From positions 128,001-192,000 of IMG/VR virus record IMGVR_UViG_3300031418_000005: a DNA stretch of 64,000 nucleotides; one strand, written 5' to 3'. A program made the translations under genes and the position numbers. The notes beneath the pieces are model-generated. The model was not told the origin of the DNA. It saw only the letters and a list, made by a program, of their open reading frames with translations, and made no database searches. The first letter of the stretch is position 1; the number at the start of each line of letters is the position of its first letter. The DNA comes from a virus. Positions 1 through 64,000 of this stretch are shown here, one piece after another.

Positions 1-428
1 AGCGCTTCTGCCAGGAGCGGACCACGTTCGCGGTTCGGCTTCACCCAGCCCCAGATTTCCATCACCGGCAGACCGTTACAGACCTGGTCAGTCGGTTTCA
101 CTTCCACTTCACGAATGTGCATACAGACGTTTTTCGTCTCAATCCATTCGTTGCGCTCAATCCACTGGGCTTCGGACATGCCCTGCTCGTACGGAGGGTG
201 GTCTTCTTCACCGAAGAGATTCCCCGCCTGCACTTTGCGCATGAAGATGTTAGAACGTTCGAAGACGTGCTTCGATTCGTTGTAAGCGTAATAGATATTC
301 TCAGAGTTGAAAATATTCAGTGCGCCTAAAAGGACGTAGTAGTAACCGTCCGCATCTTTCTTGAGCGTTGCCCCTTTATTGACCCCAGCCAGCGCTACGC
401 AGTTATAACGTAGTGACAAGTTTTCCAT
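1..428 (-). CDS. Prohead (head maturation) protease, phiKZ gp175/SPN3US gp245-like; N-terminal part, runs off the window
   Basis: Manual translation from ATG at 428: MENLSLRYNCVALAG...LFGEEDHPP...VCMHIREV...IWGWVKP. GExxHP is the T4 gp21-family protease His motif, and the position next to the vRNAP block fits. Not in the ORF track because there is no stop in the window. Confidence 0.8.
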   Translation of the reverse strand, partial: MENLSLRYNCVALAGVNKGATLKKDADGYYYVLLGALNIFNSENIYYAYNESKHVFERSNIFMRKVQAGNLFGEEDHPPYEQGMSEAQWIERNEWIETKNVCMHIREVEVKPTDQVCNGLPVMEIWGWVKPNRERGPLLAEA

Positions 429-483
429 TGTTTTCCCCAGTTTCTTTTTTCAGTCCAGTGTGCGCCCGAAAGCGCACCACCAG

Positions 484-1218
484 TTATCGCATAAACAGAT
501 CCTCGAGCGGTTCGGCACGGACTGGATCGACTTGCAGTGCAGAACGAATACCTTGTTTCAGTTCCACGTCAGCAAGCTTCGCCAGACGCGACGTTTTGTT
601 GAGTGAGCCACTGCGCAATGGAATGAACTGCACAGGGTTGCTCAAATCGCTGTCCTTTTTCAATGTGTCCCGGAAATACGTGCGCGGGTCGCCAACTTTA
701 CGCTGCGTGTGGGCAGCATAGACGTCTGCTGTGATTTGGTCAGCAAACACGGTAAAGCCATTCCACTTCTTGGTCTTATCCGGTGCCAGTAGTTCGGCAT
801 CGTCATCAGTTTGCATCCAGAAGGGACGGTTACCAAAGTCGTATACGTACGACGCGATGTTGTACACAGGTGACGGCATCACCTGCAACATGCGGTTGGG
901 GAAAACAACCGTACCGGGGTCAAAACGGAATTCGTAATACGGAACACCGTGGACATCAATCTCTTCAAACGCCGACGGGGTAATCTCGATGAAGGTCGTA
1001 ACCCCCGAGACCCCGTAGGTTTTCCGGTCGGTCGATATCGCAAACAAACCGATAATCGTTACCGTCGAAGAAACCACCGCCAACTCTTTCGCCACAAACC
1101 CAACAGGGATGTAAATGTAACATCCCCCTTTGGTAGTGGTGACCGTGCCGTTGTTTACCAAGTCAGCATGAATCTTCGTTGGGTCACGACGGGCTGTTTC
1201 AATTGCACTCACGATCAC
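484..1218 (-). CDS. Conserved virion protein, phiKZ gp176/SPN3US gp244-like (possibly vRNAP-associated)
   Basis: 244-aa ORF between the protease and the head/vRNAP genes; assigned by synteny. Confidence 0.6.
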   Translation of the reverse strand: MIVSAIETARRDPTKIHADLVNNGTVTTTKGGCYIYIPVGFVAKELAVVSSTVTIIGLFAISTDRKTYGVSGVTTFIEITPSAFEEIDVHGVPYYEFRFDPGTVVFPNRMLQVMPSPVYNIASYVYDFGNRPFWMQTDDDAELLAPDKTKKWNGFTVFADQITADVYAAHTQRKVGDPRTYFRDTLKKDSDLSNPVQFIPLRSGSLNKTSRLAKLADVELKQGIRSALQVDPVRAEPLEDLFMR

Positions 1219-1229
1219 CTCCTACAGGT

Positions 1230-2705
1230 TTAAGCGCGTTTCAGGATATCAACACAAATAGCACCGCATACCCAGTTGATGACGTAGTTAATCATCCAGT
1301 CGGTGGCCACTTCGTCAGGCTGGCGGTTGTTAATCATGCCGTGGTGAATTTCCAGCAGCAGATTGCACAGATCGTATTCGCCAAAGACCTCGGCCGAGGA
1401 GGTACGGATAACGAACTCGGTGATATCTTTGGTGCTGTTACCAAACAGGTGATCGATAGAAGAGAACACACCGGTTTTGATTTGGTCAGCCGTGAACAGG
1501 TTACCCTGCGCATCGCGCGCCAGATATTCTGGGTCGAGCGTATCGATAGCCACCGCAAAAGCAGTTTTCAGCGACGCACGGTTACGGCTCAGCCAATCGG
1601 TGTCGTTCTTCGCACGCTGGATAGCACTGCGGTGCGCATAAGCGGCACGATAATCGTTCGCCCGCTCCAGCAGAGACGGTACACGCGTAGACACACGGGT
1701 ATCGCCATCATCCAGCAGATAAATCGCCCCGAGCAGCGCTTCCACATCACCACCTTTTTCCAGGTAGTCTTTAAAGGCTTCCTGGCAGATGTAGACTTTC
1801 TTCTCGTTACCGTCGTAACCGAATACCACGTTACCGGACGCCACACGTTCAACAATGGCGTTCGCGTAGGCATACACCCAACCGATGTTGCTGTAGTAGA
1901 GCGGCAGCATTTTCGCACGCCATTCACCGCTACCCAGGTTGGAGTTTTCCCACGGACGTTCAACGTAGTAGGACGCCAGCAGCATGAACAGGATGTTCTT
2001 TTTCAGGTTGTGTGGTGCCTGTTCAGAAACTGGCGACAGCATGTTCCCTTCCAGCATCCCCTGAACCGCCTCAACGATAGACATCCCGGTTTCGTTCAAC
2101 AGGGTACGTACGAGGTCATCGTACATTTTGTTCCCGGTTTCCGGAATTTCCAGGTTGGTCGGCACGTTAGCTTTTACGGCTTCGTGCGTTGTCCCGTTAC
2201 CCAGCGGGTTTTCGATTTCGTCAATCAGCGCCTGCACCACCGGACTTTCCAGGGCAGCATCCATCCCGACCGGTACCAGGTTCCACTCTTCAGAGAGTTC
2301 CTGCTGTTCAACCGGCTGGTTGTTCTGAATCACGTTTTGCACGAACGGCTGAATCACGTTACGCGCAAAGTCCAGCATCCCATTACAGCGCTGGATGGCC
2401 ATGTTCTTCAGTTCGAACAGGGTCGGTTCGTGGTCTTCCACGTTCAGCACTTCTGCACCGGCTGCAGTATCCGCCACAACCGAGGCTTCCCCTGTACCGT
2501 GCGCCGGAGTTTTGATTTTGGTGATATCCGGCAGCTGTTGGAAGAACTGCTCGTCAGTGATGCCGGTGTTAAAGATAGGGGCCTGGTCGGTTGCTTTGTT
2601 CAGCAGACCAATCGGGCTATCTTCTTCCGCATCCAAACGGATGTTAAACTGTTTGCACAGCTTCATCGCGTTAGTGACGGCGTTAAGTGAGTATAAACTG
2701 ATCAT
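1230..2705 (-). CDS. Virion head protein (phiKZ gp177/SPN3US gp243-like)
   Basis: 491-aa ORF in the operon; ATGA overlap with the upstream gene; synteny. Confidence 0.6.
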   Translation of the reverse strand: MISLYSLNAVTNAMKLCKQFNIRLDAEEDSPIGLLNKATDQAPIFNTGITDEQFFQQLPDITKIKTPAHGTGEASVVADTAAGAEVLNVEDHEPTLFELKNMAIQRCNGMLDFARNVIQPFVQNVIQNNQPVEQQELSEEWNLVPVGMDAALESPVVQALIDEIENPLGNGTTHEAVKANVPTNLEIPETGNKMYDDLVRTLLNETGMSIVEAVQGMLEGNMLSPVSEQAPHNLKKNILFMLLASYYVERPWENSNLGSGEWRAKMLPLYYSNIGWVYAYANAIVERVASGNVVFGYDGNEKKVYICQEAFKDYLEKGGDVEALLGAIYLLDDGDTRVSTRVPSLLERANDYRAAYAHRSAIQRAKNDTDWLSRNRASLKTAFAVAIDTLDPEYLARDAQGNLFTADQIKTGVFSSIDHLFGNSTKDITEFVIRTSSAEVFGEYDLCNLLLEIHHGMINNRQPDEVATDWMINYVINWVCGAICVDILKRA

Positions 2706-3001
2706 GCCTGACCCCCGTTCTCGGTGCTGGCTGCTTCCTGGATACGCGCGGTAAGGCGGGCACCGACTAAATCTGCAATGTCGCGTTTCAGCATACGCTG
2801 ATCGCCCTGACGATCGGTCAGGCCACTGTTGCCTTTCATCAGACCGTGCAGAATCTCTGTGGTCAGTTCAACGGCATTACCCAGCGTAACAAAGTTCAGA
2901 CGCTGTTGCGGGGAATAACCCTCGGTTTCCTGCTGAGTAATATTCTTACCCGTTGGAATCCCGTTACGCATTTTGATAGAATCTAAAATACTCATTCTCA
3001 A
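2702..3001 (-). CDS. Small virion protein, hypothetical
   Basis: 99-aa ORF with GGAG SD; ATGA-coupled to the downstream gene. Confidence 0.6.
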   Translation of the reverse strand: MRMSILDSIKMRNGIPTGKNITQQETEGYSPQQRLNFVTLGNAVELTTEILHGLMKGNSGLTDRQGDQRMLKRDIADLVGARLTARIQEAASTENGGQA

Positions 3002-3018
3002 CTCCGGAGTTGTTTACG

Positions 3019-3039
3019 AGGGTGGGAGCGACCCACCCT
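3019..3039. other. GC-rich hairpin after the vRNAP beta gene
   Basis: AGGGTGGG-agcga-CCCACCCT; no clear U tract. Confidence 0.4.
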
Positions 3040-3044
3040 TAGGA

Positions 3045-6000
3045 CTAAAGTTTCGTCGGCAGAACCGGCACGTCTTTCCCATCAAGGATATCCCCGATAA
3101 GAACACCTGCACGTTCACCAACCGCGTTCGCTGTCCCGATACGTTGAATGGAACCAACGATACGTGCGTCAACTGAGTCACGTCCAAAGAGGATGTCGAT
3201 GTCGTCCCCGGATTCAGTCCGGTTCACACCACGCATCACTTCCTGCACTGTGGTTTTCAGCTGGTTCGCGATAACCATTTTATCCGCAGCTGCCATATCC
3301 ACACGGTGCGTGATATAGAATCGAACGCACAATGAGTTATAAGCAAGCGGCACCCCTTCAACACGGTAGTCCCCGGTGACACGCCCATCGAGTGGGTCGT
3401 CTCGACCAACAGACAAGGCGGCTTTACGACGAATGCGGTCGTATTTGCGTACCAGTTCTGCCAGTGAGGCGGTCATGTCTTCGGTTTCGCCGTGATACAC
3501 CACTTCAATTTTGTCGATGTGGCCACGTACACCCGCACGAGGTGCGAACGAACTCAAGTCTTGCAAGGTTGCCGCAGCTTCTTTACTGAACCCCGACATA
3601 TCGCCGGTCAGGTTGTCGGTAAAGGTGCATAGAATTGAGTCCACGTCGACGTGGTCGCCTTCTTTACCAATCTCGAGCAAGTTCTGGTTAAAGGTAATCG
3701 TTACTTCTTTGAGTTTGGTAACATCAGACTGTGCTTTCGCAGCGAACCGCTCACTAATCGCATTGGAGTCTTCAATTACTTCTTCCCCTTCCGGTAACGC
3801 TACCGTAGCCAGTATCCCGTTCTTCCAGGACACCTGCGTCGGATCGTAGATATCGACTTCGAACTGTTGGTCATTGTAAGTGATGACTGTACCGGCCGGG
3901 AGTTTGTCTCCGGCTTTCCAGCGAGTAACCAGGGTGTGAGGATAATAGGTACCTTCGTGAGCGCCGAACCAGCGGCCCAGTGGGAATGCCTCTTTCTCAC
4001 CGTCTTCATAGGTGATTTCGATGTGGTCATCAGAGATGCCCGTAATTTTGCCTGCTTTGTCAATCACGCGTGCGTGTTTCACAGACGTACGGTGGGCGAC
4101 GGCTTTCTCCTGTTCTGTACGATACGGGGTAGTCGTGGCACCGATACACGATGTCGCTGACCCCATTTGAATCCCGACGAAGTTCTGACGCTTGGCGTCA
4201 TCCATCAGGGTGTCCGGTACCAGCCCATCGATAAACGACAGCGCATGACCAGGTTGTAACTCCCCGTCACGTTTGAACGTGGTGCCATCGACGGTATCGA
4301 AGGCCGGGTTGTTGGTTAAGAACGCGGTGATCCCTACGTCCCCGTTATCGACGGTGTTACCCGAAACGATACCGAGGTCAGAAGGTTGGAACTCACGAGT
4401 GTGGTAAACCATTGTCTTACGGTTACGGCCACCCGTACCCCCCATGGTCACAACGTCTTTCTCTTTGATGCTTTGAATCGCGTTTGCACCCGGTGCCAGC
4501 AGAACCGATGGGTCGGAGTTAATCGCCCCCCAAATCATGTCCTGTGTCAGTTCAAACTTGCGGTTTGATCCCGGTGCGTTGTTGTAGTTACGCATCGCAC
4601 GCACCATGGCGGTGTAGATGTGATACGCAATACGTTGGTTCCCGATGAACATCATTTCCTCACCGTTGATTTCCGGCAAGGTTTTGTCCGTCTGGAGCAT
4701 TTCGTTCGAACGTTGCAGCAAGCCGATAAAGGTTTCCGGCTCACCCATTTTCCTGAGGATACGTGCGTGCATGTCATCAACAAACGCGGTCCGCATTTGT
4801 TTCAGCTCTTTGATGTACCGTGGAGACAGGCCATCTGCATCACGAATCAGGTTCAGGTAAATGTCTTCGCGTTCCACTTCGGACTCGGTATACGCAGTGA
4901 AGTGTTTCAAATAACGGTCAAGACCGTTCAGTATCATGCGCTGTTGGTCGTTGTCACAGGTGATAGCATACTTCGCATCCGCTAAGCGGATAATGCTGTC
5001 GTACTGCGACTTGTCCAGGCGCTGACCCGCGGGCATGAGTTCGTACTGCATCCCAAAGTGCTTCAACATCCCCTGCAACCCGAGGTAGTAGGTAAAGATG
5101 AAGCCGAGTGAAAGTGACTTACCCATCAGAGACAGTTCGGTCATTTCACGCGGAGCTTTGGACGAATCCACACCCAGCATTTCAGCCAAGGTGCCCAGTG
5201 GTTCAACCTTGTCCTCTTTCACTTTATACATCTGTGACTTGCTGTCCATGCAGAGGATGATTTCGCTGCGTGGTTTCTTCGCAACAGGGATCAGGTTGGC
5301 GCGGTCCGCGTCGGCGATTTGATCACTGTCAAAGAAGACATCACGTTGTTTGAAATCAAAACTCCACATGTAGCCCATGGCATTGAAGCTTGCCACACGA
5401 CGTGCCACTTCGGTGTACTGACGCGGCAGTTCCAGCAGAGGGTCGAACACGTTTGCCAGTTTGGCATCGGTCACTTCGGTGTTTTTCGGGTCAACGGCAC
5501 GCGTGATAATCGCATTCGTCAACCAACGCCCGTAGTCGTTCACCACTTTATCACTGCGGCGTACAAAGTTCTTGCCGTACGCAGTGGTCAGGGCAACGGT
5601 GTCCGGGGCAACCTTACGGATAGGTAAATCGACACGCTGCTTACGCATGGTGTACTCAACACCGTTCGCAACCCAGGTACCGTCATCGGTCAGGGCCGGA
5701 ATGGAGAAGCGTACTGTGGTCGGTTCACCGCCGATAGGTTGAACGCGCAGGGTATGGTGTTCCACTTTCCCGGTCACGGTATTTTCTTTCTCTACCGTGT
5801 GGTTGTGAATCGCCAGGCCCAGGCGCTGTGACGATGCTACTGCAGACAAGATGTCTTTAGGCAGCATGGTCTTGTTATACTGTTTGATAATCTGGTCGTT
5901 AACGTTTTCAAACCACGCTTCGTCCGTAACCAGACGTTCAATCTTTTTCGGTTGCGCTTTGACTTCGATATCTTTCTTCTCGATAGTCAGCGCTTGTCCG

Positions 6001-7208
6001 TACGTCTCTTTTGGATTGTACGGGTTTGGCAGACTGACAAAACGCTGAGAAGAGTCAGACAGGAATTGGTACGCTTTCGAGGTCACACGACCGGCTTCGG
6101 CCAGGCGTTTTACTTCCTGTTTGATGACTTCGTCGTGGGCAATGGTTTTTTCCACCACGATGGTCGTCGGCTTGACATCTTCTTTTGGCGCTTCGATAAC
6201 CAGGTCTTCTTTCTCATCGAAACCGTTATCAGACTCCACCGCGGCATCATCGGTGAGTTCTTCGTCATCCATGACATCGACGTTGTCTTCTTCTACGTCG
6301 TCACGGGTTACGATACGTTCTTCCCCTTCTGGGGTCAGGAACTCCGCATCGTACTCGTCAGACGGAGACTGCGTCATCACCTGAACCAGGGTTTTGTAGA
6401 AGTTGCGCGCCATCTGGTCGTCAGTTAAACGCCCACCTGAGGACTTACGCATTTTCTCTACCACACCCATGTTCAGTGACGTGAAGCCGCTGTTGTGGGT
6501 GAAGATAAAGTTCATGCGTGACAGCTGAGTGATGTCCATGCCGTCAAACAGGGAATCTTTCTGGTGCCCGTAAGCCCAGGTAAAGATTTCCAGTAACCAC
6601 AGCAGGTTAAAGTCCTGAAACTTTTCCAGCTTGGTTTTTACACGGTCATTGAAGGTGGTCTGGAATTTGGTGAACGCGGGCAGGGTAGAGCCCAGTTCGA
6701 TGACGAAATAGTTCTGACGCAGATACTCAGCGGTATCGTATTTGAACTGGTTCGTCATTAACACCATGATGTTGCGCAGACGGTCGTACCAGGCCAGCTG
6801 CGTGTCCGGGTAGATATAGTGCGACAGCATCGGGGTGTAGTTTTCAATCAGCAGCGTTTTCAGGTCTTTACGTACCAGCGCATCCGAAGACAAACGACGG
6901 AAGTTGCGGTTAGCACGGTGATAGGCGAAAATCGCTTTCTCCTGACCTTGTACCGGTTTGATACGCGGATGACCAGAGATGCCTTCCTCAGGCAGTTTAA
7001 AATGATGACGAATCTGCGCAGGCTTTTCCAAGTCCTGGAGAATCGGAGTGGTGACCGGTGGAGCCAGAACGACCTGGTCAAGGTCGATGGCATGATACAC
7101 AGCCCCACGCGGAATCTGCAACTTCTCCAGCGGAATGATACGGGGTTTCCCGAACTCATCCGTCTTACGCACTGAGAAGCGTTGGTTAAACTGCTTAATG
7201 AGAAGCAT
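3045..7208 (-). CDS. Virion RNA polymerase beta subunit, N-terminal/main part (phiKZ gp178-like)
   Basis: 1387 aa with RpoB-like motifs (ANGVEY, DDAKRQNFVGIQ, EDSNAISERF, ADKMVIANQLKTTV, DIDILF); adjacent to the beta' gene. Confidence 0.9.
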   Translation of the reverse strand: MLLIKQFNQRFSVRKTDEFGKPRIIPLEKLQIPRGAVYHAIDLDQVVLAPPVTTPILQDLEKPAQIRHHFKLPEEGISGHPRIKPVQGQEKAIFAYHRANRNFRRLSSDALVRKDLKTLLIENYTPMLSHYIYPDTQLAWYDRLRNIMVLMTNQFKYDTAEYLRQNYFVIELGSTLPAFTKFQTTFNDRVKTKLEKFQDFNLLWLLEIFTWAYGHQKDSLFDGMDITQLSRMNFIFTHNSGFTSLNMGVVEKMRKSSGGRLTDDQMARNFYKTLVQVMTQSPSDEYDAEFLTPEGEERIVTRDDVEEDNVDVMDDEELTDDAAVESDNGFDEKEDLVIEAPKEDVKPTTIVVEKTIAHDEVIKQEVKRLAEAGRVTSKAYQFLSDSSQRFVSLPNPYNPKETYGQALTIEKKDIEVKAQPKKIERLVTDEAWFENVNDQIIKQYNKTMLPKDILSAVASSQRLGLAIHNHTVEKENTVTGKVEHHTLRVQPIGGEPTTVRFSIPALTDDGTWVANGVEYTMRKQRVDLPIRKVAPDTVALTTAYGKNFVRRSDKVVNDYGRWLTNAIITRAVDPKNTEVTDAKLANVFDPLLELPRQYTEVARRVASFNAMGYMWSFDFKQRDVFFDSDQIADADRANLIPVAKKPRSEIILCMDSKSQMYKVKEDKVEPLGTLAEMLGVDSSKAPREMTELSLMGKSLSLGFIFTYYLGLQGMLKHFGMQYELMPAGQRLDKSQYDSIIRLADAKYAITCDNDQQRMILNGLDRYLKHFTAYTESEVEREDIYLNLIRDADGLSPRYIKELKQMRTAFVDDMHARILRKMGEPETFIGLLQRSNEMLQTDKTLPEINGEEMMFIGNQRIAYHIYTAMVRAMRNYNNAPGSNRKFELTQDMIWGAINSDPSVLLAPGANAIQSIKEKDVVTMGGTGGRNRKTMVYHTREFQPSDLGIVSGNTVDNGDVGITAFLTNNPAFDTVDGTTFKRDGELQPGHALSFIDGLVPDTLMDDAKRQNFVGIQMGSATSCIGATTTPYRTEQEKAVAHRTSVKHARVIDKAGKITGISDDHIEITYEDGEKEAFPLGRWFGAHEGTYYPHTLVTRWKAGDKLPAGTVITYNDQQFEVDIYDPTQVSWKNGILATVALPEGEEVIEDSNAISERFAAKAQSDVTKLKEVTITFNQNLLEIGKEGDHVDVDSILCTFTDNLTGDMSGFSKEAAATLQDLSSFAPRAGVRGHIDKIEVVYHGETEDMTASLAELVRKYDRIRRKAALSVGRDDPLDGRVTGDYRVEGVPLAYNSLCVRFYITHRVDMAAADKMVIANQLKTTVQEVMRGVNRTESGDDIDILFGRDSVDARIVGSIQRIGTANAVGERAGVLIGDILDGKDVPVLPTKL

Positions 7209-7223
7209 AGTCGAGCCTTATGG

Positions 7224-8837
7224 TCATTTCAACAGCGCTTGCGTCGCACGCTTAATCACATTGTTGACAGGTTGGACTTTGAAACTGCCGTCAGTCGCAA
7301 ACCAGTAGTTCTTTGAATTGACCCACTTCCGGTTCTCCTCGAGGGCTTCCTGTGACATCGGACTGTTGGCGGAACCTGTGTCGCCGTCGTAGTCACCACC
7401 CAGTCCACCCAGTCGGGAAGGATGGGGAGCCATGGACTCCACGAAGGTCGAGACGTTACGGTCAGGGAAGCTGGTTGCCCCCTTAGGTTTCACGCTCGTC
7501 CAGTCATCTTCCAGCTCTTTTAAGTAGAGCGAAGACGTCGTGGTCTCCAATCTTATGGTCGAGGAGTAAGTCGATCCACGACCCGTTACAGGGTAACGAG
7601 TAATGAATGAGAAGTAGTCATTCCAGAGATCGTATCCGGAAAGGTAGAGCAGTTCAGCTAATGAAATTCCGCGTACCAGTTTACGCGAGAATCCCTCAGG
7701 GAGTTCTTCAATGTCGTAAAAGACTTTGAAGTGCTTCTTGTCCTGATAAATCAGGGCGACGTAGTGGTCTTTATCAATCATCACCGGCTGATGACGAAGC
7801 TCGCGAGCTTCCATGCGGTTGATGAGCAATTCAATACCATCGTCGGTGGAGAACAGGTCATAGACCTTCCCCGGCACTTCTAAGAATTCGCGCTTGAGGG
7901 TTTTGGTGTTAATCCCATACAGGTTCCCGTCACCCGCACGGATGTTACCGAGGTAACGTTCGCGGATGTTGTACTGGGCAACCGGGAGTAACGCCTTTAA
8001 TGTTTGGTACAAGCCGATACGCGTATCGGTTGGCCTTACTTCATCCTCACGGCCCATGACTTTAGAACCGGTTGAGAACGAAGACAGTACGTTACGGGTA
8101 CCGTTCAGCAGTTTACGGGACGTGACCTTACGCCGAGCAAAGCCACCCTTCCCATCCTGGATGTTAAAGAAGTACATCCAGATTTCGTTAAAGGTCTGCT
8201 GGAGTTTCCACCGCACCGGGTCAGTGAGCTCAGTGCGCGCATTGCGGTCCGGTATCGCACGGGCCAGTGAAATGAGTCGGCGGTACAAGCCCCCGATGTC
8301 GTCTTCCTGGTCGCGACCGTCGGCACGTACCACCAGGTCACGCAGACCGGCAGGCAGTACCAACACATAGCGACTCAAACTGACGGGTCGGAATTTGTTG
8401 AAGAAATCCACGGACTCATCACGGCGCATGGACTCGTTTCGGCCCGGTGAGAGTTCATTGTAGTGACTCAGGAAGAAGTTAAAGCCGGTGTCTGCACCTT
8501 TTTCACTGGGCAGCGCTGGCTCGAAATCTTTTTCTTTCTCGTTCCAGGTCGCAAAACGTTTCCCGGAACAAATTTCTTCATACAGCTGTTTCAGCTGAAA
8601 CATAGCCAAACACACGGTGGGCGAAATGATATCCAGTTTGATATCGATGTACGAGAATGTACTGTCGCGCGCTTCACTTCCCGTCAGGCCGAAGATATCG
8701 GTTGAGTACAGTCCCTCAGGGTGAAAGTTTTTTGTCAACCCCTGAAAGGTGTCTGTCGATGTTACGGGTTTTAGTTGCGACACCAGGGACTTGTTGACGT
8801 TTAATAAATAAAAGTCAACCCAGTTTAGCTTTTTCAC
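7224..8837 (-). CDS. Virion RNA polymerase beta' subunit carrying the catalytic loop (phiKZ gp180-like)
   Basis: 537 aa, GTG start; EGLYSTDIFG, VLPAGLRD, RYPV and catalytic GGDYDGD (NADFDGD equivalent). Confidence 0.92.
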   Translation of the reverse strand: MKKLNWVDFYLLNVNKSLVSQLKPVTSTDTFQGLTKNFHPEGLYSTDIFGLTGSEARDSTFSYIDIKLDIISPTVCLAMFQLKQLYEEICSGKRFATWNEKEKDFEPALPSEKGADTGFNFFLSHYNELSPGRNESMRRDESVDFFNKFRPVSLSRYVLVLPAGLRDLVVRADGRDQEDDIGGLYRRLISLARAIPDRNARTELTDPVRWKLQQTFNEIWMYFFNIQDGKGGFARRKVTSRKLLNGTRNVLSSFSTGSKVMGREDEVRPTDTRIGLYQTLKALLPVAQYNIRERYLGNIRAGDGNLYGINTKTLKREFLEVPGKVYDLFSTDDGIELLINRMEARELRHQPVMIDKDHYVALIYQDKKHFKVFYDIEELPEGFSRKLVRGISLAELLYLSGYDLWNDYFSFITRYPVTGRGSTYSSTIRLETTTSSLYLKELEDDWTSVKPKGATSFPDRNVSTFVESMAPHPSRLGGLGGDYDGDTGSANSPMSQEALEENRKWVNSKNYWFATDGSFKVQPVNNVIKRATQALLK

Positions 8838-8866
8838 TTTTAAGCTCCTGAATTGGAATTATCAAC

Positions 8867-11800
8867 ATGGCTAAAAAAGGCAGAGACGACTTCGACGATC
8901 TTGATCTCGACCGGATGGATGACTGGGATGACTTCGGTGAACCACCGCGAAATACAGATAAGAGTCGTAACCCTATTATCGACACACTGCGCACAGCGCG
9001 TAAGTCGGCCCTCTCCACAATCTGGCCAAAAGGGAAGCGCGATCAAGTCATCTTGAAAGGGATGCCAAAACCAGCAGCAGATGCCTACGAAGGCTACCAG
9101 AACGTGGCTGCTGCGGGGAAGGATATAGTTGCCCATACGAAGGATGAGCTTGTCAAGACCGAACGCATGGTCAAACAGCAAGCACGTCAGTTAGGGCCAA
9201 CCCTGAAACGCTACTTGCCCGATGCCTTGACCCGCAAGATTGACAAGTGGGCCAAGTCTGACCAGATGGAGTACGGGCAGTACGACCCGAAACAGGCGAT
9301 GATGGATCGCGAGCTCGGTGAAGTGTTCAGTGGCTCCGGGCCACAGACCGACGAGCAACAGCGGGACATGCGTGAAACGGCAACCGAAGACCGTATTCGT
9401 GATTCTATCCGTGAGATGAAATCCGATGCGATGTTCCAGACGGTCATCGGAATTGCGAAAGACATCAGTCTGACCACGAGCCTGAACCGTGGGGTGTTCT
9501 TAAACGTCCAGCGCAAGCAACTGGAACTGCAATACAAAACCTTGTTTGCAATCCAGGACTTGACAAAACTGAAGCAAGACGAGTTTGACCGTAACACGCC
9601 AGCACTCGAAGCGATTCAGAAGAACACCGCCTTACCGGATTACGCGAAGGAAGAATTCTCCGAAGTCCGTTGGGCAAACGTCAAGCGTCAGATGGCGGAC
9701 TGGATGAACCCACTGAAATACGCTGACGGGTTTATCGACCAGATTCGCGAGAACACCAAAAAGAAAATCTCCAACGTTTTTGGTGAAGGGCGCGGGATGC
9801 TCGAGCAATTGCTCGGCATGGGCGTCGAAGATGACTTCGGTATGGAAGACAGTTCATCACTGTCTGCCGAGAAGCGTAAAACCAACGCCCGTGATAAAGC
9901 GGTTGGCTGGGGTTCTGGTTGGCTTGCCAAGAAACTCTTAGGCCCGCAAATCGAGAAACTCCAGAAGTGGTCACGCGAGGAACTGGAAAAGAACCCGGAG
10001 GTGATGAAACGCCTGCAAGCCGGTAAGTTCAATCTCCAGAACCTGTCATCGTTGTCCAACTCCGCGATTGCCGGAGAGACCGATGGCCCAATGGCTGATA
10101 TCTTCCGTTTCTTAAACGAGATGGGAATCATTCAACCGCTGAACCGAGAAAAGGCGTTCCTGGATGAGCGTGACGGGGCAGCAATGACCCGTTCGGCTAA
10201 GTTTGACCGTAAAGCCCACTTAACCCTGGTGGAAATCATCCCAGCCTGGTTATCCGAAATCAACAAATCGATTCGGCGGGGTTACGGTGAACATGCAGAC
10301 ATGGAATACGACATCACCAGTCGTGGGTTCGTTGACCGTAAGGTTATCGGCAACCGTGTCCGTAAAGCCGTAGCTAACGATGAACAGCGTTTGCGTCTGC
10401 AAGGGTCAATCAACAAAACGGTTGACTTTATTGACAGCAAAGGTGAGCTGTCCGCGAAAGAACGTCAGCATCTGGCCGATTATATCGAGTCTCGTGCCTC
10501 ACAAGGCCGCGCATTCGACGTAGGAGCCATTCTCAAGGACTCTAGCCACTTAATGCGACACATGGGTGGCAATGGCGCTGAGAAGCTCCAGGGCATCTTA
10601 CAGGCCCGTTCTAACGGCCTCACCGGCGGACACGCTGAACTCAGTAATGAACTGTCATCTCGGATTGCGACTATCCAGTCGTCTATCTCGGCCCGGCAGA
10701 ACATGATTGATGAAGCGGCAAACATCTACGGTGAGCGTGCGCTGCGTGATGCAGGCATCTTTAACTACGATGCGAAGAACGATACGTTCGGCGTGGATAA
10801 AGACCTGTCCGATCCCTATACCCTGTTCAACGATTTGGCCATGGGGAAAACCCGTACCGGTCGTGCGCTGACGCGTGAGCAGGAAATTGCGAAGAAACTG
10901 CAAAACGGTTCTGCGCTTGGGGACTATCTGCGTCGCATGGGTGCCAACGCGGGTCCAGGAATGGATGACACTTCTTTACCGCCTGCATTACGTGGGAAAG
11001 GTAAAGGGGGCAAAGGTCTCAGTGCACGTCAGCTGGCCGCGGTGCTCTACGGCGAAACCTCCACGAACTTTGTGGAGTTGTTGAGTCAGCGTAACCAGGC
11101 ACAAGACCAAACCGGCCATACCGATCGTGTGGTGGCCGCTATCCGCGAATCCAGCAACCTGAGTGTGGTACAGCAAATCCTGGAACATGTGAAGAACATG
11201 GATGAACAGGGTGTGTTGTTGGCCTCATTGGCAGGCGGTGGTGAAGGTGGTGACGCAACCGGCGATATTCATGGCCCGCCACGTCCTGGTGGTGGTCCTG
11301 GTGGGGGCGGTCGACGTCGTCGCATCATTATCGGCGAAGACGGCTTACTGCGTCGTTGGGGTGGGGTACTGTTTGACTCGGTTGCTGGCGCAGGCCGCTT
11401 AGGCGGACGCCTGGCAAAAGGGGCAAAAGACCGTCTGGGTAAATTCGGTGCCTGGGCACGCGGGAAGTTCGGCGGACCGTCGGAAGGGCCAGGTATTCTG
11501 TCGAAGATTCGTGGGCTGATCACCGGTGGGTTCGAAGGAGCCTGGAACTCAGCCTCGGGCTTTGCAAAAGGTGTTCTGGGTATCCGTGATATCTACGACG
11601 AGAAAGGCAACGTCGTGCTGCAAGGCGCTAAGCTGGAAGCCGGGGAATACTACCAGGTCTCCAGTGGTTCTGGCGCACGTATGAAACAGCTGAAGTCGCT
11701 GGATGATATTCGCCTGGGTCGCGACATTGTTGATGAAGCCGGTAACCTGATTCTCTCTGCTGCCGATTTGGCAAAAGCCGGGAAGTTGCGTTACTACAAA

Positions 11801-14800
11801 GGGGGCAAGGCACAAGCCCTGTTCCAGGTACTGGCACAAAAAGCCGGTACCGGTGTCAACAAAGTGGTTAAGTTGCCCAAACGCATTCTGGATTTCATTT
11901 CTCCGAAAGCCGGGTCGTTCCTGACCAAGGTGAAAGACTGGTTGAATGAGATTCCAGAAGGCGAAGAGAAGTCCCGTATTCAAGCGGCCTTCTCACGCGT
12001 GACCAGTTTACCGAAGAAAGTGTGGGATGCAGCGAAGAACGGCTGGGACAAGTTTAAAGACATGGCCCAAAACAACCCACTCACCCGTTGGTGGCAAAAC
12101 CGCGAAGGCGGTGGCGGGGGTGGTATCTCGCTGTTCTCCATGTCCAATGCCCGTAAGACCAACCACATCCTCATTCGTATCTATAAACTCCTCAACAAAC
12201 GTTTAGCCGGGGAACCGGAAGACGAAGGTTGGACGGAGCAGATGGAGAAAAATGTTGGCGGTGGTAAAGGGTTACGTGGCCAAGCATCACAGGCGCTGCG
12301 TCGTGCCAAGGTGATGGCGAAACGCCGTTTTGGTAAACGTTGGGGTCGCTTCCAGTCGCGTGTTGGTGAAGGGATGGACACCGTTCGTGACGAATATGGC
12401 AACCTGCGCGACAGAGCAGGTAACATCGTGGATTCGTTCCGCGGCAGTCGCTTTGATATCGGTACCCGTTATGAAGTTGAACGTCGCTTGCATGGCCGTA
12501 ACGATGATGTGGCAGATTTCTACCGCCAGCATCTGAATGCGCGGGCAGGTATTTCCGGCAAGAAAGTCAAATCGGCGATTAAGGATGATGTCGATAAAGT
12601 GAAAGGGGCTGCGTCGGATGTTATTGGTTCAGCCGCTGACCGTTCACGGTCATTGGGCAGTCGGTTGTTAGATCGCCTGAACCGTATGGTCGACTTGCAG
12701 GAGATGGGTTGGTTCAACACCATGCGAGACTCCGTGGAGAAAGCGGGGGGAACCGATGGGATGCTGCGTACCATGTTCTCGAAATTCAGTCGGCGTAACA
12801 AACCGAAAGAGTCGGACGAGAAACGTGACTACTTCCAGTTCTTCCGCAGACGGCGTCGCACCAAGGAAGAACAAGAGGCTGCAGCGCCACCGAAACGTGG
12901 TGGCAAGAAGGGTGGGATTATGGGGATGTTGTCAAGCCTCCCTTTAATAGGCCCGATTGTCAGCATCCTCGGTACCGTGGGGTCGATTCTCGGCACAGTG
13001 GCGAAGTGGGGTATCTTTAAACCCGGCGCACTTATCGGGAAAGCTGCGTGGAATGTTGGGAAGTTTGCGGTAACGCGTGCTATCCCGACGATTGCCACCG
13101 GTGTGGCTAGTGCGGCCTCGGCGGTAGTTGCAGCCGTGGGTTGGCCTGCCATTGCTATCGGTGCTGCTGTTGTTGGGGCATCCTGGCTGGCGTACCACAT
13201 CGCCACGTACAAACCGGCACTGCGTCTGGACAAGATGCGTTTGGCACAGTACGGTTATCGCAATAATGATGCCTGGTCGTCTGACGACGGTGCGAAAGCC
13301 CGTTACCTGGAAGACAACATCAAACAATACATCAGCTACGACGACAAAGGTCAAGCCACGCTTCGCGGCATGGCAGCCAAAGACGTAGAGAAACTGGCCG
13401 AAGGGTACGGTGTGAATCTGGAAGAGAAAGGCGAAATGCTGGCCTTCCAGGCATTCATGCTCCAGCGCTTCATCCCAGTGTACCTGCGTTGGGTGACCGC
13501 ATTGAAGTCAATGGATAATGATATCCAGTTAGCCGATGTGGCTGATCAATCGAAAACCTCGAAAGCTGACCAGAAGAAGTTGTGGGCGAAAACGAAGATG
13601 TCGAAAGACGCCAACGCTTTCCATGCCCTTACTGACCCACGTAAAGTGAATCAGGGCTTCTTCTCGAAAGCCTGGGATGCTATCACCTTCACCTCACCCG
13701 ATTTACTGGATGCGGATGAAGTGATGAAAGTGCAAGACCGGGTCGGGAAAGAGATTGACTGGCTGGTTGATGATAAGGTCGCTGAGAAGAAAGGGATGCG
13801 GGAAGCGGTCGAAGGGGTGAAGTCTGCCTCTGTCGCCGAGTCTACGCAGAAACTCGCCTCGCTTGATAAAGAGCGTAACGAGAACACCATCAAAACTCAG
13901 GGCTGGGAAGATGGGACGGAACAGGTTCAGATTCAGGTCGACTGGAATGCGGTGGCAGACAAGAAAGATTTGGATGCCCTCGAATCCCTGCGTTGGAAAA
14001 CGTATGGCCTGGTGACGATTGATTCAGCTGCACGCACACAGATGAATCTCTTCGAGAAAGAAGTCATCAAAGACGTCGATGTGAAGTCCGCCAGTTACAA
14101 AGGGGATTGGAAGAAAGCGATTGCGGTGCTTGCACCTGATGCAATCGGTGGACCGAAAGAAGACCGGTATAAGCTGTGGTTCTTTAACCGCTTCTTACCT
14201 GCCTTCATGACGTTCCTGGTCGGGGTGAAACGTTACCTGCCGACCGGCGATCCACTGAACCTGAAAATGACGGGGGGTTACCTGTACGAAATCGCGTTGT
14301 TGGTACGTGGGGCGTATAACCTGAAAGGGGGTGTGCGTCAGTCCGTGTGGGAAATCCCGTTCAACCCATTGGGTGGGGAAGCCAACACCGATCCGCGTAC
14401 GGTCGACAAAGAGTTGGAAACGTTGCGCGTGCTGTCGAAGGAAGCGGACTTGGCCGTGCGTAACCTGTTGAAGGAAACGCAGTCGGCTGGGAAACGTGCC
14501 CAGTGGCAACGCCGTGACAAGAACACCAACTTCTTCCAGACCAAGGACGATGACCCGCAGAGCAAGTTCTTTGAAACCTACGGCAAAGGCAGTGCCGCTG
14601 AGCAACGGGCGAACGGTTATGCGCCAGTACCGGGCTTTAACGGTGTGCCGAACGACCTTGGCCAATCTGTTGATGCCGTAGGCGGGATTGAGAACTACGC
14701 GAAGTTAACCACCGGACAATCATCCATTAACCTGGGTGAAGTCCAGGCCGGTGACTATAAGAGTCTGGCAGAGAAGTACCCGCTGTCTAAACTCGGACGT

Positions 14801-16006
14801 CGTGGGGCACTGAACGTTCAAAACATTCGGGCAATGATTGCCGATGCGGCGAAGATGTTTGGTGTCCCGCCAGCTGTGGCCTTGGCGATGGCGCAAGCGG
14901 AGTCAAGTTTCGACTACACCGTGACTAACAAAGCAGGTACGGCCGGTGGGTTGTTCCAGTTCATTAACGGAACTTGGGGCGATATGATGAAGGGCTACGG
15001 GAATAAGTTTGGTATCCCGAATAAGCTCAACACCGGCGGTGGACAGCTTGACCCATGGGCGAACACCCTGCTGGGGATGCAGTTTATCCGTGACAACATC
15101 CAATCCGCACAACGTGATTTGGGTGGCGTGGCTCCACCGCCTGCGGTGGCCTACCTGTACCACTTCTTGGGTGCCGGTGGCGGTAAGCTGTTCCTGAAAG
15201 CCTGGCAGAAGAACCCGTCTGCACCGTCAGCGCGTGCACCGGGAATTACGCAGGCTATCCTTTCGGGGAACAAAGGGGTGTTCTACGATGGTCAGGGTCG
15301 TAACAGGACGATTGATGGCGTTATCCAGGAGTTGAACCGTCGCATGGGGGCAGTCTCTGCCAACGTGATGTCGGCTACACCGGGAATGACTTCGGATATC
15401 ACCAAAAACCTGACACCGGCTAACCCGGCAGTTGCTGCGGGTGCCGCGAACGACCCGTCTATCGCGGGTGCTGCTGATGACTTGCCTGCGGACAACGCTG
15501 CACGTCGTGATGATGCGCTGGATGCAAAAGGCGCACAAGCGGCTGCGGATGCACAGGCTACCGCCGCGGGTAACGCAGGGCCAGCAGTACCGTCTCCAGG
15601 TAGCAGTTCTGGTGGAGGCGATGCCGCTGCTACTGCGGATGGGGTTGCTGCCGCTGCAGCGGCAGATGGATTGTCACCGACGGATGTTGCGAAGGTCAAA
15701 GCAGGTGCTGAGAAGCAGTTGCAGAAAACCGCCCAGCAGCCAGCGGCGAACAGTTCAGATGCCACGGCGTCCACACCGACACTGAACACCGTGCCGGTCG
15801 ATGTCCAGCAACTCCAGGTACTCAAAGAGTCGGCCGGGTATCTTAAAGAGATCCGTGACTTTATGAAAGCCAACCCAGGTCGTGGTCTGCCACAAGGCGG
15901 GAATCAGGCACAGGCGCAAGGAGCTGCACCTCCAGGTTCCGCTGCCCGTCAGCAGTCTATCACTCAACCCACACCGTCGCTGAACGTAACCCGTAAGGCG
16001 AGCTAA
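8867..16006 (+). CDS. Tape-measure/tail protein with C-terminal lytic transglycosylase domain (phiKZ gp181-like)
   Basis: 2379 aa; helical Gly/Lys-rich body and hydrophobic segment; SLT motifs AMAQAESSF, AGGLFQFINGTW, YLYHFLGAGG; divergent from the vRNAP genes as in phiKZ-like phages. Confidence 0.88.
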   Translation: MAKKGRDDFDDLDLDRMDDWDDFGEPPRNTDKSRNPIIDTLRTARKSALSTIWPKGKRDQVILKGMPKPAADAYEGYQNVAAAGKDIVAHTKDELVKTERMVKQQARQLGPTLKRYLPDALTRKIDKWAKSDQMEYGQYDPKQAMMDRELGEVFSGSGPQTDEQQRDMRETATEDRIRDSIREMKSDAMFQTVIGIAKDISLTTSLNRGVFLNVQRKQLELQYKTLFAIQDLTKLKQDEFDRNTPALEAIQKNTALPDYAKEEFSEVRWANVKRQMADWMNPLKYADGFIDQIRENTKKKISNVFGEGRGMLEQLLGMGVEDDFGMEDSSSLSAEKRKTNARDKAVGWGSGWLAKKLLGPQIEKLQKWSREELEKNPEVMKRLQAGKFNLQNLSSLSNSAIAGETDGPMADIFRFLNEMGIIQPLNREKAFLDERDGAAMTRSAKFDRKAHLTLVEIIPAWLSEINKSIRRGYGEHADMEYDITSRGFVDRKVIGNRVRKAVANDEQRLRLQGSINKTVDFIDSKGELSAKERQHLADYIESRASQGRAFDVGAILKDSSHLMRHMGGNGAEKLQGILQARSNGLTGGHAELSNELSSRIATIQSSISARQNMIDEAANIYGERALRDAGIFNYDAKNDTFGVDKDLSDPYTLFNDLAMGKTRTGRALTREQEIAKKLQNGSALGDYLRRMGANAGPGMDDTSLPPALRGKGKGGKGLSARQLAAVLYGETSTNFVELLSQRNQAQDQTGHTDRVVAAIRESSNLSVVQQILEHVKNMDEQGVLLASLAGGGEGGDATGDIHGPPRPGGGPGGGGRRRRIIIGEDGLLRRWGGVLFDSVAGAGRLGGRLAKGAKDRLGKFGAWARGKFGGPSEGPGILSKIRGLITGGFEGAWNSASGFAKGVLGIRDIYDEKGNVVLQGAKLEAGEYYQVSSGSGARMKQLKSLDDIRLGRDIVDEAGNLILSAADLAKAGKLRYYKGGKAQALFQVLAQKAGTGVNKVVKLPKRILDFISPKAGSFLTKVKDWLNEIPEGEEKSRIQAAFSRVTSLPKKVWDAAKNGWDKFKDMAQNNPLTRWWQNREGGGGGGISLFSMSNARKTNHILIRIYKLLNKRLAGEPEDEGWTEQMEKNVGGGKGLRGQASQALRRAKVMAKRRFGKRWGRFQSRVGEGMDTVRDEYGNLRDRAGNIVDSFRGSRFDIGTRYEVERRLHGRNDDVADFYRQHLNARAGISGKKVKSAIKDDVDKVKGAASDVIGSAADRSRSLGSRLLDRLNRMVDLQEMGWFNTMRDSVEKAGGTDGMLRTMFSKFSRRNKPKESDEKRDYFQFFRRRRRTKEEQEAAAPPKRGGKKGGIMGMLSSLPLIGPIVSILGTVGSILGTVAKWGIFKPGALIGKAAWNVGKFAVTRAIPTIATGVASAASAVVAAVGWPAIAIGAAVVGASWLAYHIATYKPALRLDKMRLAQYGYRNNDAWSSDDGAKARYLEDNIKQYISYDDKGQATLRGMAAKDVEKLAEGYGVNLEEKGEMLAFQAFMLQRFIPVYLRWVTALKSMDNDIQLADVADQSKTSKADQKKLWAKTKMSKDANAFHALTDPRKVNQGFFSKAWDAITFTSPDLLDADEVMKVQDRVGKEIDWLVDDKVAEKKGMREAVEGVKSASVAESTQKLASLDKERNENTIKTQGWEDGTEQVQIQVDWNAVADKKDLDALESLRWKTYGLVTIDSAARTQMNLFEKEVIKDVDVKSASYKGDWKKAIAVLAPDAIGGPKEDRYKLWFFNRFLPAFMTFLVGVKRYLPTGDPLNLKMTGGYLYEIALLVRGAYNLKGGVRQSVWEIPFNPLGGEANTDPRTVDKELETLRVLSKEADLAVRNLLKETQSAGKRAQWQRRDKNTNFFQTKDDDPQSKFFETYGKGSAAEQRANGYAPVPGFNGVPNDLGQSVDAVGGIENYAKLTTGQSSINLGEVQAGDYKSLAEKYPLSKLGRRGALNVQNIRAMIADAAKMFGVPPAVALAMAQAESSFDYTVTNKAGTAGGLFQFINGTWGDMMKGYGNKFGIPNKLNTGGGQLDPWANTLLGMQFIRDNIQSAQRDLGGVAPPPAVAYLYHFLGAGGGKLFLKAWQKNPSAPSARAPGITQAILSGNKGVFYDGQGRNRTIDGVIQELNRRMGAVSANVMSATPGMTSDITKNLTPANPAVAAGAANDPSIAGAADDLPADNAARRDDALDAKGAQAAADAQATAAGNAGPAVPSPGSSSGGGDAAATADGVAAAAAADGLSPTDVAKVKAGAEKQLQKTAQQPAANSSDATASTPTLNTVPVDVQQLQVLKESAGYLKEIRDFMKANPGRGLPQGGNQAQAQGAAPPGSAARQQSITQPTPSLNVTRKAS

Positions 16007-16010
16007 ATAC

Positions 16011-16037
16011 GGGGGCAGCAATGCCCCCTTTTCTTTA
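16011..16037 (+). terminator. Rho-independent terminator
   Basis: GGGGGCA-gcaa-TGCCCCC followed by TTTTCTTT. Confidence 0.7.
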
Positions 16038-16048
16038 AGAGGTGAAAC

Positions 16049-18259
16049 GTGGATGCACGCAAATTAGAAGACTCAAGCTGGGTCAAGACGCTATTCGGTG
16101 GGACAGGTGAGCGGCGAGACGAACGCTTCTTGGGTCTTCGTCGCTTTTCCAATGCGATGATGTCGTTTGAAGATACCACCCTCGGGGGTTCTCGCGCCAT
16201 TAATGCACCCCCACAGTTCACACTGTTTGCAGACCCTCCCTCCACCGGGGCGTTTGCACAACCCCAATCAACCAGTTCGAAAGAACAACAACAAATCAGC
16301 AGCCAAGACCTGAAAGGGTCGTACAAGATGGGGACGTTCTACTGGGAAGCTATTAACCAGAATGCCTTCTATCTGCATTGCCGATTCGGTAAGCCGCGTT
16401 ATCTTGGGGTCGCTGCGTTCTTCGCAAACATGTACGACTCGAACCTGGCCTACTTAGCCCGTACCGGTAACTATCCGGGTATGCTGCGCAGTATCGGCAC
16501 CTATGTCGCCGCTGCCGCCCTCTGGGCTACTGTCGGGACTGTCGCCTTTGCGATTATCTTGATTACTCCACGCATCCTGAAAGTGGTGCTGAACAAAGAG
16601 ACATCGCGTTACTACTACGTGATGCCAACCATGCACCTTTATCTGCGTGCGGTACAGAACATGGTGAACACGCAGTTGGTTTACCGTCGTCTGGTGCCCA
16701 CTGGGGTGCTCGGTACCTTTGCGTTAGGCTATGATGTCAACGACAAAGAGAACAAATACAACGCTGAGCGTGCGGAGTGGTACTCGATGCTCCCGAACAT
16801 CTGGAAAGATAACGGGGAGTTTGATATCTACCGCATGATCAACCGTTACCAGACCCTGGCGAACTATCAGGCGAAGACCATTGAAGAGATTCGCAAGAAA
16901 GCCGGGGATGATGAGGAAGATTTTGCAGCACGTCTTCGGGCGTTCTACAACGAAGCCACGTACTCCACAAATGTCCAGAGTAAAGCCGGTCAGTTTGAGG
17001 TTTCGCTCGGGATGTTGGAAACCGTGGCCCGTAAAGACCCTGCCTACAGTGCCGGGTTTAATGATGCCACCCAGCAGGAAAACGAACTCGTCAACGGAAT
17101 GCAGGGTTCGATAACCGATGCCCAACAAGCAGGCGGTACTGGTCAGGACTTTGAGAATGCGGCGAAGTCCAAAGAGGAACGCTTGCAGGCACAACTTGCC
17201 GAAATGAAAAAGAACCAGGAGAACGCCGCCAATACGCAATCCTCTGCGAATGCGATGGACGAGAATAACCTGGACATCGGCAAGATTGAAAACTGGATGG
17301 CACAAGGGCAAAAAGAAAACGTCGGCAGCTTCTTTAAAGACATGGTCGGGATGATGGAACGCACCTGGGAAAATGTCTCCGAACAAGCTGCATCGGAAAT
17401 CCGTAACGGTTCGCAGTGGATTACCTGGAAGATTGATGGCCGTGATACAGTCAGCCGCAACTTCTCGAACACCACCAAAGAGCCGGAGATTTCTGGTACC
17501 GTGAACTCGGTCACGCAGAAAGCCCGTTCGCTGGAAGTCAACCTGTCAGGAGGCAAGACCGGCTTTGATGCCATTGACGGTCTCGTTACTGGCTTGAAGT
17601 CTGCATTCACCGGCGCGTTGGACTTGTTACACCTTTCAGGGATTATGTCACTGTACAACTCGTCAGTGATTGACTTCCCGGAAGTGTGGGACTCGTCTGA
17701 TACATCAGGAGACGATATTACCATGTCCATCCCACTACGGTGTTGGTCGGGTAATGATTTGGACGTCTTCCAGGATTTGCTCGTGCCTATGTCGTTTTGG
17801 TTAGCGGCGGTCTGTCCTATCGCCACGGGTAAACAATCGTTTACTCACCCGTTCTACCTTGAGTGCTACTCACGCGGTCGTTACTCCATGCGCAATGCCA
17901 TGGTAACGAACCTGTCGCTGCAGTTTGGTGCCGGTGGTCTCGGTTGGCGTGGTGACGGTGTGCCGTTGTCGTGTGATATTCAGGTAACTATCCGCGACTT
18001 GTCGCGCGTCATGTACATGCCTATCGTCACCGATACTGGCGTGTGGGACGACGATAACAAGTTCAGTGAGTTTATGGCGGTACTGGGTGCTGCAACACTG
18101 CGTGAACGTGTAGTGGGGATTGAGCGTGCGAAAATCAACGCCTCTATCTGGGCACAAAATGCCGCCTCTGCCTGGTCACAAGGTAACATCATGAACGCTG
18201 CTTTCGACCTTGTTCCTGCCCGACAAATTGCGAACATCTTCCTGACGCAGGCCCGTTAA
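16049..18259 (+). CDS. Virion structural (tail/baseplate) protein, phiKZ gp182-like
   Basis: 736 aa, GAGGTG SD and GTG start; directly follows the tape measure. Confidence 0.7.
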   Translation: MDARKLEDSSWVKTLFGGTGERRDERFLGLRRFSNAMMSFEDTTLGGSRAINAPPQFTLFADPPSTGAFAQPQSTSSKEQQQISSQDLKGSYKMGTFYWEAINQNAFYLHCRFGKPRYLGVAAFFANMYDSNLAYLARTGNYPGMLRSIGTYVAAAALWATVGTVAFAIILITPRILKVVLNKETSRYYYVMPTMHLYLRAVQNMVNTQLVYRRLVPTGVLGTFALGYDVNDKENKYNAERAEWYSMLPNIWKDNGEFDIYRMINRYQTLANYQAKTIEEIRKKAGDDEEDFAARLRAFYNEATYSTNVQSKAGQFEVSLGMLETVARKDPAYSAGFNDATQQENELVNGMQGSITDAQQAGGTGQDFENAAKSKEERLQAQLAEMKKNQENAANTQSSANAMDENNLDIGKIENWMAQGQKENVGSFFKDMVGMMERTWENVSEQAASEIRNGSQWITWKIDGRDTVSRNFSNTTKEPEISGTVNSVTQKARSLEVNLSGGKTGFDAIDGLVTGLKSAFTGALDLLHLSGIMSLYNSSVIDFPEVWDSSDTSGDDITMSIPLRCWSGNDLDVFQDLLVPMSFWLAAVCPIATGKQSFTHPFYLECYSRGRYSMRNAMVTNLSLQFGAGGLGWRGDGVPLSCDIQVTIRDLSRVMYMPIVTDTGVWDDDNKFSEFMAVLGAATLRERVVGIERAKINASIWAQNAASAWSQGNIMNAAFDLVPARQIANIFLTQAR

Positions 18260-18292
18260 GGGTAAGTTAACATCGCAGAGAGGAAAAACAGA

Positions 18293-18835
18293 ATGAGTCT
18301 GTTTGGTAAAAGCGCAAAAGAGTTGGTCTACGATTTAATCGTGGCCAAAAATCCCGGTTTTACGACGAAGGGAGTGACGTCGGACAAACTGGCCTTTGGT
18401 ACCCCGGCTAACATTGCAGGCCCAGGTGAAGAAGACCCGACGTATTACACGCGGCTCAACACCACCCTCGATGTCAACGGGATTCTGGAGAAGGGAACGT
18501 TTGGTAAGTTTTCCGTTACCTACCGTCGATTGTTTATGGATCACCTGTTTGCGGATGTTGTTATTTCGGTGGATGCGACCGGGGTAACGACCGCAGCAGG
18601 GTTACTGCCTCTGATTAGAGATAAGTACAACCTCATTATCAGTGAGGATGAGGTTTATGCGACAGAGGCGGTTTCCGGTGACAAGCACTCCCTGCGGTTT
18701 AACGGGAAGTCGTTCGCCTGGATTGGTCGATTGGAAGTGTACCTGACCGAAGTGCCGTCTGACGGCGTGGACATCAGTAAACTTATCAGCGTCACGGAGT
18801 TGGATGGTCTCGTGTACGATACATCTGCTTCGTAA
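18293..18835 (+). CDS. Virion structural protein (jumbo-phage family with YRRL...ELDG motifs)
   Basis: 180 aa, GAGG SD; ends the late + strand operon. Confidence 0.6.
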   Translation: MSLFGKSAKELVYDLIVAKNPGFTTKGVTSDKLAFGTPANIAGPGEEDPTYYTRLNTTLDVNGILEKGTFGKFSVTYRRLFMDHLFADVVISVDATGVTTAAGLLPLIRDKYNLIISEDEVYATEAVSGDKHSLRFNGKSFAWIGRLEVYLTEVPSDGVDISKLISVTELDGLVYDTSAS

Positions 18836-18837
18836 AG

Positions 18838-18890
18838 GCAAAAAAAGAAAGCGAGTAGCCCATTGGGCTACTCGGCTTTTATTTTATTTG
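18838..18890. terminator. Bidirectional terminator between convergent genes
   Basis: A tract, GAGTAGCCCA/TGGGCTACTC hairpin, T tract. Confidence 0.75.
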
Positions 18891-19315
18891 CGTTGGTATT
18901 CAAACACGATGTACGGTGTTGCATCCAAACCAGGGTTTCTCCACCACACCACCACGCTATTCTCACCCAAATCTTTTGGCCAGGTTTGTACGTACGACAT
19001 CTCTGTCCCGAAGCGAGAAGAAACTTTCAATACGTTCATGGGGTCATGACAACCGCCTCGCCACTTGTGCGTGTAGAGCATCTTCCTTACAAAGTTCTCA
19101 CCGACTTTCCAGAACAGCAGATTACGCCTGTCCGTCCACACGGACTCCGGAATAGGTTGGTCGGTAAAGATGAACTCTACCCCACCGTGGTGTTCGGAGA
19201 TGCACTTAAGTATAGCCAGTTGTTGCAGGGTGAGACCATGGTCTAACCACAGCTCACCGTCCACAAACAACTGCTCAGCACCAGTGTAATTGATTCTGTG
19301 CAGTCGCTTTTCCAT
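18884..19315 (-). CDS. Hypothetical protein
   Basis: 143-aa ORF in a tightly packed operon. Confidence 0.6.
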   Translation of the reverse strand: MEKRLHRINYTGAEQLFVDGELWLDHGLTLQQLAILKCISEHHGGVEFIFTDQPIPESVWTDRRNLLFWKVGENFVRKMLYTHKWRGGCHDPMNVLKVSSRFGTEMSYVQTWPKDLGENSVVVWWRNPGLDATPYIVFEYQRK

Positions 19316-19317
19316 CG

Positions 19318-20145
19318 TTAGGCATCCATATTGAGATTACGAACATGGACAATGCAGTGCGGAATGGACATAATCCAGTCGCGCGCTTTCTCACCCTGGA
19401 ACCACAGCTTCTGACCGCTAAACATCAGCAGGTCGTTCACCGGTTTGTCAGAACCCACTTCCGTGTAGGAAACAAAGTTATCCCACAGGTAGCTTAACAG
19501 GTCACGCGACGCATCGGTGTGATACGGTGCCTGAGATAAACGAGACACAATGCTGTGCGCTTCGGCCAACGTGAAAATATTCGTTGACTCAGGACGGGCC
19601 AGATAATGCTCAACCTTCAATGAGTCGGTTGGCAAATATTCCGGTCGCCCCGCTGTATGGCCAGGACGCCAGTATTGCGCATACGTTTCTTTTTCCGAGT
19701 ACACACCCGGCTCACCGGTGTAGTTCGGCAGTCGGGTCTCACGCTCCGTCAGACGCATCAGGAGGCCCGTACCCGTCGAGAGCCAGTATGTTACCTCGTT
19801 GTCCGATAAACGGTCTGGATGCTCTGGGAGAAGCGGATAGGGGTCAGTTACCGTGTCTTTGTTGACTCGATAGAAAGTATCCCCCTCGACATCGAGCGGT
19901 TTGTGGGATTTCACCATATTCCCCGTACCTTGACCCGGCGTGTAAGACAGCACCGTCTCCATCTCAACTTCGGTATCGCCCAAACAGATAGCACATGCCT
20001 GTCGGACGTTTTCCATCCCCGGCCCTGCATTCTGTCGCGCCACGACCCAGCGTGCACCCGATTCATCCGCCGCAACCACAATGGCACGGAACGACGGATT
20101 AACCGGCCCGGCGATAAACTCGTCGGTCACTAAGAAAATCTTCAT
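19318..20145 (-). CDS. Hypothetical protein
   Basis: 275 aa, GAGGA SD; N-terminal domain resembles that of 21747..22544. Confidence 0.65.
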   Translation of the reverse strand: MKIFLVTDEFIAGPVNPSFRAIVVAADESGARWVVARQNAGPGMENVRQACAICLGDTEVEMETVLSYTPGQGTGNMVKSHKPLDVEGDTFYRVNKDTVTDPYPLLPEHPDRLSDNEVTYWLSTGTGLLMRLTERETRLPNYTGEPGVYSEKETYAQYWRPGHTAGRPEYLPTDSLKVEHYLARPESTNIFTLAEAHSIVSRLSQAPYHTDASRDLLSYLWDNFVSYTEVGSDKPVNDLLMFSGQKLWFQGEKARDWIMSIPHCIVHVRNLNMDA

Positions 20146-20172
20146 GCGAAATGTCCTCTAGCTTTTTTTATA

Positions 20173-21024
20173 TTAGGCGTCAGCTTCTTTAATGAAGATG
20201 CCGTCGGCGTTCAAGAAACCTTTACGGTCTTTGATTTCATCCCACGCCAGGGAGAAGCATTGTTCCAGATTCATGTCGTACGCTTTCGCCAGTGTATTAG
20301 CGTACGCGATCATTTCACTGTAGTGGTATTCGATGTTAATACACACCGCGTTATCGAACGATTTGAAATCCAGCTTCTTCGGCGAATCCAAACCGGCAAC
20401 ACCCCACAGCTCATCGATGGCACAGGTGATGTGGTAGCGCATTTTGTGGAACAGGTAATGGGTGTTACCCATTCTGAATTCGTCACCAGCAGCCCAGCAG
20501 GCAATTTCCAGCGACTCGTGACCGGTCAGTTCCATCAGGTTTACCAGAACCACCAGTGCATCACCCAGGCCATCCATGATGAGCGGATGTTTGTTCTTAC
20601 CCACACCAGTTGCTGCTTCACCATCTTCTTCATACAGCTTAGTGCCCTGGGTGAACCAGACACCGTTGTCGAGGATGCCGCGTGCTTTCGACCAGCCAAT
20701 AACGTGATTCACGCAATCGGCGATGCTGTACAGACGGACGTAGCGAGGATGGGTAACTTCGCCTTTGTACACCGCGGTTGCTAAACGCAGAGGGAACACG
20801 ATGTCGTTGATTTCCAGTTTACCGTCTTCGGTACGCACTTTACCTTCAACGCGGGTTAAACCGGTTTCTTTGCTCACTGCCGCAGCATAGATTGTTTCAA
20901 ATTCCCACGGCGCACTGCCCGCATGATGAATGTAGCTTGCCATCTGCGCATTGATATCGGCAAGGTGTTTATTAGGTTCGAAGATGACAGCGTGTGGTAC
21001 CTGAATGACGAATTGGTCGCCCAT
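20173..21024 (-). CDS. MazG-like nucleotide pyrophosphohydrolase with N-terminal extension
   Basis: WSKARGILDNG...KLYEEDGE...DGLGDALVVL...CFSLAWDEIKDRKG...GIFIKEAD matches the phage MazG-like family; start placed at MGDQF (AAGGA SD). Confidence 0.8.
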   Translation of the reverse strand: MGDQFVIQVPHAVIFEPNKHLADINAQMASYIHHAGSAPWEFETIYAAAVSKETGLTRVEGKVRTEDGKLEINDIVFPLRLATAVYKGEVTHPRYVRLYSIADCVNHVIGWSKARGILDNGVWFTQGTKLYEEDGEAATGVGKNKHPLIMDGLGDALVVLVNLMELTGHESLEIACWAAGDEFRMGNTHYLFHKMRYHITCAIDELWGVAGLDSPKKLDFKSFDNAVCINIEYHYSEMIAYANTLAKAYDMNLEQCFSLAWDEIKDRKGFLNADGIFIKEADA

Positions 21025-21043
21025 GATAATTTTCCTTTTGGGT

Positions 21044-21077
21044 AAAAAAATAAGTGGTGTGTCCATATGGACACACC
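21044..21077 (-). terminator. Rho-independent terminator after the NrdA-tail peptide gene
   Basis: GGTGTGTCC-atat-GGACACACC followed on the minus strand by ACTTATTTTTTT. Confidence 0.75.
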
Positions 21078-21083
21078 AATTTG

Positions 21084-21239
21084 TTAAATTTTGCAGGCAC
21101 CGCCAGCACAACCGTCGTCTTCGGTCGCTGCGTCCACACCGCCTTCAACAGTGATGTCCGGGTCAAGCCCTGGGATATCACCGAAGTCCATCGGGTCAGT
21201 TGCCAGTTGTGTATCCTGAACCTGCTCGTTCTTGCTCAT
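21084..21239 (-). CDS. 51-aa acidic peptide ending in a ribonucleotide reductase NrdA-like C-terminal redox tail (DDGCAGGACKI)
   Basis: Manual translation MSKNEQVQDTQLATDPMDFGDIPGLDPDITVEGGVDAATEDDGCAGGACKI*; GAGAG SD, fills the gap between genes and is followed by a terminator. Confidence 0.8.
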   Translation of the reverse strand: MSKNEQVQDTQLATDPMDFGDIPGLDPDITVEGGVDAATEDDGCAGGACKI

Positions 21240-21250
21240 TGCTTACTCTC

Positions 21251-21724
21251 TTAATTGATTAGATGAATAACCACATCCGGCGTGACGACGTCAGCCAGAC
21301 TACGGTAAATTTTGTCAAAGCTAAACTTGTTGAAGAAGAAGCCAGCTTCATCGACAATGACCAAACTGAACTTCTCATAACCAGAGAGTCCAGAGCCTGT
21401 TGCGTTCTGCCAGTTTTCTGGCAGATAGCCAGAATGTACTGTGAGCCATCCGTCACCAGAAGCTTTCGCATGGAATTTTTCCACGACCTCGTCACGCAAC
21501 GCCACGGCATGAACCAAGTACAGTACGCTACCGCGGTGCTTTGCCGCCATATCGACTGCGTGCGCAGTCACCCCTCTCTGGCGACCTGCACCGTAACGAA
21601 TGGTACGGAATTCACTCAGATCCAACCCCGGTCGGAAGTTGAGTCGTTTTGCTTCGTCACTGTCTAATGCTACCAGACCATTCGAAAGTTCTTTCACTAC
21701 CAGATTATAGTTAATTGGAGTCAT
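21251..21724 (-). CDS. Stand-alone P-loop/helicase-like single-domain protein
   Basis: GAGRQRGVT (degenerate Walker A), VLYLV and LVIVDEAG (Walker B). Confidence 0.5.
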   Translation of the reverse strand: MTPINYNLVVKELSNGLVALDSDEAKRLNFRPGLDLSEFRTIRYGAGRQRGVTAHAVDMAAKHRGSVLYLVHAVALRDEVVEKFHAKASGDGWLTVHSGYLPENWQNATGSGLSGYEKFSLVIVDEAGFFFNKFSFDKIYRSLADVVTPDVVIHLIN

Positions 21725-21746
21725 AGACACTTTGATTACCTCTTCG

Positions 21747-22544
21747 TTAGTATTTTGCCATCCGCATGTTACCGTTCTCGTCAGTGACCACGGTAAGTTT
21801 GGAGGCTTCTTTACGGACATATTCCGGTACCAGCTTCTGCCAGTCCGGGTGACGGTACCAAGTCAGGGTGTGATAACCGATTTGTTCGGTCAGTTGCTCC
21901 CAGCCTTCGACCGGAGTACGGGAATAGAAATGGTGACGCGCTTGTGCTGCCCAGTCGTGATACTCAGTGGCACGACCAACATATTTCAACACATCGGCTA
22001 ACACATGTTCGATAGTCACCGGCAGGTTTTCAGTTTCCTGCCAGGTGTACGTCGCGGTGTGTTCACCCGGTTCGAACTGCGCGTCGAACGATGGAATCCC
22101 ATTAAAGTGAATCTGCGAATTTCCACCGAGCTCCTGCGAGATAATGGTAACCGTCCATTGCCCTGCGGCAGGTGGGACACCGAACTCACTCGTCTCAGGG
22201 ACTTTGGCGTAGTTCTTAAAGCGCAAGTCGATGTCTGGCGGCAGACCCAACATCTCGATAAGCTTGCGCTCAAAGTCGGTCAGGTCACCACCTTCAATGA
22301 CCTTCCAACCCGGACAAACAACACTACGGTTAATGTAGCGATGGCGTTCTGGCCAGTTACGCACACCCTCCGCAAACAACAGTGCACCGTGCGCGTCAGT
22401 TTCACCCACGTCAACCAAATCGATAACCGTTGGCACAAGATGACGTGCCTCGTTCTCATCGCGGGCGGCTACGACGCCGTGGTTATACGTGTCATAGTTC
22501 GTGGTATAAAATGCATCGGAGAAAAGAAACAGTCTGTTTTTCAT
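21747..22544 (-). CDS. Hypothetical protein
   Basis: TAATG-coupled start MKNRLF; YDTYNHGVVAARDENEAR N-terminal domain. Confidence 0.65.
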   Translation of the reverse strand: MKNRLFLFSDAFYTTNYDTYNHGVVAARDENEARHLVPTVIDLVDVGETDAHGALLFAEGVRNWPERHRYINRSVVCPGWKVIEGGDLTDFERKLIEMLGLPPDIDLRFKNYAKVPETSEFGVPPAAGQWTVTIISQELGGNSQIHFNGIPSFDAQFEPGEHTATYTWQETENLPVTIEHVLADVLKYVGRATEYHDWAAQARHHFYSRTPVEGWEQLTEQIGYHTLTWYRHPDWQKLVPEYVRKEASKLTVVTDENGNMRMAKY

Positions 22545-23080
22545 TAGCACTCCACCCAAATCAAACAGAACTCTTCCGGGTCTAACGTCGGATGAATAAT
22601 CAACGCTTCTTTATACTCCGGAATATCGTCCTCCACACGGTGTTCTGCGGTTAACGCCGACAGTTGCATGTAGAGGTCGTCGTCCATTTGACCGTTAAAG
22701 GTTGAGGTCAGGATGAACGGCAACGCCTCAGCAATCTGCACCAGTTGGTTACGGTTGATACGGATGCTCAAGGTACGCTTTTGATCAAACCACGCACCTT
22801 GTTCGTGCAGACCACGGTCAGTGTTAATGAAGATACGGTCAACCATACCTTCCGGACAACGTGCCCACATACGCACCGCAATAATGTACCACCAGTCCAT
22901 CATGTCCGCAGAGAACAGAATCGTCTTGGTGGTACCATCTGGCTGAGGAATCTCTAACCCGCCCACATCTGGCGTGCTAAGATTGATTACCTGTCCTTTA
23001 TCACCGGAGGCCACTGTAATAGGTTCAGCGGTTTTCGTTGCAGCCGGTTTAGCGAACGGGATAATGTTGTTGTCAGTCAT
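22544..23080 (-). CDS. Hypothetical protein
   Basis: Start MTDNNIIPF with GAGG SD just after thyA. Confidence 0.65.
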   Translation of the reverse strand: MTDNNIIPFAKPAATKTAEPITVASGDKGQVINLSTPDVGGLEIPQPDGTTKTILFSADMMDWWYIIAVRMWARCPEGMVDRIFINTDRGLHEQGAWFDQKRTLSIRINRNQLVQIAEALPFILTSTFNGQMDDDLYMQLSALTAEHRVEDDIPEYKEALIIHPTLDPEEFCLIWVEC

Positions 23081-23096
23081 ACAGACCTCGGTAACG

Positions 23097-24116
23097 TTAG
23101 ATCGCGACGGGCGCTTTAATCGCCGGATGCGAAATGTAATCGACAACCTCGAAGTCTTCGAATTTGTAGTCGAAGATGGAATCGGGCTTACGTTTGATAA
23201 CCAACTTCGGTAACGGTTTAGGGTCACGGGTAAGTTGGAGGTCAGCTTGTTCCAGATGGTTGGAGTACAGATGCGTATCACCACCTGTCCAGACGAAGTC
23301 GCCTACCGCCATGTTCGCCTGTTGTGCAAACATGTGTACCAGCAAGGCGTAAGACGCGATGTTAAACGGTACGCCAAGGAACATGTCCGCACTACGCTGA
23401 TAGAGCTGACAAGAAAGAACGCGAGCTGGGACACCTTCGTTGTCAATTACCGCGTGCATCAGTGTGTCGTTGTTAATGATATCATTACTAAAGCGGATCG
23501 CTTCAAACTTATCAGGAAGGTTATTTTCCATCCAGTCTAATCGTTCGGCGACTGACAACTCGCGTGTGTAGAACTGGAAGAACGCATGACACGGTGCCAA
23601 AGCCATCTCGTCTAGCTCTGCCACGTTCCAGGCACTGACAATAATGCGGCGGTTGTCTGGGTCGTTACGCAGCTGGTCAACCACTTTGGCGATTTGGTCA
23701 ATACTTTTCCTGTACAGGATGTCAGATTCCCACGTCCCTGATTGTTCCCATCCCTCGGATTCGAGCTCTGCACACCCAGCACTATGAAACGCCGACATTT
23801 CCGTGTGTGCAATCCAGCTACGCCATTGCTTACCGTACACCGGGCCTAAGTCACCGTTTTTATCCGCCCATTCGTCCCAGATGGTGACGTTGTTGTCTTT
23901 CAAATACTGGATGTTGGTGTCACCCATGAGGAACCACAGCAGCTCATGGATGATTGAACGAAGGTGAACCTTTTTGGTGGTGACCAGCGGAAAACCTTCT
24001 TGTAAGTTAAAGCGCATCTGGCGTCCGAAAACAGAGAGGGTGCCCGTACCGGTACGGTCGGCTTTTACATCCCCGTTTTCGCGAACATCACGCAGTAAGT
24101 CCAGATATTGTTTCAT
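23097..24116 (-). CDS. thyA: Thymidylate synthase
   Basis: [34 protein letters not shown] (catalytic Cys), [29 protein letters not shown]. Confidence 0.97.
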
Positions 24117-24999
24117 GGTGTGCATTATCCTGTTTTAGGGCGTTCATGATAAACTTGAGGTCGTCGTTGTACGTCGCCGTCACGGTGCCGTTTTCGTACG
24201 TGATAAGAATCTTTGGCGTCCGCTCGAACGTAAGATGCCGCCATTTATCATCGGCGTAGATGTGGCGCTCCAGCAGTTCTTCCAACGCCTCTGCCAACTT
24301 ATCACTGACCTCATCAACCTTGTGAGACGCAAACGGTGTGTGAACGTAAGGCACGAAGGCTTTCGCCGCTGCGGCGTTTAGACCACTTTCGATATAGAAG
24401 TGCGTCAACTGACCCGACGGGAGCTTCTCGTTGACCAGGGGTTGTGTTATCGAGTCGCCATCAAAGTCGTCGGGGCTGAGTACGAACATACCCAGTTCAT
24501 TCATTACACCCCGCGTCCGAATCAGTGCGTAGTGACCGTTGTAGACGACCCGGTCAAACTCCAACCCACACACCCGACACAGTGAGCCTAACGACATCAT
24601 GAAATCACCGAAGGCTTTCAGGAAGCTGTGCAGGCAGAACTCACCTTCCTCAGGCGTCTGCCAGACAAGATCCAAAGTGTTGTGCATCAATGCGTGCAGT
24701 TGCGCATGTTTGTTGGTAGCTTTCACCTTTAACTGGATGTAATGGTCAAGCTGGTCATGCAGCGGAACGTCGTTGGCGGGCTTCGAGAAATGCACGAGTC
24801 CGATAAACGTCCACAGTAGTCGACCTGCTCCCGCGGCCACTTTCAGGTTATCGTGTTTTTGCACACCCTCAGCGACTTCGCCGAGGCAGCGGTAAAGTTT
24901 GCTACGCTGTTGTTCGTAGCTACCGAACTGGTACACCAGCGAATCGGTGTACCAACTGTTTACGGCATGAATTTGAATCTCGGCATTAGGCAGCTGCAT
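24088..24999 (-). CDS. Degenerate MazG-like protein with C-terminal extension
   Basis: W...[20 protein letters not shown]...AGAGRLL...[13 protein letters not shown] parallels the intact MazG-like gene, but the acidic residues are replaced. Confidence 0.5.
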
Positions 25000-25414
25000 C
25001 CTGTGCTCCGTAGGCGTAACAGAAAGAGAAGGCCAGATCATCGCCTGCGGCACGCGATACCACGATAGCGATACCGTGATTAGCAATGTGGTCGTTCGGT
25101 ATGCCCTGTTTGGCATTGAGGCCCACCGACTTATTCAGGGAAGCCAGTAGCTTCCAGCTGTAGACGCGGCTAGTGAAGTACGCGTTCTTCAAAAAACAAA
25201 CGGCGACGCTGTGGGGAACGTTGAACGCCGCAAACTCCGGCCCGGCTTTAGCCAGGTTGCCGTTGAGTGCGAGTTCGTTAGTGAGCGTAACGGAAACCTT
25301 CTTACCGTTCAAACGCAGGGCCAGATGTTCCCAGGACGCATTGTCCGTGTTCGGGATAATAACTTCGTTAACAATCAGGCCGGTGCCTTTCTCAAAAGCA
25401 ATCTTATTCATCAT
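24986..25414 (-). CDS. Hypothetical protein
   Basis: ORF with AAGGA SD in the operon. Confidence 0.6.
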   Translation of the reverse strand: MMNKIAFEKGTGLIVNEVIIPNTDNASWEHLALRLNGKKVSVTLTNELALNGNLAKAGPEFAAFNVPHSVAVCFLKNAYFTSRVYSWKLLASLNKSVGLNAKQGIPNDHIANHGIAIVVSRAAGDDLAFSFCYAYGAQDAAA

Positions 25415-25461
25415 TCGGGTATCCTTGCGGGTGTTTACATACATACACCCGCTTTTGTAAA

Positions 25462-25836
25462 TTATAGAAGTATCATCGCCTGACAGGTGATGGTGTCCGC
25501 ATCCGGATGTCCCGTGAGATAAATAAATGGCCCACTAGACATCGGAGGATTAAACTGTAGCAACACTTCTGCCAACCGTCGACCTTCTTCCCCTGACATG
25601 ATAACAAGGTTGTCCTGACCGCTATCAGAGTGTTTGTGGAACGCGACCCGTGGGCTTGAGCCGTAAGTGATGCGTTGTGCCAAGGCAATCTTCTTGTCGT
25701 GGAACGGGTACAGCACATCCTCCCAATGTTCCTTCTCTTCTTCGGACAACGCCAAAGTACGGACACGTCGCCCATCTACAGCAATACCCGACACAAACAC
25801 AATTCCGTGGCGATTAAAAAAGTAACCAATAACCAT
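25462..25836 (-). CDS. Hypothetical protein
   Basis: 124 aa, AAGGAG SD. Confidence 0.65.
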   Translation of the reverse strand: MVIGYFFNRHGIVFVSGIAVDGRRVRTLALSEEEKEHWEDVLYPFHDKKIALAQRITYGSSPRVAFHKHSDSGQDNLVIMSGEEGRRLAEVLLQFNPPMSSGPFIYLTGHPDADTITCQAMILL

Positions 25837-25852
25837 TGCATACTCCTTAAGG

Positions 25853-25890
25853 ATAAAATAAAGTATCCCTCTCCCGAAGGAGAGGGTATT
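25853..25890 (-). terminator. Terminator with C(UUCG)G loop
   Basis: CCCTCTCC-ttcg-GGAGAGGG then T-rich tract (minus strand). Confidence 0.75.
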
Positions 25891-25892
25891 AC

Positions 25893-26552
25893 TTAGATGC
25901 GGGTTTCAGAATCCCAGTAATGGCGTAGCATCTCCTGCGTCTCTGGGTCTTTCGGCCCACCCGGAATCGCTTCGGCCACAGGGAACGGCATTACGTCTTT
26001 AATCGAGTCGATTTCAAAACGTTCTACTTCCAATTCCACCTTCACCCAACGACCGAACGAGGTTGCATCGCGGAGCTCGCTCACTAAGGCATCAAAGTCT
26101 TCCTGTGTTTCCAGTGCCGGGTGTCCGGACACGGTATAGAACAGGTCGATGTCCCAGTGTTTCGCACCACGGTCTTTCAGTTCACCGGCATCCATGTGGA
26201 TGCGGCGCACTAAATGCGCGAGGTGCCCGTCTTCGTAGAAAGACAAGCCTGCACCAAACCCGATATCCGAGTTCTCCTCAATCTTGCCTTCTGCACCCAT
26301 ACGTTTCACAGTCAGCTCAGCTTTCCCGCCACTGTGTAAACGTACCCGACGACGCCCGCGTGCAATCGGCATCAACACGTCCATGTAGATGTCGGCGGCT
26401 TGTTCAAACAACCACGCCCAGCCTTCTTCCGTCGGCTTCACCCACATCACGTACTCTTTCTCAGTCTCGACACGTACCGATTCACCGGCCACTTTCAAAA
26501 CGTCGGCTTCACGTTGCTTGTCGAGTTTGTCTAACGTGTCAAACAGACCCAT
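25893..26552 (-). CDS. CYTH-like (triphosphate tunnel metalloenzyme) protein
   Basis: ETEKEY (ExExK), RVR, LTVK, IEEN, WDIDLF, VELEV. Confidence 0.7.
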   Translation of the reverse strand: MGLFDTLDKLDKQREADVLKVAGESVRVETEKEYVMWVKPTEEGWAWLFEQAADIYMDVLMPIARGRRRVRLHSGGKAELTVKRMGAEGKIEENSDIGFGAGLSFYEDGHLAHLVRRIHMDAGELKDRGAKHWDIDLFYTVSGHPALETQEDFDALVSELRDATSFGRWVKVELEVERFEIDSIKDVMPFPVAEAIPGGPKDPETQEMLRHYWDSETRI

Positions 26553-27417
26553 CGTCGTTTCCTATTTGCTGGATAACGGCGTGGGGGTCGAACGTCTCAC
26601 CGTACGGATCGATATGCTGTACGATTTGCGCCACCACCCCAGGTAACCAGTCCGAATGCGGCGGGTTTATCTGTCGCCCGTTCATCACGTAGTAATGAAG
26701 TAGTGGGACGCCAGCATGTACCTGCGCAGACAGAATGTTACCCAGACTCACGCCGTCAATAGTCAAAGTGTGCAACTTAAATACCATTGCCGTCATAAAA
26801 CGGTGGGCTGAGAACGCACTGAACGCGCCAGGACGATAATCTGTTCCGCCATAAATCGCGGCTTTCAGACTCCGACCAATGCGAATACAGTCCGCCCCTT
26901 CGTACTTCGCAAGCTTACGAATGTCCGGGAACCTCGCTACCATCTCACGCATTACCGCTGTTGCCATGTTGTCAGTGGTTAACAGCGGTGCAGGTTCGAT
27001 ATCGCGGCAGTACGTGTACATCGCGTAATCCAGAATACGCAGATAATGGTAATAGCCTTCGAGCGTTAAGAAACGCCCGTCAACCGTATCGAAGTATTTC
27101 CCTTCTGGTTGCGAATAAAAATTACTCGCCATCTTACCCAGTAAGGTTCTGGCCTGGGAGTAGATGTTGTAGTGATTCAACCCGTCAGTTGATGGGACAA
27201 AATCTTTCAGGTGACAACGATAGCCGAGACTACGAAGGTAGCGAACAAACGCATCCTTCTCATCCGGCGAGAGCACAACATGACTGACCGGTGCCCCAAT
27301 GCTAGGTTCACCTGTTAAGGAGAACCCGTACATCGTGGCCATCTGATTAATCGGCACGTTGGCTTTGCTAACAGCATCCAGCGCTGCCCGCAAAAAGGTA
27401 GTTTTATCATTAGTCAT
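26539..27417 (-). CDS. Conserved jumbo-phage protein, possibly NADAR/YbiA-like
   Basis: NIYSQARTLLGKMASNFY...DGRFLTLEGYYHYL...IGRSLK resembles the NADAR pattern SNF..F.(S/T).E.YY. Confidence 0.45.
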   Translation of the reverse strand: MTNDKTTFLRAALDAVSKANVPINQMATMYGFSLTGEPSIGAPVSHVVLSPDEKDAFVRYLRSLGYRCHLKDFVPSTDGLNHYNIYSQARTLLGKMASNFYSQPEGKYFDTVDGRFLTLEGYYHYLRILDYAMYTYCRDIEPAPLLTTDNMATAVMREMVARFPDIRKLAKYEGADCIRIGRSLKAAIYGGTDYRPGAFSAFSAHRFMTAMVFKLHTLTIDGVSLGNILSAQVHAGVPLLHYYVMNGRQINPPHSDWLPGVVAQIVQHIDPYGETFDPHAVIQQIGNDDGSV

Positions 27418-27429
27418 AAACGGTACCTG

Positions 27430-28740
27430 TTAGACGGCGAAGTAGGTATTCACCAGAGAGTTGGCGGATTGGTACTGCACACTGCCACCGGCAATCACAT
27501 ACATGCGACGGTCGGTAGTTAAGAGTGCCTGAATGGCATTGCTGCCAGCGTACGTGTACAAGTACAGCTCGGTCATCGCCGGATTGGTTTTCGACTTGTC
27601 CCAGTTAGGGTCAAGCGCATTAAACAGCGCTAACAAACGCTGCCCGTATTGACGGAAACCAATACCGGATTCTACACGCAGATTTGCCATCAGGTTCTTG
27701 ATGACGTCTTTCGCGATTTGCTGACCTTGGCCGGGTTTGAGTTTCGGGAGGTAATACTCCACGGAATCCAGATTCCCGGTTGCTGAGGCTTGCACCATCA
27801 ACTCCCCGTATAACGCTTCTTGCGCCACCGGGTCACTAATTGCCTGCACCATCGGGTCGATTTTGCCTGGCAGACCGTACTCGTTCAATTTGGTTGAGAT
27901 ACCGTAAATCAACGCCGAAGAGGTATTGATGTCCAGTGTCGAGAACGAGTTATAGCCATTACTGTCGCTACCAACCCCGAAGCTTTTCAGCACGTTGTCA
28001 ATCGCTAAGTAATCGCCCAGGTCTTTGAACGAGTCGAAGGTGTGAGTGGCATCGTCAATCATTGCGGTGACTTGCCATTTCGCACTGTTAAACTGGTTCA
28101 TGTAACCATTCACTTCCTGGCTGATTTCGCTGGGAAGTTTTGCCAGCTGCCCGGCAATGTTCATGGTTTGTTCCAGACGGTTTTTCACCGACGCGTAATC
28201 GGTACCTACAGCCGTTAACGCTTTGTCGCGTAACTCCGTCAGGGTTGACCACCCTTTCGACAACAGGCTGCCTGCCCCACCCGGACTCAAATAGCCCAGT
28301 GCAGACATGCCTTCCTTGTTGACAGGCTTGAACGGTTCAGAAACGTCGCGCTTTTGCGGATCGAGTACAGGCAATGCTGCTTTCGTATCCGTCGCAAACG
28401 TCGGCATTTTCTGACCGGGCGATACACCCGATGCACCCGAGCCCGCCGTCTTCGTCCCGCCGACTGAGGAAGTATCACTGCCGCCAAAAAGGTTACCCAG
28501 CTTCTCTTTGAGTGATGACCCACCGTTTGCGATTTTGTCAAAGGTTTCCCCTGCTTTCTCGCTCACGTTGTTGTAGAGGTTCTGTGCCGTCTCTACACCT
28601 TTGCCGACGTTGTCCACTGTTGACTGTACGCGGTTAACGGCATCCGTTCCGCGTTGTACCGTATTACCGACCGCAGACTGGACACCACTGACCTTGTTAC
28701 CGATTTGGTTGGTGATGCCGTCTATGTTATTCAGTTTCAT
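27430..28740 (-). CDS. Probable virion structural protein
   Basis: 436 aa, low-complexity Gly/Ser/Asn/Gln N-terminus; TAATG coupling. Confidence 0.55.
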   Translation of the reverse strand: MKLNNIDGITNQIGNKVSGVQSAVGNTVQRGTDAVNRVQSTVDNVGKGVETAQNLYNNVSEKAGETFDKIANGGSSLKEKLGNLFGGSDTSSVGGTKTAGSGASGVSPGQKMPTFATDTKAALPVLDPQKRDVSEPFKPVNKEGMSALGYLSPGGAGSLLSKGWSTLTELRDKALTAVGTDYASVKNRLEQTMNIAGQLAKLPSEISQEVNGYMNQFNSAKWQVTAMIDDATHTFDSFKDLGDYLAIDNVLKSFGVGSDSNGYNSFSTLDINTSSALIYGISTKLNEYGLPGKIDPMVQAISDPVAQEALYGELMVQASATGNLDSVEYYLPKLKPGQGQQIAKDVIKNLMANLRVESGIGFRQYGQRLLALFNALDPNWDKSKTNPAMTELYLYTYAGSNAIQALLTTDRRMYVIAGGSVQYQSANSLVNTYFAV

Positions 28741-29564
28741 TACGGTCTCCAGAAATTCAGTTTCGTGAGGTCGATGACAACAGTCGACTCATAGACGAAG
28801 TTGGAGTTCTCCTTCGTAAAGGTGAAACTACATTCCAGCTTACGCACGTCAATGGCTTTGAGCACCATTAAAAAGCGCTTCCAGGACAACTTCTTCCGCA
28901 TCCGCATGTTCTGCTGCATGTTGTGCCGCATATCGTTACGTCGCGAAGCAATTGCCGGACAGTTTGCCGGATTGTTGACATAGTTCGTCGACAACCGTTG
29001 CCAGAACTCAGAATCAATGCGGTACTCTGCAAAGATGAGCCATAGCAGTCTGCCCAGAATGTGTTCCATCTGACCGGCGGTCGCACGCGGATTGGTAAAG
29101 AGGATGTTGAGTTCCTCTGTCGCACTCATGCGTGGTGTTTCCCGGTCTTCCCCGCGCAAGGTTTTCAGAAGGTCTTCTTTCGGCCGCGTAGACGTTTTCA
29201 CTTCACGCTCATCGCCGAAGTTGCCTTTCACCGTGATAACCGTGACCGTCAATACATCGACTTTCATGACTACCAGACCTTCGATAAACCGTCGCCAGGT
29301 AAGGTCGACTTTAATGTTGCGACTGTTCCCGCCCGTTAGCGCTGTCGTTAACCGTTGAACCCGGTCTTTGTCAGTGGCTTTGGACTTGGTCGCATAATTC
29401 GGATTCCGCACATACTCGCCTAATAACGCCGTCCATTGTGCACGGCTGTACTGTTGTTGTTTCCACAATTTCCAGTAGGCTTCCTGTAGCGGTTTACCCG
29501 CAGGATCGTCTTGGGGCGATCCGTGATGGATCTGCTCCTTTATGACGCTGTTCTTGTCATCCAT
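28740..29564 (-). CDS. Hypothetical protein with an internal two-domain duplication
   Basis: YVRNP...LTWRRF repeated as YVNNP...LSWKRF. Confidence 0.7.
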   Translation of the reverse strand: MDDKNSVIKEQIHHGSPQDDPAGKPLQEAYWKLWKQQQYSRAQWTALLGEYVRNPNYATKSKATDKDRVQRLTTALTGGNSRNIKVDLTWRRFIEGLVVMKVDVLTVTVITVKGNFGDEREVKTSTRPKEDLLKTLRGEDRETPRMSATEELNILFTNPRATAGQMEHILGRLLWLIFAEYRIDSEFWQRLSTNYVNNPANCPAIASRRNDMRHNMQQNMRMRKKLSWKRFLMVLKAIDVRKLECSFTFTKENSNFVYESTVVIDLTKLNFWRP

Positions 29565-29600
29565 AAATCACCTTGTTACAAGGGGTGGATAAAGTTCGAG

Positions 29601-30125
29601 TTAGAGATAGTGTTCCACTATCGTTTCTAACTCACGAAAGATGTGCGCGGTCATATTCGCTAACGCATCTTGTTCGGGAGTATCACGCTCGGTGAACGCT
29701 GGTCGATAGTAATCGATTAAGGCGAACGCCTTGCGCAGTTTATCACGTACGACTTCTGGATTGGTCGTCCCAAAGTATTGGTCAATCCAACGGAGCTGTG
29801 TATCGTCCTTCTTTTTGTCCAATTCATCGGGCAGGGCAATCCAGGTTTGTGAGCTCCCGTTTGCCACGCGGGTGTACTCACGGATGTAGAATTGCAGCCG
29901 TTCGTAGAGCGTATCAAAGTTCTCAATACGCAGCTCTAACTTCCCACGAACGGATAACGGTACAAACGCCGCACCATTATATTCCAGAGGCTCTGTAATG
30001 AGTTCTAAGCCTACCAGCACCTTCTGGAAAGGGTTACGGGTATTCTTATGGAACTCGGCCTCCAGAAAGCTTCTACGCTGCTTTACGGCGTATCGCTTTA
30101 AACGTGTGTTGAGCCAGTTAAACAT
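29601..30125 (-). CDS. Hypothetical protein
   Basis: 174 aa, AGGA SD, downstream of a promoter-like motif. Confidence 0.65.
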   Translation of the reverse strand: MFNWLNTRLKRYAVKQRRSFLEAEFHKNTRNPFQKVLVGLELITEPLEYNGAAFVPLSVRGKLELRIENFDTLYERLQFYIREYTRVANGSSQTWIALPDELDKKKDDTQLRWIDQYFGTTNPEVVRDKLRKAFALIDYYRPAFTERDTPEQDALANMTAHIFRELETIVEHYL

Positions 30126-30158
30126 AGCTTAATCCTAAAGTGAGAGAATGTCTCAGTG

Positions 30159-30177
30159 AGATAATATCTGTCTGAGT
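30159..30177 (-). promoter_or_regulatory. Putative early (vRNAP) promoter motif
   Basis: Minus strand CTCAGACAGATATTATCT; same motif at about 39865, 48692, 59855 and 62978. Confidence 0.5.
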
Positions 30178-30198
30178 TCTTTTTAAGAAGAGGTTACC

Positions 30199-30669
30199 AT
30201 GAGCGAAGAAGTGAAATATCAAGCCTTCGACGGGAATGTGGATGACGAAGATTCACTTCTCCGCGAAACGCAACAACTCCGTATCCGTCTCGCCAATGAC
30301 ATGGCATCCGAATCTCAAGTTCATAAAGACTTGAAAGCGGTTGACCGCATCGATCGACTTTTAAACAGTGTCGACAAACAAATTTTGTCGAAACGTAAAA
30401 TTAAGGCGGCGGAGAAAGGTGCAGAGGCAACCCAAGATGTTGCAAACGCCCTGAACGGCTTCCTGATGCAACGCGCCGGTGTTGGAATCAAACGTCACGA
30501 CGCGCCGCCAGAAGAAAATGTAGGATACCAACCACCCCGGCCTCGTATCGAAGATATCGACTTGAATCCGGGACAGTTGGCTCCTGTGGGTGACGCTATC
30601 GATGTAGGCCACATCATGCAGGCGGCGTACTCTCGCTCGAAGCAGACTTCGGAGGACGACGAAGGCTAA
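30199..30669 (+). CDS. Hypothetical protein
   Basis: 156 aa, GAGG SD. Confidence 0.65.
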   Translation: MSEEVKYQAFDGNVDDEDSLLRETQQLRIRLANDMASESQVHKDLKAVDRIDRLLNSVDKQILSKRKIKAAEKGAEATQDVANALNGFLMQRAGVGIKRHDAPPEENVGYQPPRPRIEDIDLNPGQLAPVGDAIDVGHIMQAAYSRSKQTSEDDEG

Positions 30670-31345
30670 ACAACGCCGTGTCCTTACAATCTACCGTCAC
30701 GTATTCGGCCATAAAGCGGGTGTGCTCCTTAAAGGGGTTCACCCCATCGCGCTGCATAAACTCAATGGTCTCTGGCGTCAGTTCTGGCGTCAGCAGACTT
30801 GGACGAGTGATAGTAAACTCCGGGATACGCTTTGCCAGGTTACTGGCTTGCATTTTAATCCACGGATACCAATCGTACATAATCCACCCATCCCACGCCG
30901 AAGCCAGCCTCCCTGGCGTCAGGTCTTTGTGAGACCAGACGACCACCTCTGCCCGCACACCACTAAAGTGAGCGCGGAACATATCCAGAAAATCCTGTAC
31001 TTCTTTATCCGACAAATCGGTGTACGGCCAAAGGTTCACCGTTACCGACGGATGCTCAATAGGCGAGTGCATCTCAATTTCCATGAGCATCGCCTCGAAC
31101 TGATTTTTAAGCGTCGCCAGTAACTCTGTAGGGCCAGAGTTCATCAACGCCCTTTTATCTCGCTGTGCGTAAGTCTCTGCCCAATTCTCTACCCCGACAA
31201 CTTCCGCCCACGTTTCAGTGAATCGTCGACGGTATACGTCTAAGTCGAGTTTTTCCATGGCGTCGGGCTTGATGGTTTTGAGCCAGCCGATACGGGTATC
31301 GAACAGAGCATCAATATCCACTAAGAAGCGTCGGGATAGTCTCAT
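30614..31345 (-). CDS. Conserved protein with a HAD-like N-terminal motif
   Basis: FLVDIDALFDTR (DxD motif); 243 aa; ATGA coupling. Confidence 0.5.
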   Translation of the reverse strand: MRLSRRFLVDIDALFDTRIGWLKTIKPDAMEKLDLDVYRRRFTETWAEVVGVENWAETYAQRDKRALMNSGPTELLATLKNQFEAMLMEIEMHSPIEHPSVTVNLWPYTDLSDKEVQDFLDMFRAHFSGVRAEVVVWSHKDLTPGRLASAWDGWIMYDWYPWIKMQASNLAKRIPEFTITRPSLLTPELTPETIEFMQRDGVNPFKEHTRFMAEYVTVDCKDTALFSLRRPPKSASSESTPPA

Positions 31346-32010
31346 TCAGGACGACCTATGTTATTGCCAATGTGCATGGCTTTGAAATACGACGACCAGG
31401 TACGGGTTGCTTTCGAACTCGTACGCTCGGCCCCTTCTAAATCAATACGACCTTTACCCGTGTTACGGATTGACTGGTAAAACGCCCGTTGAAGGACATC
31501 GTTACCACCACGCGCCCACAAGAATTCTTTGAGGGTCCAATCGTGGCCGTCAGAGTACATGATATACCCTTCTGGGAAGGATACCCCTGAGGCTTTGGAT
31601 GGACCAACGACTTGTCCGGAGAGTTTGTCACGGACACGGTCGTTCTTCGCTACGGCCATTTTCTTTTCCTGCATCTGCGTTTGACGGCGGGCAGGGAGGC
31701 GTAGGACAAGGTGCGGATAGCGCGTGCGCTGTAAGATGCCGGTCTTCGATTCGGTTAACCACAATCGCTGCTCCAGGCTAACGCCCATTGCAGAACAGAT
31801 TTTAATGTTGCGCAAGTGGTCAATGCGTACTTTCCCAGCAGTCGGATTGTAGATGGGTAATCCGTTTCGCAGACGAGAGAATTCCTCATCGTTCATGCGA
31901 GCAAAAGCGCGTTTAGCGGCTTCTGCATTAATCCCCGTTGGGTCGACCAACTGGAGGACTTGGAGTGCGTAAGCTTCTGCCTTCTTACGTCGTGCTGGGT
32001 CAAGTTTCAT
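31342..32010 (-). CDS. Virion RNA polymerase beta C-terminal subunit (phiKZ gp149-like)
   Basis: RDKLSGQVVGPSKASGVSFPE...LKEFLWARGGND parallels the RpoB C-terminus (TQQP..G...GEME...L.E.L..KSDD). Confidence 0.7.
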   Translation of the reverse strand: MKLDPARRKKAEAYALQVLQLVDPTGINAEAAKRAFARMNDEEFSRLRNGLPIYNPTAGKVRIDHLRNIKICSAMGVSLEQRLWLTESKTGILQRTRYPHLVLRLPARRQTQMQEKKMAVAKNDRVRDKLSGQVVGPSKASGVSFPEGYIMYSDGHDWTLKEFLWARGGNDVLQRAFYQSIRNTGKGRIDLEGAERTSSKATRTWSSYFKAMHIGNNIGRPE

Positions 32011-32294
32011 TGTACCGTCCTCGCTTTGCGGAGACAGGGTAGTGCCGCGGCTTCCAGGTCGTCAATCCAGAATGGAATCGCGCTCTCTCGTTCGGGTACG
32101 CCGATTTGAATCACCTTACTGCTATGACTTGGTTCGAGCAGACGTGCATAATGCTCATTAACCTCATTGCAGAACGTTCTCAGATCGGGACGATTGGCCG
32201 AGAAAGCATTACTGAATTGAGCGCTAAGTTGCTGGTCGACACCGGCCAGCCCCTGAGAAAGACGCTCGATAATATCTTTCTGATAACGCATCAT
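32007..32294 (-). CDS. Hypothetical protein
   Basis: 95 aa, GAGGA SD, ATGA-coupled to the vRNAP subunit. Confidence 0.6.
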   Translation of the reverse strand: MMRYQKDIIERLSQGLAGVDQQLSAQFSNAFSANRPDLRTFCNEVNEHYARLLEPSHSSKVIQIGVPERESAIPFWIDDLEAAALPCLRKARTVQ

Positions 32295-32309
32295 CGTTCC
32301 TCAATAATC

Positions 32310-32332
32310 AAAAAGGCGGGTTGCCCCGCCTT
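32310..32332 (-). terminator. Rho-independent terminator
   Basis: AAGGCGGG/CCCGCCTT hairpin with T tract on the minus strand. Confidence 0.6.
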
Positions 32333-32337
32333 GGCCA

Positions 32338-33822
32338 TTATTTTTTCTTGGTCAGGAATTTAGGTTCGAGACCATCAACTGCCATTGCCAGCAGCGACAT
32401 CGCCGTTAAGCAACGTTTGCCACCTTTGACTTCCTGGTCTTTGAACATCCAGTATTCAACCGTGTTGTCCAGAATTTCATTCCAGTCCCACTTCTCATCG
32501 ATGAGCGTATACAGCTGCTCCGGTGTGATGTGGTACTTCATTTCCAGACGGTGGTAGTTGTTCTGCATGTACGCCAGTGCAGCGGTGATTTCCAACGCAC
32601 GACGCAGACGGGGATTATCGTCACACATGTCACGTACAGTCGTACGCATGAACTTTGTCCCCGGCAGGAGATGCAGCTCATAGTTGGCACCTGAACGTGT
32701 GTAACCCCATTCGTCTTTCAGCACTTCCGCCAGGTAATGCCACAGAGAGAGGTGGTACAGCAGACCCATCTCTTGTGAGAACACCATACGGAATTTAACA
32801 CCGGTGTGACCGCCCTTCGCACGATACTGCGTGAAGACGATTTCTTTCAAATCGTTCACAGAGGCATTCATTGCCTTCGAGCGTGCGGTTGGATACTTCT
32901 CTTCGTTTACACCGGTTTTGGCGTTGTAGCTACCGTCATGTTTCAGCTCACCTGATTTGGTTGCTACCAGCAGGGAGTTGGTCAGGAACGACAGCTGACG
33001 ACGAGGAATACCCGCGAATTTCAGATCATCACCCGCATCATCCAGCAGTTTGGCGTTTGCTGGTTTAGCACCACGCCCACCGCTTGACATGGCTTTACCG
33101 GAGTCATCAGCCAGCTGCGCTACAAAGCCCATGTAGAAACCACCACGGGCAAAGGCAGAGGGCCAACGGCTCATCATGTTGGATTTCTCCAGCGAGTCAC
33201 GCATGTTTAAGGCGTTCTGCTCAGAGTCACCAACTTCGGTTTCAGCGTGCTTGTCTTCAATCTTCGACGAGTGCCACTCAGACAAGGAGTCAATTGAGTA
33301 CAGCCACGGATCGAGGAGACGCTTGGCAGCGCGACGAACAGGATCGAGGAAAGGCGTCTCACGCGTCTTACCTTTCATGTACTCTTTGAAACGGTTTTCA
33401 ATTTCGTCACGAATGTAAGCGGAGTAATACTGCTCACCCGGCATGATGTCCGAACCGACCATGTTGTATTTACCTTCATGGATCAAATCCAGAACACTGC
33501 CACCTTCAATCCCGTTCGCTTTCGCGGCAGAGATAAATCCAGTTTCGAGTCGGTTCAGTGCAGCCGTGACTTCGGTGTCATACTTCGACCCCCAGGCCGC
33601 CGCGTAACGTTGCAGAATCATGAAAATACAAAAGTCCATCAGTGTGGACTTAAAGGTATTACCACGACCTGCGAAACCCATGATGTGGGCAAAACCACCG
33701 TTCAGGTAGTATAAACCATCTTCCCCCTTCTCGTAGTTACCGAGTGCGTGGTCCATGATGGTATAGACGTTAAAACGAGGGCGAATCACTTCACCCATGA
33801 CTTGTTTAGCTGGACCTGCCAT
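32338..33822 (-). CDS. uvsX: UvsX/RecA-like recombinase (phiKZ gp152-like)
   Basis: Walker A GRGNTFKST, YDTE, SIDSLSEW (Walker B), VAQL. Confidence 0.8.
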   Translation of the reverse strand: MAGPAKQVMGEVIRPRFNVYTIMDHALGNYEKGEDGLYYLNGGFAHIMGFAGRGNTFKSTLMDFCIFMILQRYAAAWGSKYDTEVTAALNRLETGFISAAKANGIEGGSVLDLIHEGKYNMVGSDIMPGEQYYSAYIRDEIENRFKEYMKGKTRETPFLDPVRRAAKRLLDPWLYSIDSLSEWHSSKIEDKHAETEVGDSEQNALNMRDSLEKSNMMSRWPSAFARGGFYMGFVAQLADDSGKAMSSGGRGAKPANAKLLDDAGDDLKFAGIPRRQLSFLTNSLLVATKSGELKHDGSYNAKTGVNEEKYPTARSKAMNASVNDLKEIVFTQYRAKGGHTGVKFRMVFSQEMGLLYHLSLWHYLAEVLKDEWGYTRSGANYELHLLPGTKFMRTTVRDMCDDNPRLRRALEITAALAYMQNNYHRLEMKYHITPEQLYTLIDEKWDWNEILDNTVEYWMFKDQEVKGGKRCLTAMSLLAMAVDGLEPKFLTKKK

Positions 33823-33837
33823 TTAGCGCTCCGTCAA

Positions 33838-34137
33838 TTAGCGTTTTTTAGTCGAAAGAAGCAGACGACGTTTGTGCCAGACTTCAAAGTAAGTTTCTAC
33901 CCAGTCAGTCACTTCGTCCAAATCTTTTGGATTAGGGTTTTTGATATCGCGGAAACGGTTTTTGTTCCGGTCATCGATTTCGATTTCAACAACACGCTTA
34001 CCGGTCGGTAACGACGTGATGCTAAGGATTTTACCTACTGTGGTCGGCTGCTTGTTTTCATCCAGCTTAGCCGGAGTCAAGTAGATTTCCATGTCAACTT
34101 TGGTGCCGAGTTCACGAGTGAGTAATTTGATTTTCAT
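33838..34137 (-). CDS. Hypothetical protein
   Basis: Start MKIKLLTRE with AAGG SD; the longer ORF-track extension is antisense to the next gene. Confidence 0.6.
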   Translation of the reverse strand: MKIKLLTRELGTKVDMEIYLTPAKLDENKQPTTVGKILSITSLPTGKRVVEIEIDDRNKNRFRDIKNPNPKDLDEVTDWVETYFEVWHKRRLLLSTKKR

Positions 34138-34236
34138 CGAGTTGTTACCTTTTAGGTTGGCTCGTTCATAAGGTTTGGGTAATACGTAAAAAGACTTAGT
34201 ATGTAGCCCAATCCCCTTATTTCCGAGGTTAAGAGT

Positions 34237-34992
34237 ATGAATGCTAATCCACTTGCAGCGTTGTCGGGCTTTGTTGCCAAAGCCGCAGCGATTCTGCCGA
34301 AAGGCTTTACCGGCCCCCAACAGGAACTGGCGCTGACCACGTATGATGACATGTCTGATGTCTCCAAGTGGATGCAGCAAGAGAAGTTCCTGAACTTTAC
34401 CGGGATGCTGGTACCTGTGCCGCCAGGCTTCAATACGTACGTTATGGATCATATTGAAAGGCTGGAGTCGGTCTGGGATACGCTGCAGAAAATCCACGAA
34501 GGCGTCCTGCAACCCATCGACAAACAATTATCGGCCCTTACACACGAAGTGGGTATGCTGTCTTTGCCTGTGGGCTTCCGTTATAAAGACGTGAAGTTCC
34601 AGTTAAAGAACATCAACCCTAAAGACCTGGTCGACAAGTTGGCGAAGTCTTACACCAACAACGTTATCGACCAACGTCCTATCGAGCGTACATATCACAG
34701 TGCGGGCGAAATCGACGTGGCCTTTAATCGTGCAAAAGCGCTGAACCTGGAGCTGACCAAAAAGCTGCGGGCAAACGTTGACCGCACTATTGAATCTATC
34801 CATGCGTCCGTGGATGTGATTGTCGATGCCACGGTTCACCCGAACGTTGCCAAAGAGTTGACCCAGATGGTTGACTGTGGCAGTGACTGGGTAGAACTGT
34901 TCGGTCTGTTCATGAAGCAGGTTAACGAACTGGTTGAATGTTTGAACATCACCGGTGAGCGCCTGAAAGAGCTCAAATCGAACAAAAAATAA
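34237..34992 (+). CDS. Probable virion protein
   Basis: 251 aa, GAGG SD, upstream TATG; lone + strand gene. Confidence 0.6.
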   Translation: MNANPLAALSGFVAKAAAILPKGFTGPQQELALTTYDDMSDVSKWMQQEKFLNFTGMLVPVPPGFNTYVMDHIERLESVWDTLQKIHEGVLQPIDKQLSALTHEVGMLSLPVGFRYKDVKFQLKNINPKDLVDKLAKSYTNNVIDQRPIERTYHSAGEIDVAFNRAKALNLELTKKLRANVDRTIESIHASVDVIVDATVHPNVAKELTQMVDCGSDWVELFGLFMKQVNELVECLNITGERLKELKSNKK

Positions 34993-35044
34993 ACAAAAAA
35001 AGAAAGCAGTACCCACTCCTCACGGGAGTGGGTACACTTTATTT
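34983..35044. terminator. Bidirectional terminator
   Basis: A tract, TACCCACTCC/GGAGTGGGTA hairpin, T-rich tail. Confidence 0.7.
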
Positions 35045-35969
35045 AAACCGCAACGAAACCCCGGACAAAGGTTGGCGGTATCCACTTTACGATTTTCTTA
35101 CGTTCACTGTTACGCGGCCCTGTCCAGAATGATTGCCAGTGTGCCACGCGCATGTGAGCCTTACGACTGCTCACACGTAAACCCTCTGTGCTGGTACCGT
35201 ACTCGCGGAGGTAGTTCTCCTGTTCCTTTAACGTCGAGACAACAACAGGCTTAGAGCGCGGCTGAATATGGTAGTTGGTAACGGTTTTCTTTTTCTTGCT
35301 TTTGGTGTACACCTGAGGTGCAGGATGGTGAGGGATAAGCGAGCACATAAAGAGCCCGGCAGTCAGGAAGCGAAGCACTCCCTCGGTAAGTTCACCATAG
35401 ACAGGACCGAAAGACACAAAACCATTTCCAGCATCTATGATTTCCACCACTTCAATCTTCATGGTATCATCACGCGATGCCAGGAACATGCTCAGCACTA
35501 AACAATCTTTTCCCTTTACCCGCCGACGAGAAAGAAATTGACTCATCTGTTCTTTTGTTTCGTCTTGGCGAATAAACGTGATGGGGTATTCCACTGTCCA
35601 ACCCGGTAGTTTGTCTATCCAGTCACGCGGCAACTCCGTGAGTGGCTCACCGTTTAACACTTGTTCAAACATAAAGGAATCGCCAACCAACTGCACGCCG
35701 CCGTAGCGGTAACCAAATGCAATGGATGCAATCATATCAGAACCGTATTGCTCGCCTTTATTCAGTGAAATAAAGTGTTCAGGTGGAATAAACCATTGGT
35801 CTACTACGCCGTCGTGCGCAACCACGTACTCTTCAACCGGATTAACCGGCTCAGTACGTTCGCGAATCTTACACAGCGTGGTGAGAAAACCACCCGGCGT
35901 TTCTGCATCGGCACGGTTAATTCCCAGTGACTTTAAATAAGCATCTTCACGTTCTTTAGATATAGGCAT
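35043..35969 (-). CDS. Hypothetical protein with basic C-terminal HxRxxHW motif
   Basis: RKAHMRVAHWQSFWTGP...KWIPPTFV. Confidence 0.65.
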   Translation of the reverse strand: MPISKEREDAYLKSLGINRADAETPGGFLTTLCKIRERTEPVNPVEEYVVAHDGVVDQWFIPPEHFISLNKGEQYGSDMIASIAFGYRYGGVQLVGDSFMFEQVLNGEPLTELPRDWIDKLPGWTVEYPITFIRQDETKEQMSQFLSRRRVKGKDCLVLSMFLASRDDTMKIEVVEIIDAGNGFVSFGPVYGELTEGVLRFLTAGLFMCSLIPHHPAPQVYTKSKKKKTVTNYHIQPRSKPVVVSTLKEQENYLREYGTSTEGLRVSSRKAHMRVAHWQSFWTGPRNSERKKIVKWIPPTFVRGFVAV

Positions 35970-36000
35970 CCCGTTATCCTTAAGGCAATTGTCGACGAAC

Positions 36001-36036
36001 TAAAATAAAATACCCACCCCTCAGGGAGTGGGTACG
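36001..36036 (-). terminator. Rho-independent terminator
   Basis: TACCCAC.CC...GGGAGTGGGTA hairpin, near-identical to the one at 35010; T tract on the minus strand. Confidence 0.65.
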
Positions 36037-36040
36037 CTCA

Positions 36041-36535
36041 CTATTTTTTCACCCGAACGATGGCAGCTTTCAGCGCCTCTTGTATCTCGGTTTTGATGAT
36101 ACGGATTAACTCTTCACGGAACTCATCAAGCTCCTGATAAAGCAAATCCGTTACCTCTTCATCAAACAACAGATACTCGAGCTCCTGATGCTCATCCAAC
36201 TGAACAATTTCCCGCACTGCATCAGACAAGGCCATATTGGTCAGGCGTTCTACCGGGTCATCGTCTTTATGGTCAGGTTGTTCAGTATTGATGCAAAGCA
36301 ACTGTGATGCCATCAACGTGTTAAACGCCCCGAAGGCTTTGTACAGAATCGACGATAAGTGCGACTCGTATGCCTTCGATTTGTAATACTCCACGTTCTC
36401 ACGTACACGTTCGTTGTGGTGATGGGCAACCAGTGTGCGATGGTGCGCCAGGGTGCGTTCTAAGATACCCTCATACCCCAGCGCAAAACCATCGTAGACC
36501 GTGGTCGTGTTGAAGTCTACGTAAATACGCATCAC
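36041..36535 (-). CDS. Hypothetical protein (paralog family A)
   Basis: 164 aa, acidic helical; N-terminus MRIYVDF. Confidence 0.65.
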   Translation of the reverse strand: MMRIYVDFNTTTVYDGFALGYEGILERTLAHHRTLVAHHHNERVRENVEYYKSKAYESHLSSILYKAFGAFNTLMASQLLCINTEQPDHKDDDPVERLTNMALSDAVREIVQLDEHQELEYLLFDEEVTDLLYQELDEFREELIRIIKTEIQEALKAAIVRVKK

Positions 36536-37050
36536 TTCTTCTCGATATGGATGACCAGCGTGTTAATGGTTTCCGTGATGCTTTTCCACACCTCTTCTTC
36601 CAACTCACGCAGTGTGTTAGTAACTGCGCTGATATAAGCAGGATAGAACTCATCCCACTTAAAGGTGCGCAAGGCTTCCACCGAACGGTCTTCGCTGTGC
36701 TGCTCGTTGAGCCATTTCTCACGCGCAGCTTTGTCGTTGAAATGCTTACCGATTTCGTCGATAACTTCATCGACTTTCAGTTCCATAGTGAAGCGACTGA
36801 TATTCTTCTCCATGTTCCCATCGGTTAAGTCACTGCTGTCGTACTCAAACGTCCCGATAGTACGAGAGAGTTCGCCCACGCGCCAGTACAGCTCACCGAG
36901 CACCGTGTTGGTGATGGTCATGCTGTAATAGACCAGTTCCGGGTCCATATGGGCTTTGACCAGCTCATGCGTCTGGTCACGCAGGCCGTTCATTGCCTTC
37001 GGCCAAATCTCGCGCAGTTTATCGTCCGTGAGGTTAAAGTAAATTTTCAT
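36532..37050 (-). CDS. Hypothetical protein (paralog family A)
   Basis: 172 aa; MKIYFNL; overlapping start/stop. Confidence 0.65.
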   Translation of the reverse strand: MKIYFNLTDDKLREIWPKAMNGLRDQTHELVKAHMDPELVYYSMTITNTVLGELYWRVGELSRTIGTFEYDSSDLTDGNMEKNISRFTMELKVDEVIDEIGKHFNDKAAREKWLNEQHSEDRSVEALRTFKWDEFYPAYISAVTNTLRELEEEVWKSITETINTLVIHIEKK

Positions 37051-37586
37051 TGTGCGACCTTCCCATATTTTTCGCCGAGGTAGGCAATCTCTTGCCGACA
37101 GATATCCAACACCGCGACTTGCGCATCGCGATAGATTTTCGAGACGCGCGCCAGGCGCTGCTCATCCAGCACATCCTTCCAGCCGATGGTGTCGGTGATC
37201 TGAACATCGCCACCCTTCTCTACCAACGCCACGTAGAGTTCGGTAAAGTCCTCTACTTTGACATTTTCCGTTGACGACACCGCCTGACGAAATGCCTCAT
37301 CAAGTAACAACGAAAAGTCTTTATCCACGTTGGTGATTTCAAACGTGTGCGGATGGCTAAGGAGGTTTTTGAGTTGCGCACCCATTTGCATCACGGCCAT
37401 GTTAACCATGGCCTGATAATCAAGGATAACAACCTCTTTTCCTTCCCGCTCGTCGGAGAGTTTACTGGCGTATGCCTCGAAAGCATCAACCAGCTCGAAC
37501 TCCACGGCGTTCTTCATTTTCGTTAAAACTTCATCCAGATACTGCCTGGATTCAGTTAAAGCGAAGTCGATGATTAAACGCATCAC
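37047..37586 (-). CDS. Hypothetical protein (paralog family A)
   Basis: 179 aa; MRLIIDF; AAGGAG SD. Confidence 0.65.
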   Translation of the reverse strand: MMRLIIDFALTESRQYLDEVLTKMKNAVEFELVDAFEAYASKLSDEREGKEVVILDYQAMVNMAVMQMGAQLKNLLSHPHTFEITNVDKDFSLLLDEAFRQAVSSTENVKVEDFTELYVALVEKGGDVQITDTIGWKDVLDEQRLARVSKIYRDAQVAVLDICRQEIAYLGEKYGKVAQ

Positions 37587-38035
37587 ATACTCCTTAAGGC
37601 AAGATTATCAATTACATCATCAACAGGTTGACGAAGGCGATAAGAACACCGCACCAGGTCAACGGCATTGTACACCAACCCAATACCATGATGCCCGGTT
37701 GACATCAGCTCCTGCATCATGGTGTTTGGAAGATCAGGTTTCATCTTCATAACGGTCCGCATGATTGCGACCGCTGCGGCCCAGTGTTCGTTTTTGGTAA
37801 CTAACTTATACTGCTCACGCAGATTGGCCAGTACCCGTTCATAGTCTTTCGGTTCAAGTTCAGTACCATCGTGAAGACGGCTGATGGCGATAAGACTATT
37901 GTTAATCAGCATCTCCGCCACTAACAGGTAGACCGGCCCCTTCTTTGATTCCGTCGGTAGCCCCTCTGGCTGTGCGTGCGCAAACACCTCCTGCAGCTCC
38001 AGCAATGCTTGACTGTATACCGTCATCATAGCCAA
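37583..38035 (-). CDS. Hypothetical protein
   Basis: About 150 aa; start uncertain because it overlaps the upstream ORF. Confidence 0.55.
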   Translation of the reverse strand: MAMMTVYSQALLELQEVFAHAQPEGLPTESKKGPVYLLVAEMLINNSLIAISRLHDGTELEPKDYERVLANLREQYKLVTKNEHWAAAVAIMRTVMKMKPDLPNTMMQELMSTGHHGIGLVYNAVDLVRCSYRLRQPVDDVIDNLALRSM

Positions 38036-38708
38036 TATTCCTGATCATCTGTTGCACAATGGTTGAGCGGTCAAGAATGGTGACGCCTTTGTGGCAGACC
38101 ACATCCAGTATCGGCTCCCAGAACACACCGCGTACCAACCAGATGTAATCCTCGGTTGGGTACTTAGCAATCAATTCTGGCCATTCCGCATCTTCGGGGT
38201 GGAGATACAACTCAACAACCGCGTCACCGTACTCCTCTTCATCACCACCGAACCACAGATTGTGGGCCAGCAGGTCTCCGTAAGAGGCCACCGTGACCGG
38301 GCTGTTTAATGACGCCGCAATTTCCTGCGTTGCCCAGAGCCAGTTCTCACCCATTTGGTACATCCGGTTATGGATGCGTAATGCGCGAGGATCTGAATCA
38401 TCGAACAACATTTTCATGATGATGCGTTCAGCTTCGGTAGTGTCGCGTTTGAACCACGACTCCTCTTCCTCAGAGACCACCCACCACACGTCAAACATAC
38501 GGTCACGCTTGATACCGTATTCCCATTTGTCAAAATCGTGACACAGCAGACGCAACATCTGTTCAAAGAAACACGAATGGTCCCAGCGCAGTTCACTGAT
38601 GACCTTCGCCATGACGAGGTACGCTATCTTCGCCGCTTTCTTGTTTGTTGTCTGATGTTGAAACCAGTCGTCCAACATCAGCAACGCGTACATCTTAACC
38701 CGCTTCAA
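37902..38708 (-). CDS. Hypothetical protein
   Basis: 268 aa, Trp/acid-rich. Confidence 0.6.
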   Translation of the reverse strand: MKRVKMYALLMLDDWFQHQTTNKKAAKIAYLVMAKVISELRWDHSCFFEQMLRLLCHDFDKWEYGIKRDRMFDVWWVVSEEEESWFKRDTTEAERIIMKMLFDDSDPRALRIHNRMYQMGENWLWATQEIAASLNSPVTVASYGDLLAHNLWFGGDEEEYGDAVVELYLHPEDAEWPELIAKYPTEDYIWLVRGVFWEPILDVVCHKGVTILDRSTIVQQMIRNIGYDDGIQSSIAGAAGGVCARTARGATDGIKEGAGLPVSGGDAD

Positions 38709-39082
38709 ATCGGGAAGACCTTTCGAGGGAGTTCGGTCACAGCGCGGAACTTCGCGATGATAACATTCTCACCAAAATACGGCGAGTTCTCTTCTTCGAA
38801 GCCCACGAGGACAACCACGTCTGCTTCATTGGAGAATGCGCAGTAGCTGTCCGATTGAGTGGTCTTCACCTGAACCAGCTTGCCATTGTCGACTGCTACC
38901 TGCCGCAAGGTACGTCCCATGTCTTTGATGGCCATTTGGCCGTCGGTGTCTAACACCGCCCAGCGTAAATCGGTAATACGTCCCTGCAACCACTCCTGCT
39001 TAAGCTCCGGATGGATGATGTAGAGTACCATGCCCGCGTCCAGGTTGTTTTCAATCAGTTCTTTCATTTCGGCGTGAATCAT
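38705..39082 (-). CDS. Hypothetical protein
   Basis: 125 aa, AGGAG SD. Confidence 0.65.
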   Translation of the reverse strand: MIHAEMKELIENNLDAGMVLYIIHPELKQEWLQGRITDLRWAVLDTDGQMAIKDMGRTLRQVAVDNGKLVQVKTTQSDSYCAFSNEADVVVLVGFEEENSPYFGENVIIAKFRAVTELPRKVFPI

Positions 39083-39098
39083 AAATGCTCCTAAAGGT

Positions 39099-39833
39099 TT
39101 AAAAGTTAATGGTGGTACCGACTAAATCATTCAGACGACACATAGTGGTCATCTGCCCAACTGGAATCTGGGTCGCCCCGTCTTCCAAATACATCTTCCC
39201 GTTTGACAAGAAGAACTCCCAGGAGTGCACATCCATTTTCTGGTAGAACGTGTCTCCGGCTTGTCCCTGCCACGGCCCGTAATGCACCGCTTCGTAATCA
39301 CCTTCCTGAATCCCGATAGCGATACTGTTTGACGACCACAGTTTGGACTCCGTGGTGTAAAACTCGTACCAGTAACCGAGCAAATGGTGTGTGTTCATGA
39401 TAATGCGCAGTTCCTGATACACACCATCAAAAGCACCCGAGATTTGGTTTACCATGTCCAGGTTCATCAGCCAGTTGGAGTAACGCTCAACCCAAACGTA
39501 GATGGCTGACTCCACTTCTTCATCCGTGAAACCGTATTCCTGCCCAATTCCCTCTGCTTCGTACGCATCATAGTGAATCCCTAAATCCACCTCGACGTGG
39601 TGATACATCGGTTGTCGGCCCAGGTTCACCGAGTCGAACAGTTCCCGCAACATCGCTGCGTAGACAGAAATGGCAACGCTCTGCCCAACGTAGAAGAACT
39701 CGTTTTGCAGCAATCCCCAGTTCATGTTCTCAGCGAGTTCGTCGCGAAAGTAGTGAGGCCAAAATTTATAGAAAAACCCCTCGAATAACGAGGGGTTGAT
39801 TTTCTGCAATTGTGGCACCTGTACCTTTAGCAT
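39099..39833 (-). CDS. Hypothetical protein
   Basis: 244 aa, AAGGAG SD, downstream of the promoter motif. Confidence 0.65.
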   Translation of the reverse strand: MLKVQVPQLQKINPSLFEGFFYKFWPHYFRDELAENMNWGLLQNEFFYVGQSVAISVYAAMLRELFDSVNLGRQPMYHHVEVDLGIHYDAYEAEGIGQEYGFTDEEVESAIYVWVERYSNWLMNLDMVNQISGAFDGVYQELRIIMNTHHLLGYWYEFYTTESKLWSSNSIAIGIQEGDYEAVHYGPWQGQAGDTFYQKMDVHSWEFFLSNGKMYLEDGATQIPVGQMTTMCRLNDLVGTTINF

Positions 39834-39864
39834 TACATACTCCTTAAGGTGGTGCAGTTCGTAC

Positions 39865-39883
39865 AGATAATATCTATTTGAAA
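39865..39883 (-). promoter_or_regulatory. Putative early promoter motif
   Basis: Minus strand TTTCAAATAGATATTATCT. Confidence 0.55.
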
Positions 39884-40608
39884 GTTTTTCGAAGGGCTTC
39901 CTCGGTTAACACCCAGTATTCAATGAAGTGGTCATCGTCCGAGTGTAAATCATCCGGGTCTAGCAGATACCCAGACATGTCATCGGTCAATATCCACGCA
40001 TCGCCCTGTTTGTAAAAGCCCATCGGGTTGGTTGCCACTGCTTCAACCAGACCACTGTACGTATCCGCCTCGGTGACGAAGTTCAACTGCTGTGGGCTGG
40101 TGATAACGTATAACGGGCAGATTGATCCGCCTTTCAGCGACTCATGGAATTGCTGGCGATCGTACCAGATAACCTGCGGGTTATTATCCCAGTCGTTACC
40201 GATAGAACACAGCTCCGACCAAAAACGGGTGAGATACCAGTTCAACGCACCCGTGATTAACACATCTGGTTTAAGCATCCGGACATGTTCATCATACAGC
40301 TCCTCCATTGTCCAGATACGACATGCCTGACGGTCGATGGTCGGGAGTGGCGGTATTTGCGGCGGAACCGTTTTAGGAATGGGTTCATCGCAGCGAGCGT
40401 TGTAACGCGCAATCGTATCCGTGACCAATTCAGCGACAACGTCGCGAGCAGCCTCAGCACCCACCACTTCCAGTTTGTCCCAGTCCCGTTCCAGCGTATC
40501 GTCCATCAGTCGTAGATGTGATAACCAGGACTGCCAACCGTATTGCTCCACACACTTAATCAAACTCTGTGCGTGGAGCGTGAGTGACTCACTCACGACT
40601 CGCTTCAT
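39874..40608 (-). CDS. Hypothetical protein
   Basis: 244 aa, GAGG SD. Confidence 0.65.
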   Translation of the reverse strand: MKRVVSESLTLHAQSLIKCVEQYGWQSWLSHLRLMDDTLERDWDKLEVVGAEAARDVVAELVTDTIARYNARCDEPIPKTVPPQIPPLPTIDRQACRIWTMEELYDEHVRMLKPDVLITGALNWYLTRFWSELCSIGNDWDNNPQVIWYDRQQFHESLKGGSICPLYVITSPQQLNFVTEADTYSGLVEAVATNPMGFYKQGDAWILTDDMSGYLLDPDDLHSDDDHFIEYWVLTEEALRKTFK

Positions 40609-40609
40609 G

Positions 40610-42121
40610 TTATACCTCTTTGTCGTTCAGGATACGTTTGTTCGCGTAGTAAGCACACCATAGACCGTGGTACTCTTTACCGATGTACACAATGGCATAC
40701 TCGATGTAACGCTCTTGTGGCCGTGTTACTGCAACGTAGAAACGTCCCTCGGGTTCTTTGATACGGTTAAGTTCCGTACGCGACGGAATGTCGATGGAGC
40801 GCGTCAGGATAACCGGTATCTCGACTTTCCCATCCGGAATCTTCAACTTCACATCGAAGCTACGGTCAACGGAACGATAGAAGTCTTTGCGAGGCTTTCC
40901 GTTCTCGTCATACAGCATATCGGTAATGTCGTTTAACACTACCCGCGGTTTGCCCAGCAAAGTGTCGTTTAACCACGCTGCCAACTCATCGCGAATCTTT
41001 AATGCACGATACGACAGCAATGGCGGGCGCAGCATACGCGAGATAGCCAGGTCGTCGTAGAACCAGACGTTCTTATCTTCGCTAAACCGCATTTCCGAAA
41101 CCGGAATACCGTCTTTCGCCGCCTCGGCAAACTTCTTACGCTTGACAAACTCGTTGTTCAGAATGGCCACCGGCTGATAACGACGACTGCGCGGCACTTC
41201 ATCCCACGCCTGCTGGTTATGCGTGTTCACGAGCGTATACACATTGTCCCATGGGGTCTTAGTGAACAACACGGCAAAGTGTGCATCCGGGATCATCTTC
41301 CCGATAAACACCAAATCGTCCTTGTTCTTTGCGTGGTTGCCACCGAACATGTAATGGAACGTTTCACCATTAATCTCAGCAGTAGGCGGGATTTCTTCCA
41401 CAACCGGATAGCAGTATTTCATGGTGCACACGGGTGAGTATGCCGCCATGTCATTACCCGCACCTATGATTTCCGGTTCGGCACTCGCCGGGAGTTCGTC
41501 TTGTGACCAGTAGGCTTGGTACAAAACCCCTTCACCGGTTGCAGAGATAGCTGAGCCTTTACGCGCCATCTCATCAGCACGTTCGTTACCATATCGTCCA
41601 GAGTGACCTTTGATTTTGATAACCTTAACACCCCGACCTTCCTTTTTCAGGCGTTGCTTGACATCCCAGACACGCTGAATCAATTCGGCATTCGCGATAG
41701 GGGTACCGTCTGCTTTACGCCAGCCGTTCTTTGCCCAACCGTCAATCCATTGGTTAAAGGTGTTGACCACGTAGGAGGCGTCAACAAAGATGACATAGTT
41801 GCGTGCCTGAAACGGCGCACTTTCAAACAAAGTCAAGAACGCAATTAACTCACCCACGTCAGAATAGAATTCTTTCGGCACAGGCACAACAGCGTCGACG
41901 AACTGTACATCCTCAGGCACGTCAGGAAGTTTGGTATCCTTCGTGACCTGCTTGTAACCTCCTGTTGTAATCGCTTCCGAAATACTGGGATGGCGGTAGC
42001 CCACTTCTGCTTCCATCATCCCATGGTTGAACAGGTAACCGTGAATACCTGCCCCGGTACCAAGCGGGGCAGTTGTGTGGCTACCGTCTGTGTAGATAAC
42101 AGCTACGTCGACGTCTCTCAT
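40610..42121 (-). CDS. rnhA: Ribonuclease HI with long C-terminal domain (phiKZ gp155-like)
   Basis: IYTDGS, GELIA, FVDASYV, WAKNGW, IKGHSGRYGNERADEMARKG. Confidence 0.9.
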   Translation of the reverse strand: MRDVDVAVIYTDGSHTTAPLGTGAGIHGYLFNHGMMEAEVGYRHPSISEAITTGGYKQVTKDTKLPDVPEDVQFVDAVVPVPKEFYSDVGELIAFLTLFESAPFQARNYVIFVDASYVVNTFNQWIDGWAKNGWRKADGTPIANAELIQRVWDVKQRLKKEGRGVKVIKIKGHSGRYGNERADEMARKGSAISATGEGVLYQAYWSQDELPASAEPEIIGAGNDMAAYSPVCTMKYCYPVVEEIPPTAEINGETFHYMFGGNHAKNKDDLVFIGKMIPDAHFAVLFTKTPWDNVYTLVNTHNQQAWDEVPRSRRYQPVAILNNEFVKRKKFAEAAKDGIPVSEMRFSEDKNVWFYDDLAISRMLRPPLLSYRALKIRDELAAWLNDTLLGKPRVVLNDITDMLYDENGKPRKDFYRSVDRSFDVKLKIPDGKVEIPVILTRSIDIPSRTELNRIKEPEGRFYVAVTRPQERYIEYAIVYIGKEYHGLWCAYYANKRILNDKEV

Positions 42122-42136
42122 TGTTATTCTCTTAGC

Positions 42137-42868
42137 TTATAACTGGCTTTTCAGTTGTGGCGCAACATACTCCCCACTGCACATCTCGTGATGACATTCC
42201 AGCATCCGTTCGAAGCCGAAAGTCTTCGCGACCAGTGCCAGGTGGTAAATACGTGCGGTACAATAGGCTTCTTTCGCCGCATCGAACCCTGCGTTGTGCT
42301 CGTAAGCTTCTTTGCCGCGTGTCCAGTGATGGGCTTCGGCATGGTAGTCTGGAATCAAACCAAACGCGTATGACAGACGTTCAGCTGTGCGATCGGAATC
42401 CAGAATAGAGAACTTACGGAAGCGCGATGGAGGAACATCGCACTGCGCAAACGCATTGAGGATAATCGGCGAGTCAAACTCCGGCCCGCGCATGGTAATG
42501 GTGATGGGGTGGTTGGCAGAAATATCGTCCAGCCACTTTTTCGCTCCCCACAGTACCTGCTTGATATTTTCTTTTCCTGACCAGGCTTCGGCCCGCGCTT
42601 CTTCACACGGTGCGTAATCCGGGTCACCTTTGCCCTGCCACCAACCGATGGTTTGCTCATCTTCGTGGAAGATGGCTTTGGCGGCTTCGTCGTTCGGGTC
42701 CACGGTGCTGTAAAAAGAACCGACCATTTTCATCGTCGGTACGTCAAACCCAACCAGACCCATCGCCAGGATATACGCATCAGAGCGAATGGCTTTGGTT
42801 TCTACATCAGCCCCCACGACAATCGAGGGCAGGGTCGGGACAATAACTTTGGGGTATGCTGGTAACAT
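42137..42868 (-). CDS. DEDDh-family 3'-5' exonuclease
   Basis: ADVET, GPEFDSPIL, DSDRT, HNAGFDA. Confidence 0.75.
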   Translation of the reverse strand: MLPAYPKVIVPTLPSIVVGADVETKAIRSDAYILAMGLVGFDVPTMKMVGSFYSTVDPNDEAAKAIFHEDEQTIGWWQGKGDPDYAPCEEARAEAWSGKENIKQVLWGAKKWLDDISANHPITITMRGPEFDSPIILNAFAQCDVPPSRFRKFSILDSDRTAERLSYAFGLIPDYHAEAHHWTRGKEAYEHNAGFDAAKEAYCTARIYHLALVAKTFGFERMLECHHEMCSGEYVAPQLKSQL

Positions 42869-42915
42869 TTGAATTTTCCTTATAAGGGGGTTACATTAGG
42901 ATGGTTGAAAACGTT

Positions 42916-42955
42916 AAAAAAGAGCGTCCTCCTACACCCGAAGGCATAGGAGGAC
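42916..42955 (-). terminator. Terminator with C(UUCG)G loop
   Basis: GTCCTCCTATGCC-ttcg-GGTGTAGGAGGAC then CTCTTTTTT (minus strand). Confidence 0.75.
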
Positions 42956-42959
42956 TGAC

Positions 42960-43433
42960 TCAGTTCAGACAGGTGGCTTTGTGAGCAGCAACGGCCTCTT
43001 TGACGGCTTTACGGTCAGCGCGGTAGTTGGTCAACAAAATCTTCAGCTGACGTGAAAGCTCACGGCTGATTGCCTGAGGACTACGAGCCCGTTCATCCAA
43101 CTCGATGAAAATCGGAATCTCGTGTACCTCGGGATAAACAAACTCTTCGCATAACGGTGCCACCATAGGTGGATGCCATCCTTGCGTTTCCGCGTAGGTA
43201 TTCAAGGATTTTGCGTATAAGTAAACGTAATAAGCGTACGCGTTTACATCAGCCACATAAACTTTCTTGGCCAATTCCCCCGCCGCACCGGACACACTCG
43301 TCGGTGCAGATGGTGGCTCCTCAAGCTGCCGGAAAGGCCAACCTGAAGAGGTTTGCACCGTAACGCTGTTACGTTGTATTCCGTTGCACCCAACGAGCAA
43401 CAAAACACCAACCAACAGCATGGCTTTCATCAT
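42960..43433 (-). CDS. Lipoprotein, candidate o-spanin
   Basis: Signal peptide ending in lipobox LLVG|C; Pro-rich; follows a single-TM coiled-coil gene. Confidence 0.55.
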   Translation of the reverse strand: MMKAMLLVGVLLLVGCNGIQRNSVTVQTSSGWPFRQLEEPPSAPTSVSGAAGELAKKVYVADVNAYAYYVYLYAKSLNTYAETQGWHPPMVAPLCEEFVYPEVHEIPIFIELDERARSPQAISRELSRQLKILLTNYRADRKAVKEAVAAHKATCLN

Positions 43434-43439
43434 TAACTC

Positions 43440-43943
43440 CTACTGATTGAGGGTTCTAAGAATTTCTTGGCGGAACTCGTTTGCGTCTTGAACTCCCACG
43501 GGACGTTGCGCCGCCTGTTGTTTTTTAACCGGAGGAGTAGCCGCGTGGACCGGCGTTTCCGGCACCGTCGGGGCGACGGTAGGTTCAGGTTTCTTCTCTT
43601 CCTCTGCCTTGGCATGGTCGCCTTCATATGGCGGTCTCTGTCCGAGACAAGTAAAGAGACGATCGTAGAGCTTAGCGTTATCCTCGCCGAGCTTATCTGC
43701 TTTTTCTTTTAACTCTTTGTACGACAAATCCAGGTACTGATCATGTGATTGCACATTGATAAGTGCATGGTACTGAACCACATAGGCATAGGAGACAAAG
43801 CCTGAATAAGCAATAAGTGCCACGATAACAAGTGTCAGTATTTTGCCAGCTCGGGTGACCTTTTCTCCTTCTCCCGGTTTAAAAGCTTCCAATAGCATCT
43901 GCAAGAATGGAAGCAGTTTGATAAACGATGCTATCATGCTCAC
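43440..43943 (-). CDS. Inner-membrane protein, candidate i-spanin
   Basis: TM helix ILTLVIVALIAYSGFVSYAYVV, then a coiled coil and a Pro-rich linker. Confidence 0.5.
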   Translation of the reverse strand: MSMIASFIKLLPFLQMLLEAFKPGEGEKVTRAGKILTLVIVALIAYSGFVSYAYVVQYHALINVQSHDQYLDLSYKELKEKADKLGEDNAKLYDRLFTCLGQRPPYEGDHAKAEEEKKPEPTVAPTVPETPVHAATPPVKKQQAAQRPVGVQDANEFRQEILRTLNQ

Positions 43944-43961
43944 CTCGGAGTGTTTTTAATT

Positions 43962-45326
43962 ATGTTAGATTTACAAGGCTTTATCCAGATACCGGCTCTG
44001 TTTGACAACGTGGACGGCGTCACCGCTCCGGTGGGTGAGTTGTCCGAACTGACAAAATCCTACGCTAAAAGTAAGCAAACATTTGCGAAATCCAATTTGC
44101 AGGTGGAGTTGGTTACGTTTACTTCTAAGCGTGAAGAGACGACGGTTGTGGTACCGTCCGAGTTCTCCGACCACATTTTAACACTTACGCAGTGGATTTA
44201 CAATCAGTCCATTCTGGGTAATTTGAAAAATGATGAAGTCGAATTCCAGCGGTTGCTGGTAGGACAGTTCCAGAACACCATCAGCGGGGTTCAGTCTGGG
44301 GCGATGATCCAGACTAAAAGCAACTGGTTCCCGCGTTGGGTCAGTTGGAAATTTGAAACGACCAAGGACAAGGTACAAGATCCCACGGACGTAAGTAACC
44401 AAATCATTGTTTGGTTTGCTGATGAAGATTTCGATCAGAACTACACCGGCTTTGAGATTGAAGTTCAAATGCCGATTTTACCGGTCGATACGTTTTTAGC
44501 TGTGAAGTCAGTAGTCGAAAAAGCGATGGAAAGTTTTAACCTTTCCGATCACCATAAGAAGATTAATGACTTGATGGATGGCTTCCCGTATACGAATATT
44601 CAGACGAATTATTATACGTGGCATGACCAGGAAGATTATGAAGCGACGTTGATTATTCCGATGTCGGTCATCATCTATGGCCGTGCGGGTAAGAACCCGA
44701 GCCGCATCAAGAAAGCGTTACGTGATTACATTTTAGCGAACTCCAGTTTTACCGTACCATTGGGCGTTAAAGTGTTCCCTGAGATTTTCACCACCACGAA
44801 ATTCACAATCGTGCCGGGTTGGAAAATCAGAGGGATTCCGAATGAGGAAGACATCGCGGCGCTATACAGCCCTATCCTCCCATATGATTTCCAGCTCAAG
44901 GCAATCGATAAATTTGGCGAGTGGGGCGACCTGACGGTTGCCGAGAAAAATAACACACATCAGATGCCAACCACTGACGTCTGTGTGCTGCCGTCGATTT
45001 ATAAATCGCTCAGCAGTGTGGTTATTTCTGGCCCTGAAAATGACACCCGCAAAGCGACACTGCACGCGACCATTCCGGATTATGCGTTGATTGCAACGAC
45101 AAACCCGGACATCGCCCGCATGTCAAAAGCAACCACCGAATGGTACGAACTGTTCTTTAAAGCGTTAATCGCTGCCGAAGAATACAACCCGTATCAAACG
45201 GATTTGGATATTGTCAAACTGGTCGATGATGCGAACCCGGAGATTTATTTCTACGTGTTCGAATACGACAACGTTGAGTACCGTGTGCTTGCCCGTAAAG
45301 CGGTGTGGGAAGACACAACACCGTAA
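43962..45326 (+). CDS. Probable virion structural protein
   Basis: About 454 aa, GGAG SD, TATG at the start; + strand late-type gene. Confidence 0.65.
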   Translation: MLDLQGFIQIPALFDNVDGVTAPVGELSELTKSYAKSKQTFAKSNLQVELVTFTSKREETTVVVPSEFSDHILTLTQWIYNQSILGNLKNDEVEFQRLLVGQFQNTISGVQSGAMIQTKSNWFPRWVSWKFETTKDKVQDPTDVSNQIIVWFADEDFDQNYTGFEIEVQMPILPVDTFLAVKSVVEKAMESFNLSDHHKKINDLMDGFPYTNIQTNYYTWHDQEDYEATLIIPMSVIIYGRAGKNPSRIKKALRDYILANSSFTVPLGVKVFPEIFTTTKFTIVPGWKIRGIPNEEDIAALYSPILPYDFQLKAIDKFGEWGDLTVAEKNNTHQMPTTDVCVLPSIYKSLSSVVISGPENDTRKATLHATIPDYALIATTNPDIARMSKATTEWYELFFKALIAAEEYNPYQTDLDIVKLVDDANPEIYFYVFEYDNVEYRVLARKAVWEDTTP

Positions 45327-45335
45327 GGAGGATAA

Positions 45336-45959
45336 ATGGCCACGTTACTGCCGGTCGTCGTCACCGTTAACACCACAGGTCTGTTCAAGGTCAAACAACC
45401 GTTTACGATTGCCGAAGACGTTATCTTTAACGTAGAAGCAGTACGTACGTTCCCGGAACTGGTTGACCGAAAAATCGACGTGTACAATACCTATTACGCC
45501 CCCGTTGGGTTAGGGCGTGATGCGTATCTGGCTGATGCCAACGTCGGTGCGTCTATCCTGACCATGAAGTCACGGGATGGACAGGTGGTGTACATTCCGG
45601 ATACGTATATCGAATCGTATCCTGGGATTAACGGGTTAGCGTATAAACGAAATGTGTTGGTGATTGATTTGGCGTTGGTGCCAGATTATGTTGACCCGAC
45701 GACCATTTCGGAAGACGTGAAAAACATCGTTACCGCCGGACTCGGGATTGATCCTGTCATTGACATCACTACGATGGACTATGAAGGAACGGTCACCGAA
45801 GAAGATCACTTGCAGATGGAAGCAGCACGCAAAGCGAAGATTCGCAATGTGACGCCGCTGGCTGAGCAATTGAAAGCGGCTCAGGACGAGAACACCAAGC
45901 TGAAGACGCTGAATGCGGCAATGTTGGAAATTCTGCAAGCCCATGGGTTGGCAAATTAA
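45336..45959 (+). CDS. Probable virion structural protein
   Basis: 207 aa, AGGAGG SD, C-terminal coiled coil. Confidence 0.65.
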   Translation: MATLLPVVVTVNTTGLFKVKQPFTIAEDVIFNVEAVRTFPELVDRKIDVYNTYYAPVGLGRDAYLADANVGASILTMKSRDGQVVYIPDTYIESYPGINGLAYKRNVLVIDLALVPDYVDPTTISEDVKNIVTAGLGIDPVIDITTMDYEGTVTEEDHLQMEAARKAKIRNVTPLAEQLKAAQDENTKLKTLNAAMLEILQAHGLAN

Positions 45960-46008
45960 AAGAAAAAAAGAACTACCTACTCCCGAAGGAGTAGGTAGCC
46001 TTTATTTT
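45958..46008. terminator. Bidirectional terminator
   Basis: A tract, CTACCTACTCC-cgaa-GGAGTAGGTAG, T tract. Confidence 0.8.
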
Positions 46009-46014
46009 AACCGC

Positions 46015-47208
46015 TTAGGCGTACTTCGCCGCGATCGCCTTGATGTTCTTAGGCGTACGCTTAGACTTCGCCAGCTCTTTAACTTCTTTCACGATAGCTT
46101 CGATGTTCAGCACTTTCATGACTTTCGCCTGTGCCTGCATCTCATCTTCGTCGAGCTGCACTTCAACGGTTTCATTTTCAACAGTCATCAGACGGCCAAT
46201 GACGTTAGCCACGGATACCGGAGTGACCTCAGCAGGGACTTTCACGCCCAACGCTTCGAACACATCGCCCGCAACGAAGGTACGTTCGATATCCTGCAAC
46301 GTTTCCAGGATCAGTGCCTGGTCACGCTTAGGTTGCGCCGGGGCTTCGTCTGCGGTTTCCGCATCAGTATCGTCTTCGTCGTGTGGGACTTTGTAGGTAA
46401 AGTCCCAGTGGTTCAGCAGGTTCTGTTGGCAATAGTCAACAAAGTCCTGCCAGGTGGTTTCACGGCTGATGGTAAACGGCAGCAGTGATTCCGGTGCAGC
46501 CAGCAGTTTGGAGAAGTTAATGTTGCTCACCTGCTCACACTCTGCACGCGGCGCGCTTTCGCGGTCGTCACCAATTGCTTCATCAGTTGCGTTATCCGCA
46601 TCATCATCCAGTTCTGGCTCCAGGTGCATTGGTGCCAGATGACGTGTGATTTCTACGCCAGGATGTTGGTTGTCGCCCAGTACCAACGAAACAGCTGGCC
46701 AGTTTTTCAGCTCATACGCAACATGACCAGAGAAGATGTGGGCATGTCCAACACGGACAGCTGAATCAGGTGCTTCTACAACGCGAGTCAACTCACCCGG
46801 TTCGAAGAAGTGTGGATTTTCGTTTGCCAGCATGTACCACTTGTCGTCGTCGCCCTGCGCCACAATAGACCAGCGTGGCGCAGAAGACATACCGAAGTCG
46901 ATACCAAAGAAATCAGTATCTTCTTCCAAGACGATTGGCGGGAGATCGTTGAACTGCAGCGTCTTAGACGGGCCACAGATGTGTGTACGCGCATACGGCA
47001 GCGGGATGTAATTTTCCAGATCGCTATGGCCTGCCAGTATCTGGAATTGTTCCAGCGTAAAGTTGGACGCCTGGAACGGGTTATTGCCCGAATGGTTTTG
47101 ATGGATAAGGGCGTTGGAATATGCGGTCAGTTCATCGTAACGGCCAGCTACTTCACGGCTACGCAGTTTCTTGGCCAGGTCGTTCAGTACGCTAATAGGG
47201 AATTTCAT
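46015..47208 (-). CDS. Hypothetical protein
   Basis: 397 aa, acidic linkers and basic C-terminus; AAGGA SD. Confidence 0.7.
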   Translation of the reverse strand: MKFPISVLNDLAKKLRSREVAGRYDELTAYSNALIHQNHSGNNPFQASNFTLEQFQILAGHSDLENYIPLPYARTHICGPSKTLQFNDLPPIVLEEDTDFFGIDFGMSSAPRWSIVAQGDDDKWYMLANENPHFFEPGELTRVVEAPDSAVRVGHAHIFSGHVAYELKNWPAVSLVLGDNQHPGVEITRHLAPMHLEPELDDDADNATDEAIGDDRESAPRAECEQVSNINFSKLLAAPESLLPFTISRETTWQDFVDYCQQNLLNHWDFTYKVPHDEDDTDAETADEAPAQPKRDQALILETLQDIERTFVAGDVFEALGVKVPAEVTPVSVANVIGRLMTVENETVEVQLDEDEMQAQAKVMKVLNIEAIVKEVKELAKSKRTPKNIKAIAAKYA

Positions 47209-47264
47209 TGCATTATCCTTAGTGGTTGTTCAAAGTATTTGATGGGTTTGTAAATTAAGCACTT

Positions 47265-47303
47265 AAAATAAGAGAACCCCTACCACATGGGTAGGGGTGG
47301 GTA
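47265..47303 (-). terminator. Probable terminator
   Basis: ACCCCTACC/GGTAGGGGT hairpin with T-rich tail on the minus strand. Confidence 0.55.
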
Positions 47304-47882
47304 TTACTCTTCGAAGAATGGTTCGTTAGGCACGACCGCATATTCGAGGACGAACAGATGTTCTGGAGCAGTCTCAGAACGCCAGAGTTTGTGGCAACGG
47401 CCGAGCTTCTCCAGAATGGTCAGGAACGAACGCTGGCAGTATTCGCTCTCACCGAACCACAGGTTCTGCAGCGCCACGGTCACTTCCATGTACGCTTCTT
47501 TAAACGTGAGGTCAGGGTTATAACCGGCAACCGGACGCCAGGTCAGCACAAAGCCCGCTTCTGTCTCATCAACGCTTGGACGCAGGCCGAGAATCCACAG
47601 CAGCGCCAGGTTGATATTCCAGTCGAACTCAATCCCTTCGTCTTCATCGTCACCGAAAGCGGCAATGAACGCGTCGTAGAACTCGTGCTTGGTGGCGAAC
47701 CACTCGTTGTAGTCCATGTACGTCGGCTGCACAGTCGGTTCTTCACCTTCTGGCGGCTCCACGTAATCCGGGTTAGTCTGCACAGATTCAGCGCCACCCT
47801 TAATCAGGGAGAAGGCATCCTCGGCAGTGAGCTGGGCAGCGCGTTTGAAAGCGTCATACCAGGGTTGTGTAACGATGGTCAA
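47304..47882 (-). CDS. Hypothetical protein
   Basis: 192 aa acidic; AAGGAG SD, TTG start. Confidence 0.6.
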   Translation of the reverse strand: MTIVTQPWYDAFKRAAQLTAEDAFSLIKGGAESVQTNPDYVEPPEGEEPTVQPTYMDYNEWFATKHEFYDAFIAAFGDDEDEGIEFDWNINLALLWILGLRPSVDETEAGFVLTWRPVAGYNPDLTFKEAYMEVTVALQNLWFGESEYCQRSFLTILEKLGRCHKLWRSETAPEHLFVLEYAVVPNEPFFEE

Positions 47883-48598
47883 AGTGATGCTCCTTTAAGG
47901 TCTTTATTAAACGCCAGCACGGTGTTCACGGCAGGCTTGTACAAATTACTCCAGATGCTTTGCAGCTCTGTCACGTCAATAACTGGCTCTTTCTTCGCAA
48001 AAGCAAGCTGATGGGTTTCAATAACCTCTTTCGGTGGGGTGACTTTAGCCCCGTAGAAAGCAGCGTCTTTCCGGAAGCTGGCCATCCAGCGTTTACCCGT
48101 CGATGACTTCTTTTTAATCATCGCGACTGCGGCATTCTCACCGAAACGATAACCGAGCGCAACCTCGGCATTACTCGGCTTGCGTTTGAGTTGTTTGGTC
48201 AGGTGATCCTCGATATGGTTAAAGTATGCAGCGGCTAAGGTCACGGCATATTTCGGATTATTCAAATCCGCGTTCTTCGGAATACCCAGTTGGCTTCCGT
48301 AAAGTTTCAGCATGTAACGCTTCGTCGGCATGGTCATCTGCACAAGGCTGTGAGCGCTACTTTTTTTGTTCTTTCCAACTTTGACGTTGAATTTAGATTC
48401 CCGGTAAATGGTGGTGGTCAATGTGCCTGCATGGACACCCTGTTCCTTGGCCACACGAACGATGAGCGGCTTGACTTTCTCAAAGCGCTGCTCAATCAGC
48501 TTGAATTCCTTTTGCTGCTTGGTACTCGAAGACTGGTAAGATGCGTTTGCGTTGAAGGACACCACTACTACCAGCAAAGAAAGAATAAGACGAAACAT
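47879..48598 (-). CDS. Lytic transglycosylase (SLT) with N-terminal signal peptide; candidate endolysin
   Basis: MFRLILSLLVVVVSFNANA| signal; IYRESKF (catalytic Glu), SAHSLVQM, LGYRFGE. Confidence 0.7.
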   Translation of the reverse strand: MFRLILSLLVVVVSFNANASYQSSSTKQQKEFKLIEQRFEKVKPLIVRVAKEQGVHAGTLTTTIYRESKFNVKVGKNKKSSAHSLVQMTMPTKRYMLKLYGSQLGIPKNADLNNPKYAVTLAAAYFNHIEDHLTKQLKRKPSNAEVALGYRFGENAAVAMIKKKSSTGKRWMASFRKDAAFYGAKVTPPKEVIETHQLAFAKKEPVIDVTELQSIWSNLYKPAVNTVLAFNKDLKGASL

Positions 48599-48691
48599 GA
48601 CGGTTCTCCGTTTGGAATTATATTACTTTTCCGTATTCCCCAATTAGAATCACGGCGCGGACAGCTCGGTCTCCTTTGTTACGTGCCCAAT

Positions 48692-48710
48692 TAATAATAT
48701 CTATTTCAAA
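48692..48710 (-). promoter_or_regulatory. Putative early promoter motif
   Basis: Minus strand TTTGAAATAGATATTATTA. Confidence 0.5.
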
Positions 48711-49201
48711 GTGTTTGGGATAGCTCTTGTGGCTTCCGCTAACAGGTTTGCTGGTAGGTATAATCGATAGTCTTGTCCTGGTGTGTGTAGTCGCTTGTGA
48801 AGGTGCTGGTAAATACCCCACCGTTCATTAAAGGTTAGCCAGCCGTGCGCCATTCCCAATGGAGGAATCGCAATACCGCCTTCTAAGTCTTTGCCCTGTT
48901 CTGCCAACGCCGTAACGCCGGTAGTAACATAAGAAACCTGTGACTTGTACTTAAAGTGGGTTTTGGTCGGCAGTAATATTACCCCTTCGTCAGGATAAAC
49001 GTACACTTTACCGACCACAATCTCACCTGCAAAGCACCGTTTACGATAGTGCTCATAGAGGTCAGGGAAGCGCTCCTTACAGGCTAACGCAATTCCCCGA
49101 CCCATGGCACCCACGCAGTTCACCGTGACGACCTTGAACGCCACAGGGGCGTTAAACAGGTCGCCTGAGATAACGGCCTCGTCTATCAGTTCGAGTGACA
49201 T
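48701..49201 (-). CDS. Macrodomain (Appr-1''-p/ADP-ribose processing; Poa1/DarG-like)
   Basis: SGDLF, TVNCVGAMGRGIALACKERFP, LPTK, IAIPPLGMAHG; AGGAG SD. Confidence 0.85.
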   Translation of the reverse strand: MSLELIDEAVISGDLFNAPVAFKVVTVNCVGAMGRGIALACKERFPDLYEHYRKRCFAGEIVVGKVYVYPDEGVILLPTKTHFKYKSQVSYVTTGVTALAEQGKDLEGGIAIPPLGMAHGWLTFNERWGIYQHLHKRLHTPGQDYRLYLPANLLAEATRAIPNTLK

Positions 49202-49451
49202 CAATACTCTCCTGTGCCACTTTGGCCCATGCAGACCCGGCGATATGTTCAACGGTTGCGCAGATGCGATCAAGTACCACCTGACGTAATGCCGAAACCT
49301 CTTCCGGGACATTCGGAATATATTCCGGTTCAGTCAACTGACGACGGGGATAGCCGCACGCCATGTGTACCAGACAAGCAATGGCTGTCTTGGAATTCCA
49401 GGTACGTGGCATTTCGACATACCGGCCTTTAAGATTCAGATACGCAGTCAT
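49152..49451 (-). CDS. Hypothetical protein
   Basis: 99 aa, ATGA coupling to the upstream gene. Confidence 0.45.
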   Translation of the reverse strand: MTAYLNLKGRYVEMPRTWNSKTAIACLVHMACGYPRRQLTEPEYIPNVPEEVSALRQVVLDRICATVEHIAGSAWAKVAQESIDVTRTDRRGRYLRRPV

Positions 49452-49882
49452 TCTTCGTACTCCACATCCCGGTGTGTAAACAGGATCTCATGGGTGTTAG
49501 ATTTGGCAAAATAAATATCGCGGCGAAGATGCCGCTCGCAACGCGACAATCCGTCAGTGTACTCCCTGACCTTCCAACCAATCATTGTCAGGTCATGAAC
49601 ATTTGGTCGGTACAATTTCGTATCGACCAACGTTTGTTCTTTTTCACGGAAGCGCTGCTTAAACTCTTCAATGACGTCCGCGGGAATACCATCAGGCCGT
49701 AACCCCGCTTTACGAATCAAGCCCTTGAAGAAGATTACAACACGCCCCGCCATCGGTACGGTGTTTTGAAAATCTTCCAGGCACGGCACCACCAATTCAG
49801 CTACCGGGTTACCTTCTGCATCCACCACCGAGATGGTTTCACCGACACGAACAGTCGTCGGAAAAAAGGGTTTCTCACTCAT
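49448..49882 (-). CDS. Hypothetical protein
   Basis: TAATG-coupled start MSEKPFF. Confidence 0.6.
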   Translation of the reverse strand: MSEKPFFPTTVRVGETISVVDAEGNPVAELVVPCLEDFQNTVPMAGRVVIFFKGLIRKAGLRPDGIPADVIEEFKQRFREKEQTLVDTKLYRPNVHDLTMIGWKVREYTDGLSRCERHLRRDIYFAKSNTHEILFTHRDVEYEE

Positions 49883-50073
49883 TACCACTTCCCCCAACCC
49901 CAGGGACTGTGCCCTGGCAGGTTAATCCCCACACTATCCATCGCCGGGTTAGGTTTCATGTTAGTGACTAACCACGCTTGATGAATACGCTTCTCTTCTT
50001 CGGTTGGCGGAAAGTAGTAGCCAACCAAATACCCATCTTCAATTAATTCAACAACTTCGTTTTCAACACTCAT
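49882..50073 (-). CDS. Small hypothetical protein
   Basis: 63 aa MSVENEVV...; GAGGAG SD; ATGA coupling. Confidence 0.55.
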   Translation of the reverse strand: MSVENEVVELIEDGYLVGYYFPPTEEEKRIHQAWLVTNMKPNPAMDSVGINLPGHSPWGWGKW

Positions 50074-50507
50074 TTGTGTCTCCTCAGCCAGGCACTCATC
50101 GCGGATTCGAAACCCTCGTGATGAATTCCTTGGCGGCGGAGGGCTAACAAAAGATTGAGGGAATGCGTAATTTCTTCGCGGTAAGTGTGGTCGTCCATTT
50201 TGCGCCACACCTTTGCCGGGTCAATCTTACAACGTTCCAGCAGATACGCCTCACGAATTAACCCAGGACGCCAGTACCGGGGTTTGATTAGCGCGATTTG
50301 AATCGTCGGGGTTAACCCCAGTAAATGGCTGCACGCATTGACCGGCACCCCGTTTACGCGGTCACGCTTAACCAGCAAACTGTGCCACTGTAGCGCACGC
50401 ACAAGGCTTGGGTCTTGGTATTGACTTTCTTCCATTTGAAGTAGCGCTTCTGAAAGCAGTGAGCGAGTCATACCGCGACGACTATTACCGATTACTAAAT
50501 TATCCAT
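50070..50507 (-). CDS. Hypothetical protein
   Basis: 145 aa, AAGGA SD. Confidence 0.6.
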   Translation of the reverse strand: MDNLVIGNSRRGMTRSLLSEALLQMEESQYQDPSLVRALQWHSLLVKRDRVNGVPVNACSHLLGLTPTIQIALIKPRYWRPGLIREAYLLERCKIDPAKVWRKMDDHTYREEITHSLNLLLALRRQGIHHEGFESAMSAWLRRHK

Positions 50508-50533
50508 TGCATTATCCTTTAGGGTACTACGTA

Positions 50534-50773
50534 CTACTCAACAGGGTGATGCACCTCAACGCGCAATGACATCCCGTTCTCCAGCATTGACAGCAGGTTA
50601 TCCATTTCACTGGCATGAATCAGAACCAGCGGTTGAGCTTTCACCGGATGCCAGTCGAACGGTTGGGCTGCGGGAAGCGTGCCCAGCGCGCCACCAATAC
50701 AGGCACCGATAGCAGAACGTGAATGGTCAACGTGACCAATTGTGCCGACGTTAACGTGAATAGGCTCTTTCAT
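50534..50773 (-). CDS. 79-aa protein carrying the EF-Tu N-terminal motif [12 protein letters not shown]
   Basis: GGAGG SD then [26 protein letters not shown]; the EF-Tu sequence is [17 protein letters not shown]. Confidence 0.7.
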   Translation of the reverse strand: [79 protein letters not shown]

Positions 50774-50932
50774 TTTAGCCTCCTGGAGAAAAGGAATGAC
50801 GCGGGCATATTCCGGCCAGCAAACGTCAGTGTTGAGTGCAGGTACATCGGGTCGGTTAAACATAAATAGCTCTCCTAACGTAAAAATCCCACAGGTAGTT
50901 GGGGATATCTATACGAAAGGAGAGCTACGTTA

Positions 50933-51424
50933 TCAAGCCACGGCGAGCGTGGTTTCTGCTTTAATCTCATCGGGAATGATGAATTTCTCAACTTCTAACC
51001 ATTCGCCATCACGACTGGCGGTGGTATTGAAGCCTTGAGCTTTGAAGAACGTGACCGCTGGTTCTTCTTTGGCGAACACACCTGCATGAATGCAGTGGAA
51101 CACCTCTTTAACACCCAGTGTATCAAGCATAGCAGTCATGAAGCCACGACGACGAAAGGCTTCACTGACAAACATCGTACGAATCTTTAACACCCCACCG
51201 ATAATCCGGTAGAGACAATAACCCACCGGGCTACCGCCTTCCACTGCAACCGCTACACGGTTACCTGCCATCAGCTTCTCCACCGAAAGGTCAGGAACAA
51301 CGGCCTTTTCGATGTGTAGTGAATTGCGCTGATGATTCAGAAACTTGTAATGCAGTGCCAACAACTGCTTTTTAGCTGCTTCCGAAAAGTCAGAGGATGA
51401 TGAAAGAATTACGATTTCGGTCAT
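50933..51424 (-). CDS. GNAT-family acetyltransferase
   Basis: VGYC, MFVSEAFRRRGFMTAML (motif A), AVTFFKAQGF. Confidence 0.85.
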   Translation of the reverse strand: MTEIVILSSSSDFSEAAKKQLLALHYKFLNHQRNSLHIEKAVVPDLSVEKLMAGNRVAVAVEGGSPVGYCLYRIIGGVLKIRTMFVSEAFRRRGFMTAMLDTLGVKEVFHCIHAGVFAKEEPAVTFFKAQGFNTTASRDGEWLEVEKFIIPDEIKAETTLAVA

Positions 51425-51587
51425 GGATTTCAGTTCCTAAGTAAACTTGTTTAAATCCAATGTGGATTAAACGAAGTATGATAACGAAAGAAAAGTTGTG
51501 TAATTAGTCAAAGTGAACTCTGGTATATCTTGCAGATAACATCGTACCTACTGCAGGTATGAGATCTTCCTCTAATGGGTAAGTATC

Positions 51588-51815
51588 TCAGCGACGCTGA
51601 ATTTTCCAGTGTCGTTTAGGTGTAGCTTGACGCGCCATATTCGCAGCACGCATCTGACTACCACGCCAGGGTTTAACAACCGGACGTGAAACTTCAGGCA
51701 TATCGTCGAGGTCGCATTCAACAGCTTCATCCGCAAACTGTGATGTCGAAAGCTCGAGGTTCCTCTGAAGCACTGCAACAATACAAGCTGTGAGTGTTCG
51801 TTTAGGTTTTCCCAT
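51588..51815 (-). CDS. 75-aa protein with an EF-Tu helix-like N-terminus (KRTLTACIVAVL)
   Basis: Resembles EF-Tu [12 protein letters not shown]; basic C-terminus. Confidence 0.5.
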   Translation of the reverse strand: MGKPKRTLTACIVAVLQRNLELSTSQFADEAVECDLDDMPEVSRPVVKPWRGSQMRAANMARQATPKRHWKIQRR

Positions 51816-51903
51816 TATCACACCCCGCCTGCCATCGAAATCGTTAAGCTGCACAATTTCAGTTCTCGTTTACATGACTCACCTCGCATACCAACCTCTC
51901 TCG

Positions 51904-52008
51904 TTAAAACCAGCCCTGCGTTAACGCAAAGACTGCCCCGATTACTGTGCACACGATCGCGCAGGCACTAAGTACCGTCGCTTTAAACAACGCGATAAGA
52001 AAAGCCAT
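51904..52008 (-). CDS. 34-aa hydrophobic microprotein
   Basis: MAFLIALFKATVLSACAIVCTVIGAVFALTQGWF*; TGATG coupling, GGAGG SD. Confidence 0.55.
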   Translation of the reverse strand: MAFLIALFKATVLSACAIVCTVIGAVFALTQGWF

Positions 52009-52220
52009 CACGCTGCCTCCCGGTCATCGTAAGCCGGGTCCCGCAATAACGGAGGACGCGTTGAGAGACGGCCTAGATAAATCCCCTCGATGAAGATGAG
52101 CAGGATTATAACCCACAAGCCCGGTGATGCAGAAATCACAAGTAATCCCCACAGCACCAGAACATGCAATACTAACAGTGCTGCTATCTTCAGCTTTGAT
52201 TTACCACGACGTCTTCCCAT
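52008..52220 (-). CDS. Small two-TM membrane protein
   Basis: MGRRRGKSKLKIAALLVLHVLVLWGLLVIS...LWVIILLIFIEG. Confidence 0.55.
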   Translation of the reverse strand: MGRRRGKSKLKIAALLVLHVLVLWGLLVISASPGLWVIILLIFIEGIYLGRLSTRPPLLRDPAYDDREAA

Positions 52221-52311
52221 CGAACGCCCATCCCTTATGTTTGATAATCCAGTCCCAGGCTTTTCCAACCAGCCACAGGGAACCCAGCACTAATGCGATT
52301 CCTACTTCCAT
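52201..52311 (-). CDS. 36-aa membrane microprotein
   Basis: MEVGIALVLGSLWLVGKAWDWIIKHKGWAFDGKTSW*; TAATG coupling. Confidence 0.5.
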   Translation of the reverse strand: MEVGIALVLGSLWLVGKAWDWIIKHKGWAFDGKTSW

Positions 52312-52493
52312 TATTTCCCCCGGTACTCATACTCTATCGGCGGCTTAAAGCCCCAATCCCACGCCATCTTTAACCCCTGCGCAAGATAGAAACCCAAGTG
52401 GACAATAATCACACCCGCACAAAACAGTAAATAGAAAAAGCCGATCAGTGTGGCAACAACCCAGAATAACACACTGACCAGCTCACGTCCCCA
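52311..52493 (-). CDS. Small membrane protein (start uncertain)
   Basis: Hydrophobic LVSVLFWVVATLIGFFYLLFCAGVIIVHLGF...AWDW. Confidence 0.5.
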   Translation of the reverse strand, partial: WGRELVSVLFWVVATLIGFFYLLFCAGVIIVHLGFYLAQGLKMAWDWGFKPPIEYEYRGK

Positions 52494-52494
52494 A

Positions 52495-55005
52495 TCACGC
52501 TGCGTAGACAATTTTAACTCCCTCGTTATAGACAGGAGGCAGCGTAACCCCTTCCGGCTCAACTACACAGTACGTCGCCTCGTTGAGCTTGGAATGTACT
52601 TCCGCCTCATGTGAGACTACCAACAGTTGAGAGAACTCACCAGATTGCGCAATGGATTTGATAAAGCCCACGAGAGAATTCTTGTGTTCTTCATCCATGC
52701 CTTCTGAGGGTTCATCCAATACCAAGGGGAATTGGTGTAAATTGAGTGCCTTATACGCAGTCAGTCGGAACATCAAGTTAAAGATTGCACGCTGGGCTTT
52801 GGAGCCTTTGCGCACATCCGGTACTGGCTCGGGATGCGTTTTCATTTGCACCGGGAAAGTGTAGTCCAAATCCCCCTCGGTTAAATCACACGGCATCACC
52901 CGCATCGGATACGACCAAACACGGTCGATATAACGTGACATCAATTCCGTAATACGCACAATGGCATTGTAGAAGTATTTACGCAATACCCCTTTCTCCG
53001 GCGACCAGGCTTGAATCATCAACTTGTTGTTAAAGTGTTGGGCCTGTAAATCTGCCAGTTCTTTTTCCAACGCATCGAGATTCGCCAGTTCGTTTTCCAT
53101 TTGACGCCAGCGTTCACGGGCCGTGGTATACGCATCCAGCTTGTTCTCACGGGCAGACAACAACTCGTTAACCAGGGTGTTGGTCATCGACGATTGTACG
53201 TCATTGCCGAGGCGTGAGAAAAGGCTGTTAAAATGGTCTACAGCACGTTTAACATTTTCCTGGTACGTCAGGACTGCTGTCACCTCTTCAACCGCTCTAC
53301 GTCGCTCTGAGAGACGCTCAGTCGCATCACCCAGTCTACCACGAAGGTGTTCGATTTTCTGATGCAGCGCGCCGTCCACATTACCCACGGCGGCAACGGC
53401 TTCGGCCCAGTCTTTCTCAGCACGAGCCAAACGTTGGCGGGTCTGCATACAGTTAAGCGCACAGTTCAGTTCTTCGCTGAAGGTGTTGCATAGCCCACCG
53501 AACAGATGCCGATTGTCGGTGAACACATCCTTTTCCTGCAGCTTCTTAAAGAACAGGCTGAGTACCGGGTCTTTGGAATACGTCAGGACAATCTCACGCA
53601 CCTGACGCAGGTAACCGACATCACTCTCCACGTTTTTGCGGTTTTCCAGCAAAGTTTCAAGTTCTTCTTCTACCTGTTTCTTCCACACCACGTTCTCGTT
53701 GATTTCACGCTCAATCACGTCAAGCGGTTTACGCACCCCTGGACGGAAACGGTGGGTACACTTCGGACAATCCACCTCTGCAGTATCCAGGAAGTGTCCC
53801 CGCTCGTGCTCCAGACCATGCAGTACGTTCCTCACACGCTGTAGACGTTCGTTCAATCCCGCAGAAATCTGATCGAAGCGGCATAAACGTTCTTCCAGTA
53901 CCGCCAGACGCTCGTTTGAGTGCACAGCATCCAGCGTAGTGCCTAACTTCTGTCCCCAGACACGCGCATCCGTTGCCTGACGAATCATATCCGCGTTGAT
54001 GTACTCACCGGTGAACAAATCTGGAAACGCCCAGGGTTGGTTTTCCCAGTTTGCCAGTTCTTCACGTAACTTGGTTAGGGTTTGACTGAGCCCCTCGTGG
54101 TTACGCATCAGATAATCCTGACGGGTCGACTCATCCAGCAAGGTCGACAGCTCTTTGTTGAGCATCGAGACCTCGGTTTCAGCCGCAACGGCAAACTCAC
54201 GCAAACATGTTTCGTTCGCACGGGTTGAGCGAATGGTTTCTTCACTCGGAATCACGCCCCGGTGTTTCAGAATGAGATCCGTCATGGGTTTCATCTGTTG
54301 CAGCAGCTGTTCAATGCTACGCTTTGAAATGGCGTGGTTCATACCCGGCAGTTGTTCAAGCGTACGGTTCAACTCACGCAGCTCAGTATCCAGAATATTC
54401 AACCGGTCAGCTAACTGATGACGTTCCTCACCGTCCTGCACGACCCGCATCTTCAACTCGGCAATTTTGCGACTGGTGTGATCCATCGCGCCGTTTAAGT
54501 TGGTGAGGTTTTTGCGCAGGCGGGCATAGAAGCCAAGCGCGTAGGTCAGGTCGGACGACGAGAGTTTGTTCAACCACTTACGACGCAAATCAGTACCAGC
54601 ATCAGTAAGCAGAATTTCCCCGTTAATAAGTTCTTTGATTTCTTTGGTGAGACCCGTCAGTTCTTCGACGCGGGAGTTGTAGACTTTTGAATTGGCATTG
54701 TCTATCAGTTTTTCACCGGTGGTCAGGTTCTCAATGTCACAGACGAGAGAGCTACCTTTACGTTTGACATGGAATTTGAAACGCTGGTCTCCCACGAGTG
54801 CATAGTTCGTGTAAGAGCCCCCGTCTCGGAATTCTGTTTTGGAGGGTGCTAATGGCAGAAAGACAGACAGCAAGCTTGTCTTACCGCAGCCATTGCCACC
54901 AAGAATGATGGTAACGGTCGACTGGAGTGTGAAGTCGAAAGTCTCGATTTCATGCAACCCCATACCGGTAAATCCTTTCAGAATGATACGCTCGACCTTT
55001 AGCAT
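52495..55005 (-). CDS. sbcC: SbcC/Rad50-like SMC ATPase
   Basis: Walker A GGNGCGKTS, long coiled coils, zinc hook CPKC, Walker B LVLDEP, VVSH. Confidence 0.9.
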   Translation of the reverse strand: MLKVERIILKGFTGMGLHEIETFDFTLQSTVTIILGGNGCGKTSLLSVFLPLAPSKTEFRDGGSYTNYALVGDQRFKFHVKRKGSSLVCDIENLTTGEKLIDNANSKVYNSRVEELTGLTKEIKELINGEILLTDAGTDLRRKWLNKLSSSDLTYALGFYARLRKNLTNLNGAMDHTSRKIAELKMRVVQDGEERHQLADRLNILDTELRELNRTLEQLPGMNHAISKRSIEQLLQQMKPMTDLILKHRGVIPSEETIRSTRANETCLREFAVAAETEVSMLNKELSTLLDESTRQDYLMRNHEGLSQTLTKLREELANWENQPWAFPDLFTGEYINADMIRQATDARVWGQKLGTTLDAVHSNERLAVLEERLCRFDQISAGLNERLQRVRNVLHGLEHERGHFLDTAEVDCPKCTHRFRPGVRKPLDVIEREINENVVWKKQVEEELETLLENRKNVESDVGYLRQVREIVLTYSKDPVLSLFFKKLQEKDVFTDNRHLFGGLCNTFSEELNCALNCMQTRQRLARAEKDWAEAVAAVGNVDGALHQKIEHLRGRLGDATERLSERRRAVEEVTAVLTYQENVKRAVDHFNSLFSRLGNDVQSSMTNTLVNELLSARENKLDAYTTARERWRQMENELANLDALEKELADLQAQHFNNKLMIQAWSPEKGVLRKYFYNAIVRITELMSRYIDRVWSYPMRVMPCDLTEGDLDYTFPVQMKTHPEPVPDVRKGSKAQRAIFNLMFRLTAYKALNLHQFPLVLDEPSEGMDEEHKNSLVGFIKSIAQSGEFSQLLVVSHEAEVHSKLNEATYCVVEPEGVTLPPVYNEGVKIVYAA

Positions 55006-55060
55006 GGTTGCCTTCTAATGAAAAAGTATTAGTTTCTACATATCCATTAAAGTCAAGCGT

Positions 55061-55093
55061 AAAAAAATAGAAGTGGAGACCCGAAGGTCTCCA
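55061..55093 (-). terminator. Terminator with C(UUCG)G loop
   Basis: TGGAGACC-cgaa-GGTCTCCA with upstream A tract. Confidence 0.75.
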
Positions 55094-55107
55094 ACTATTT
55101 GATACCA

Positions 55108-55716
55108 TTACTCTTTGTACTTTTTGTAGCCGGACATCAGCCAGTAACTCTCTGCTTTTGACAGGTCGGACCAGGCTTTACCTGCGGGGCTCATTACTAC
55201 CTCTGCTGTTTGTTCGCAGAGTAAGGCCGTCAGTTCCGCAGTTTTGCCTGGTGCTACTTTATCCAGGTAAACCGGGTACAGATACGTCATGGGAATTTCT
55301 TCGTAGGGGAACGATTGGTGATTTTCTTCTTTCCACCCGTCAGCCGCATTACCCACAATCCAACTTACCGTCGTGGGTTTTTCCCCGATCCAGTTGACAC
55401 GTTCAGCGATCATGTTGTCGCCCTGGATGTAGAAGAACAGTACCCGGCGCGGTACATCCACACTTCCATTGGGTTCGATGGCCGTGAGGGCCTTAAACGG
55501 TGTGGTGTTTAGCGTGAGGTCTTGTTGGTTTTCCAGCGCCTCTTTTAATTTGGCGTACGCTTGTGGTGTGTATTTCTCAAAATACGCCACCAGGCGAGGG
55601 TACTCGAGAAAACCTTCAATTTCTTCTGCCATCAAATCGATGTACAGCTTATTGGTAGGGGTAACTTCATTACCACGCATCGCTTCAATGAAACGTACCA
55701 ATGTCAGTTCGTTCAT
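55108..55716 (-). CDS. Hypothetical protein
   Basis: 202 aa, AAGGA SD. Confidence 0.65.
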   Translation of the reverse strand: MNELTLVRFIEAMRGNEVTPTNKLYIDLMAEEIEGFLEYPRLVAYFEKYTPQAYAKLKEALENQQDLTLNTTPFKALTAIEPNGSVDVPRRVLFFYIQGDNMIAERVNWIGEKPTTVSWIVGNAADGWKEENHQSFPYEEIPMTYLYPVYLDKVAPGKTAELTALLCEQTAEVVMSPAGKAWSDLSKAESYWLMSGYKKYKE

Positions 55717-55734
55717 ACTCGTTCCTTAATTAGT

Positions 55735-55766
55735 CAAAAAAAGAAGGTAGCCCGAAGGCTACCTCT
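55735..55766 (-). terminator. Terminator with C(UUCG)G loop
   Basis: AGGTAGCC-cgaa-GGCTACCT with A tract. Confidence 0.75.
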
Positions 55767-55770
55767 TAGA

Positions 55771-56274
55771 TTACAGCCCCATATGCATGAGCGAAAGAAC
55801 GGGCACTTTCTTACCGTTAATCGTTGCATAAGGTTTGTACATGTCAGCGTTGCAGGTATACACCTGGTTGGCGGCAACGCGCTCACCACTGGACAGTTCC
55901 AGGATGTCTGCGCTGTTGTCCCAGAAGTCACTGATGAGAACGTGGTCAAGCGTTTCGTCATCCTGACGGTCTTGCACGCCGTACGTTACCGGACAGTTAG
56001 CACCAAGTGCCATCAAGACACGCTGGGCACCGAGGATACGGCGATAGTACACATCCAGTTGACGGCACTGTAACACGTCTTCCACCCAGGCGTAGTCAAT
56101 GCTATTGGCCAGGGTGTGAACCGCTTCATCCCACTCGCTATACTGTTTGTGGCGAGTCAGGTCGTCGAGCTGGATCATCTTCCATGCGGTTGACAGCACA
56201 GAACGTAAGTAATCAGGGCGGGCGTTATGTTGGGTAAAGAACGCGATGCGGGTATCTTGAATTTGATTGTTCAT
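55771..56274 (-). CDS. Hypothetical protein
   Basis: 167 aa, AAGGA SD. Confidence 0.65.
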   Translation of the reverse strand: MNNQIQDTRIAFFTQHNARPDYLRSVLSTAWKMIQLDDLTRHKQYSEWDEAVHTLANSIDYAWVEDVLQCRQLDVYYRRILGAQRVLMALGANCPVTYGVQDRQDDETLDHVLISDFWDNSADILELSSGERVAANQVYTCNADMYKPYATINGKKVPVLSLMHMGL

Positions 56275-56311
56275 GGTTTAATCCTTAAGGTAATAGTCGA
56301 TAGTGGGGGTC

Positions 56312-56389
56312 AAAAAGGACCGTGTAACCCGGAAGTTGTTGGGGACTTAGGTTACACGGTCAAGTAAGACGTTGTCGTGGACGTCTTAC
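56312..56389 (-). other. Tandem double hairpin (terminator or structured RNA)
   Basis: 12-bp stem GACCGTGTAACC/GGTTACACGGTC next to 9-bp stem GTAAGACGT/ACGTCTTAC. Confidence 0.55.
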
Positions 56390-56413
56390 AGTTGGCACCT
56401 GTGTGTAGGCGGC

Positions 56414-56812
56414 TTAGTTTTCAAGTGGCACAGAGCCAACCGTCTTACCTTGCTGTTCTACGACGACTAAGTGCTTCTTCGTTTTAGTGTTCTTGGCAAG
56501 CGTGACCTTGAGTGTCGGGTCACAAGTTACCGTGTCAACTGGGATGATCTCTTTCGCTGCTGAATCTAACACGAAGTAATAACCGGCTGGGCATGACGCA
56601 CCTCCGTCGGCTTTCACCAGAATGAAGTGGTCGTGTTGTCCCAGTTCGCTACACACGTCCGCCTGGGTCGTGCACACTTCGAACGACGGCGGATTATAGC
56701 TATACGGTGTATCGGCAAGAAGTAAATCACTGACTGAGGTTGATGCAGTCGCGCTGACAGTGGACACCGCGAACGCAATAACGAACAGGATACAACCAAC
56801 AACTCCACGCAT
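56414..56812 (-). CDS. Secreted Cys-rich protein (paralog family B)
   Basis: Signal peptide; C..C...GGASCPAGYYFVLD...C. Confidence 0.65.
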   Translation of the reverse strand: MRGVVGCILFVIAFAVSTVSATASTSVSDLLLADTPYSYNPPSFEVCTTQADVCSELGQHDHFILVKADGGASCPAGYYFVLDSAAKEIIPVDTVTCDPTLKVTLAKNTKTKKHLVVVEQQGKTVGSVPLEN

Positions 56813-56824
56813 GGTAAAAGTCCT

Positions 56825-57238
56825 TTAATAATTAATTGGATTAACCCCAACGTTCTTACGATTCGTTGGGTCGTACAAGATGACGGTCAACGTGTTGTCC
56901 TCGGGAGAGCGAGCAAAGTCGGCTACCGCTTCACCGTGGCACGTTTGATTGTCGTTATACATCATTATCTTTGCCTTACCGTTAGTAAGGTTGATAACCC
57001 CGTACTGCGGGTCAGGACACCCCGTACCACCGAGTATCTTCACCAACGCATAGCGGGCGTTATCAGAGATAGTGACAACACTACACGACTTATCCGCAAT
57101 ATCGCTATTCTGGCACCAGAACAACGAACCGTCCGACACGTCGGTAACCTGCCTTGGCAATTCAACCGTCGGTGCTGCAGCGTTAGCAAAGAAGCTTGCC
57201 AGTGCAGCGATTAATAATGGAAGCATGAAATGTTTCAT
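56825..57238 (-). CDS. Secreted Cys-rich protein (paralog family B)
   Basis: MKHFMLPLLIAALASFFANA|; FWC...SC...GGTGCPDPQYGVINL...C. Confidence 0.7.
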   Translation of the reverse strand: MKHFMLPLLIAALASFFANAAAPTVELPRQVTDVSDGSLFWCQNSDIADKSCSVVTISDNARYALVKILGGTGCPDPQYGVINLTNGKAKIMMYNDNQTCHGEAVADFARSPEDNTLTVILYDPTNRKNVGVNPINY

Positions 57239-57260
57239 GATTACACCCTTAAGTAGGAAA

Positions 57261-57746
57261 CTACTCCGTAACGTATTGTAACGATTCCACTGGCATGTTA
57301 TTGAAATACATGACCACATCAGCCAGGGACTGTGGATTTTGGGATTGAACAAACCCCACTTTAAAGTTACCGCGACAGTAGTCGGCAAAACTGACTTTAT
57401 CACTCGGATAAAGCGTCATGGCGACACCAGACAATCGGTCGACAATCCCCCAGACGCCTTTCGGACAATTGGCATCTGGACGAGGTTGGTTCACGATTGC
57501 AATTCGCTTGCTAGGCGAAATGTCGACAACGCGACATGTTTTGTGGAGCAAACCATACTGGTTACACCAGAAGGGCTTACCCGTGCTGGACTCTTTGGTG
57601 ATGGCCGGGATACCGCCTGAGACACTCCCTGACCACCCATTTTCAACGTTCGCGTTGGCCTGACGGGCACAGGCAACCACACCCATCAGGAACAACGTAA
57701 ACAGTATAACTTTAACGGCGTACTTGCTTATGCGAATTGATCTCAT
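57261..57746 (-). CDS. Secreted Cys-rich protein (paralog family B)
   Basis: Hydrophobic N-terminus ending QANA; FWC...TC...NCPKGVWGIVDR...C. Confidence 0.65.
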   Translation of the reverse strand: MRSIRISKYAVKVILFTLFLMGVVACARQANANVENGWSGSVSGGIPAITKESSTGKPFWCNQYGLLHKTCRVVDISPSKRIAIVNQPRPDANCPKGVWGIVDRLSGVAMTLYPSDKVSFADYCRGNFKVGFVQSQNPQSLADVVMYFNNMPVESLQYVTE

Positions 57747-58146
57747 CTTTGATATCTCCACGATTGAGAGTTACTCTCCCAACCATGGTCGCATTGTGGA
57801 AGAAATCAATGGCGACGAGATTGGGCAGCTCGAGAGGCTGTACACTCACGGAGGTAATATCCGGTTGGGTACAGCTGATGTCGTATAGCCGCTGATAGAC
57901 TTTATGTCCGCGGCGTTTGTCTGCGTCTTCAATGACCAATCCCGTACACTTACCTGCTGCCATGAGCTTATAGATGTTAAGCGTCTCTACCTTTCGAAGC
58001 AGTACCGGTTCTTCGTCCGGATTCAGCATCGATGCTTCGTCAGCAGGTATAGAATCTGCCAACGCTTTCTCAGGATAGATGTACGTCGCCGCAACACCAA
58101 TAATACAAACAGCAATAACCACTTTCAGGAAAGTTTTGATTTTCAT
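57712..58146 (-). CDS. Secreted/membrane-anchored protein (distant family B member)
   Basis: MKIKTFLKVVIAVCIIGVAA...; two Cys in the soluble part; similar C-terminal beta pattern. Confidence 0.55.
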   Translation of the reverse strand: MKIKTFLKVVIAVCIIGVAATYIYPEKALADSIPADEASMLNPDEEPVLLRKVETLNIYKLMAAGKCTGLVIEDADKRRGHKVYQRLYDISCTQPDITSVSVQPLELPNLVAIDFFHNATMVGRVTLNRGDIKDEINSHKQVRR

Positions 58147-58165
58147 ATTCTTCTCAATAGTCGAA

Positions 58166-58405
58166 TTAGTTAACAAGTTTATAATGCGCCACATCAAAAC
58201 GTTTTGTTTCGAATGTGGTCAGGTGTGTTGCGAGGATAGTCGTAGTGAGTGGGATTCTACAGTCCCTTACTTCACGACTAATGGGCAATACATACCCGTC
58301 TGGATAGGCGACAAAGTGCATCACATCATCCAGCTCTTGGCTACAATAAATAACTCTGTAGCGATCCACAGTCTTACCAACACGATCCGCGATGATAAGT
58401 TCCAT
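58166..58405 (-). CDS. Small hypothetical protein
   Basis: 79 aa MELIIAD...; GGGGA SD. Confidence 0.5.
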   Translation of the reverse strand: MELIIADRVGKTVDRYRVIYCSQELDDVMHFVAYPDGYVLPISREVRDCRIPLTTTILATHLTTFETKRFDVAHYKLVN

Positions 58406-58420
58406 GATAGTCCCCGGTGA

Positions 58421-58457
58421 AATAAATAGAAAATAGGCGACCCGAAGGCCGCCTAAC
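58421..58457 (-). terminator. Terminator with C(UUCG)G loop
   Basis: TAGGCGACC-cgaa-GGCCGCCTA with A-rich flank. Confidence 0.7.
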
Positions 58458-58459
58458 AA

Positions 58460-59746
58460 TTAGCTTGGTAAGCGCCAGAAAGTGCGCGCTTCAGGGTGCC
58501 AATCCAACCCTGCGGCAATATGATCCTTGAAGAAATCATCAAAGCTGTAAACTAAAACATACCGCTTAAATGATTTACGTTCAGTCACTGTCAAGGAGAG
58601 GGTCGTGCTATCAATGAAGCGGATATCACGTTCCCAGTCACCTTTGTTGTAACGAATCAGATCACTAAAGTAGTTATCCAGCCATTTCTGGAAGTCTTCC
58701 AGTAATCCAGCCACTGCCCGCAGCGGGAGAAAACCATCGTTGCGTGTCGGCAACTTCGCATCGTTTGCACGAGTCAGTGTCGCGAACATAAGCTGCGAGA
58801 GGTTTTGCTGGAAGGTGTTAAACTCCGCATCGAGACTTTCTTTGTCGTCCATTGCGTCGATGGATTCAACAAACAGGTCACGAAGCCCCTCTTCCTCTTT
58901 AACCTCGGTCGTTGCCCATTCTTGCGGGGCAGGTAACCAGAAGGGATACGCCGGATCAGCTGAGTTAATCTGATGGAAACGCGAAGCTGCCACCATATCC
59001 GAAATGGCGATGAGGAACTCGTAGCAATGGCCCGGAATTTCCACACCTACCACAATGTGCGTGGCTTCTTCCAGCGTGCAGGGTACACGTTCCAGCGGCT
59101 GAGTATCGGTTTTCGGATACTCTTTGAGGTCAATCCACTTGTAGCGCAGATTCTCGACCTCACCACTAAAGTAACGGGTGACATGTCGCAGATACGTTTT
59201 TGCTGAACGCAGAATTTGCTCGCGCGGTGTTGGGACATTGAAGTCACGTACTGCACGTTCTTCTACGCTCGGCGGCCGGATACCTTCAATAGCGTTCATC
59301 AGGTCTTTAGGGAACGGTGCCGCTTTGGGTGTATCCTTTATTGTTGACAGCGTATCGCCTAAAGCCATTTTATCTTCGGCCATAGGCATCTTATCGCCCG
59401 GCACCCAGAAATACTTGTCGTAGGCGAATTCCGCAAACGTGCCGTGCGTCAGCATGTAAGCAATTTGCTCGTTACTAAACGTCACCACTTCCTTCTTCAG
59501 TTCAGGGTGCTCGTTCTGTGTGCGAACAGTAACCCCAAACTGCATGTCTGCTACTTCCCAGGCGATCTCCTGCACCTGAAGATTTTTCATTCCTACCCAG
59601 CTGGCCAGGCCGTCGATAAACTTCTGACGTTTCTGGAAGGTGGATACCACCCCATCGGTTTGTGTGGGGATGTTGCAACTTTCCACGATCAATTTAAAAC
59701 CGGGAAGTTCTAACTCTTTAACAAAAATATCTGTATTCCAAACCAT
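58460..59746 (-). CDS. Hypothetical protein (probably early)
   Basis: 428 aa from MVWNTD, AAGGAG SD, about 110 nt downstream of TATATTAC. Confidence 0.7.
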   Translation of the reverse strand: MVWNTDIFVKELELPGFKLIVESCNIPTQTDGVVSTFQKRQKFIDGLASWVGMKNLQVQEIAWEVADMQFGVTVRTQNEHPELKKEVVTFSNEQIAYMLTHGTFAEFAYDKYFWVPGDKMPMAEDKMALGDTLSTIKDTPKAAPFPKDLMNAIEGIRPPSVEERAVRDFNVPTPREQILRSAKTYLRHVTRYFSGEVENLRYKWIDLKEYPKTDTQPLERVPCTLEEATHIVVGVEIPGHCYEFLIAISDMVAASRFHQINSADPAYPFWLPAPQEWATTEVKEEEGLRDLFVESIDAMDDKESLDAEFNTFQQNLSQLMFATLTRANDAKLPTRNDGFLPLRAVAGLLEDFQKWLDNYFSDLIRYNKGDWERDIRFIDSTTLSLTVTERKSFKRYVLVYSFDDFFKDHIAAGLDWHPEARTFWRLPS

Positions 59747-59854
59747 GGTATTCTCCTTTGGCAATCCACACTGGCTGTCCAACGTATTTGGGACAGGGGT
59801 AAGTACAGGCGATTGCCGGGTTATAAAAGCATTGAGACATTCAATGCTCACCTA

Positions 59855-59872
59855 AGTAATATATATCTGAAA
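59855..59872 (-). promoter_or_regulatory. Putative early vRNAP promoter
   Basis: Minus strand TTTCAGATATATATTACT contains TATATTAC, the phiKZ early promoter core. Confidence 0.65.
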
Positions 59873-59876
59873 TGAT

Positions 59877-60449
59877 TTATATTACGAATGCGGTTGCGGT
59901 ACGTTTAAAGCCCAGTTTCTTTAAGCGAGCCGACACCATATTGTATTCGGTGCCAGCAAAGCCGTAGGTGCGAATCAGCATCATGTTTAAATCCGGATGC
60001 CCTTCGACCAAATCCAGTTTCATCTTCCACATCCCGTCGATGTAGAGATTGAGTGGGGTGAGTTTCAGGCCCAGACGGGCTTTCTCCGGTACCCAGATAC
60101 GGAAACGAATACGCCCGTACACACTCTTGACCAACCCCGGCGGGAGGAGCAGAAAGGCTTCTAAATAGCAGCGGTCTTTGCTGTACTCTTTGAAGACCTC
60201 GAGTTTAATCTCGCCTTGCAGCTCATCGCTCCAGTAAACCGGACGGATGGTGTGCAGCAGACCCTGCGCTTCGTCGACAAAAATCCCCAACGGCAAATTG
60301 GTGGCCGGATCATTCAGCGTAAGCACGCGGTTCGTCGGGTCGTTAAACAGGATAGACACGCTGGATAACGTTGCCCCTTTCGGCAGGTGATCGCCTTTCG
60401 CCCAGTTCTTTAATTGGGTGATATTCTCGTGCAGCTGAAGTTGTAACAT
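59877..60449 (-). CDS. Hypothetical protein (paralog family C)
   Basis: 190 aa, AGGAG SD; LPLGIF...EIKLEVFKEY. Confidence 0.65.
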   Translation of the reverse strand: MLQLQLHENITQLKNWAKGDHLPKGATLSSVSILFNDPTNRVLTLNDPATNLPLGIFVDEAQGLLHTIRPVYWSDELQGEIKLEVFKEYSKDRCYLEAFLLLPPGLVKSVYGRIRFRIWVPEKARLGLKLTPLNLYIDGMWKMKLDLVEGHPDLNMMLIRTYGFAGTEYNMVSARLKKLGFKRTATAFVI

Positions 60450-60482
60450 TTTCGATGCTCCTACAATAATTTAACTTAAGTG

Positions 60483-60520
60483 TAAAAAAAGAGAAAGACA
60501 AGGACCCGAAGGCCCTTGTC
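60483..60520 (-). terminator. Terminator with C(UUCG)G loop
   Basis: GACAAGGACC-cgaa-GGCCCTTGTC with A tract. Confidence 0.75.
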
Positions 60521-60528
60521 GGTATAAC

Positions 60529-61065
60529 TTACAGCTCAACTTTCTCAATGAAGTTGATGCGTGCAGGGTGGAACGTGTGATACGCGATTGCGCCGGGATA
60601 CGGGCCATGCACTGCGTGCAGCGCACCGTCGTAGTTGTTCATCACCAGCATTTCGTGAATTGTGGTGGTGTTGTAGGCTTCTTCTGCCCACACCGGCAGT
60701 TTGTCGAACTCTTTCGGGAACTGATGGAGCACTTCCATGACGCCCAGTCCCGGATGACGTTCCTGCACACGCTCCCACTCGTTGGTTTCTGCCAGCTCAA
60801 CCTGCAAGCCTGCAGCCACCGCTTGAAACTGGTGCGGAGAGAGGATATCGCGGAAGTCACCAATATCCACGAACGGGTCAGCGCTGTCGTTCGTGAACAG
60901 GTTACTGATAGTCACATTGACTTTACTGATGTGCTGGCCGGTTTGACGCCCGCGCGCAATTTCGATTGCGGTGTCTTTGTCAGCGTAGATAACCTGAGAC
61001 AACATCAGGTTAGTGTCAACAAAAGGTTGCGGGGTAACAACATAGCCTTCGTATTGCATTCTCAT
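60529..61065 (-). CDS. Hypothetical protein, possible ADP-ribosyltransferase-like fold
   Basis: IYADKDTAIEIA...VNVTISNLF...NYDGALH...AYHTFHPARI. Confidence 0.45.
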   Translation of the reverse strand: MRMQYEGYVVTPQPFVDTNLMLSQVIYADKDTAIEIARGRQTGQHISKVNVTISNLFTNDSADPFVDIGDFRDILSPHQFQAVAAGLQVELAETNEWERVQERHPGLGVMEVLHQFPKEFDKLPVWAEEAYNTTTIHEMLVMNNYDGALHAVHGPYPGAIAYHTFHPARINFIEKVEL

Positions 61066-61625
61066 TCTCCTTTAAGGATGTACTCTTTCATGTTGAGTAC
61101 ATATTCGGTTTGGGCATCAACGTAATCTAACAAAGCTTGTAAATCTAACCCGTTGGGGTTCTTAACATAAATCAACGGAGGGTTGACCGCATCGATCACC
61201 TCCTCCAGCAATTCCAACACCGGCTCCAGCACGTTACTACTGATGGTGATGTGGCCTTCCCGCTCGACGTTCATGTCAATGTTCGGGTTGTGTAGCGAGA
61301 TCACGTTCGGTTCCATGTTGGCCATCCGGGTTTCACTTTCAAGGATGACTTTCAATTTACCGTGGGGGGTTTTACGGCGGGCATAGTCTTTGAACAGCGC
61401 GGGGTCAACTTCACTTACCCCGAGAGAGACTTCAACCAGCACCGGCAACAGGCCATCGTTGATACGATAGAAGATACCGCGCGGTAAGCGTTCTTCTTTC
61501 GACCACAACAGCACCACCATCACATCGTTCTGTTCAGGTAAGTCTTCAGTGATTGACTCGAGGCCGTCTTCCGCTTTCAGGGATTCCAGCCAGACGTCTT
61601 TACGAATTTCAATTAAACGTAACAT
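61062..61625 (-). CDS. Hypothetical protein (paralog family C)
   Basis: 187 aa; LPRGIF...EVDPALFKDY. Confidence 0.65.
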   Translation of the reverse strand: MLRLIEIRKDVWLESLKAEDGLESITEDLPEQNDVMVVLLWSKEERLPRGIFYRINDGLLPVLVEVSLGVSEVDPALFKDYARRKTPHGKLKVILESETRMANMEPNVISLHNPNIDMNVEREGHITISSNVLEPVLELLEEVIDAVNPPLIYVKNPNGLDLQALLDYVDAQTEYVLNMKEYILKGE

Positions 61626-61634
61626 AGCGGTTCC

Positions 61635-62216
61635 TTACGGGATATAGACGGCGCGGTGTTGCTGATAGCCATGCTGCTCAACCAGATGGCGAGAGATGGT
61701 GTGTTCAATAGCCGGGTTATAGCAGACCAGATGAATCTCCTGCCCGCGGGTCACCGACGGCAACACGCTGTCCAGCCAATCTATCCCACCTTTCTGTACA
61801 AACGTGTCTTGCGTAATGGTGAAAGGTTGGAAACGCTCAACCGGGCGCTCGTCCTCATCCAACTGCGTGAAACGTTGAATCGCCGGACGGCAGCCGTTCA
61901 CCATAATCGAGCGCGCAAAGTCGAAGGTCACGAGATTGACCTTTTTCAGGTACGCATCTTTGTAACGGCGCAGTAAACTGACATCAACTTCCAGCGTACT
62001 GGAGGTGACGTTGGTTAAGCAGCACATCTTCATCGCCCCTTCTTCGATGTTCGTTTTCACAAACACCATCAACGGTAGCTTGTCCTGCTGGAACACCATC
62101 AATTCCGCGTCCTGATACTTCTCGCAGACTTCAACCACCCGTGGAGCCTTCACGCCGTAACGTTCTTTCAGCTCTTTGAAATCCATTTCACGCTGTTCGA
62201 TGATAACCTTAGCCAT
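61635..62216 (-). CDS. Hypothetical protein (paralog family C)
   Basis: 193 aa; LPLMVF...EVDVSLLRRY; TAATG coupling. Confidence 0.65.
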   Translation of the reverse strand: MAKVIIEQREMDFKELKERYGVKAPRVVEVCEKYQDAELMVFQQDKLPLMVFVKTNIEEGAMKMCCLTNVTSSTLEVDVSLLRRYKDAYLKKVNLVTFDFARSIMVNGCRPAIQRFTQLDEDERPVERFQPFTITQDTFVQKGGIDWLDSVLPSVTRGQEIHLVCYNPAIEHTISRHLVEQHGYQQHRAVYIP

Positions 62217-62887
62217 TATGCCACCTCTTTACGGATAGCAAGTTTGGCACGGAACAGAATCTGGTTACCGTACTGCTCGACTTCATACCAGCCCAACCCT
62301 TCGGCCATCTTTTTAAGCTTGTCGAACTCCCAGTATTCCGGGTAGTGCCCACCGAAGATGTTCCGCACATCTTTCGCTGACATCAGATAGCAGGGTTCGT
62401 TAATAGAGCGGCTGTCAACATCCGGAATGTATTGCTTGGTATGTTGCGGTAAACCCCGCGGGAAGGTTTCGCCACGAATGTGCAGCGAGTGAACCGGACC
62501 GTTGTCTGCCTGCACCCAAATCACAAAGACGGCTTGCGGCCCATAGCCAATCCCTTCGGATGCAAGCCACGTATTGACCCCCACGCGCACCTGTTTGATG
62601 TCCGCCAGCTCTTGCAGACGAACCATGATCAGTGAAACGGGTGGAATACGTAACATCTGGTCTGTCGGCGGTTGCCAGTCGATGTGGTCAACTAACGCCG
62701 GGGAAAGTGTTTCGGGCGACCAGTCAGTGCGGGACTGCACTGCCAGTCCCGGCTGCAAATAGGCATCGGCTGCATCTTCCAGCAGTGGCTGCAGTAGTTC
62801 CACTACACGGCCCTCGGCTTTCTGAGGGTCTTGCACCAGAATCATTAAAGCTTTTGCAGCCATTTCAATCATTTCTTCACGTTTCAT
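62216..62887 (-). CDS. Hypothetical protein
   Basis: Start MKREEM, AGGA SD, downstream of the promoter motif. Confidence 0.65.
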   Translation of the reverse strand: MKREEMIEMAAKALMILVQDPQKAEGRVVELLQPLLEDAADAYLQPGLAVQSRTDWSPETLSPALVDHIDWQPPTDQMLRIPPVSLIMVRLQELADIKQVRVGVNTWLASEGIGYGPQAVFVIWVQADNGPVHSLHIRGETFPRGLPQHTKQYIPDVDSRSINEPCYLMSAKDVRNIFGGHYPEYWEFDKLKKMAEGLGWYEVEQYGNQILFRAKLAIRKEVA

Positions 62888-62977
62888 TCTTTCTTTCCTG
62901 TAAAATACACTAAGTGACCGAAAAGCTGTGGCTAAAGCACAGTCGGTATTTAAGCGATAAGGAACATCACTCACTAG

Positions 62978-62997
62978 GATGATATATATCTGTGAAA
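62978..62997 (-). promoter_or_regulatory. Putative early promoter motif
   Basis: Minus strand TTCACAGATATATATCATC. Confidence 0.5.
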
Positions 62998-63005
62998 ACT
63001 TGTAA

Positions 63006-63323
63006 TCAGTTGGCGATAATGACGACCGCGTCGTCCAGAAGCAGGTTCAGGGTCGAGTAATTATTCACCATGTTCAGATAACGCGTGCCTTTTTCGAACT
63101 GGTCAAACGTGCCATCGGGTATGACAATAATAGCACAGCTCACCACCCGACTCTCGAGGTCGTGATAAAATTGGTCGACTTCCCCGACCTTGTAAACCCG
63201 GATACGTTGACGGTCGGCCAACACCCCGTCCAATTTACCCGCTGCCGCGGTTTTAATAGCCGCTACCGCCGCGTCACTTTCCTGACGATTTAAATGGTTA
63301 CTGACAACTTCAAATAAAGCCAT
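63006..63323 (-). CDS. Hypothetical protein
   Basis: 105 aa, AAGGA SD. Confidence 0.6.
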   Translation of the reverse strand: MALFEVVSNHLNRQESDAAVAAIKTAAAGKLDGVLADRQRIRVYKVGEVDQFYHDLESRVVSCAIIVIPDGTFDQFEKGTRYLNMVNNYSTLNLLLDDAVVIIAN

Positions 63324-63499
63324 AACTGTTTTCCTTGGTAAAGTCGAATAAGGATGTCACTACGTTCCTTGGAACAAGGATGTCGGTGACCGTTGTCACC
63401 TCCGCTAATAGATCCCCCCGGTCCCCCAGGTATACCTCCCTAGCAAACGAATAATCCGAAACGTAAAAAAGAAGATAGTATGACAAAGAGGAGCGCAGC

Positions 63500-64000
63500 A
63501 TGGAAAAGTCCGGCGTGGATTTCTTCTCGATTGGCATTGTCGCGGAAGATAAAGCCCGTGGTGCTGAACGATGCAAGATAATCCCTATCGAAACGAATTT
63601 TGTAAACCCGACTCAGGTACAATCCATTGAGTCGGCGAATGAGAAACAACACGCATCCGATAACGCGATGGACAACCTGCAAGTCACAACCGGTAATGCG
63701 ATTACTGCGAAGTGGTGGAAGTTCAACTCTAACCGCGTCAATCCCCCGGATGTGCAGAAAGAAGATTACGTCATCATCCTGCGTTTGGGTAAGACGGATA
63801 TCTATTTCTGGATTGACCTGAACATGGCCAACGTCAAGCGGTTGGAAGATGCCGTGTATGCGTGGGCCGCTGATCCTGAAAACCAGATGGCGGATGATTT
63901 GTCAAATGCGTATGTGTTGAACATCTCGAGTATTGACAAACACATCACGTTGCGCACCACGATGCTCAACGGTGAGAAAGCCGCATTCCTGTTCCAGTTC
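63500..64000 (+). CDS. Baseplate spike/hub protein, phiKZ gp164-like (partial, runs off the window)
   Basis: Manual translation MEKSGVDFFSIGIVAEDK...ITAKWWKFNSNRVNPPDVQKEDYVIILR...; GAGGAG SD, upstream TATG; pattern of a gp5/VgrG-like OB-fold N-terminus. Confidence 0.65.
   Translation, partial: MEKSGVDFFSIGIVAEDKARGAERCKIIPIETNFVNPTQVQSIESANEKQHASDNAMDNLQVTTGNAITAKWWKFNSNRVNPPDVQKEDYVIILRLGKTDIYFWIDLNMANVKRLEDAVYAWAADPENQMADDLSNAYVLNISSIDKHITLRTTMLNGEKAAFLFQF

Follow-up and report, generated by a model that had tools for sequence, protein, structure and literature searches.

Ribonucleotide reductase (RNR) is the sole gateway to DNA precursors. In the class Ia enzyme the alpha subunit, NrdA, ends in a tail that, in the E. 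coli protein, carries the cysteine pair Cys754/Cys759; according to two reports, this tail undergoes disulfide exchange both with the active site and with thioredoxin (Trx) or glutaredoxin (Grx), and the path of the disordered tail to the active site and to the redoxins is structurally still poorly seen (PMC11903788, PMC11067019). A re-reduction tail that is made separately occurs in the split class II RNR (NrdJa/NrdJb), in which NrdJb is reported to be a polypeptide of its own and to act in trans (bioRxiv 10.1101/2022.04.23.489257, PMC9669993, PMC4520616). In Facklamia ignava, a glutaredoxin domain is reportedly fused to NrdB (PMC6187632).

The window analyzed here (the whole stretch of viral DNA, 64,000 nucleotides) contains on its minus strand a 51-aa ORF at 21084–21239, stop codon included, with its ATG at 21239–21237 and its TAA at 21086–21084. 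The earlier note had read from the letters this same ORF together with a Shine-Dalgarno site (GAGAG) and a terminator past the stop; all of these are present, and our translation is identical. The SD-like GAGAG (21246–21250, minus strand) lies 6 nt 5′ of the ATG and abuts the stop codon of the upstream gene p189 (21253–21251). Between the peptide gene and the next gene downstream is an intrinsic-terminator-like hairpin with a T run (21045–21078, minus strand): its stem-loop (21078–21055; 10 pairs, six of them G-C) starts 5 nt past the stop and is followed by CTTATTTTTT. A terminator scan of the region gave eight candidate sites against 7.0 expected from shuffles, and what is notable about the hairpin is its placement after the stop, not the number of sites. 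Contigs from RNA libraries, which cannot show absence, cover parts of two neighboring genes (the MazG-like gene and p265) and not the peptide ORF.

The peptide, which has a net charge of about −10 and is probably disordered, falls into three parts, all on the minus strand. Residues 1–18 (21186–21239) are weakly conserved, vary in length, and are the site of fusion in relatives. Residues 19–38 (FGDIPGLDPDITVEGGVDAA; 21126–21185) form a conserved acidic-hydrophobic segment, here called the anchor, which includes a V-E-G-G-V-D motif and is not NrdA-like; in an alignment of 38 sequences, V31, G34, and D36 are each conserved at 90% or more. Residues 39–51 (TEDDGCAGGACKI; 21087–21125) form a redox tail resembling that of NrdA; it contains Cys44 and Cys49 and ends freely in Lys-Ile.

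The similarity of this tail to NrdA is close. E. coli K-12 NrdA ends in IQDDGCESGACKI, and nine of its 11 final residues equal those of the peptide, so that the identity, the CxxxxC spacing, and the free KI end claimed earlier all hold. As in NrdA, the Cys-x4-Cys tail stands at the very end of the polypeptide. The final 12 residues (EDDGCAGGACKI) are identical to the NrdA C-termini of bacterial genomes (for example, L029 and L033–L035) and also of phage contigs; judged by sequence, many class Ia NrdA proteins of proteobacteria and phages end in this way. When the peptide family is aligned with NrdA C-termini by hhalign, the match covers the final 13 columns only (probability 96.9, E = 1.6 × 10^−10). 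A longer homology, suggested by eye between the anchor and the helix before the last strand of NrdA, was rejected on this 13-column limit. No Pfam family matched the peptide, which contains no RNR catalytic ten-stranded barrel (PF02867/PF00317), and with its Cys-x4-Cys spacing and a length too short for the fold it is not a thioredoxin or glutaredoxin either. A sequence search of the PDB returned a single weak match, to the tail of chain 7mdi_A (E = 0.25). For Enterobacterales, chosen with E. coli similarity as a proxy for likely hosts, the two residues between the tail cysteines at which the peptide departs from likely hosts are ES in 16, EG in four, and AG in none of the best 20 of 219 NrdA matches; the absence of AG among these 20 gives no support to direct copying of the tail of a host NrdA. 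The Cys-x4-Cys spacing fits the known hosts of isolated relatives; it is a minority type among class I enzymes, with E. coli as the typical case, according to PMC9669993.

The peptide is thus like the class Ia alpha tail in its final 12–13 residues, its spacing, its G-A-C-K-I end, and its free carboxyl terminus, and its disulfide-exchange chemistry may be presumed to be the same. It differs in having no catalytic barrel, in being carried by a virus without RNR, and in its extra conserved anchor. With NrdJb it shares the separate production of an RNR re-reduction tail, action in trans being reported there and proposed here, and some relatives of the peptide echo parts of NrdJb: the distant relative in ICP2 has two CxxC pairs ahead of the tail, another (P0036) has the tail module fused to a NifU_N fragment, and a NifU-like gene adjoins one tail module. 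In contrast to NrdJb, the peptide has no partner subunit and none of the NrdJb-type domains (Pfam), and its tail is of the class Ia type. The Facklamia fusion is likewise a rearrangement of the class I re-reduction machinery, but there the reductant is fused, whereas here the arm of the enzyme is detached into a virus.

Two further kinds of small protein offer partial parallels. Yeast Sml1, Spd1, and their relatives are small, unstructured cellular inhibitors that bind the RNR large subunit; Sml1 reportedly competes with that subunit's own C-terminal cysteine-pair region. The phage peptide would be a similarly small, disordered binder of the large subunit, as the modeling below predicts, but Sml1 and Spd1 are not copies of the tail, and the peptide retains the redox pair. 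CP12, a homolog of the C-terminal extension of chloroplast GAPDH-B, is a free, disordered cysteine-pair peptide whose docking at an active site is controlled by thioredoxin and which is inhibitory when oxidized; cyanophages also carry it and thereby redirect host metabolism. Here the likeness lies in a virus-carried, free, disordered cysteine-pair peptide resembling the C-terminal extension of an enzyme, although the enzyme system is another one and the sequences are unrelated.

By its sequence conservation, the peptide is a member of a conserved family and not a relic. It matches phrog_14561 over its whole length (residues 1–51 on profile positions 1–51, E = 8.1 × 10^−31), followed by phrog_24014 (E = 1 × 10^−13) and phrog_38753 (E = 3.2 × 10^−12), all three annotated in PHROGs as unknown function only. 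The V-E-G-G-V-D-type motif, an acidic linker, the C-x-x-G-A-C-K-[IL] end, and the absence of an RNR barrel, which together define the family, are all found in the peptide. Conservation of the cysteines in relatives had been named in the earlier note as a check by tBLASTn: relatives occur in 70 phage records, and both cysteines, the G-A-C-K-[IL] end, and the position of the stop codon are retained in all 17 stand-alone ORFs, among which the codons vary synonymously (TGT/TGC 8/9; four Ala codons are used). A profile search gave 58 matches, 51 of them with a C-x-x-G-[AG]-C-K-[IL] end; among these profile matches, 49 of the 51 intact-tail members are at most 120 aa long, and the tail module is C-terminal in every case. 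The family is spread over several phage genera and over phage types that are unrelated to one another, and its usual neighbors are genes for nucleotide metabolism or replication. In a literature search that lay mostly outside subscription journals, we found no published account of an RNR tail peptide that stands on its own, and the motif string likewise gave no match; the module is apparently undescribed in print.

Three natural fusions join the module to the C-terminus of different proteins. In P0045, found on five contigs, the partner is a 5′-3′ deoxyribonucleotidase; in P0064, found on one contig of 1174 bases, it is a MazG-like nucleotide pyrophosphohydrolase; and in L081, again a single contig, a homolog of p265 (3185–3946) continues into the module (4001–4114) in one open frame.

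In the window, the peptide gene lies between a thymidylate synthase gene and a MazG-like gene, as the earlier description of a thyA/MazG nucleotide cluster had it. All four neighbors named here are on the minus strand. The next gene downstream (20173–21024) encodes the MazG-like nucleotide pyrophosphohydrolase (phrog_7855, E = 1.3 × 10^−132), and ThyA is encoded at 23097–24125 (PF00303, E = 1.9 × 10^−117). The upstream gene p189 (21251–21727, phrog_2586) has its likely start at 21727 (158 aa; the longest ORF extends to 21820) and encodes a lone RecA-like P-loop domain, the model of which (pLDDT 72) is weakly similar to helicase and RecA-like domains in Foldseek (TM 0.4–0.56). Beyond it, p265 (21747–22544, phrog_10453) is the gene whose homolog is fused in frame to the module in L081; for its model (pLDDT 85), neither Foldseek nor VIA-align gave a matching fold (best VIA Z 4.6). 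Neither gene was retained as an explanation of the peptide, the matches of p189 being weak and p265 having no fold match. Among the neighbors, no family match (Pfam, PHROG) to RiPP-type modifying enzymes was found, the folds of two of them being uninformative. The same thyA/MazG cluster houses the module in SPN3US-like phages, where p189 is usually directly upstream (exceptions are CR5 and L081). In unrelated 60-kb phages the module is flanked by an RdgC-like gene on one side and a dNMP kinase gene on the other, with ThyX nearby; in ICP2 the flanking genes are those for thymidine kinase and NrdD.

The earlier note had found no nrdA in the window, and this extends to the whole 246,337-base genome of this giant phage, rated 100% complete, which contains no NrdA, NrdB, or NrdD domain (no PF02867 match) and no Trx or Grx domain. 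The NrdA catalytic domain (PF02867) was found in none of 24 module-bearing phage records, a count that represents only some six independent lineages and makes the absence statistically weak, and in all three positive controls; among phages generally, at least 5000 of 50,697 records have NrdA homologs. We reject the suggestion that the peptide is a tail split off from a phage NrdA, because none of the 24 records carries the catalytic domain to which such a tail would belong, against three of three controls. A split like that of NrdJb fails likewise, since it requires a tail-less catalytic subunit in the same genome.

Structures of alpha with beta-tail peptides have already been solved, and peptides of the beta C-terminal tail inhibit RNR competitively. 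When the peptide was modeled with tail-less E. coli NrdA (residues 1–737), a stand-in for the NrdA of the actual host, the three runs scored 0.73, 0.74, and 0.73, which may come in part from memorization of such structures by the predictor, and the best of three controls scored 0.00; the score mark is attained by 58 of 80 solved complexes and by two of 110 mismatched pairs. The runs share at least 77% of their contacts, with partner pLDDT of at least 56. In the modeled pose, peptide residues 48–51 contact NrdA residues 224–225, 437–439, 441, 464, and 620–625, the main interface is formed by peptide residues 19–39 with NrdA 347–350, 394–411, 706–723, and 731–736, and the variable residues 1–18 are outside the confident interface. 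This pose, which supports binding, brings the end of the tail to the active-site cysteines and lodges the anchor in the cleft that receives the C-terminal tail of NrdB. That cleft is formed by helices 341–349 and 711–724, according to PMC11067019, and the modeled anchor site overlaps it at NrdA 347–350 and 706–723 and also covers Tyr731 and its neighbors. The anchor would in this respect be like the C-terminal helix of NrdB, which occupies the same alpha cleft, but inspection by eye gave no alignment with the NrdB tail of E. coli, and the peptide also bears an alpha tail. A peptide–NrdA model was among the checks proposed earlier, and host NrdA as the target gains from the contrast with the controls and from the repeated linkage to nucleotide genes. 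Of the readings then offered, the free electron shuttle and the decoy or inhibitor of host RNR or of Trx/Grx are both retained.

The target of the peptide is thus probably host NrdA. We propose that the peptide acts in trans on the class Ia RNR of the host, with its final 13 residues standing in for the swinging arm of NrdA that passes electrons from Trx/Grx to the active-site disulfide, and with the anchor, the ∼20 residues before the tail, holding it on NrdA in place of the covalent tether of the real arm. Host Trx or Grx would reduce the cysteine pair; the anchor would dock on NrdA, and the C-terminal end would enter the catalytic pocket and reduce the Cys225–Cys462 disulfide; the oxidized peptide would then depart and be recharged. 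Since the phage has neither a reductase nor redoxins of its own, the peptide would sustain dNDP synthesis by the host, which would feed the co-located thyA and MazG genes. Docking on NrdA is predicted by the model; we infer the thiol-disulfide exchange, the recharging by host redoxins, and whether the effect is positive or negative. For that sign, we tentatively favor support of RNR turnover, that is, a shuttle over an inhibitor, at somewhat less than even odds; the gain in rate from a shuttle is not obvious, because a free arm competes with the tethered one. To the full reading we give a probability of roughly one in three: in phages that lack RNR, a two-part mimic of ∼40 residues would combine an anchor at the NrdB-tail dock with a working electron arm in trans, rechargeable by host Trx/Grx, and so control the rate-limiting re-reduction step, and the module could also be attached to phage nucleotide enzymes and place them at the reductase. 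If this is true, it is a new form of host-metabolism takeover, in which the phage supplies one moving part instead of a whole enzyme; a soluble natural copy of the tail, tuned by evolution and equipped with a docking element, could then serve to trap and image re-reduction and as a starting point for peptide modulators of the bacterial class Ia enzyme.

The same pose speaks for inhibition no less than for shuttling, and a bivalent inhibitor of host RNR, although somewhat unlikely, is the strongest competitor of the trans-acting arm. The anchor would sit in the NrdB-tail cleft over the Tyr731 radical pathway and the tail would plug the catalytic pocket; because the anchor overlaps both the cleft and Tyr731, bound peptide should exclude NrdB and substrate. 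The modeled interface that bears on this comprises NrdA 347–350, 706–712, 714–716, 719, 723, 731–736, 207–209, and 620–625, set against the cleft helices given above. Two of the fusion partners, moreover, the pyrophosphohydrolase and the deoxyribonucleotidase, remove dNTPs or dNMPs. The phage might gain by halting host replication, by damping or reshaping the dNTP pool, or by evading defenses that sense a rise in dNTPs: DRT2, DRT4, and DRT9 are triggered by the dNTP rise from phage NrdAB, as one preprint states (bioRxiv 10.64898/2026.10.27.754916), which would be a motive for limiting RNR output. Phages working via host RNR might themselves escape or reshape this signal. Against inhibition stands, first, the lack of RNR in the carriers, which would lose their de novo source of dNTPs if the host enzyme were blocked. 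The gene company of the module, thyA or ThyX with dNMP kinase, is dTTP-building. A two-cysteine tail in the reducing cytoplasm should complete the exchange and not stay trapped, and the strict retention of both cysteines suggests that selection acts on redox chemistry, as a plug would not need an attacking and a resolving cysteine.

It is improbable that the tail is aimed at Trx/Grx themselves, as a decoy that draws off or reports on the redoxin pool or as a handle by which phage proteins recruit a redoxin. The same tail in NrdA is a redoxin substrate, according to PMC11903788, no Trx or Grx domain is encoded by the phage itself, and the module is attached to differing proteins. Yet a substrate that is let go once reduced is a poor inhibitor, the linkage is to nucleotide genes and not to redox genes, and the conserved anchor and its modeled placement on NrdA (controls at 0.00) would be left unexplained.

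Slightly less probable still is a targeting tag, by which the module would tether the phage MazG-like protein, deoxyribonucleotidase, and p265 to host RNR in a dNTP-synthesizing assembly, the free peptide being a detached version. The three fusions to different proteins, the invariable C-terminal position of the module, and the MazG-like and p265 genes beside the peptide gene are in keeping with such a role. However, nearly all intact-tail members are short, with a short variable N-terminus and no second conserved surface for cargo; the P0064 and L081 fusions stand on one contig each, that of P0064 being 1174 bases long; and a tag filling the NrdB cleft would stop the very enzyme that is meant to work with the cargo.

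That the ORF is a nonfunctional leftover of a deleted nrdA or a chance ORF, as an NrdA-like tail in a genome without nrdA could suggest, is hardly credible given its conservation across genera and unrelated phage types, the synonymous codon changes around an invariant tail, a remainder that is conserved and yet not NrdA-like, the SD-like site and terminator, and the frame kept in the natural fusions.

One subfamily member was found on 398 contigs, and the profile matches come from many metagenomes. The sequencing runs that contain DNA of the phage itself are mostly phyllosphere metagenomes.

The C-termini of the window peptide (TEDDGCAGGACKI) and of E. coli K-12 NrdA (IQDDGCESGACKI) share a resemblance that, judged from sequence, is genuine and has sharp limits. 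The 45 bacterial loci matched by the peptide lie in open frames ending in (E/Q/D)DDGCAGGACK[IL]; most are 531-852 aa long, and the five shorter ones (88-296 aa) also read as NrdA C-terminal sequence. NrdA C-termini account for 13 of the 20 viral loci in the first scan. When profiles of 38 peptide relatives and 20 NrdA C-termini are compared, they align over the last 13 columns only (probability 96.9, E = 1.6e-10), which bears out, for that stretch, the earlier note's claim that the peptide copies the NrdA tail. Among class I tails, Cys-x4-Cys is described as the minority form, with E. coli as its typical bearer (PMC9669993). Between the cysteines, 16 of the best 20 of 219 Enterobacterales NrdA tails have ES and four have EG, and members of the peptide's family have AG, EG, TG, PS, and others; these two positions thus seem free to vary, and the peptide tail does not reproduce likely host tails letter for letter.

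The 51-codon frame, read from the sequence, runs on the minus strand from an ATG at 21239 to a TAA at 21086-21084. The stop of the upstream gene lies 11 nt 5′ of this ATG. Sequence features fit both the SD and the terminator previously claimed for the ORF: GAGAG stands 6 nt 5′ of the ATG, and a 10-pair hairpin with a T run begins 5 nt 3′ of the stop. The product is highly acidic (12 Asp/Glu against two Lys), a Pfam search of it finds no domain, and its ortholog in Erwinia phage phiEaH2 is annotated as a hypothetical protein. With Stratton, phiEaH2 is the closest named relative of this phage (∼77% nucleotide identity over 69% of a 2.5-kb query), whose genome has 246,337 bases (completeness rating 100%), the window being bases 128001-192000. 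DNA of 20100-22600 also occurs in five runs labelled phyllosphere metagenome (0.99-1.00 of sampled words), and the entire segment, with eight differences, lies on a 99-kb contig from one coded-organism run.

By tblastn, relatives of the peptide are found in 70 phage records, chiefly SPN3US-like jumbo phages of Erwinia, Salmonella, Cronobacter, Escherichia, and Proteus. Both cysteines and a G-A-C-K-[IL]-stop end are invariant in all 17 stand-alone ORFs, and the codons vary: the first Cys is TGT in eight and TGC in nine, and Ala is encoded by four different codons. The sequence evidence indicates that the free-standing tail modules form a family on which selection acts. Searched against 1.84 billion representative proteins, the family profile has 58 matches at E ≤ 0.001, 51 of which end in C-x-x-G-[AG]-C-K-[IL] at lengths of 35-245 aa. 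No full-length NrdA is among the 58, so the profile draws on sequence beyond the tail; upstream of the tail the family has a conserved hydrophobic-acidic stretch with a V-E-G-G-V-D motif (the anchor, residues 19-38 of the peptide). Four matches (P0024, P0052, P0060, and P0062) have lost the tail by a frame change or are extended by extra residues, and could be products of sequencing error or of gene decay. The other three, each >2000 aa with many short matched stretches, were taken as unrelated. PHROGs splits the family into three groups of unknown function. One subfamily member occurs on 398 contigs, and another family member carries the source label of a Neisseria MAG.

We modeled the peptide, with a 38-row alignment, on E. 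coli NrdA residues 1-737 (its own tail removed), used as a stand-in for the enzyme of the phage host. In this check, which the earlier note had proposed, the complex passes with scores of 0.73, 0.74, and 0.73 against 0.00 for the best of three controls; 58 of 80 solved complexes and two of 110 mismatched pairs attain the pass mark, a calibration that is only rough here because a custom alignment was supplied. Contact agreement between runs is at least 77% and partner pLDDT at least 56. Structures of alpha with beta-tail peptides have already been determined, and the score may partly reflect the predictor's prior exposure to them. The prediction supports binding of the peptide to NrdA. In the model, peptide residues 48-51 contact NrdA 207-209, 224-225, 437-439, 441, 464, and 620-625, of which 225 and 439 are, by number, active-site cysteines. 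Residues 19-39 are predicted to contact 347-350, 394-411, 706-723, and 731-736. The NrdB C-terminal helix is described as binding alpha helices 341-349 and 711-724 (PMC11067019); the modeled anchor would thus occupy the NrdB-tail cleft, covering Tyr731. The predicted interface is built from conserved peptide regions; residues 1-18, which vary, lie outside it.

The absence of nrdA noted earlier for the window extends to the whole genome, in which no NrdA, NrdB, NrdD, thioredoxin, or glutaredoxin domain is found. Nor does an NrdA/NrdJ catalytic domain appear in any of 24 module-bearing phage records, in a search that recovered three of three positive controls. These results exclude the earlier suggestion of a tail detached from a split phage NrdA. 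As a correlation, module against RNR absence is weak, since the 24 records represent about six lineages and the RNR base rate is only bounded below (an NrdA homolog in at least 5000 of 50,697 phage records).

The placement in a thyA/MazG nucleotide cluster recurs across SPN3US-like phages: the peptide gene lies between thyA and the MazG-like gene, usually directly after p189, the gene upstream of it here. CR5 has a different gene order, and L081, a locus on a 236,909-base IMG/VR contig, lacks p189; the thyA match there falls in three pieces (532-774, 1387-1821, and 2127-2420), as if interrupted by inserts. Phages of unrelated backgrounds carry the module too, among them Alexandravirus-type jumbo phages and the further cases that follow. 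In complete ∼60-kb phages it is flanked by an RdgC-like gene and a dNMP kinase, with a ThyX-type thymidylate synthase 1.4 kb farther on and a weak dCMP-deaminase match upstream. On a 29-kb contig it sits amid replication genes. Vibrio phage ICP2_2013_A_Haiti encodes an unannotated 70-aa ORF (record 47344-47556; 2378-2590 of locus L075) ending DSDCAGGACKI, with two zinc-ribbon-like CxxC pairs ahead of the tail, flanked by one gene for thymidine kinase and another for an NrdD-like anaerobic RNR, in a 5-kb stretch of the record devoid of annotated features. On a 45-kb contig the module adjoins a NifU-like gene (phrog_8429, Fe-S scaffold), lying directly upstream of it (locus L103, 4001-4521).

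Three natural fusions each have the whole module at the C-terminus: with a 5′-3′ deoxyribonucleotidase (P0045, five contigs), with a nucleotide pyrophosphohydrolase (P0064, one short contig), and, in L081, with a homolog of the 265-aa protein p265 in one open frame (3185-4114). A NifU_N fragment is joined to the module in an 89-aa protein on one 586-base contig (P0036). The NifU links are reminiscent of the IscU-like domain reported for long C-termini of class II RNR.

We put the probability that the peptide targets host class Ia NrdA at roughly 70%. What it would do there is more tentative. The leading candidate, short of an even chance, is that the free tail acts as an electron shuttle supporting host RNR turnover; both cysteines are strictly kept, the carrier phages lack their own RNR or redoxins, and the gene is found near those for enzymes that build dTTP. 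Inhibition of host RNR is somewhat less probable: the modeled pose would shut out NrdB and substrate, it is not obvious what a free arm would gain over the native tethered one, and the fusion partners are dNTP- or dNMP-degrading enzymes. A redoxin decoy or handle seems unlikely, a targeting tag for phage enzymes slightly more so, and a relic ORF highly improbable. The nearest published precedent for a separately encoded RNR tail is a split class II enzyme, in which NrdJb is described as a tail in a separate chain serving its own partner NrdJa (PMC9669993; bioRxiv 10.1101/2022.04.23.489257). We found no description of a free-standing alpha-tail peptide, viral or otherwise, in literature consisting largely of sources other than subscription journals and supplements. 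If the shuttle or bivalent-mimic reading is confirmed, the peptide would represent a novel form of viral control over a host enzyme.

Among the neighbors, p189 (21251-21820, minus strand; 189 aa as longest ORF) overlaps the end of p265. Its homologs and PHROG match begin near residue 32, so translation probably starts from the ATG at 21727. It is predicted to be a lone RecA-like domain, with a Walker-B-like VIVDEAG kept and GAGRQRGVT in place of Walker A. The p265 model (21747-22544, minus strand) is confident (mean pLDDT 85) and matches no solved fold by Foldseek or VIA-align (best Z 4.6 over 57 residues). On the other side of thyA, a 303-aa protein (24088-24999, minus strand; phrog_10269) has a weak match to phrog_7855, the MazG-like family (E = 4.3e-06), and appears to be a divergent paralog of the MazG-like gene (20173-21024).
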